DNA from: Vibrio cholerae ATCC 14035 | Lineage (GTDB): Bacteria > Pseudomonadota > Gammaproteobacteria > Enterobacterales > Vibrionaceae | Length of the DNA stretch: 32,000 nt | Assembly (NCBI RefSeq): GCF_000621645.1 | Contig: NZ_JHXR01000003.1 | Location: forward strand, 30,001-62,000 | Reading direction: 5' to 3' | Shown: piece by piece, positions 1-32,000 of the stretch | Numbering within the stretch: the stretch's first letter is position 1 | Layout: every line of letters starts with the position of its first letter | The notes under the pieces: model-generated | The model's input: the letters and a program-made list of their open reading frames with translations, nothing else | Databases searched by the model: none | What the model was told of the DNA's origin: nothing | Program-made: the position numbers and the translations under genes

Positions 1-1341
1 GGTATCGATGCGATTGATGCTGTGCGTTGCTCGGCGAAAACCGGTGTGGGCGTGGATGAAGTTCTCGAGAAAATCGTTTCTGCCATCCCTGCGCCACAAG
101 GCGATCCTGATGCACCGTTGCAAGCGCTGATCATCGACTCATGGTTTGATAACTACTTAGGTGTGGTTTCTCTGGTTCGTATTAAAAACGGTAGCCTGAA
201 GAAAAACGACAAGATCAAAGTGATGAGCACCGGCCAAACTTGGGGTGTGGATCGCTTAGGTATTTTCACACCAAAACAAGTGGATACCGATTCACTGGAC
301 ACTGGCGAAGTAGGCTGGGTAGTGTGTGGTATCAAAGACATCATGGGCGCACCGGTGGGGGATACCCTGACCTTAGCGAAGAACGGTTGTGAAAAAGCGC
401 TGCCGGGCTTTAAAAAGGTGAAACCTCAAGTGTATGCGGGCTTGTTCCCAGTCTCATCTGATGACTATGACAACTTCCGTGATGCACTGGGTAAACTGAG
501 CCTTAATGACGCGTCGCTGTTTTATGAGCCAGAAACGTCGGCAGCGCTCGGCTTTGGTTTCCGTTGTGGCTTCCTTGGTATGCTGCACATGGAGATCATC
601 CAAGAGCGTTTAGAGCGCGAATACGATCTCGACCTCATCACCACGGCACCAACCGTAGTGTATGAAGTGCTCAAGACCAACAAAGAGATCGTCTACGTTG
701 ATAGCCCAGCTAAACTGCCAGCCATCAACGATATCGAAGAGATCCGCGAGCCGATCGCGCGTTGTAACATTCTGGTTCCTGCGGATTACCTGGGTAACGT
801 GATCACTCTGTGTATCGAGAAACGAGGTACTCAGGTGGACATGGTTTACCACGGTAACCAAGTGGCGCTGACTTACGACATCCCGATGGCCGAAGTGGTT
901 CTGGATTTCTTTGACCGCTTGAAATCGACTTCTCGTGGCTACGCGTCACTGGATTACGGTTTCCAACGTTTTGAAATGTCGCACATGGTGCGTGTGGATG
1001 TGCTGCTCAACGGCGACAAAGTGGACGCCTTGGCGATCATTACCCACCGTGACAACTCGCAAACCCGTGGTCGTCAATTGGTTGAGAAGATGAAAGAGTT
1101 CATTCCTCGCCAGATGTTCGATATCGCGATCCAAGCGGCAATCGGTAACCACATCATCGCGCGCTCTACCGTGAAGCAGTTACGTAAAAACGTACTGGCG
1201 AAATGTTACGGTGGTGACGTGAGCCGTAAGAAGAAACTGCTGAAGAAGCAGAAAGAAGGTAAGAAACGGATGAAGCAGATCGGTAACGTTGAGCTGCCAC
1301 AAGAAGCGTTCCTTGCCATTCTGCATGTCGGCAAAGACTAA
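1..1341 (+). CDS. lepA: Elongation factor 4 (LepA), C-terminal ~446 aa; 5' end lies outside the window
   Basis: Frame 1 is open from nt 1 ([13 protein letters not shown]...), and the track ORF 22..1341 is its in-frame tail. The sequence matches the LepA domain II-V and C-terminal region as I recall it (ends ...[26 protein letters not shown]). It is followed by lepB, as in the conserved lepA-lepB operon. Confidence 0.95.
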
Positions 1342-1380
1342 TTTCTTTGCTGGCTTCAGACTTATTGGTTTAACACATGA

Positions 1381-1417
1381 GTGAAAGGGTTTCGGCTCTT
1401 TCACTTTCGTATTTTTT
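1381..1417 (+). terminator. Hairpin plus T-rich tail between lepA and lepB (possible partial terminator or attenuator)
   Basis: GTGAAAG (1381-1387) pairs with CTTTCAC (1398-1404) and is followed by TTTCGTATTTTTT. It lies 16 nt upstream of the lepB ATG, so at most a leaky terminator. Confidence 0.3.
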
Positions 1418-1432
1418 AGATAAGGGAAGTCA

Positions 1433-2329
1433 ATGGCGAACACATTCTCACTGATTTTGGTGATCGTAACTCTGGTCACCGGTATCGTCTGGACACTGGA
1501 AAAGCTGGTGTGGGCGAAAAAACGCCAACAGAAACAAGCTCATTTACAGGCGCAAACGCCCGATATGCCAGCCTCAGCGCTGGATAAAGTCGTGGCTCAG
1601 CCGTGGTGGATTGAAAACAGTGTCTCGATTTTCCCTGTTATTGCTTTTGTGCTGGTACTGCGCTCGTTCATTTATGAACCGTTCCAAATTCCATCCGGTT
1701 CGATGATGCCGACTCTGCTGGTCGGGGATTTTATTCTGGTTGAGAAATACGCTTACGGCTTGAAAGATCCGGTATGGCGCACTCAGTTAGTGGAAACGGG
1801 TAAACCTGAGCGTGGTGATATTGTGGTGTTCAAATACCCAGTGAACCCTGAGATCGACTACATCAAACGTGTGGTGGGGATGCCCGGAGATACCGTACGT
1901 TACAGCGCAGGTAAAGAGCTGTGTATTCAGCACCAAGGCGAGAGCGAATGCCAAGCAGTTAAACTCTCTAACGTGCAAGAGAGCGAGTTTTACCAAAATG
2001 AGATCCCCCTGATCCAGCTGAACGAACAGCTAGGTAAGGTTGAGCACAATATTTTGGTTAACCCATTGAGCATTGATAACGTGGCGAATTATCGCCCACG
2101 CAGTGGCGTGAATGAATGGGTTGTACCACAAGGGCACTATTTTGTGATGGGTGATAACCGTGACAACAGTGCTGACAGCCGTTTCTGGGGCTTTGTGCCA
2201 GAGCAGAATCTGGTCGGAAAAGCTGTGGCTATCTGGATCAGTTTCGAGTTTGAACGCGCTGAAGACAGCGTACTTCCACGCTGGATTCCTACCGGAGTAC
2301 GATTCAATCGTGTTGGTGGGATCCACTAA
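1433..2329 (+). CDS. lepB: Signal peptidase I
   Basis: 298 aa with an N-terminal TM segment. Contains the catalytic Ser box IPSGSMMPTL, the Lys box YIKRVVGMPGD and the conserved GDNRDNSADSR box. Sits in the lepA-lepB-rnc position. Confidence 0.95.
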   Translation: MANTFSLILVIVTLVTGIVWTLEKLVWAKKRQQKQAHLQAQTPDMPASALDKVVAQPWWIENSVSIFPVIAFVLVLRSFIYEPFQIPSGSMMPTLLVGDFILVEKYAYGLKDPVWRTQLVETGKPERGDIVVFKYPVNPEIDYIKRVVGMPGDTVRYSAGKELCIQHQGESECQAVKLSNVQESEFYQNEIPLIQLNEQLGKVEHNILVNPLSIDNVANYRPRSGVNEWVVPQGHYFVMGDNRDNSADSRFWGFVPEQNLVGKAVAIWISFEFERAEDSVLPRWIPTGVRFNRVGGIH

Positions 2330-2360
2330 GCCGGCATGAGCTGGCAATAACGTTGAGATT

Positions 2361-3038
2361 ATGACACCTCCAATGAATAAATTAACAAGTAAGCTCGGTT
2401 ATACCTTTAAGGAGACTGAGCTGCTTAATCTGGCGCTGACACACCGCAGCGCCAATGGTAAGCACAATGAACGTCTTGAGTTTCTGGGCGATTCAATTTT
2501 AAGTTTTGTCATTGCTGACGAGCTCTATCGCCGCTTCCCGAAAGTGAATGAGGGAGATATGAGCCGCATGCGTGCCACCTTAGTGCGTGGTAACACGTTG
2601 GCGGAGCTGGGTCGTGAATTCGATCTGGGAGATTACTTAAAATTAGGTCCAGGTGAGTTGAAAAGCGGTGGTTTTCGCCGTGACTCGATTCTGGCCGATG
2701 CCGTAGAAGCCATCATTGGTGCGATCTACCTCGATAGTGATTTAGAAACCGCGCGCCGCATTGTGCTGGAGTGGTATCAATGTCGCCTTGAGGAGATCAA
2801 ACCGGGCGCATCACAAAAAGACCCGAAAACTCGTTTACAAGAGTTTTTGCAAGGCAGAAGAAAACCGCTGCCCGTCTACACTGTGACTAATATTAAAGGT
2901 GAAGCGCACAACCAAGAATTTACGGTTGCGTGTGAAGTTGCAGGTATGGACACGCCTGTGATCGGTAAAGGCACCAGCCGCCGCAAGGCAGAGCAAGCGG
3001 CTGCAGAAACGGCTCTGGAGCAATTAACTCATGGCTGA
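2361..3038 (+). CDS. rnc: Ribonuclease III
   Basis: 225 aa with the RNase III signature [11 protein letters not shown] and a C-terminal dsRNA-binding domain (...[21 protein letters not shown]). Precedes era as in E. coli. Confidence 0.95.
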
Positions 3039-4005
3039 TCAAGAATTTGATATCGATGCATACTTTGCTTCTCGCAGCGAAGGTCAAACGGCGACATCGA
3101 CACCAGAGGACCAACACTGCGGCTTTGTCGCAATTGTCGGTCGTCCTAACGTGGGGAAATCGACCCTGCTGAATAACCTTTTAGGGCAGAAGATTTCGAT
3201 CACCTCGCGTAAACCACAAACTACTCGCCACCGTATTATGGGCGTGGAGACCGATGGCAATTATCAGGCGATATACGTTGATACCCCAGGACTACACATT
3301 GAAGAAAAACGCGCCATTAACCGTTTGATGAACCGTGCGGCGTCAAGCTCATTGAGTGATGTCAACTTAGTGCTGTTTGTGGTGGAAGGTACTCACTGGA
3401 CCGCCGATGACGAGATGGTGTTCAACAAGCTGCAAAAAGCCAACTTCCCGGTGGTGCTTTGTGTGAACAAGGTGGATCAGGTGAAAGATCGTAATGAAGT
3501 GATGCTGCACATGCTGGAGCTTTCTAAGCGCATGCAGTTTGTCGATATCGTACCGATTTCCGCTAAACAGGGTAAAAACACCGACGTGCTGAAAAAGCAT
3601 GTACGCGACCATTTACCGAAAGCTGTGCACCATTTCCCTGAAGAGTATGTGACGGATCGTTCACAGCGCTTTATGGCATCTGAAATCGTGCGTGAAAAGC
3701 TGATGCGTTTTACTGGCGAAGAGCTGCCGTATTCGGTGACGGTGGAAATCGAGCGTTTCGATTACAACCCAGATACCGATGGTTTCCACATCAACGCCCT
3801 GATTTTGGTTGAGCGTATCGGCCAGAAGAAAATGGTGATTGGCAAAAACGGCGAGAAGATTAAAACCATCGGTCGTGAAGCACGTCTCGATATGGAAGAG
3901 CTGTTTGGCCGCAAAGTCTACCTTGAGACTTGGGTTAAAGTGAAATCTGGGTGGGCGGATGATGAGCGCGCCCTGCGTTCACTCGGCTATATCGACGATC
4001 TCTAA
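3031..4005 (+). CDS. era: GTPase Era
   Basis: 324 aa with G1 [10 protein letters not shown]3 DTPG, G4 NKVD and a C-terminal KH domain ending ...[17 protein letters not shown]. The ATG overlaps the rnc stop by 8 nt (ATGGCTGA). Confidence 0.95.
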
Positions 4006-4012
4006 ACACGAG

Positions 4013-4039
4013 AGGTGGCAACGGTGTTGCCACCTTTTT
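4013..4039 (+). terminator. Strong intrinsic-terminator-like hairpin between era and recO
   Basis: AGGTGGCAAC (4013-4022), loop GGT, GTTGCCACCT (4026-4035), then TTTT. This is a perfect 10-bp stem. Confidence 0.6.
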
Positions 4040-4074
4040 CATTTCTACCTTCAACTGCATGATAGAAAGGGAAA

Positions 4075-4800
4075 ATGTCAGACGGACTGCAACGCTGTTT
4101 TGTTCTGCACCGCCGCCCTTACAGTGAATCGAGCTTAATTCTCGATGTGTTCAGTGAGGAGTACGGTCGAGTCACATTAATGGCCAAAGGTGCGCGCGGA
4201 AAACGCTCCAACCTCAAAGGTGCGCTACAACCTTTCACTCCTTTACTGCTGAAATGGTCGGGCAATGGCTCGATGAAAACCTTACGCCAAGCCGAACCAA
4301 TTAGTCTCGGTTTACCGCTTTCTGGCGTCTATCTCTATTCTGCTATGTACATCAACGAGCTGGTGGATCGGGTGTTAATGCCAGAAGTCGCTAGTCCTGG
4401 GCTATTTCATGATTATCTGTTTGCGCTCACTGAACTGGCGCAAAGCACCAATCCAGAGCCAGCGCTACGCCGCTTTGAACTCGCTTTGCTTGCTGCGATG
4501 GGCTACGGCGTCGATTTTCTGCATTGTGCGGGAACGGGCGAGCCAGTTTCACCTGACATGACTTACCGTTATCGTGAACAAAAGGGCTTTATCGCTTCGG
4601 TACGTCGCGATAATCTCACTTTTCTTGGTAATGAGTTGATTGCGATCAGCGAGCGGCGTTTTACCAGCAAAGAACAACTGCAAGCGGCAAAACGCTTTAC
4701 ACGTTTAGCCTTAAAGCCGTATCTTGGCGGCAAACCTTTAAAGAGTCGTGAGTTGTTTCGTCAAACAACTCTACCTAGAGCACGGAGTACAGAAGAATGA
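4075..4800 (+). CDS. recO: DNA repair protein RecO
   Basis: 241 aa, similar in length and N-terminal sequence (...[33 protein letters not shown]...) to RecO. Sits in the conserved rnc-era-recO-pdxJ context. Confidence 0.9.
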
Positions 4801-5528
4801 GCTCAATTTATCTTGGTGTGAATATCGATCACGTGGCGACTTTGCGTAACGCACGCGGCACACAATATCCCGATCCAGTGCATGCAGCGGAAATTGCTGA
4901 ACGTGCGGGCGCGGATGGCATCACCATCCATCTGCGTGAAGATCGTCGTCACATCACAGATCGCGATGTCCGTATTTTGCGTGAAACGCTGCAAACGCGC
5001 ATGAACCTTGAAATGGCGGTGACGGATGAGATGGTCGAGATTGCGCTGCAAACTCAGCCAGAATACGTCTGCTTGGTGCCGGAAAAACGTGAAGAGTTGA
5101 CCACTGAAGGCGGTCTTGATGTGCTAGGTCAGTTGGAGCGTGTCAAAGCGGCAACGGAAAAACTCACTGCGGCTGGCATTAAAGTTTCTCTGTTTATCGA
5201 TGCCGATCGTGAGCAAATTGATGCGGCCAAAGCTTGTGGCGCACCTTTTATTGAGCTGCATACCGGGCACTATTCCGATGCGAAAAGCGATGTCGATCAG
5301 CAAAATGAGCTGAAGAAAATTGCAGCCGCAGCGGCTTACGCACACGATTTAGGCATTACGGTGAATGCGGGGCATGGCTTGACCTACCACAATGTCGCGG
5401 CGATTGCGGCCATTCCTGAAATTTACGAGCTGAACATCGGCCATGCGATCATTGGTCGCGCGGTATTTGATGGTTTAGCGAAAGCCGTCTCCGATATGAA
5501 AGCCATCATGGTTGCTGCGCGTCGATAA
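4797..5528 (+). CDS. pdxJ: Pyridoxine 5'-phosphate synthase
   Basis: 243 aa. [23 protein letters not shown]...[18 protein letters not shown] closely matches E. coli PdxJ as I recall it. ATGA overlap with the recO stop. Confidence 0.95.
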
Positions 5529-5531
5529 CGT

Positions 5532-5912
5532 ATGATCGTTGGACTCGGAACGGATATCGCTGAAATCGAACGGGTTGAGAAAGCGTTGGCGCGCTCAGGA
5601 GAAAACTTTGCGCGCCGCATTCTTACCGATTCTGAACTAGAGCAATTTCATGCTTCGAAGCAACAAGGGCGCTTTTTAGCCAAGCGCTTTGCCGCCAAAG
5701 AGGCAGCTTCGAAAGCTTTGGGAACCGGTATTGCTCAGGGGGTGACTTTCCATGACTTTACCATTAGCCATGATAAGTTGGGGAAACCTTTACTGACCTT
5801 GAGCGGTCAAGCGGCAGAGTTAGCCTCGCAGCTGCAGATTGAAAATATTCATCTTTCCATTTCCGACGAACGCCATTATGCGATGGCGACCGTGATCCTT
5901 GAACGCCGTTAA
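5532..5912 (+). CDS. acpS: Holo-[acyl-carrier-protein] synthase
   Basis: 126 aa. [15 protein letters not shown]...[19 protein letters not shown]...[17 protein letters not shown] matches AcpS. Starts 3 nt after the pdxJ stop. Confidence 0.95.
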
Positions 5913-5922
5913 TGCGGCGTTC
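5901..5922 (+). terminator. Hairpin spanning the acpS stop codon (weak terminator candidate, no T-tract)
   Basis: GAACGCCG (5901-5908) pairs with CGGCGTTC (5915-5922) across a 6-nt loop that includes the TAA stop. No U-run follows. Confidence 0.25.
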
Positions 5923-6168
5923 ATGCTTTGGTTCATTTCAAATCTTTCATTTTCTGACTATATTTTCCTTACGTGCTTAATTTTCCCCAACGGAAGAATG
6001 AGTTTTCTGACTCTTTGCACCCAACGGGTATTTTTGTCTCACCAATCACTAAAATGAAAGATATTGGGTGATGTCATTAATCATCAATGACGATCGAAAT
6101 GGAGAATATTTCACTTGGCGTGCAGGTTGGCGCCGTGGTGGAAATCGCGCTTGCTTAGGGATAACCCA

Positions 6169-7461
6169 ATGATACGAAGCCTTTTTCAAACACGCCTGAT
6201 GAGCGGTGTTGTCGGTCTATTAGCCATGACGAGCGGTGCTGCCTTAGCGGCCGACTGGAGCGTTTCTGGTTATGGTTCGATTGGTTATAGCTATGAAAAT
6301 GAAGAGAATCTCGGTTTCCTGCGCAACATCGCTCAGCCAGATGATTATCAACGCAACGGATCGTTTAAGCCAGATAGCAATATTGGGGTTCAGTTTGATC
6401 TGCAGTTAGATCCGCAATGGTCGGTGACCACTCAGTGGGTAATGAAAGAGCGAGTCGAGCAGCGCTTCGATGATATTACTGAGCTGGCTTTTGTGCGTTA
6501 TACGCCGGATGAAAATTGGGATATTCGCCTAGGGCGCCTTGGGCTTAACGCCTATATCGCCGCTGACAGCCGACGGATTGACTACGCCCACCTTTGGTTA
6601 CGCCCTCCCCAAGAGTTTTATGGCGGCATTTTCTATGATGCCATCGATGGGATTGATGTCACTTATCGCAGCCAATGGGATGAGATCACTTGGTCGTTAG
6701 GCGCGCAATATGGCCGAATTAAACAGAAACTGCAAAATACCGCTTCCAGCGAAATTTCTGCCACGCAATCCGATCAAACATTAGCTTTGGTGTTTTCACT
6801 CGAACAGGATCGTTGGTTTGGACGCCTCTCCTATGTGCATGTCGGGCAACTGAAGGTGGATCTAGACGGTAATTCTCTACTGGGTATTCAAGTCGTCAAT
6901 CAACTGGCGCAAGCCGGGCTTGGCCCGATCAGCACCGAAGCGGCGCAGTTAGCTGAGCAAATCAATCTTCAAGAAGAAACCATAGAGTATTGGCAATTGG
7001 GTTTTGGCTATCGAGGCGATCAGTGGTCACTCCAATCAGAAATTTATACCATCCTTGGTGAGAAAGCCGTGGTTCCTGAAGGGGTCGGTGGCTACGCCAT
7101 TGCTGGGTATACTCTCGGCAATGTCACACCTTATGTTATCTACGGTCGGTTTAACCCGAAAAATCCGCCCTACCAAGCGCAGTCTGATTGGGGGTTATCC
7201 CCTGTCAATGGCGCGCAATTGGCAGAGGTACAGAAATGGTTGATTGGTGGCATTAACTCCACTTACATCGATCAGCAGACGTTTTCACTCGGAGTCCGCT
7301 GGGACGTCACTGCTCAGATAGCTTTGAAAGCACAATATGATTACATCCAGATTGCCGATAATGGCTATGGATTATGGGCCATTCCTTTAGAAGCGGATTT
7401 GCAGGGTCTGCAGGGGCGGGATGTGCAGCTGTTTTCTGTCAGCGTTAACTTTGTGTTTTAG
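6169..7461 (+). CDS. Porin-like outer-membrane beta-barrel protein (430 aa precursor)
   Basis: I prefer the ATG at 6169 over the track's TTG at 6115. It gives a signal peptide MIRSLFQTRLMSGVVGLLAMTSGAALA|ADWS. The sequence shows alternating amphipathic strand patterns rich in Y/G/W, and a C-terminal ...QLFSVSVNFVF with a terminal Phe typical of OMP beta-signals. The family call (general porin type) is by eye only. Confidence 0.6.
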   Translation: MIRSLFQTRLMSGVVGLLAMTSGAALAADWSVSGYGSIGYSYENEENLGFLRNIAQPDDYQRNGSFKPDSNIGVQFDLQLDPQWSVTTQWVMKERVEQRFDDITELAFVRYTPDENWDIRLGRLGLNAYIAADSRRIDYAHLWLRPPQEFYGGIFYDAIDGIDVTYRSQWDEITWSLGAQYGRIKQKLQNTASSEISATQSDQTLALVFSLEQDRWFGRLSYVHVGQLKVDLDGNSLLGIQVVNQLAQAGLGPISTEAAQLAEQINLQEETIEYWQLGFGYRGDQWSLQSEIYTILGEKAVVPEGVGGYAIAGYTLGNVTPYVIYGRFNPKNPPYQAQSDWGLSPVNGAQLAEVQKWLIGGINSTYIDQQTFSLGVRWDVTAQIALKAQYDYIQIADNGYGLWAIPLEADLQGLQGRDVQLFSVSVNFVF

Positions 7462-7470
7462 GAGGACTCA

Positions 7471-7881
7471 ATGCGATATTGGTTACTCCTCATTCTTTTG
7501 CTGAGTCCATGGGTTTCGGCTTCCGCTGAATTGTATGTGGTTGCTAGCCCGAAGAGTCCGATTATGGAGATTAATAAGGAGCAGTTATCCGCTTTATACC
7601 TTGGACGTAATCGCGTGGTGGGCAACACTTACATTAATCAGGTGTTAGATCGGAGTGGTACGGTGCGTCAGCGCTTCTTTTTGCAGGTGACCAATATGCA
7701 AGAGAGCCAAATCAACGCTTATTGGGCCAAACTGAAATTCTCAGGGCGGCTGCGTGCGCCGGAATCTGTGGTGAGTGAACAAGAGCTGATTGCCAAATTA
7801 GAAGAGAATCCGTTCTCGATTGGCTATACCGATCAAGTGCCCAATGACGCGCTGAAAGTATTACTGGTGCTCTATGACTGA
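7471..7881 (+). CDS. Small exported periplasmic protein (136 aa), possibly a truncated PstS-like or type-2 periplasmic-binding fold
   Basis: AGGAGG Shine-Dalgarno directly after the porin stop. Signal peptide MRYWLLLILLLSPWVSASA|ELYV. The motif ...QINAYWAKLKFSGRLRAPESV...FSIGYTD resembles short phosphate-binding-protein-like domains I recall. That fold assignment is tentative. Confidence 0.5.
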   Translation: MRYWLLLILLLSPWVSASAELYVVASPKSPIMEINKEQLSALYLGRNRVVGNTYINQVLDRSGTVRQRFFLQVTNMQESQINAYWAKLKFSGRLRAPESVVSEQELIAKLEENPFSIGYTDQVPNDALKVLLVLYD

Positions 7882-9166
7882 TCAAACGCGCACTTCGCCA
7901 CTGGTTAATCGCTTACTAAAGATGATTTCACTGTGTGCGCTTGGGTATTTGCTGATCATTTTGGCCATCATTATTCCACGCGGCATACAGAGTGTTGAGC
8001 AGCAAAAACAAGAGCTGGAAGAGAAGCTTGCGCTCTCCTTGAGTAACTCGGCGGCCATTGCACTGTATGTGAATAATTACGATATTGCCTCCGAGGTGAT
8101 GGATGCGCTGCTGCTCCATCAAGAGATCAATGCGGTTAAGTTAGCCAGCGTGGATGGCATTGTCTTTGAACGAACCACCATGCCCACAACCTACAAAGAA
8201 CAGAATTATTGGAGTGATGCGAACCGCTACCGATTAGATTCTCCCGTAGATGGTAATTTGATTGGCTATCTGATGATTCATGAGGATCATCAGGTAATTC
8301 GTCAGCAAGCCATTAATCAGATTCTTGATCAGATAGCCGTGGTTTTGATCCAGTTTCTCGTGACTTTTATTGCGCTTATCTGGATCGTTCGCCGCTTGGT
8401 CGGTAAACCCCTGACGGATCTTTCACAGGCGTTATCCGAAGTGCGGCCAGATCATGATCGCAAAGTGGCGGTAGCCGCAGAAGATCACCACAACGAGATT
8501 GGTTTGGTAGCCAAAAGCATCAATGAATTTATCGACGCTTCCCATCAAGCCTTGCTGCGTGAGCGCGAGCTGCGTCAACAGATTGAACGTTGGGAAAGCT
8601 ACTATCGCACCATTGCCGAACAAGACACTCTGACGGGACTAAAAAACCGTTTAGGTTGTGAGAAGTTCGTGCTCCGCAAACAGCGTGCTAGCACCACCAT
8701 GGTACTGCTATTGATTGATTTGGATGGTTTTAAGCAGGTGAATGATACCTTGGGGCATGCGGCTGGTGATGAGGTATTACGTGAAATCGCTAAGCGTTTT
8801 TATGCCTTGGCGCAAACGCACTTTTCTGATTTTGTGGTCGGACGGCTCGGTGGCGATGAGTTTGCTATTTACATTCCGCTTGATGAATTTGTTGCCGAAT
8901 CTATCGAGCGGTTTGCGGCTCAGTTGATCGAATCCTCCTCTGAGCCGATTGCATTGGGTCAGCAGAGTGCGCAAGTGGGTTGCAGTATCGGGATTAGTCA
9001 TATGAACAGTCTGCACATTGACTTAGAAAAACTGCTGCTACAAGCCGATAAAGCCATGTACTGGGTCAAATACAGAGGCAAACATGGCTATCATATTTAT
9101 CGAATGGGGGAAGAGATCCTGCCTCTTCCCAGTGCGAAAGAACTCAAGCAGGATCAGTTCAGATAG
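7874..9166 (+). CDS. Membrane diguanylate cyclase: TM, ~115-aa periplasmic domain, TM, HAMP-like linker, GGDEF
   Basis: 430 aa. TM1 is MISLCALGYLLIILAIIIP and TM2 is IAVVLIQFLVTFIALIWIV. A HAMP-like segment (RRLVGKPLTDLSQAL...NEIGLVAKSINEFIDA) follows, then a GGDEF domain (LTGLKNR...LIDLDGFKQVNDTLGHAAGDEVL...RLGGDEFAIY). ATGACTGA overlap with the upstream gene. Confidence 0.85.
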   Translation: MTDQTRTSPLVNRLLKMISLCALGYLLIILAIIIPRGIQSVEQQKQELEEKLALSLSNSAAIALYVNNYDIASEVMDALLLHQEINAVKLASVDGIVFERTTMPTTYKEQNYWSDANRYRLDSPVDGNLIGYLMIHEDHQVIRQQAINQILDQIAVVLIQFLVTFIALIWIVRRLVGKPLTDLSQALSEVRPDHDRKVAVAAEDHHNEIGLVAKSINEFIDASHQALLRERELRQQIERWESYYRTIAEQDTLTGLKNRLGCEKFVLRKQRASTTMVLLLIDLDGFKQVNDTLGHAAGDEVLREIAKRFYALAQTHFSDFVVGRLGGDEFAIYIPLDEFVAESIERFAAQLIESSSEPIALGQQSAQVGCSIGISHMNSLHIDLEKLLLQADKAMYWVKYRGKHGYHIYRMGEEILPLPSAKELKQDQFR

Positions 9167-11937
9167 TCGCGAGAGGCTTCGAGCACTTTCGCCATCTCAT
9201 CTTGCAGCTCAAATAACTCAGGCTCTAACTCATCGATGCTCGCCCCATTGCGCAGCGCTTGCTCCAAACTGGCGCAGATTTTTCGCAGGCGCGGTACGCC
9301 GCTGTACGAACAACTGCCATGCAACTTATGGATATGATGCAGCAGATCGCTAGCGGGGTATTCTTCATCCTCAAGCGCAGTATTGACCACAGTTTCGACT
9401 TCCCGCAAATAATCGACCAACATCCCGAGCATCTCTTTGGCGAGATCCTCTTTATTGGCGGATTGGCGCAGCGCGACAGGCCAATCAATAATGGCCTCTT
9501 CTGCTGGCGGTGATGAGGGTAAGGCGTTAGATATGACCGCGGCACCATCGGGTGGAGTCACTTTCGCGACCTGTTTACTGCGCGTGTGCGGGCTCCAATG
9601 GACTAACACTTGTTGCAGAATATGCTCTTCAATCGGTTTGGTCAGGTAATCATCCATCCCCGCTTTCAGTAGACGGTCACGCTCGCCTGCCATGGCATGT
9701 GCGGTGACCGCAATGACTGGCGTATCACGATACCCTTTGAGCTGCTTGATCGCTTTACAAGCGGTCACTCCATCCATGTGCGGCATTTGAATGTCCATCA
9801 AGATGATATCGAACTGACGGCTCTGAGCTTGCTCAATCGCCTCCTGACCGCTGGTGCAAGAGACCACGTACTCAACCCGCTCTTGCAATAGCGCAGTGAT
9901 GAGTTTGAGGTTGGCTGGATTATCATCGACCGCCATGACGCACAGCGGAAGCTTATCGGCTTGAGGTTTGGGCAAACTGGTATTGGCGAGTTGCGGCTGT
10001 TGCGCTGCCAAGGTTTGTAGCAGTTTTTTGCGAGATAAAGGCTTACTGATGCATTTTACTGGGTAGCGCTGCATCAATTGGTCGGCGAGCGCCAGTTCTG
10101 TGCTCGGCACACCGACAATCACATTGTGGGTCATGGCTAACGCACGCTGCACCCAAAGCTCCACCAAGGTCGGATTGGTCTCTTTACTTGGCGCTAAGTT
10201 GAGCAGTACATAGTCGTAAACGTGTTGCTCTTCCGGAATCGCTGAGCGGTACGTCACTTCTAAACCACTTTGGACCAGCGTTTGCTGCACAATCGCAGCG
10301 GCTTGCATATTGGGCTCAATCAGCAGTAAGTGGCGATGATTGAGCGAGTCCGCGTTATAACCGTCATTGAGAGGCAGCTCTGTGGTATGCAGGCGAAGCG
10401 TGAACCAGAAGGTTGAACCTTGGTGCAAACGGCTGGTGAGGCTGATTTCTCCGCCCATATGGCTGACCAGTTTTTGGGTAATCACCAGCCCAAGTCCTGT
10501 ACCGCCATAACGGCGTGAAATACTGGCATCCGCTTGGCTAAAGGCTTGGAATAACTGAGCTTGCTGGCGCTCAGAAATGCCAATTCCGGTGTCGCGCACC
10601 ATAAATTGTAGGTCGATCACATCATCGCGTAGCGCGCGCATTTCCACGCTCACGTCTATATTACCCCGTTCGGTAAACTTAATGGAGTTACCGACCAAGT
10701 TGGTCAAGACTTGCTGAATCCGTAGCGGATCGCCCACCACGCCGCGCGGAATTTTCGGGTCAATCTTGAGGGTGATTTCTAACCCTTTTTCATGCGCGCT
10801 GGTGGCTTGCAGATTAACCACCTCTTCCAATACTTCTTGGAATTCAAACGGAATATTCTCCAAAGCCAGCTTACCGGCTTCGAGTTTGGAAAAATCTAAA
10901 ATGTCATTGATGATGGTGAGAAGGTTATTGGCTGATTTTTCAATGGTTTGTAGATAGTCTGCTTGGCTGTTGGTCAGCTGGGTTTTCAGCATTTGCCGCG
11001 TAAAACCAATCACACCATTGAGTGGGGTGCGCAGCTCATGGGACATGTTAGCCAGAAATTCGGATTTCACTCGTGCCGCTTCTTGAGCGCGCTTTTTGGC
11101 AATATCGAGTTCAACGTTTTGAATCTCAAGCTGTTCAAGGGTTTCTCGGAGATCAGACGTCGCTTGGTCGATACTGTGCTGCATTTCGACATGGTATTCG
11201 GAGAGCGATACCGCCATCGCGTTGATGCCTTTTTTCAGCGTATCCAACTCGCCGTGCATTTTACCTTCAATCCGCACATCCAAATGGCCGCGACGAATGC
11301 GGTCGACCATATTTTTCATGTGAGTGATTGGGCGAGTCACATCGTACATCAAGCGCGAAGCAAATACCCCTGACAGCAAAATCCCGATCACTAGCACTAA
11401 ACCTGCGGAAAAAATTTCCTGATACTGTTGTAAACGCAGTGAGGAGAGATCCAGTTCTATCGCAATATAACCCATCACCGGTGTGGCGGGATTGGCATCG
11501 CCATTGTCGAGCACGGTGCGTTCAGAAATGATCGGCGTTCGTAATATCAGCGTGTTCTCGTCAATCGCGGAACTACTCAGAAACGGGATCGGCTTATCCT
11601 TGGGATACATCAGCTTTTCGAAATTGGGGTGGAAGTTCGAGGTGACAAACAGCTCATGATTGGCATCAAACACCGCGATGCTGCGTACTAACTTAGAATT
11701 CTTACGGTGGGCATAGCTGATAATGCGTCGCACCGATTCTCGGCTCTGCATACGCAGCGCATCTTCACTGGCGATCGCTAATGGCTCAATGATGCTGGCA
11801 CCGGAATTGATCACTTGAGTTTCTAAATCGTGATAACGGTTAAAAGAGAACAGAGCGCTAAGCAGCAGACCAATAATCAGGGTAGGTGCCAAAGTGAGCG
11901 TCATAACGCGGGCGCGCAAGCCATATCTTTGAGTCAT
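9154..11937 (-). CDS. barA: Hybrid sensor histidine kinase BarA (VarS in V. cholerae) of the BarA/UvrY (VarS/VarA) system
   Basis: 927 aa. The N-terminus MTQRYGLRARVMTLTLAPTLIIGLLLS resembles E. coli BarA. Has HAMP, the H-box SHELRTPLNGVIGF, an HATPase domain, a receiver (DIILMDIQMPHMDG) and a C-terminal HPt (HKLHGSCSYSGV). Confidence 0.95.
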   Translation of the reverse strand: MTQRYGLRARVMTLTLAPTLIIGLLLSALFSFNRYHDLETQVINSGASIIEPLAIASEDALRMQSRESVRRIISYAHRKNSKLVRSIAVFDANHELFVTSNFHPNFEKLMYPKDKPIPFLSSSAIDENTLILRTPIISERTVLDNGDANPATPVMGYIAIELDLSSLRLQQYQEIFSAGLVLVIGILLSGVFASRLMYDVTRPITHMKNMVDRIRRGHLDVRIEGKMHGELDTLKKGINAMAVSLSEYHVEMQHSIDQATSDLRETLEQLEIQNVELDIAKKRAQEAARVKSEFLANMSHELRTPLNGVIGFTRQMLKTQLTNSQADYLQTIEKSANNLLTIINDILDFSKLEAGKLALENIPFEFQEVLEEVVNLQATSAHEKGLEITLKIDPKIPRGVVGDPLRIQQVLTNLVGNSIKFTERGNIDVSVEMRALRDDVIDLQFMVRDTGIGISERQQAQLFQAFSQADASISRRYGGTGLGLVITQKLVSHMGGEISLTSRLHQGSTFWFTLRLHTTELPLNDGYNADSLNHRHLLLIEPNMQAAAIVQQTLVQSGLEVTYRSAIPEEQHVYDYVLLNLAPSKETNPTLVELWVQRALAMTHNVIVGVPSTELALADQLMQRYPVKCISKPLSRKKLLQTLAAQQPQLANTSLPKPQADKLPLCVMAVDDNPANLKLITALLQERVEYVVSCTSGQEAIEQAQSRQFDIILMDIQMPHMDGVTACKAIKQLKGYRDTPVIAVTAHAMAGERDRLLKAGMDDYLTKPIEEHILQQVLVHWSPHTRSKQVAKVTPPDGAAVISNALPSSPPAEEAIIDWPVALRQSANKEDLAKEMLGMLVDYLREVETVVNTALEDEEYPASDLLHHIHKLHGSCSYSGVPRLRKICASLEQALRNGASIDELEPELFELQDEMAKVLEASRDYLN

Positions 11938-12108
11938 TATTGTCTAAACATTGTGGTGTGGATATGGGAAAATACCCCGCACAAATCGGATTGCGTGGGG
12001 AAACGTTGGCGTTAGCTTAATCAACTCCCTCATCTTCGACAATCTCCCCCGTGCAGAATAGTGATGCCGGGGCGAAAACAAATCTATTTCAACACTTGAG
12101 CACAGAGC

Positions 12109-13431
12109 ATGGCACGTTTCTTTCAACCGAAAAAGCACAGCACGTTAGACACAAAGCATCAGCCGGTCACTATTGAACGGTTGGATCACCAAGGCAGCGG
12201 ACTGGCCTTTTTACACAAGAAACCCTTGTTTGTTGACGGCGCTTTGCCGGGGGAAGAGGTGCTGATTCAGCTCACTGAAAACAAGAGCAAATACGCGCGC
12301 GGTCAACTGATTAAAGTGTTGAAACCCAGCGCTGAGCGTGTTGCACCTTTCTGTGCGCATTATGCGCAATGTGGTGGTTGTGATTTACAGCATCTTGACC
12401 GAGCGGGACAAATCCATCACAAGCAGCAAGCCTTAAGTCAATTAATGGTGAAGTTTGCAGGGCAGAGTCTTGCTCTGTCTGCGCCAGTTTGTTCTGATGA
12501 TCAAGGCTACCGTCGTCGCGCACGCTTAAGCCTGATGTGGGATAAGAAAACTCAGCAACTACAATTGGGTTTTCGCCGCAAGCAGAGCAAAGCGATTGTT
12601 AATGTGACCGATTGCCCCGTGCTGGAGCCGAGTTTAAATGCGCTGTTGCCTGATTTGAACGCTTTGTTGAGTGAGTGGAGTCAACCTGAGCGGTTGGGGC
12701 ATGTCGAATTGGTGAAAGGGGATAACACTCGCGTGTTGGTGCTGCGCCATTTAGGCGCGCTGATTGAGCAAGATCAGCAGCGTTTGACTGACTTTGCTTC
12801 GCAAAACCAACTAACCTTATATCTGATGCTGGAAGCCGGCGAGTTGCAACATGTGCAAGGTGAAGCGCCATACTGTGAAGAAACAGGCAGCCGCTTAAGT
12901 TTCTTGCCCAGCCATTTTATTCAGGTCAATCGCGCGGTGAATCAGCACATGGTCGCGCAAGCCTTGAATTGGCTTGAGGTTAGCCCACAAGAACACGTGC
13001 TCGATCTCTTCTGTGGCTTAGGAAATTTCACGCTGCCGCTGGCCAAACAAGCGCAAGCGGTGGTGGGTGTTGAAGGTGTTGATGAGATGGTGCAACACGC
13101 CACTCATAACGCGAAATTGAACCAAATCAATAATGTGGCGTTTTATCAGGCCAATTTGGAACAAGATATGACGAGCGCCTCATGGGCGCAGCAGAAATTT
13201 GCTAAAGTACTGCTCGACCCAGCCCGCGCAGGCGCAGAAGGGATTGTGGATCAACTCTCTGCGTTAGGTGCCAAGCGGGTTGTGTACGTGTCGTGTAACC
13301 CTGCGACATTAGCACGAGACAGTCAAAGCTTGCTGAGCCAAGGATTTCGCTTAGAGAAACTGGGGATGCTCGATATGTTCCCGCACACCAGTCATCTCGA
13401 GTCCATGGCTTTGTTTGTGAAAAAGGGCTAG
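12109..13431 (+). CDS. rlmD: 23S rRNA (uracil1939-C5)-methyltransferase RlmD (RumA)
   Basis: 440 aa with an N-terminal TRAM-like domain, the Fe-S cysteine cluster [14 protein letters not shown] and a SAM-MTase domain ([27 protein letters not shown]). Sits between barA and relA as in E. coli. Confidence 0.9.
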
Positions 13432-13494
13432 CGATTGAACTCCTGATACGAGCGTCAGTCGAAGGCTAAAAATACAATTATTAGGACGATATCA

Positions 13495-15711
13495 ATGGTT
13501 GCGGTACGAAGCGCACACTTAAACCCAGACCAACAGTTTGAGCTAGAAACATGGATAGCCAGCCTGACCCAAGAGGGGAAAACGGCCGCTAAATTAACCG
13601 CAGTGTATCGCGATTGCGAGCAACTGTTGGCGGGCAATCCACAAGGGCCTCTGCTGCTTTGGCGTGGGCGGGAAATGATCGAAATTTTGATCACCCTATC
13701 GATGGACCGCCCAACGTTGGTGGCGGCTTTGCTATTTCCGATCGCCACCAGTGGTGTGCTGGATAATGAGTCGCTTGAAGAGGGATATGGCCGCGAAGTG
13801 GTTAAGCTTATCCACGGCGTGGAAGAGATGGCGGCGATTGGCCAGCTCAACGTCACCATGCATGGCAGTGAAGCGTCAGCGCAAGTGGATAACGTGCGCC
13901 GTATGCTACTGGCGATGGTGGATGATTTCCGCTGCGTGGTGATTAAGCTTGCCGAGCGGATCTGCAACTTGCGTGAAGTGAAAAACGAGCCAGATGAAGT
14001 GCGCCGCGTGGCTGCCAAAGAGTGTGCCAACATCTATGCGCCACTGGCTAACCGCCTTGGCATTGGTCAGCTCAAATGGGAAATTGAAGACTACGCGTTT
14101 CGTTACCAACAACCGGATACCTATAAACAGATCGCCAAACAGCTTTCTGAGCGTCGCATCGTGCGTGAGCAGTACATTCGTGATTTTGTCAGCGACCTGC
14201 GTGCTGAGATGAAGCAATCCGGGATTAACGCTGAAGTCAGCGGTCGCCCGAAACACATCTACAGCATCTGGCGCAAAATGCAGAAGAAAAGCCTCGCTTT
14301 TGATGAACTGTTTGATGTGCGTGCGGTGCGGATTATTGCTGATAAGCTGCAAGACTGTTATGCCGCGCTTGGCATTGTGCACACTAAATACAAGCACTTA
14401 CCGAACGAGTTTGATGATTATGTAGCGAACCCCAAACCGAACGGTTACCAGTCCATTCATACCGTGATTTTGGGGCCGGAAGGCAAAACCATCGAGATCC
14501 AGATCCGAACCAAGCAGATGCATGAAGAGTCAGAGCTTGGGGTAGCGGCACACTGGAAATACAAAGAGGGCAGCAGTGCAGCACGCAGTGGCTACGATGA
14601 GAAGATCACTTGGCTGCGTAAACTGCTCGATTGGCAAGAAGAGATGTCCGATTCGGGCGAGATGCTCGACGAACTGCGCAGCCAAGTGTTTGATGATCGC
14701 GTCTACGCCTTTACCCCGAAAGGCGATGTGGTTGACTTACCTATGGGCGCGACCCCGCTCGATTTTGCCTACCACATTCACTCCGAAGTGGGGCATCGCT
14801 GTATTGGCGCGAAAGTGGCAGGACGTATCGTACCTTTCACTCACAAATTGCAGATGGGCGATCAGGTTGAAATCATCACCGCCAAAGAGCCGAATCCATC
14901 ACGCGATTGGTTGAACCCATCTCTTGGTTTCGTTCATTCAGGGCGTGCGCGCGCTAAGATTAATGCTTGGTTCCGCAAACAGAGCCGTGAAAAAAATCTC
15001 GAAGCGGGACGGGAAATTCTCGAAATCGAACTGGCGAAAATCGGTGCCAATCTCAAGCACGCCGAGGCGTATGCGCTCAAGCGCTTTAACGTCAATAGCG
15101 TGGATGAAATGTACGTTGGTATCGGCAGTGGCGATCTGCGTATCAATCAGATCGTGAACCATATCAATGCGTTAGTGAATAAACCGACCGCTGAGGAAGA
15201 AGATAAGCTCGCGCTGGAAAAACTGCAGGAAAACAAAACCCTAACACCGAATCGCCCGCATAAAGATGCGGTGGTGGTGGAAGGGGTCGATAACCTGATG
15301 ACCCACCTTGCGCGTTGCTGTCAGCCAATCCCAGGCGATGAAATCCGTGGCTACATTACCCAAGGCCGTGGTATTTCGGTGCACCGCAGCGACTGCGAGC
15401 AGCTCGAGGAGCTTAGCCTTCATGCACCAGAGCGTATCATTGATACCGTATGGGGCAGTGGTTTTGTAGGCTCTTATCTACTGACCGTACGTGTTGAAGC
15501 GATGGAGCGCAGTGGCTTACTGAAAGACATCACGACTTTGCTGGCCAATGAGAAAGTCAAAGTGGCGAGTATGAAGAGCCGCTCCGACTATAAACGCCAA
15601 ATCATCATCATGGATTTCGATCTTGAGGTGAACAACGTCGAAGCTTTAGCGCGCGTTTCTAAACGCATCGAGCAGATCAAAGATGTTATGTTGGTCAAAC
15701 GCTTAGGTTAA
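13495..15711 (+). CDS. relA: GTP pyrophosphokinase RelA ((p)ppGpp synthetase I)
   Basis: 738 aa. The N-terminus MVAVRSAHLN... matches E. coli RelA. Contains the synthetase domain (GRPKHIYSIWRKMQKK) plus TGS and ACT-like C-terminal regions. Confidence 0.97.
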   Translation: MVAVRSAHLNPDQQFELETWIASLTQEGKTAAKLTAVYRDCEQLLAGNPQGPLLLWRGREMIEILITLSMDRPTLVAALLFPIATSGVLDNESLEEGYGREVVKLIHGVEEMAAIGQLNVTMHGSEASAQVDNVRRMLLAMVDDFRCVVIKLAERICNLREVKNEPDEVRRVAAKECANIYAPLANRLGIGQLKWEIEDYAFRYQQPDTYKQIAKQLSERRIVREQYIRDFVSDLRAEMKQSGINAEVSGRPKHIYSIWRKMQKKSLAFDELFDVRAVRIIADKLQDCYAALGIVHTKYKHLPNEFDDYVANPKPNGYQSIHTVILGPEGKTIEIQIRTKQMHEESELGVAAHWKYKEGSSAARSGYDEKITWLRKLLDWQEEMSDSGEMLDELRSQVFDDRVYAFTPKGDVVDLPMGATPLDFAYHIHSEVGHRCIGAKVAGRIVPFTHKLQMGDQVEIITAKEPNPSRDWLNPSLGFVHSGRARAKINAWFRKQSREKNLEAGREILEIELAKIGANLKHAEAYALKRFNVNSVDEMYVGIGSGDLRINQIVNHINALVNKPTAEEEDKLALEKLQENKTLTPNRPHKDAVVVEGVDNLMTHLARCCQPIPGDEIRGYITQGRGISVHRSDCEQLEELSLHAPERIIDTVWGSGFVGSYLLTVRVEAMERSGLLKDITTLLANEKVKVASMKSRSDYKRQIIIMDFDLEVNNVEALARVSKRIEQIKDVMLVKRLG

Positions 15712-15723
15712 ATCCAACGCAAA

Positions 15724-15764
15724 CAGCGAGGTGTGAAGTGAAAACTTCCACCTCGTTGCTTTTT
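15724..15764 (+). terminator. Terminator-like hairpin after relA
   Basis: CGAGGTG (15727-15733) pairs with CACCTCG (15749-15755). There is an inner GAAG/CTTC extension, and TTGCTTTTT follows. Confidence 0.55.
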
Positions 15765-15810
15765 CAACGTCAATACGTTTAGGCGCTCAATGCCTGATGT
15801 GAGGAAAGCC

Positions 15811-16626
15811 ATGTCACACCCGATTGAACAACTCGAACAGATCATGCGCCGCTTGCGTGACCCAGAACAAGGTTGCCCGTGGGATAAAGAGCAAACCTTC
15901 GACACCATTGCACCTTACACCATTGAAGAAACCTTTGAAGTGGTGGATGCCATCACCCAGCGCGATTGGCCTAACCTGCGTGAAGAGTTGGGGGATTTGC
16001 TGTTTCAGGTGATTTTCTACAGCCAAATGGCCAAAGAACAAGGCTTGTTTGAGTTTCGTGATGTGGTGGAAACGGTCAATGAGAAACTGACCCGCCGCCA
16101 TCCTCATGTGTTTGGGGATATCACCTTTGAAAATGACGCGCAAATTCACGCCAATTGGGAAGCGGAAAAAGCCAAAGAAAAAGCGCAAGCAGGCAAAAGT
16201 GAGCAAAGTATTCTAGACTCTGTACCACGTTCGTTGCCCGCTTTATCGCGTGCCCACAAGATCCAGAAAAAGTGTGCTCAATACGGATTTGATTGGGATA
16301 GCCTTGGCCCTGTGGTTGAAAAAGTGCACGAAGAAGTCGAAGAGGTGATGGAAGAAGCGCTGCAAGTGGATGTGGATACGCAAAAAGTCGAGGAAGAGCT
16401 AGGTGATCTTTTATTCGCAACCGTCAATTTAGTGCGTCATTTAGGTCATGATCCTGAAATGGCGCTGAGTAAAGCCAACGCCAAATTTGTGCGCCGTTTT
16501 CAAGGTGTCGAGGACAAAGCCAGAGCGAAAAATAAGCCGCTGCACGCGTACACTTTGGCTGAACTCGACGGATTTTGGGATGAAGTAAAACTTGAAGAAA
16601 AACAGGCAATAAAGTCATTTTCCTGA
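15811..16626 (+). CDS. mazG: Nucleoside triphosphate pyrophosphohydrolase MazG
   Basis: I prefer the start at 15811 ([30 protein letters not shown]...). It aligns with the E. coli MazG N-terminus and has GAGGA 5 nt upstream. The track start at 15790 adds 7 aa. Two tandem MazG domains. Confidence 0.9.
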
Positions 16627-16774
16627 CGGAGTGTGAAAAATAACAATCAATCTACAGTCAAGCTTAATGGTTGATTAAGCAGCAAATTTGTCTTGTGCGA
16701 AAAAAGAGCGCGCTTTGAGACAAAAGTGACTCAGATAATGTGCCCAACACAGTGTTTGCTTCAATTTGGTTTGA

Positions 16775-18538
<1,764 letters not shown>

Positions 18539-18546
18539 AAGGATAC

Positions 18547-18585
18547 GGGTAGCCACTTTAGCAGTGTGGCTACCCTTTTAGTTTT
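18547..18585 (+). terminator. Hairpin plus T-run between pyrG and eno (partial terminator or attenuator)
   Basis: GGGTAGCCAC (18547-18556) pairs with GTGGCTACCC (18566-18575), followed by TTTTAGTTTT. Confidence 0.5.
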
Positions 18586-18604
18586 GACATTTAAATTCAA
18601 TTGA

Positions 18605-19918
<1,314 letters not shown>

Positions 19919-19965
19919 TTTTAAGCGAGCGCCTTCGCGACTGTTGACGATAACAGTCTCGCGAT

Positions 19966-19995
19966 AAAAAACGCCCTGCATTGCAGGGCGTTTTG
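19966..19995. terminator. Bidirectional intrinsic terminator between convergent eno and cca
   Basis: AAAAACGCCCTGC (19966-19979), a 3-nt loop, then GCAGGGCGTTTT (19983-19994). The stem is flanked by A-runs and T-runs, so it can work on both strands. A second imperfect hairpin lies just upstream (TCGCGACTGTT...AACAGTCTCGCGA, 19935-19964). Confidence 0.7.
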
Positions 19996-20019
19996 CTTTC
20001 TACGGTTGCAGGCAACGAA

Positions 20020-21231
20020 CTACAGAGCCTCGATTGCCGATACGCGCCGTTTATCCAACTCTTCTTTGATCTGCTTGCCGTGAAAGCCATCCGCTATCAC
20101 GGCTTGAACTGCTACCCCAAGGGCGGCTTGGTAGGCACGCAGGAAAATCTCACGCTGCGGATACGGCTCATTCTCTAAACCTAAACGGCCACGATGATCT
20201 GCTTCACAACACAGTAGCACTTGCTCAAGACGCTCCGGTTTGCGCCACACATCCAAAAGCCCCAGCACTTTCAGCTTGGTGGTAGGCTTTAACTCGTCCG
20301 CACGATGGATATTGGAATGCTGCGCGCACACCGCGAGCGCTAAATCACGAAACTCATTAGGCACGCGAATGCGCTCGCACAATGATTCAATGATATTAAG
20401 CCCAGTATGGCAGTGCAATTTATGGCTTGGCCATTCAGAAGGTGGCGTCACGCCTTTTCCTAAATCATGCACTTGCGCGGCAAAACGCACGGGAAGGGAA
20501 TCAGAAAGTTGTGCGGCTTGCTTGGCGACCATTAGCGTGTGAATGCCGGTGTCGATCTCTGGGTGCCATTTTTCCGGTTGTGGCACGCCGAACAAGCGAT
20601 CGATTTCAGGCAGCACCACCGCCAGCGCGCCACAATCACGTAACACCTGCAAAAACACTTCGGGATGATTCGTCGAGAGCGATTTATGCCACTCTTGCCA
20701 CACACGCTCGGCGGTTAAGTGCTGCAACTCGCCCGATTGCACAATCTTCGCCATTAATTGCATCGTCTCTTCGGCAACGGTGAAACCTAGGTGATGCAGC
20801 TTAGCCGCAAAGCGCGCCACGCGCAGCACACGCAAGGGATCTTCCACAAACGCGGGCGAAACATGGCGCAGCACTTTCGCGGCGAGATCGCGCTGACCGC
20901 CATAAGGATCAATCAGTTGCCCAGAGTTATCTTGCGCCATCGCGTTGATGGTCAGATCGCGGCGCAGCAGATCGTCTTCCAAACTCACGTCTGGAGCATA
21001 GTGGCAAGCAAAGCCGGTGTAACCTACGCCGGTTTTGCGTTCGGTACGGGCAAGGGCATGTTCTTCTTTACTGTTCGGATGCAAAAACACCGGAAAATCT
21101 TTCCCGACAGCTTGAAAGCCTGCCGCTAACATAGCTTGTGGACTGCTGCCGACCACTACCCAATCACGGTCATAAACCGGAAGTTGCAGCAATTGATCGC
21201 GCACTGCGCCGCCAACGAGGTAAATTTGCAT
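20020..21231 (-). CDS. cca: Multifunctional CCA-adding tRNA nucleotidyltransferase with HD phosphohydrolase domain
   Basis: 403 aa. [28 protein letters not shown] matches the E. coli Cca N-terminus. An HD domain is present (VHDLGKG). Confidence 0.95.
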
Positions 21232-21323
21232 CGTAGAGTCTCAAAAAATTGCATCAATGACATTGGCTAATCTTAGTCAGCAATGATACGTTGCACCCAC
21301 TGCGATGAATAGGGTCAACAAGC

Positions 21324-22913
21324 ATGTATCTGAACTTCTTTGGGTTTGACGAACTACCGTTTTCTATCGTCCCCAATGCGCGTTATCTCTACCTGAGTCA
21401 GCGTCATCAGGAAGCCATAGTACACCTGCAAGCCGGATTGGGCGATGGCGGCGGCTTTGCCATGCTCACCGGAGAAGTCGGGACGGGAAAAACCACTGTC
21501 GCGCGAGCGATTCTGGCGAGTTTGCCGGGCAAAACGCGCGCGGGGATGATCCTCAACCCCACTTTTTCCGATTTGGAGCTATTGGAAGCGATTTGTGATG
21601 AATTTGAGGTCTGCTATCCGAAAAAAGCGACCTTAAAGAAACTTACGCAAGTACTGCATGAGTTTTTGTTGGCCGAGCACGCGCAAGGCATACAAGTGCT
21701 TTTGATGATTGATGAAGCGCAGCATTTGGCACCGGATGTGTTGGAGCAGCTACGCCTGCTGACCAATTTGGAAACCGAGAGCCATAAACTGCTTAAAGTA
21801 CTGCTGATTGGCCAGCCCGAGTTGCAAGAAAAACTGCGTTTGCCGCAGTTGCGCCAGCTCGCCCAGCGGATCACTGGGCGCTACCATTTATTGCCATTGA
21901 ATGAAGAGCAAACGGCCGACTACATCCGCTTTCGGATTGAGCAAGCCAGCGGTAACCCTGAGTTGTTTAATCGTAAAGCCTGTCAGTGGATTGCAGAGCA
22001 AACTCACGGTATTCCGCGCTTAATCAATCTGGTGTGTGATGCGGCGTTAAAGCAAGCGTATCAAGCGGGTGAACCAACGCTGAGCCTAGCGAGAATTAAG
22101 CTCGCCTGCCAAGAGGTGATGAGCTTTCAATCTTCTGTTTATCAAGTGGCCTCGGCCAAACCTCCTGTACCTAAGCTCTCTTATCTCTCCAGCGCATTGG
22201 GGGGGATAGCTCTGGCCGTCGTACTGACATGGCAGTTACCACCCCAGCTTGATCGGGTTATGCAACACTATTTTCCGTTACCTGAAGTGGTGCCGCCGAC
22301 CGAACAGAGAGTTTTCCCGCAAGCGTTACGTAGTGCGTTACTCAACGCGACGAGCAGCGAGCATGCCCTTGAAACTCTGTATGCGGTCTGGGGCTATCAA
22401 GCCTCGGTGCTGGAGCAGTTTTGCCAAACTCAAGCAGATGCGGTGCTTTGGTGTGAAGAGCAGACGGGCGATTGGTCAACGCTACAAACTTACGATTTGC
22501 CCGCTGTACTCACTTTAATGATGGATGATGTGCCCACTTACGCGGTGCTGTATCGCTTAACGGGCGATCAAGCGGAGCTGTTGGTGGGAGGCGAACGTTA
22601 TCGTATTGCCCGCCAATGGCTAGAGCCGTTATGGAATGGGCAATTTTCGCTACTTTGGCAGGCCAGTTTTTCTCGAACATTAAAGCAGGGAATGCAGGGA
22701 GCCGATGTAGCCTTGCTCGAGAGCAAATTGGCGCAAGTGTTGGGCGAACCTGAACGCCCGCGTGAGCAATTTGATAAGGATTTGTCGCGTAAAGTCGAGT
22801 TATTCCAACGTTGGCAGAACATGCACGTTGATGGTATCGCAGGAAGACAAACCTTACGCCGCCTTGAGTTATTGACCCAACAGCAAGCGCCGAGTTTGAA
22901 GGAGGAAGGCTAA
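21324..22913 (+). CDS. gspA: ExeA/GspA-type AAA+ ATPase with C-terminal peptidoglycan-binding domain (T2SS secretin assembly factor)
   Basis: 529 aa. The N-terminus MYLNFFGFDELPFSIVPNARYLYLSQRHQEA is typical of ExeA. Has Walker A GEVGTGKTT, Walker B LLMIDEAQHL, a TM segment (ALGGIALAVVLTW) and a PG_binding_1-like C-terminus (...VDGIAGRQTLRRLE). Confidence 0.8.
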   Translation: MYLNFFGFDELPFSIVPNARYLYLSQRHQEAIVHLQAGLGDGGGFAMLTGEVGTGKTTVARAILASLPGKTRAGMILNPTFSDLELLEAICDEFEVCYPKKATLKKLTQVLHEFLLAEHAQGIQVLLMIDEAQHLAPDVLEQLRLLTNLETESHKLLKVLLIGQPELQEKLRLPQLRQLAQRITGRYHLLPLNEEQTADYIRFRIEQASGNPELFNRKACQWIAEQTHGIPRLINLVCDAALKQAYQAGEPTLSLARIKLACQEVMSFQSSVYQVASAKPPVPKLSYLSSALGGIALAVVLTWQLPPQLDRVMQHYFPLPEVVPPTEQRVFPQALRSALLNATSSEHALETLYAVWGYQASVLEQFCQTQADAVLWCEEQTGDWSTLQTYDLPAVLTLMMDDVPTYAVLYRLTGDQAELLVGGERYRIARQWLEPLWNGQFSLLWQASFSRTLKQGMQGADVALLESKLAQVLGEPERPREQFDKDLSRKVELFQRWQNMHVDGIAGRQTLRRLELLTQQQAPSLKEEG

Positions 22914-23683
22914 TGTCAAAAGTGATGAATGCCTTGAAGCAGTCTCAACAAAAGTATCTGCAAGCTCAGCCTGTCAGTCGTCGCACTTATACCGAGCAAG
23001 AACCCACAGCGATGACTCCGTCACGCTGGTTGCATTTAGCGCTGTGGCTCGTACCGGGGTTAGTGACAATAGGCGTGATGACTTACCAACGCTATGAACT
23101 AGTGCAACTGGAAGTGGCTAATCGACAAACCGAGCCGACAACGGTGCAAGTTGATGCGCCATTAGAGCGTTTAGCGTATCCCGAATTTCAGGATCTGCAA
23201 CCTACCTTTGTCGAATCAGGACTCGATGAACCCTATCCAGAAGAGGATGTGACTGCGCTAGCCGACAACATTGTGGCTCCACCGGCGACAATCCAAGCTT
23301 CTGGTCAGCAAAGCGCGTCAAATAAGGCGTTGGGCGATCTCGATTTAACTCAGCTTTCGCCTGAATTAGCGTTACGCGTGCAGGCGATTATGCGCGATCA
23401 ATCCAGTGAACCAGCCACCCCTAGCACACCAACCTCTGCGGCGGTGCCATTAACCCAGCACAGTGATCGTTATCAAGGGCAGCTTCCCGCACTGAATTTT
23501 CAGATGCACGCTTTTTCCAGTAATGAACAAAAACGCTGGATAAAAGTGAATGGAGTAGAGTATCGCGAAGGGGATATGCTGACACCAGAAGTGAAGCTAG
23601 AGAGTATCAAACCACAAAGCAGTGTGATTATCTTTGGCGGAGAGGAGATTGAGATCCCGGCACTGTATGATTGGAAAGGTTAG
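22913..23683 (+). CDS. gspB: ExeB/GspB-type T2SS accessory protein
   Basis: 256 aa. Its ATG overlaps the gspA stop (TAATG). The N-terminus MSKVMNALKQSQQKY is followed by one TM. The C-terminal block (KRWIKVNGVEYREGDMLTPEVKLESIKPQSSVIIFGGEEIEI) resembles the GspB C-terminal domain. Confidence 0.6.
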   Translation: MSKVMNALKQSQQKYLQAQPVSRRTYTEQEPTAMTPSRWLHLALWLVPGLVTIGVMTYQRYELVQLEVANRQTEPTTVQVDAPLERLAYPEFQDLQPTFVESGLDEPYPEEDVTALADNIVAPPATIQASGQQSASNKALGDLDLTQLSPELALRVQAIMRDQSSEPATPSTPTSAAVPLTQHSDRYQGQLPALNFQMHAFSSNEQKRWIKVNGVEYREGDMLTPEVKLESIKPQSSVIIFGGEEIEIPALYDWKG

Positions 23684-23729
23684 GGCATTGACCAACGCTT
23701 ATTGCCCGACGATGAAAGAGAGCGAAAAC

Positions 23730-23755
23730 AAAACGGTCACTTGCGTGACCGTTTT
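23730..23755. terminator. Bidirectional intrinsic terminator between convergent gspB and ygiM
   Basis: AAAACGGTCAC (23730-23740), loop TTGC, GTGACCGTTTT (23745-23755). The stem is perfect, with A and T flanks. Confidence 0.65.
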
Positions 23756-23774
23756 GCTATGCGATGAATTCCGC

Positions 23775-24383
23775 TTATGCCCATCCGGCAGGGTGGCGTT
23801 TACGGCGAGGAATAATATGTGGTAACACCAAGCCAAGCAGTAAACCGATACCAGCAACACCACCACCGTAGGTGAAGTATTTCAGTAACAGATCTTCTTT
23901 TTGCGTATCGAGTTTGGCGCGCAGTTCACGAATTTCGCTTTGTGAATCGGTCAACTGCTTGCTGATGTCGGCATAGTTACGCTCTAGATCGGCAATTTGT
24001 TGGTTACGCAGTTCAAGTGATTCCGCTAATCCTGCTTTTTCACTATCGGCATTTTGGCGAGCATTGGCTAACAGCTTTTTCACTTCCTCTAGCTCTTTTT
24101 CTAGCGCCGGTAAGCGCAGAGTATTGCTCACTTCACGAGTGATAAAACGGCTTTCAACCCAACCTGTACGGCCGCGCTCATCAGCAATATGGCTATAACC
24201 ACTCTCTTTATTCACCTCAATCAGCTTCACCTTTTCTCCGGCGTCAATGCTGCCGAGAATGCGGTATTGGTTACTTGGGCCTGAATGCATGTAAGTAAAG
24301 AGTTTGTCCGCGATGTAGCGGTCTTGCGCGAACGTTGGTGCAGCCAACATGGAAAAGAGCACCATGCAGATCAGTTTTTTCAC
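23775..24383 (-). CDS. ygiM: YgiM-type SH3-domain membrane protein (signal peptide, SH3b, coiled coil, C-terminal TM)
   Basis: 202 aa with a GTG start and AAGGGA SD. Signal peptide MKKLICMVLFSMLAAPTFA|QDRY. An SH3-like region (YMHSGPSNQYRILGSIDAGEKVKLIE...GWVESRF) is followed by a coiled coil and then the TM GGGVAGIGLLLGLVL. Length and layout match E. coli YgiM. Confidence 0.75.
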   Translation of the reverse strand: MKKLICMVLFSMLAAPTFAQDRYIADKLFTYMHSGPSNQYRILGSIDAGEKVKLIEVNKESGYSHIADERGRTGWVESRFITREVSNTLRLPALEKELEEVKKLLANARQNADSEKAGLAESLELRNQQIADLERNYADISKQLTDSQSEIRELRAKLDTQKEDLLLKYFTYGGGVAGIGLLLGLVLPHIIPRRKRHPAGWA

Positions 24384-24474
24384 AGTAAATCCCTTATTTT
24401 AAAGATAGATTTGGCGATAAGTCTCATAAAGTTTGTGGCAAATAGTATGCAGTTTTAGCAAGCGCTGCAACAAA

Positions 24475-24497
24475 GAAGGGAGGCTAAGCCTCCCTTT
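24475..24497 (-). terminator. Terminator hairpin downstream of pit
   Basis: GAAGGGAGGC (24475-24484), loop TAA, GCCTCCCTT(T) (24488-24497). On the minus strand it is followed by CTTTGTTG. Confidence 0.5.
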
Positions 24498-24549
24498 CTG
24501 TGCGTTTGAGTCAATAATGACAGTTCGCTAACACTGAGCTTACTGCGGC

Positions 24550-25812
24550 TTAGCCGACAAACACTGCTTGAATCGCGTAGAAGAAAACCACGGCTAAGAG
24601 TGCGCCTGCCGGTAGAGTGACGACCCAAGAGGCAACGATGTTACGTACCACTCCTAAGTTCAGTGCAGCAATACCACGTGCGAAACCAACACCCAGTACT
24701 GCACCAACCAGAGTTTGCGTAGTTGAAATCGGTAAGCCTGTGCCTGACGCCAGTACAACGGTTGAAGCGGTTGCTAGCTGGGCTGCAAAACCACGGCTTG
24801 GCGTCAATTCTGTAATGCCAGTACCGATGGTTGCCATCACTTTGTGGCCTAATGTTGCGAGACCGACGACGATACCAAAACCACCCAGAGGAAGAATCCA
24901 CCATGCGATAGAGCTCTTCGCGGCCACTTCACCCATGTGTTCAACAGTTGAAACCACTGCAGACAAAGGACCAATCGCGTTCGCTACGTCGTTTGAGCCG
25001 TGCGCAAAAGCCATAGCACACGCGGTGATCACCATCAGGATACTGAAGATGCTTTCCACACCCGCGAAACCATGGTCTTCATCGCGATTAGCGAATTTCT
25101 TCTGAATGTAGAGATAGCCGCCGACCATCACGATGGCAGAAACCACCGCGGACCACATCCAAGCTTCTGAGCTCGAAAGATGCAGGCCAACGTGTTTAAG
25201 ACCTTTTTTGATGGTAACCAGAGCAATCACCATAGTGGTGATGAACATGTATACCGGCACGAAACGCTTGGCATTGATCAGCGGTTTTTCTGTATCGAAA
25301 ATGAGGCGTTGTGCGCTGACAAAAATGAGGTACGCAAAGAAGCCTGAAATCACCGGAGTAATAATCCAACTGCCGACAATGCCTTTTACTGAGCTCCAAT
25401 CGACCGCTTCTGTACCGACAGAAACGCACGCGAAACCAATAATAGCGCCGATGATAGAGTGAGTGGTAGAGACTGGCCAGCCCATGTAAGACGCCACCAG
25501 TAACCAAGTGCCTGCGGCAAGAAGCGCTGACATCATGCCGTAAATCAGCACATCGGGTTTATCTGCGAAGAGAGAGGTTTCAATCACCCCATTACGGATC
25601 GTTTCTGTCACTTCACCACCGGCTAAGTAAGCGCCTGCGAATTCAAAAATCATCGCAATAATAATGGCTTGTTTAACGGTGAGTGCTTTTGAACCTACTG
25701 AAGTGCCCATTGCATTGGCAACATCGTTTGCACCAATACCAATCGCCATCAAGAAACCGAAGACAGCTGCCACAATAATCAAGACGGTGCCGTAGTTCGC
25801 AAGGATTTCCAT
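24550..25812 (-). CDS. pit: Inorganic phosphate transporter, PiT (PHO4) family
   Basis: I prefer the ATG at 25812 (MEILANYGTVLIIVAAVFGFLMAIGIGANDVANAMGTSVG...) over the track's TTG at 25851. It carries the duplicated GANDVAN / GSNDVAN PiT signatures and is polytopic. Confidence 0.9.
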   Translation of the reverse strand: MEILANYGTVLIIVAAVFGFLMAIGIGANDVANAMGTSVGSKALTVKQAIIIAMIFEFAGAYLAGGEVTETIRNGVIETSLFADKPDVLIYGMMSALLAAGTWLLVASYMGWPVSTTHSIIGAIIGFACVSVGTEAVDWSSVKGIVGSWIITPVISGFFAYLIFVSAQRLIFDTEKPLINAKRFVPVYMFITTMVIALVTIKKGLKHVGLHLSSSEAWMWSAVVSAIVMVGGYLYIQKKFANRDEDHGFAGVESIFSILMVITACAMAFAHGSNDVANAIGPLSAVVSTVEHMGEVAAKSSIAWWILPLGGFGIVVGLATLGHKVMATIGTGITELTPSRGFAAQLATASTVVLASGTGLPISTTQTLVGAVLGVGFARGIAALNLGVVRNIVASWVVTLPAGALLAVVFFYAIQAVFVG

Positions 25813-25954
25813 CGTAATACCTAGTTGTTGATAACAAGCGGAGCAACCCAAGCTTGTTTTTGACGCAGATAACGACCTTCAGCGTAGAAAATACTCATCG
25901 CCTAGCAGGTCGTCATACTGTGGTTGCTCTTCGTTATTTGGTTAACTTTTAAAT

Positions 25955-26641
25955 TTAAGAACGAGAAAGCATAAGCTCTAAGCGAGCACCAACGCGCTGC
26001 GCTTGGTCGGCAATGCCGCCCACCCATTCCAGAATTTTGTACAAGAACATGACATCAATTGGATTCATTTTCGATTCGATGGCCATCAGCTGTTGGCGTA
26101 GGCGAATCTGCATGGAATCGGTGTCATCTTCAATCACATCCAGTTGATGGATCATTTCAGCCACGAGAGTTACCTCACGACCTTTGAATCCAGTTTCCAA
26201 TAACTCGTCGAGCTCGTTGATCACATTCTGCGCTTGGTTAGCCGCATCTAAGCAACGTCTAACATAAGCAATGAAGTTTTCTTGGAGAGGCTCAGGGATG
26301 ACAAGCTGACGGCCATATACGCGGCCCGCAATGTCTTTGGCGAGGTTTGCTAATTTATCTTGTTGAGTCAGTAGTTCCAGCATGTCACTACGATCAACCG
26401 GCATGAATAGACCGCGAGGAAGTTTAAGGCGGATTTCACGCTTTAACACGTCAGCTTCTTTCTCTAGGTGAGAAATTTGTGCACGAATTTCGCCCGCTTT
26501 TTCCCAATCACCTTTGTTACAAACTTCAAAGAAATTGATCAGGTGTGAGCAACATTCATTCACACACACTACGTGGCGTTGCAAAGGCTTAATCGGGGAC
26601 TTTGCAAATAACCCCATGATTGTATTTACTGGCATGGTCAT
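25955..26641 (-). CDS. DUF47 / PhoU-like phosphate transport regulator (COG1392 type) paired with Pit
   Basis: 228 aa, predicted all-helical. It lies immediately upstream of and co-oriented with the PiT gene, as in the widespread DUF47-Pit gene pair. The family call is from memory of that pairing and the sequence style. Confidence 0.75.
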   Translation of the reverse strand: MTMPVNTIMGLFAKSPIKPLQRHVVCVNECCSHLINFFEVCNKGDWEKAGEIRAQISHLEKEADVLKREIRLKLPRGLFMPVDRSDMLELLTQQDKLANLAKDIAGRVYGRQLVIPEPLQENFIAYVRRCLDAANQAQNVINELDELLETGFKGREVTLVAEMIHQLDVIEDDTDSMQIRLRQQLMAIESKMNPIDVMFLYKILEWVGGIADQAQRVGARLELMLSRS

Positions 26642-26674
26642 TCAACCTAATAACTATAACCTTGAAATAACATA

Positions 26675-26689
26675 CACCATAATATGGTG
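26675..26689. promoter_or_regulatory. Perfect 15-bp palindrome CACCATA-A-TATGGTG in the divergent DUF47-pit / ygiF control region
   Basis: Read directly from the sequence. It lies 34-48 nt upstream of the DUF47 ATG (26641, minus strand). It could be an operator or overlap a -10 element (TATTAT on the minus strand). Confidence 0.3.
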
Positions 26690-26840
26690 AAATGTTGAGC
26701 GTTGGCTATAAAGGCGCGCATGTTAACCCAAACACCGTCGCAATAAAACTGTTTTAGATCATGATTGGGCCGATATTTCTCTCTTGCTCCGGTGTCTATA
26801 AGGCAATATCCTGTCGGCATCTGCATCGAAAGGGATAACT

Positions 26841-28358
26841 ATGGAAACCGAGATAGAACTGAAGTTTTTTGTTTCTCCAGATTTTTCAACCATCTTACGC
26901 GCGAAGATTTCTGAAACCAAAGTTCTTCAGCACAGCTGTCGGGAGTTAGGAAACACGTACTTTGATACCCCCGATAACTGGTTGCGTCAGCATGATATTG
27001 GACTGCGCATCCGTCGTTTTGATGAGGTGTATATCCAGACGGTGAAAACCGCAGGTCGTGTGGTCGCCGGTCTACATCAGCGTCCGGAGTTCAATGCCGA
27101 ACATCACAGTAATGAGCCCGATCTTTCGTTGCATCCTGCCGATATCTGGCCGCAAGGAAAAGAGCTGACTCAGCTACAAGCCGAACTCATGCCGCTCTTT
27201 TCGACCAACTTCACTCGTGAACAGTGGCTGATTAGCATGGCTGATGGTAGCCAAGTGGAAGTCGCCTTTGATCAAGGTCTTGTGGTGGCGGGTGATCGCC
27301 AAGAGCCGATTTGTGAAGTGGAGCTGGAACTTAAGTCTGGTCAAACCGATGCACTGTTTACCTTAGCGCGCCAGCTTTGTGAGCATGGCGGTATGCGCTT
27401 AGGGAATCTTAGCAAAGCCGCTCGTGGCTATCGCCTCGCTGCCAATTATTCGGGCGATGAAATTCAACCCATGGCTTTGGTCAGTGTCGATAAAAATGAC
27501 ACTGCCGAGTCTTGCTTTATCCGTGCACTGGAACATGCGCTGGCGCACTGGCATTACCATGAGCAAATCTATACCGAACGTGAAAACGTGGCGGCATTGC
27601 ACGAAATTCGTCATGCAGTGAGTTACCTGCGCCAACTGCTTTCCGTCTACGGCGGCATCATTCCGCGCCGCGCCAGCGCGATTTTGCGCCAAGAGCTCAA
27701 ATGGTTAGAGCAAGAGTTACAGTGGCTAAAAGAGTTTGAATATCTGGAAAGTTTGCAAGAAGACAAGGGCTACGCGCTGCGTAAACTGGATGCGCGTAAG
27801 TTTTTAGTCACCGCGTTGAAAACCTTGCAAGAAAGCTTGCCACAGCGTGAAGATACACTGCGTTTACTGAGCAGTGCCCGTTATACCGGCTTGTTACTGG
27901 ATCTAAGTCGTTGGGTGCTGACACGTGGTTGGCAGCCGTTTTTAGATGACAAAGCACGAGAAAAAATGGCGCAGCCGCTGGAAGCGTTCTCCGTAAAACA
28001 ACTTGACCGCACATGGGCGGAGTTGATGGAAGCTTTTCCACCGGGTAAAACCTTAACCGTACAAGAATACCTCGATCAGCAGTATCGCCTAATGCGTAAC
28101 CTTTACACTGGGGTGAGTTTTGCAAGTTTATACGATGCTGAAAACCGTCAGGCATTTCGGATGCCGTGGGCGGATTTGTTGCACGGTATTGATGATTTAT
28201 TGCGCCTCAAACCATTAGAGCGTTTGGTGGATTTGCTACAAGGTGAAGAGCAAGATCAACTGAAACGTTGGCTGATTCGTCAAGAGAACTCCATTTTGCA
28301 TGCGATGGAGCAAAGCCGCACGATGGGTGTTGAAGCGCATCCGTATTGGCGTGAGTAG
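26841..28358 (+). CDS. ygiF: CYTH-CHAD protein (YgiF-type inorganic triphosphatase)
   Basis: 505 aa. The N-terminal METEIELKFFV carries the CYTH ExExK motif, and the C-terminal ~280 aa are helical and CHAD-like. Its ygiF position next to ygiM and glnE matches E. coli synteny. Confidence 0.8.
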   Translation: METEIELKFFVSPDFSTILRAKISETKVLQHSCRELGNTYFDTPDNWLRQHDIGLRIRRFDEVYIQTVKTAGRVVAGLHQRPEFNAEHHSNEPDLSLHPADIWPQGKELTQLQAELMPLFSTNFTREQWLISMADGSQVEVAFDQGLVVAGDRQEPICEVELELKSGQTDALFTLARQLCEHGGMRLGNLSKAARGYRLAANYSGDEIQPMALVSVDKNDTAESCFIRALEHALAHWHYHEQIYTERENVAALHEIRHAVSYLRQLLSVYGGIIPRRASAILRQELKWLEQELQWLKEFEYLESLQEDKGYALRKLDARKFLVTALKTLQESLPQREDTLRLLSSARYTGLLLDLSRWVLTRGWQPFLDDKAREKMAQPLEAFSVKQLDRTWAELMEAFPPGKTLTVQEYLDQQYRLMRNLYTGVSFASLYDAENRQAFRMPWADLLHGIDDLLRLKPLERLVDLLQGEEQDQLKRWLIRQENSILHAMEQSRTMGVEAHPYWRE

Positions 28359-28387
28359 CTCTGGCTAACGCATTGATATCGATAAAT

Positions 28388-28417
28388 AAGGGAGGCGGGG
28401 GCTTCCCTTTTCTTTTT
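28388..28417 (+). terminator. Intrinsic terminator after ygiF
   Basis: AAGGGAGG (28388-28395) pairs with CTTCCCTT (28402-28409) with one G-T wobble, followed by TTCTTTTT. Confidence 0.55.
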
Positions 28418-28483
28418 ATCGCTTTTCCCCATCTTGGTGATCCTTCACTATGCATGCCCACATCTCGTTATCGTGAGAAAAGA

Positions 28484-28511
28484 CTCTAGATACGTCAGTT
28501 TATGCCGATAA
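28484..28511 (+). promoter_or_regulatory. Candidate sigma-28 (FliA) promoter for the downstream chemoreceptor gene
   Basis: An exact GCCGATAA -10 box sits at 28504-28511. CTCTAG at 28484-28489 occupies the -35 position (4/6 to CTAAAG, N14 spacing). Confidence 0.35.
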
Positions 28512-28545
28512 CACATAGTGAGTTTGATGAGTGATGGATAGAGAT

Positions 28546-28673
28546 AATATCCCCTTCCTACTTGAAGCTGCGGTGGTGTTGGCTACGTTTGTTCACCAAT
28601 CACATAGTCTGTCTATGTTCATGGGGATGAACTCACTTGCCGTCTACCTGCAACTCCAAGTCGTTTGGGTATA
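28546..28673. repeat. ERIC-like (enterobacterial repetitive intergenic consensus / IRU) imperfect palindromic element, ~128 bp
   Basis: The arms pair across a central hairpin ACATAG-TCTGT-CTATGT (28602-28618). The outer arms ACTTGAAGCTGC (28560-28571) and GCAACTCCAAGT (28650-28661) also pair. The blocks ACTTGAAGCTGCGGTGGTGTTGGCTACGTTTGTTCACC and GGGGATGAACTCACTTGCCGTCTACCTGCAACTCCAAGT...GGGTATA closely resemble the ERIC consensus as I remember it. Confidence 0.6.
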
Positions 28674-28840
28674 AGTCAAAGATCACAAATAGCGTGATGA
28701 ATAAGAGAATTAGCGATAACAAACTGATGGGTTTTGTTTCATTTTTGATATTATCGGCTTTCATACGAGGCTCGAAATAATAGGTTGCGGATCTTTTGCA
28801 TCCTCACTCAGTGGCAATCAAAAAGAATGGAGAACTGACA

Positions 28841-30097
28841 ATGGCAACGATGTCGTTTAAGCCGTGGGAGCGGGTAATTACAGATGTTCGTCTCGTCCCG
28901 AAAATGGTGATGCTGATGGTATTCAGCACGGTGTTGATCATTGGCAAGCAGCTTTGGGACGCAGATATCTTTTACCAATCTTTATTGGCGGCTACCAACA
29001 GTGTGGAAGTCGCACAGCAGCACTACGATAACTATCTGGTGCAAGTGTTCTGGCAAACCTTGTTACTGATTGTGGTGTTTGTGGTGCTGTTGCTGTTTGC
29101 CGCGCGCGTCATGCTGCGACAAACTCATTATCTGAGTGATGTGATCAAGCTGATGGCGCAGCGTAACCTCTCAGAGCCGATCAAAATGGATTGTAAAGAT
29201 GAGTATGGGGATGTCGCGCGCGAGTTGGAGAAAACCCGCCGCCAGCTACAAGACCTGATCAAGTTGCAAATTGATGCCTCGCAAGAGCTGACCTCGCTCA
29301 CTGAAGTGATGACCATGAGCATGTCGGAGACCAAAGATTCAGCGCAAGAAGAGTTCAACGAAATTGACCAATTGGCCAAAGCGATGAGTGAAATGTCGTC
29401 AACGGTTCAAACGGTCGCGGAACATGCGCAGAACGCCTCTTCCTTAACCGAAAATGCGTCTCAGCAGGCTCAAACCGGTCAGCAGTTTGTCAAAAGCACC
29501 ATCAGTAAAATGAGTGAGCTTTCGAAAGACATCAGCTCTTCTGCGCAAGCCGTCAATCAGGTGGAAGAGCGAGTGGTGGCGATCAGCAGCGTGGTGGGCA
29601 CGATTCGCAGCATTTCAGAGCAAACCAATTTGCTGGCACTGAACGCGGCGATTGAAGCGGCGCGAGCAGGAGAAGCCGGGCGCGGTTTTGCTGTGGTTGC
29701 CGATGAAGTACGAAATTTGGCACAGCGTACCCAAAATGCGACCGTTGAAATCCAAGAGATGATTTCACAGCTGCAAACTAGTGCCAATAGCGCTGTGAAT
29801 TTAATGGAAAAAAGTGTGGTGCAAGCGGCGGATGGGGTAGAGCTCATCACCAACGCTGGTAGCGAGTTGGATGGCATCGTTAATCAGGTTCAATTGCTCA
29901 ATGACATGAACTTCCAAATTGCCGCGGCAGCAGGCCAGCAAAGCAATGTGGCCGAAGAGATGAACGAAAACCTCAACAATGTGCGTGAGTTGGTGGAAGG
30001 TTCGGTCACTGTGATGACTGAGCTGCTCGAAACTTCAGAAATCATGCAAAGTAACGCGGAAGAGCTGGATAGAAAAATTACCGCATTTCGCGTGTAG
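28841..30097 (+). CDS. Methyl-accepting chemotaxis protein with a minimal (~34 aa) periplasmic loop
   Basis: I prefer the ATG at 28841 (GGAGAA SD 6 nt upstream) over the track's TTG at 28796. Two TM segments, a HAMP domain and the highly conserved MCP signalling hairpin ([40 protein letters not shown]). Confidence 0.9.
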
Positions 30098-30138
30098 GCT
30101 GAGCTATTCAGCAAAACCGCAAAAAATTATTCACCAAC

Positions 30139-30169
30139 CGCCCACAACTGCTCTGTGGGCGTTTTTTTT
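30139..30169 (+). terminator. Strong intrinsic terminator after the MCP gene
   Basis: CGCCCACA (30139-30146), a 7-nt loop, TGTGGGCG (30154-30161), then T8. Confidence 0.8.
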
Positions 30170-30220
30170 CCGCCAGAGTTTGCGATATAACTAGTGAACA
30201 TTCAAAGACAAGGAAGCATC

Positions 30221-32000
30221 ATGTCACTGCCCAGCGCGCTTTTGCCGACCGCCGAATTGCATTATCAATCACTGATTTCTGAACATCCACACATCGCCAA
30301 TTGGCCTTCATCTGTACTGAATCAATTGCGCTATGTGCTCGGTTTAAGCCAGTTTGTAGCCCAAACCTTGCAGCGCGATGACCCATTGTGTCAGGTGCTC
30401 CCCTCGTTATTAGCCGAGCCAAGCCGTGAGCAAGATTATCGCAGTGAATTAGCGCAGTGGCTGGCCGAGTGTCAGGATGAAGCGGTCGCGCAGAAGCGTT
30501 TACGCCAGTTTCGTAACCAAGAGATGGTGTATATCGCATGGCGGGATTTTTGTGCGAGCTGGACATTAGAAGAGAGCCTTTCTCACCTTTCCCAACTGGC
30601 GGAAGCGCTGATCTTTGAAAGCTATCAATGGCTCTATCAGCGCTGCTGTCTTGAAATGGGCACGCCTTGTAATGCGCAAGGCGAAGCGCAGCCCATGCTG
30701 ATCATCGGAATGGGCAAACTCGGTGGCGGTGAGCTCAACTTCTCCTCCGATATCGATCTGATTTTCACTTATCCTGAAAATGGCGAGACGCAAGGCGCGC
30801 GCCGCTCGATTGCCAATGCGCAATTTTTCACACGCTTAGGTCAGCGCTTGATCAAGCTACTGGATCAATCCACACCGGATGGTTTTTGTTACCGAGTCGA
30901 TATGCGCTTGCGCCCGTTTGGTGACAGCGGCCCACTCGCGATGAGCTATGCCGCATTAGAGGATTACTACCAAGAGCAGGGGCGTGACTGGGAACGCTAC
31001 GCGATGATCAAAGCGCGAGTGATGGGGCGGGAAATGTACCCGCAATACCAAGAGCTGCGCCAGATGCTGCGCCCGTTTGTGTTTCGCCGCTACATTGACT
31101 TCAGCGCCATTCAATCCCTACGCCGAATGAAATCCATGATCAGCAGTGAAGTGCGCCGCCGTGGTTTGAGTAACAACATCAAGCTCGGTGCGGGCGGCAT
31201 TCGTGAAGTGGAATTTATTGCGCAAGTGTTCCAATTGATCCGCGGTGGCCGCGAGCCAAGCTTGCGCAAACGCGGCTTGCTAGAAACCTTGGATGCGATT
31301 GCGGAGCTTGAACTGCTAACGCGCGAACAAGTGCAAGATTTACGTGATGCTTACCGCTTTTTGCGCCGCTTAGAAAACTTGCTGCAAGCGATGGCCGATA
31401 AGCAAACTCAAACGTTACCGGATAAAGAAGACGATCAACTGCGCCTTTCGATCGCAATCGGATTGGCCGACTGGCCAAGTTTACAGCGTGAGGTGAGCGA
31501 GCACATGCAGCGCGTGCATCGCGTGTTTGCCACCTTGATTGGCGAAGAAGACGAAGAAGAGGAACACACGGTAGCTCGTCATTTCCATGAGCTGTGGGAT
31601 ATGGCGCATAAACCGGAAGTGATTGAACACATCATTGAGCAAGATCTTGGGTTGAGCGACGCAGGTGAGCAAATTCGCACCATCACTCAATTTAAAGATG
31701 ATCTGGCTAAACGCACCATTGGTCCGCGTGGGCGCGAGGTGCTTAACCGGTTAATGCCGAAAGTGTATCAGGCCGTGTTTGCTCATCCCGATGCAGAATT
31801 TGGTTTGTCGCGCGTATTGGCATTGCTGCACAGTATCGCCACACGCACCACTTACCTTGAACTGCTCGATGAGCATCCCGCTGCTTTGGTGCAATTGGTG
31901 CGCTTGTGTACCGCTAGCCCAATGATTTCCGAGCAGCTCGCGCGTTATCCTATCTTGCTTGATGAGCTGATTGATCCACAGCATCTGTATAACCCAATTC
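30221..32000 (+). CDS. glnE: Glutamine synthetase adenylyltransferase/adenylyl-removing enzyme GlnE, N-terminal ~593 aa; 3' end lies outside the window
   Basis: Not in the ORF track because it has no stop in the window. ATG at 30221 with AAGGAA SD. My partial translation from there (to about nt 31050) shows no stop, and the track lists no plus-strand ORF starting beyond 30221. It gives [19 protein letters not shown]..., [28 protein letters not shown] and [16 protein letters not shown], which are nucleotidyltransferase hallmarks of GlnE. Confidence 0.93.

Follow-up and report, generated by a model that had tools for sequence, protein, structure and literature searches.

Gene Organization and Identity of the Locus

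Three tightly coupled genes lie on the same strand of the window, which is the whole stretch of 32,000 nucleotides analyzed here. The first (vpvA, VC2456; positions 6169–7461, + strand) encodes a predicted porin-like outer-membrane β-barrel of 430 amino acids. The second (vpvB, VC2455; 7471–7881, +) encodes a single-lobe, PstS-like protein of 136 amino acids that is predicted to be exported, and the third (vpvC, VC2454; 7874–9166, +) a diguanylate cyclase of 430 amino acids with the layout TM, periplasmic domain (PAS-like in our model), TM, HAMP, and GGDEF. An exact look-up showed that all three proteins are letter-for-letter identical to V. cholerae records (e.g., ABQ20219.1 and ABQ20644.1). 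Because of these exact matches, and because the gene order pdxJ-acpS-(three genes)-barA matches that of VC2456–VC2454 beside varS, we identify the locus as vpvABC of Vibrio cholerae, an operon in which all three genes point the same way, the cyclase gene comes last, and varS/barA lies adjacent. VC2456 is the vpvA locus bound by VpsT, and VC2454 is vpvC (PMC8754643, PMC12456836).

The initial annotation had presented these genes as an undescribed signaling module. The gene cluster is real, but it is already named and studied, and "undescribed" is wrong. The operon was reportedly first described by Beyhan and Yildiz in 2007. It is published with known phenotypes (PMC8754643, PMC12456836), and a 2025 paper already states the module idea, modeling vpvABC as a porin, a periplasmic binding protein, and a diguanylate cyclase (PMC12456836). 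Named since 2007 and under active study, vpvABC is among the main factors behind c-di-GMP and rugose biofilm in the cholera pathogen. Residue 240 of VpvC is Trp here (codon TGG, 8591–8593, +), which is the smooth wild-type allele; the rugose variant described in the literature carries W240R (PMC8754643, PMC10333796).

The gene junctions are as initially annotated. The vpvA stop codon TAG overlaps an AGGAGG that precedes the vpvB ATG, with a gap of 9 nt between the genes, and vpvB and vpvC overlap by 8 nt (ATGACTGA). The −8 overlap at the B/C junction and an A/B gap of 8–12 nt recur in nearly all Vibrio loci (L001–L022), and overlaps of −1, −4, or −11 are common in distant relatives, so the coupling is not a matter of chance. 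The 3′ end of vpvC overlaps the convergent 3′ end of barA/varS by 13 nt (9154–9166). No terminator-like site was found between these two genes.

The operon sits between the acpS and barA blocks (pdxJ-acpS, vpvABC, barA), as the annotation had stated. Its suggestion that the cluster is accessory-like did not hold: the order pdxJ-acpS, vpvABC, barA (varS) is kept in 20/20 Vibrio loci examined, and the GC content is 0.48 for the operon versus 0.49–0.52 for its flanks. A recent horizontal insertion was rejected on these two grounds, synteny and GC. Elsewhere in the window are three ORFs of 433 amino acids each. A repeat or IS origin was rejected for these: the ORFs encode enolase, a PHO4 transporter, and an MCP; no repeats turned up in the DNA.

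The 256-nt intergenic region between acpS and vpvA (5913–6168, +) is the upstream regulatory region of vpvA. The start at 5913 chosen in the annotation takes in this region 5′ of the gene. A terminator-like hairpin with a 10-bp stem (5900–5923) closes the acpS unit, and a single promoter-like site is found upstream of vpvA (5937–5964). Two promoters and two VpsT boxes have been reported upstream of vpvA (PMC8754643), as has an RpoS peak at vpvA P2 (PMC12456836). VpsT and RpoS drive both promoters (PMC8754643, PMC12456836).

The Outer-Membrane Component VpvA

VpvA has 430 residues from its ATG (MIRSLF), a predicted signal peptide over residues 1–27 (ending ALA/AD), and the C-terminus ...SVNFVF. 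The protein scores 26.6 bits against Porin_4, 0.4 below the cut-off of 27. Among 66 VpvA homologues, OMP_b-brl is matched by 17, Porin_4 by 12 (E≤0.01), and Porin_O_P by 3 (best E 8.5e-5), and at least 90% of family members have the C-terminal Phe. A domain scan and inspection of the sequence found neither an OmpA domain in VpvA nor a Cys lipobox in its signal peptide; in the control, YfiB matches OmpA at 1.2e-17. Judged by its sequence, VpvA appears to be a distant porin-superfamily barrel and is not an OmpA-type YfiB. This agrees with the proposal that a β-barrel stands in place of the OmpA-like YfiB of the YfiBNR system.

The missing OmpA domain and lipobox argue against a YfiBNR-style scheme, in which VpvB would repress VpvC until envelope stress made VpvA capture VpvB and free the cyclase. 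The constant adjacency of A and B, even where C is absent, fits a physical A–B pair, a point in favor of that scheme.

VpvB Is a Single PstS Lobe

VpvB carries a predicted signal peptide over residues 1–19 (ending ASA/ELY), which leaves 117 mature residues. The three-compartment architecture that had been annotated is correct. The VpvB family is large (3,897 clusters, about 3,900 at 50% identity), and among its best 150 listed matches almost all are 128–190 amino acids long.

The homology of VpvB to PstS and PBP_like_2 is detectable at the sequence level. The family profile matches five PstS structures with E values from 4e-9 to 3e-7, covering only PstS residues ~77–185, and PBP_like_2 is matched directly by 15/122 family members. 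The AlphaFold2 model of VpvB has a pLDDT of 94. Its top Foldseek matches are all PstS, and TM is 0.6 when normalized to the query but 0.35 when normalized to the target. The match is thus to a single PstS lobe; VpvB does not have the type II periplasmic binding fold, in which a ligand is gripped between two lobes. VpvB is one PstS lobe, rather than a two-lobe clamshell that closes. The literature term for it is "periplasmic binding protein" (PMC12456836).

The family has an almost invariant YWAxLxFxG...PP helix-loop. S63, R66, and F69 are retained as well, at the positions corresponding to S..R..F in the PstS SGTRxxF turn. These conserved positions, in a protein homologous to the very lobe that bears the phosphate-binding SGT turn, would suit a system that senses phosphate or another oxyanion, with VpvA as an anion-selective porin and VpvB retaining the anion binding of PstS. 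The Porin_O_P matches among the VpvA homologues point the same way, but VpvA itself has no such match in the Pfam scan. VpvB lacks the whole N-terminal/C-terminal lobe of PstS, from which roughly half of the phosphate ligands come. Furthermore, the Gly-Thr of SGT varies among family members. We therefore regard oxyanion sensing as very unlikely.

VpvB is PstS-like and not YfiR-like, as had been proposed. DUF4154 was not matched by VpvB or its 122 relatives, whereas E. coli YfiR, the control, matches it at 5e-31. The hhalign probability between VpvB and E. coli YfiR is 0.9%, and no YfiR structure is among the top 50 Foldseek matches of VpvB, although such structures are present in the library. 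Cys is absent from 108/122 family members. YfiR reportedly shows disulfide-dependent behavior; because most VpvB relatives lack Cys, this has no counterpart in the family. All of these observations count against VpvB as a YfiR-type repressor that VpvA would capture.

VpvC and Its Sensor Domain

The hydrophobic segments of VpvC (residues ~17–35 and 151–173) flank about 115 periplasmic residues. In Pfam, a weak HAMP match (172–221) is followed by the GGDEF domain (249–403, E 1.7e-34). VpvC has a full domain and an intact GG[DE]EF motif, as expected of an active cyclase (GGDEF, residues 326–330; 8849–8863, +), and its enzymatic activity is known (PMC8754643, PMC12456836). The motif is preceded by HFSD in place of the RxxD inhibitory I-site.

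VpvC shares the architecture of YfiN, in line with the initial annotation: its best NCBIfam match is DgcN/YfiN over the full length of the model (positions 10–390 of 390), at 155 bits versus a cut-off of 325. This likeness favors the scheme in which VpvB holds the cyclase in check. The family HK_near_YfiR_like also matches VpvC (residues 12–220, E 2.5e-10). Periplasmic segments scanned alone match nothing in NCBIfam, so this match is probably due to the TM and HAMP regions; it was discounted as evidence for homology of the periplasmic domain.

The periplasmic sensor domain spans residues ~36–150 (7979–8323, +). Its AlphaFold2 model, built on a 12-sequence alignment and of moderate confidence (pLDDT 79), has the order helix-helix-four strands-helix. 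In Foldseek it comes closest to the WalK extracellular domain (4ywz, E 8e-4) and to the periplasmic domain of a LapD ortholog (4u64), with TM ~0.5. The domain thus models as a PAS-like fold. WalK extracellular domains and LapD-type periplasmic domains both work by binding partner proteins, a relationship that would also suit a repressor VpvB. CHASE8 is the top Pfam match for 3/10 periplasmic segments of the family, below threshold in each case, which again speaks for the repressor scheme; VpvC itself scores 14.9 bits versus a gathering score of 27. The DgcN control matches CHASE8 at 1.3e-33. The hhalign alignment of VpvC with E. coli DgcN is limited to the GGDEF domain. A protein search with the sensor-domain profile gave 11 matches, several of them carrying PF26769.

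Distribution of the A–B–Sensor Unit

Related loci were found with a six-sequence VpvB alignment and the pattern Q[VI]NAYWA[KR], and the best 80 were analyzed, a sample biased toward closer relatives. They span Gamma- and Betaproteobacteria, Magnetococcales, and Desulfobacterota. A VpvA homologue directly precedes VpvB in 74 of these best 80 loci, and in all four remote loci on long contigs. According to the sensor-domain HMM, the domain adjoins the A–B pair in 73/80 of them, usually with the stop codon of one gene overlapping the start codon of the next. The trio therefore occurs far beyond close relatives, as the annotation had required of a genuine module.

The sensor is fused to different outputs in the best 80 loci. 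There are 59 GGDEF outputs, of which about 26 have PAS, and seven histidine kinases, of which five carry a receiver domain and four an Hpt. The periplasmic domain is retained across loci that differ in cytoplasmic output, which is expected if A and B work with that domain and not with the output.

These observations bear on the reading that VpvA and VpvB form a self-contained unit for outer-membrane uptake or export (a channel and its periplasmic adaptor) that is co-transcribed with the cyclase without controlling it. Such a unit would explain A–B pairs that stand alone or are duplicated with no sensor within 5–6 kb (L046, L053, L085, and L086), and the many genomes that carry vpvAB only (PMC12456836). 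It accounts poorly for a sensor-domain protein so regularly adjoining the pair and for a periplasmic domain kept across outputs. We consider an independent transport unit improbable. The pairs without a nearby sensor also count against VpvB as a co-receptor for VpvC, the model given below.

Proposed Mechanism

We consider it fairly likely that VpvB docks on the sensor domain of VpvC as a co-receptor, with VpvA as channel or partner, and that this activates the GGDEF domain. VpvA would be an outer-membrane channel of the porin superfamily. VpvB, exported to the periplasm as a single PstS-type lobe, would dock on VpvC at its PAS-like periplasmic domain. The signal may be a solute admitted through VpvA, or a changed state of the VpvA–VpvB pair. 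Via TM2 and HAMP it would reach and activate the GGDEF domain, and the resulting rise in c-di-GMP would act through VpsT and VpsR on the biofilm matrix genes. The A–B–sensor unit itself may be an old, portable input cassette that elsewhere feeds PAS-GGDEF cyclases or hybrid histidine kinases.

The 2025 account, citing the 2007 study, has vpvA and vpvB contributing positively to c-di-GMP and rugosity, in phenotypes measured in the W240R background (PMC12456836). These phenotypes could be partly polar on vpvC. A contribution to rugosity, rather than a restraint on it, is the opposite of what follows from loss of a YfiR-type repressor. For this reason YfiBNR-style logic is doubtful for vpvABC, and we judge it unlikely that VpvB represses the cyclase until captured by VpvA. 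Against the co-receptor model, a single PstS lobe is not enough to build the usual anion pocket, and the V. cholerae protein has Gly where the family has Ser63.

We also suggest, more tentatively, that VpvA and VpvB with the PAS-like sensor may constitute a very widespread, portable, envelope-spanning input cassette in which a stand-alone, single PstS-derived lobe serves as the co-receptor. If true, this would be a mode of ligand recognition or docking not yet described for binding-protein-dependent sensors, and the surface of the missing lobe might come from the sensor domain or the porin. This reading refines the 2025 proposal that vpvAB is the ancestral sensing unit and that vpvC joined later (PMC12456836). 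Three points may help the search for the input signal: VpvB is half a PstS, the periplasmic domain of VpvC models as PAS-like, and in many bacteria these three periplasm-facing parts are coupled to different outputs. They suggest that experiments should target a VpvB–VpvC (or VpvA–VpvB) protein interface rather than a classical closed pocket for a ligand.

Comparison with Known Systems

The locus shows no difference from the published vpvABC (Beyhan & Yildiz 2007; PMC8754643; PMC12456836), and carries the smooth Trp240 allele. YfiBNR, TpbB, and AwsXRO are likewise envelope-spanning three-gene c-di-GMP modules (PMC2837407, PMC3375315, PMC4887326). The cyclase VpvC has the layout of YfiN and finds its best full-length family match in DgcN/YfiN. 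The remaining parts differ. The periplasmic partner is PstS-like, whereas YfiR belongs to DUF4154, and the outer-membrane partner appears to be a porin-type barrel, whereas YfiB is an OmpA-family lipoprotein. The genes are arranged as OMP-periplasmic-cyclase, as against yfiR-yfiN-yfiB, and the periplasmic domain of VpvC scores far below the CHASE8 threshold. VpvA and VpvB appear to act positively, in contrast to a repressor and its sequestrator.

VpvB is homologous in profile and fold to the middle lobe of PstS/PBP_like_2 proteins (PDB 4q8r, 4gd5, 4exl, 1twy). It is about half their size and the other lobe is entirely absent; vpvB does not lie beside pstCAB, and VpvB has its own conserved YWAxLxFxG motif.

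The V. cholerae polyamine sensor NspS-MbaA also has a binding-protein homologue encoded beside a membrane c-di-GMP enzyme, and NspS controls MbaA via the periplasmic domain of MbaA (PMC8079147, PMC8967002, PMC5646818). It differs in that NspS has both lobes of a PotD-like protein and its ligand is known, MbaA combines GGDEF with EAL, and the system has no dedicated outer-membrane component. NspS-MbaA is the closest precedent for how VpvB and VpvC probably work together.

Identity and genomic context of the operon

The three genes lie on the forward strand: vpvA (gene A, 6169–7461, 430 aa), vpvB (gene B, 7471–7881, 136 aa) and vpvC (gene C, 7874–9166, 430 aa), according to both the ORF list and the raw DNA. 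The stop codon of vpvA falls inside tAGGAGG, the ATG of vpvB follows 9 nt further on, and vpvB overlaps vpvC by ATGACTGA. The ORF coordinates, the AGGAGG spacing and this overlap confirm the coupled same-strand genes of the initial annotation, and the three are translationally coupled. Export signals are present on VpvA (signal peptide MIRSLFQTRLMSGVVGLLAMTSGAALA, followed by AD; C-terminus SVNFVF) and on VpvB (signal peptide ending in ASA, followed by ELY; 117 residues in the mature protein).

The initial annotation took the cluster for an undescribed, accessory-like module. It is the "vibrio phase variation" operon vpvABC (VC2456–VC2454) and was already known. In an exact-sequence look-up, each of the three proteins was identical over its full length to Vibrio cholerae records; the VpvA sequence is present on 735 contigs, and VpvB and VpvC are among accessions such as ABQ20219.1 and ABQ20644.1. 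These matches, the gene order in the window and the literature on vpvABC identify the candidate as this named system. Expression of the operon is controlled by VpsT/VpsR and RpoS. Upstream of vpvA, two promoters and two VpsT boxes have been mapped, VpvA and VpvB have been termed hypothetical proteins, and the rugose allele is VpvC W240R (PMC8754643, NAR 2021). The window's VpvC has Trp240, the smooth allele. RpoS control and a survey of the operon's distribution have been published, and the three-compartment idea is already in print there (PMC12456836). Overall, the observation is confirmed and its interpretation partly supported.

The gene order in the ORF list is era-recO-pdxJ-acpS, vpvABC, barA, and a hairpin at 5900–5923 ends the acpS unit upstream of vpvA. 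A mobile insertion between acpS and barA was rejected: pdxJ-acpS lies upstream and barA downstream in each of the 20 Vibrio loci (at least 16 species), and the GC content is 0.48 for vpvABC versus 0.49–0.52 for its flanks. The cluster is therefore not accessory-like, and the arrangement differing from that of E. coli is an old rearrangement between families.

The vpvC (+) and barA/varS (−) genes converge with a 13-nt coding overlap at 9154–9166. Because of this overlap, and because no terminator-like hairpin was found between them, their transcription may interfere. The start of vpvA differs among public records (427, 430 and 445 aa; region 6115–6169). An alternative TTG start at 6115 would give 448 aa, and a canonical signal peptide is obtained only from the ATG at 6169. 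Genes for a PHO4-family phosphate transporter (24550–25851, −) and a CYTH-CHAD protein (26841–28358, +) lie about 15 kb downstream of vpvB; CYTH-CHAD is a domain pair associated with triphosphate/polyphosphate. Their closeness to the PstS-like vpvB is probably coincidental.

VpvA and VpvB, the proteins with export signals

Judged from sequence profiles, VpvA is a putative distant member of the porin superfamily. It scores 26.6 bits against Porin_4 (cut-off 27) and matches OMP_b-brl weakly. Among 66 homologues from related loci, 17 match OMP_b-brl, 12 Porin_4 and 3 Porin_O_P, and the C-terminal Phe is close to invariant in the family. Neither an OmpA domain nor a lipobox was found in VpvA.

VpvB alone gave no match in Pfam or NCBIfam. 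A full HMMER scan with the Vibrio alignment as query defined a family of 3,897 clusters at E≤1e-3, and almost all of the best 150 matches are 128–190 aa long. Fifteen of 122 diverse members match PBP_like_2 and none matches DUF4154. The family profile matches the PstS structures 4q8r, 4gd5, 4h1x, 4exl and 1twy (E 4e-9 to 3e-7), covering only residues of about 77–185 of roughly 250, which is the middle lobe. The AlphaFold2 model built on the 122-sequence alignment has a pLDDT of 94, and its top 22 Foldseek matches in the PDB are without exception phosphate-binding proteins. Normalized to the query, the TM score against PstS is about 0.6, and normalized to the target about 0.35, hence VpvB spans half of PstS. 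No YfiR appears among the top 50 Foldseek matches, though the library contains YfiR structures, and hhalign gives a 0.9% probability for the family against E. coli YfiR. The proposal that VpvB is PstS-like rather than YfiR-like is thus borne out.

Residues D60, S63, R66, F69, Y84, W85, F90, G92, P97 and Y119 are kept in the family (S63 in 66/122 members, F69 in 122/122), and 108/122 members are cysteine-free. S63, R66 and F69 line up with the S, R and F of the PstS SGTRxxF turn, the Gly-Thr of which is not conserved; position 63 in V. cholerae VpvB is Gly. VpvB is a single lobe and is unable to clamp a ligand in the manner of PstS.

The cyclase VpvC and its sensor domain

VpvC has cyclase activity and drives rugosity. 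Two strongly hydrophobic segments flank around 115 residues, the HAMP match is weak, and the GGDEF domain is strong (E 1.7e-34), with its motif intact at residues 326–330 and HFSD at the usual position of the RxxD inhibitory site. The best NCBIfam match is DgcN/YfiN (model positions 10–390 of 390, 155 bits versus a 325-bit cut-off), most of this score stemming from the GGDEF domain. The second is HK_near_YfiR_like (residues 12–220, E 2.5e-10), which is also matched by 41 of 66 VpvC family members; this match is gone when the periplasmic segments are scanned by themselves. The BLASTP alignment with E. coli DgcN runs the full length (26% identity), and that of hhalign retains the GGDEF domain alone. 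Positive controls behaved as expected (E. coli YfiR: DUF4154; DgcN: CHASE8 and GGDEF; YfiB: OmpA). The claim of a YfiN-type cyclase holds for the architecture common to both proteins; CHASE8 matches to the periplasmic segments alone were sub-threshold (E 0.02–0.08 in 3 of 10 segments).

The model of VpvC residues 30–155 (pLDDT 79) consists of a helix pair, a sheet of four strands and a helix back toward the membrane. Its best PDB neighbor in Foldseek is the extracellular PAS-like domain of WalK (4ywz, E 8e-4, TM 0.52), followed by the periplasmic domain of a LapD orthologue (4u64, E 6.5e-3) and then dCache chemoreceptor domains. The sensor is predicted from this model to be PAS-like. Pfam family PF26769 occurs in the precomputed annotation of the sensor-domain homologues P0330, P0331, P0332 and P0339, and this family may cover the VpvC-type sensor or linker region.

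Conservation of the trio

With one genome per species, a degenerate-pattern scan yielded 80 best loci, a sample biased toward closer relatives, and their six-frame ORFs were searched with the window's three proteins. They come from Vibrio, Grimontia, Enterovibrio, Neptuniibacter, Ketobacter, Reinekea, Methylococcaceae, Rhodocyclaceae, Sideroxydans, Thiobacillus, Magnetococcales, Desulfuromonadales and Desulfamplus; the trio clearly occurs well beyond close relatives. The order A-B-C with GGDEF is found in 56 of the 80, seven have A-B followed by a protein with the VpvC-type N-terminal module and no GGDEF, and a few have B-A-C or duplicated A genes. When the periplasmic domain alone was used as an HMM, the sensor was detected in 73/80; among the other loci, five are close to a contig end (within about 1.5 kb) and two (L046, L053) have duplicated A-B pairs and lack a sensor. 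Pfam domains in 66 downstream proteins are GGDEF (59), PAS-type (about 26), HATPase_c (7), HisKA (5), receiver (5) and Hpt (4). For distant VpvB relatives on long contigs, a VpvA homologue lies directly upstream in 4/4, with a sensor-GGDEF gene downstream in two (Pseudoalteromonas L084, soil metagenome L087) and A-B only in two (Thalassolituus L085 and L086).

The invariant core is A-B, with the periplasmic domain as its usual companion and an interchangeable output on the cytoplasmic side. This pattern refines the proposal that a conserved sensing unit, vpvAB, was joined to vpvC later (PMC12456836). A "missing vpvC" among the listed loci is sometimes a kinase with the same sensor, and genuine A-B-only loci exist.

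Several loci vary in layout. L046 (4716–8677) has tandem A-B-A-B, L053 (2681–6423) has no sensor with its two divergent A-B pairs, and L029 (4976–10728) and L032 (3439–5998) have two or three VpvA paralogues before the cyclase. The order of the porin and small-protein genes is not fixed, since the Methylomonas loci L072 (5878–9294), L066 (386–3674) and L073 (557–4023) are B-A-C. In L085 (2421–5429), the A-B pair lacks a VpvC-type sensor; upstream of it, in the same orientation, lies the gene for a 430-aa class III nucleotidyl cyclase (Guanylate_cyc). This protein did not match the VpvC sensor HMM and may represent an alternative output partner. V. mimicus CAIM 602 and V. metoecus OP3H have truncated vpvC ORFs (318 and 265 aa), and vpvA is truncated or split in V. 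metoecus and V. aestivus (L001 6401–7357; L002 5329–5991 and 6398–7195; L016 4718–5760). These are either frameshifts/pseudogenes or assembly errors.

Mechanism and comparison with known systems

We propose, as the most likely mechanism, that VpvB would dock onto VpvC at its PAS-like periplasmic domain and modulate it positively, and that VpvA might let the cue in or tether VpvB at the outer membrane. Sequestration of the YfiBNR type is the less likely reading, because VpvA and VpvB are both non-homologous to their YfiBNR counterparts and because the effects of vpvA and vpvB are given as positive where PMC12456836 quotes a 2007 study in the W240R background. We consider it improbable and not weaker than that, since the positive sign is second-hand and comes from W240R. 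For control of VpvC by VpvB, the closest working precedent is NspS–MbaA of the same organism, which differs in that its binding protein is full-size and it has no outer-membrane partner (PMC8079147, PMC8967002, PMC5646818).
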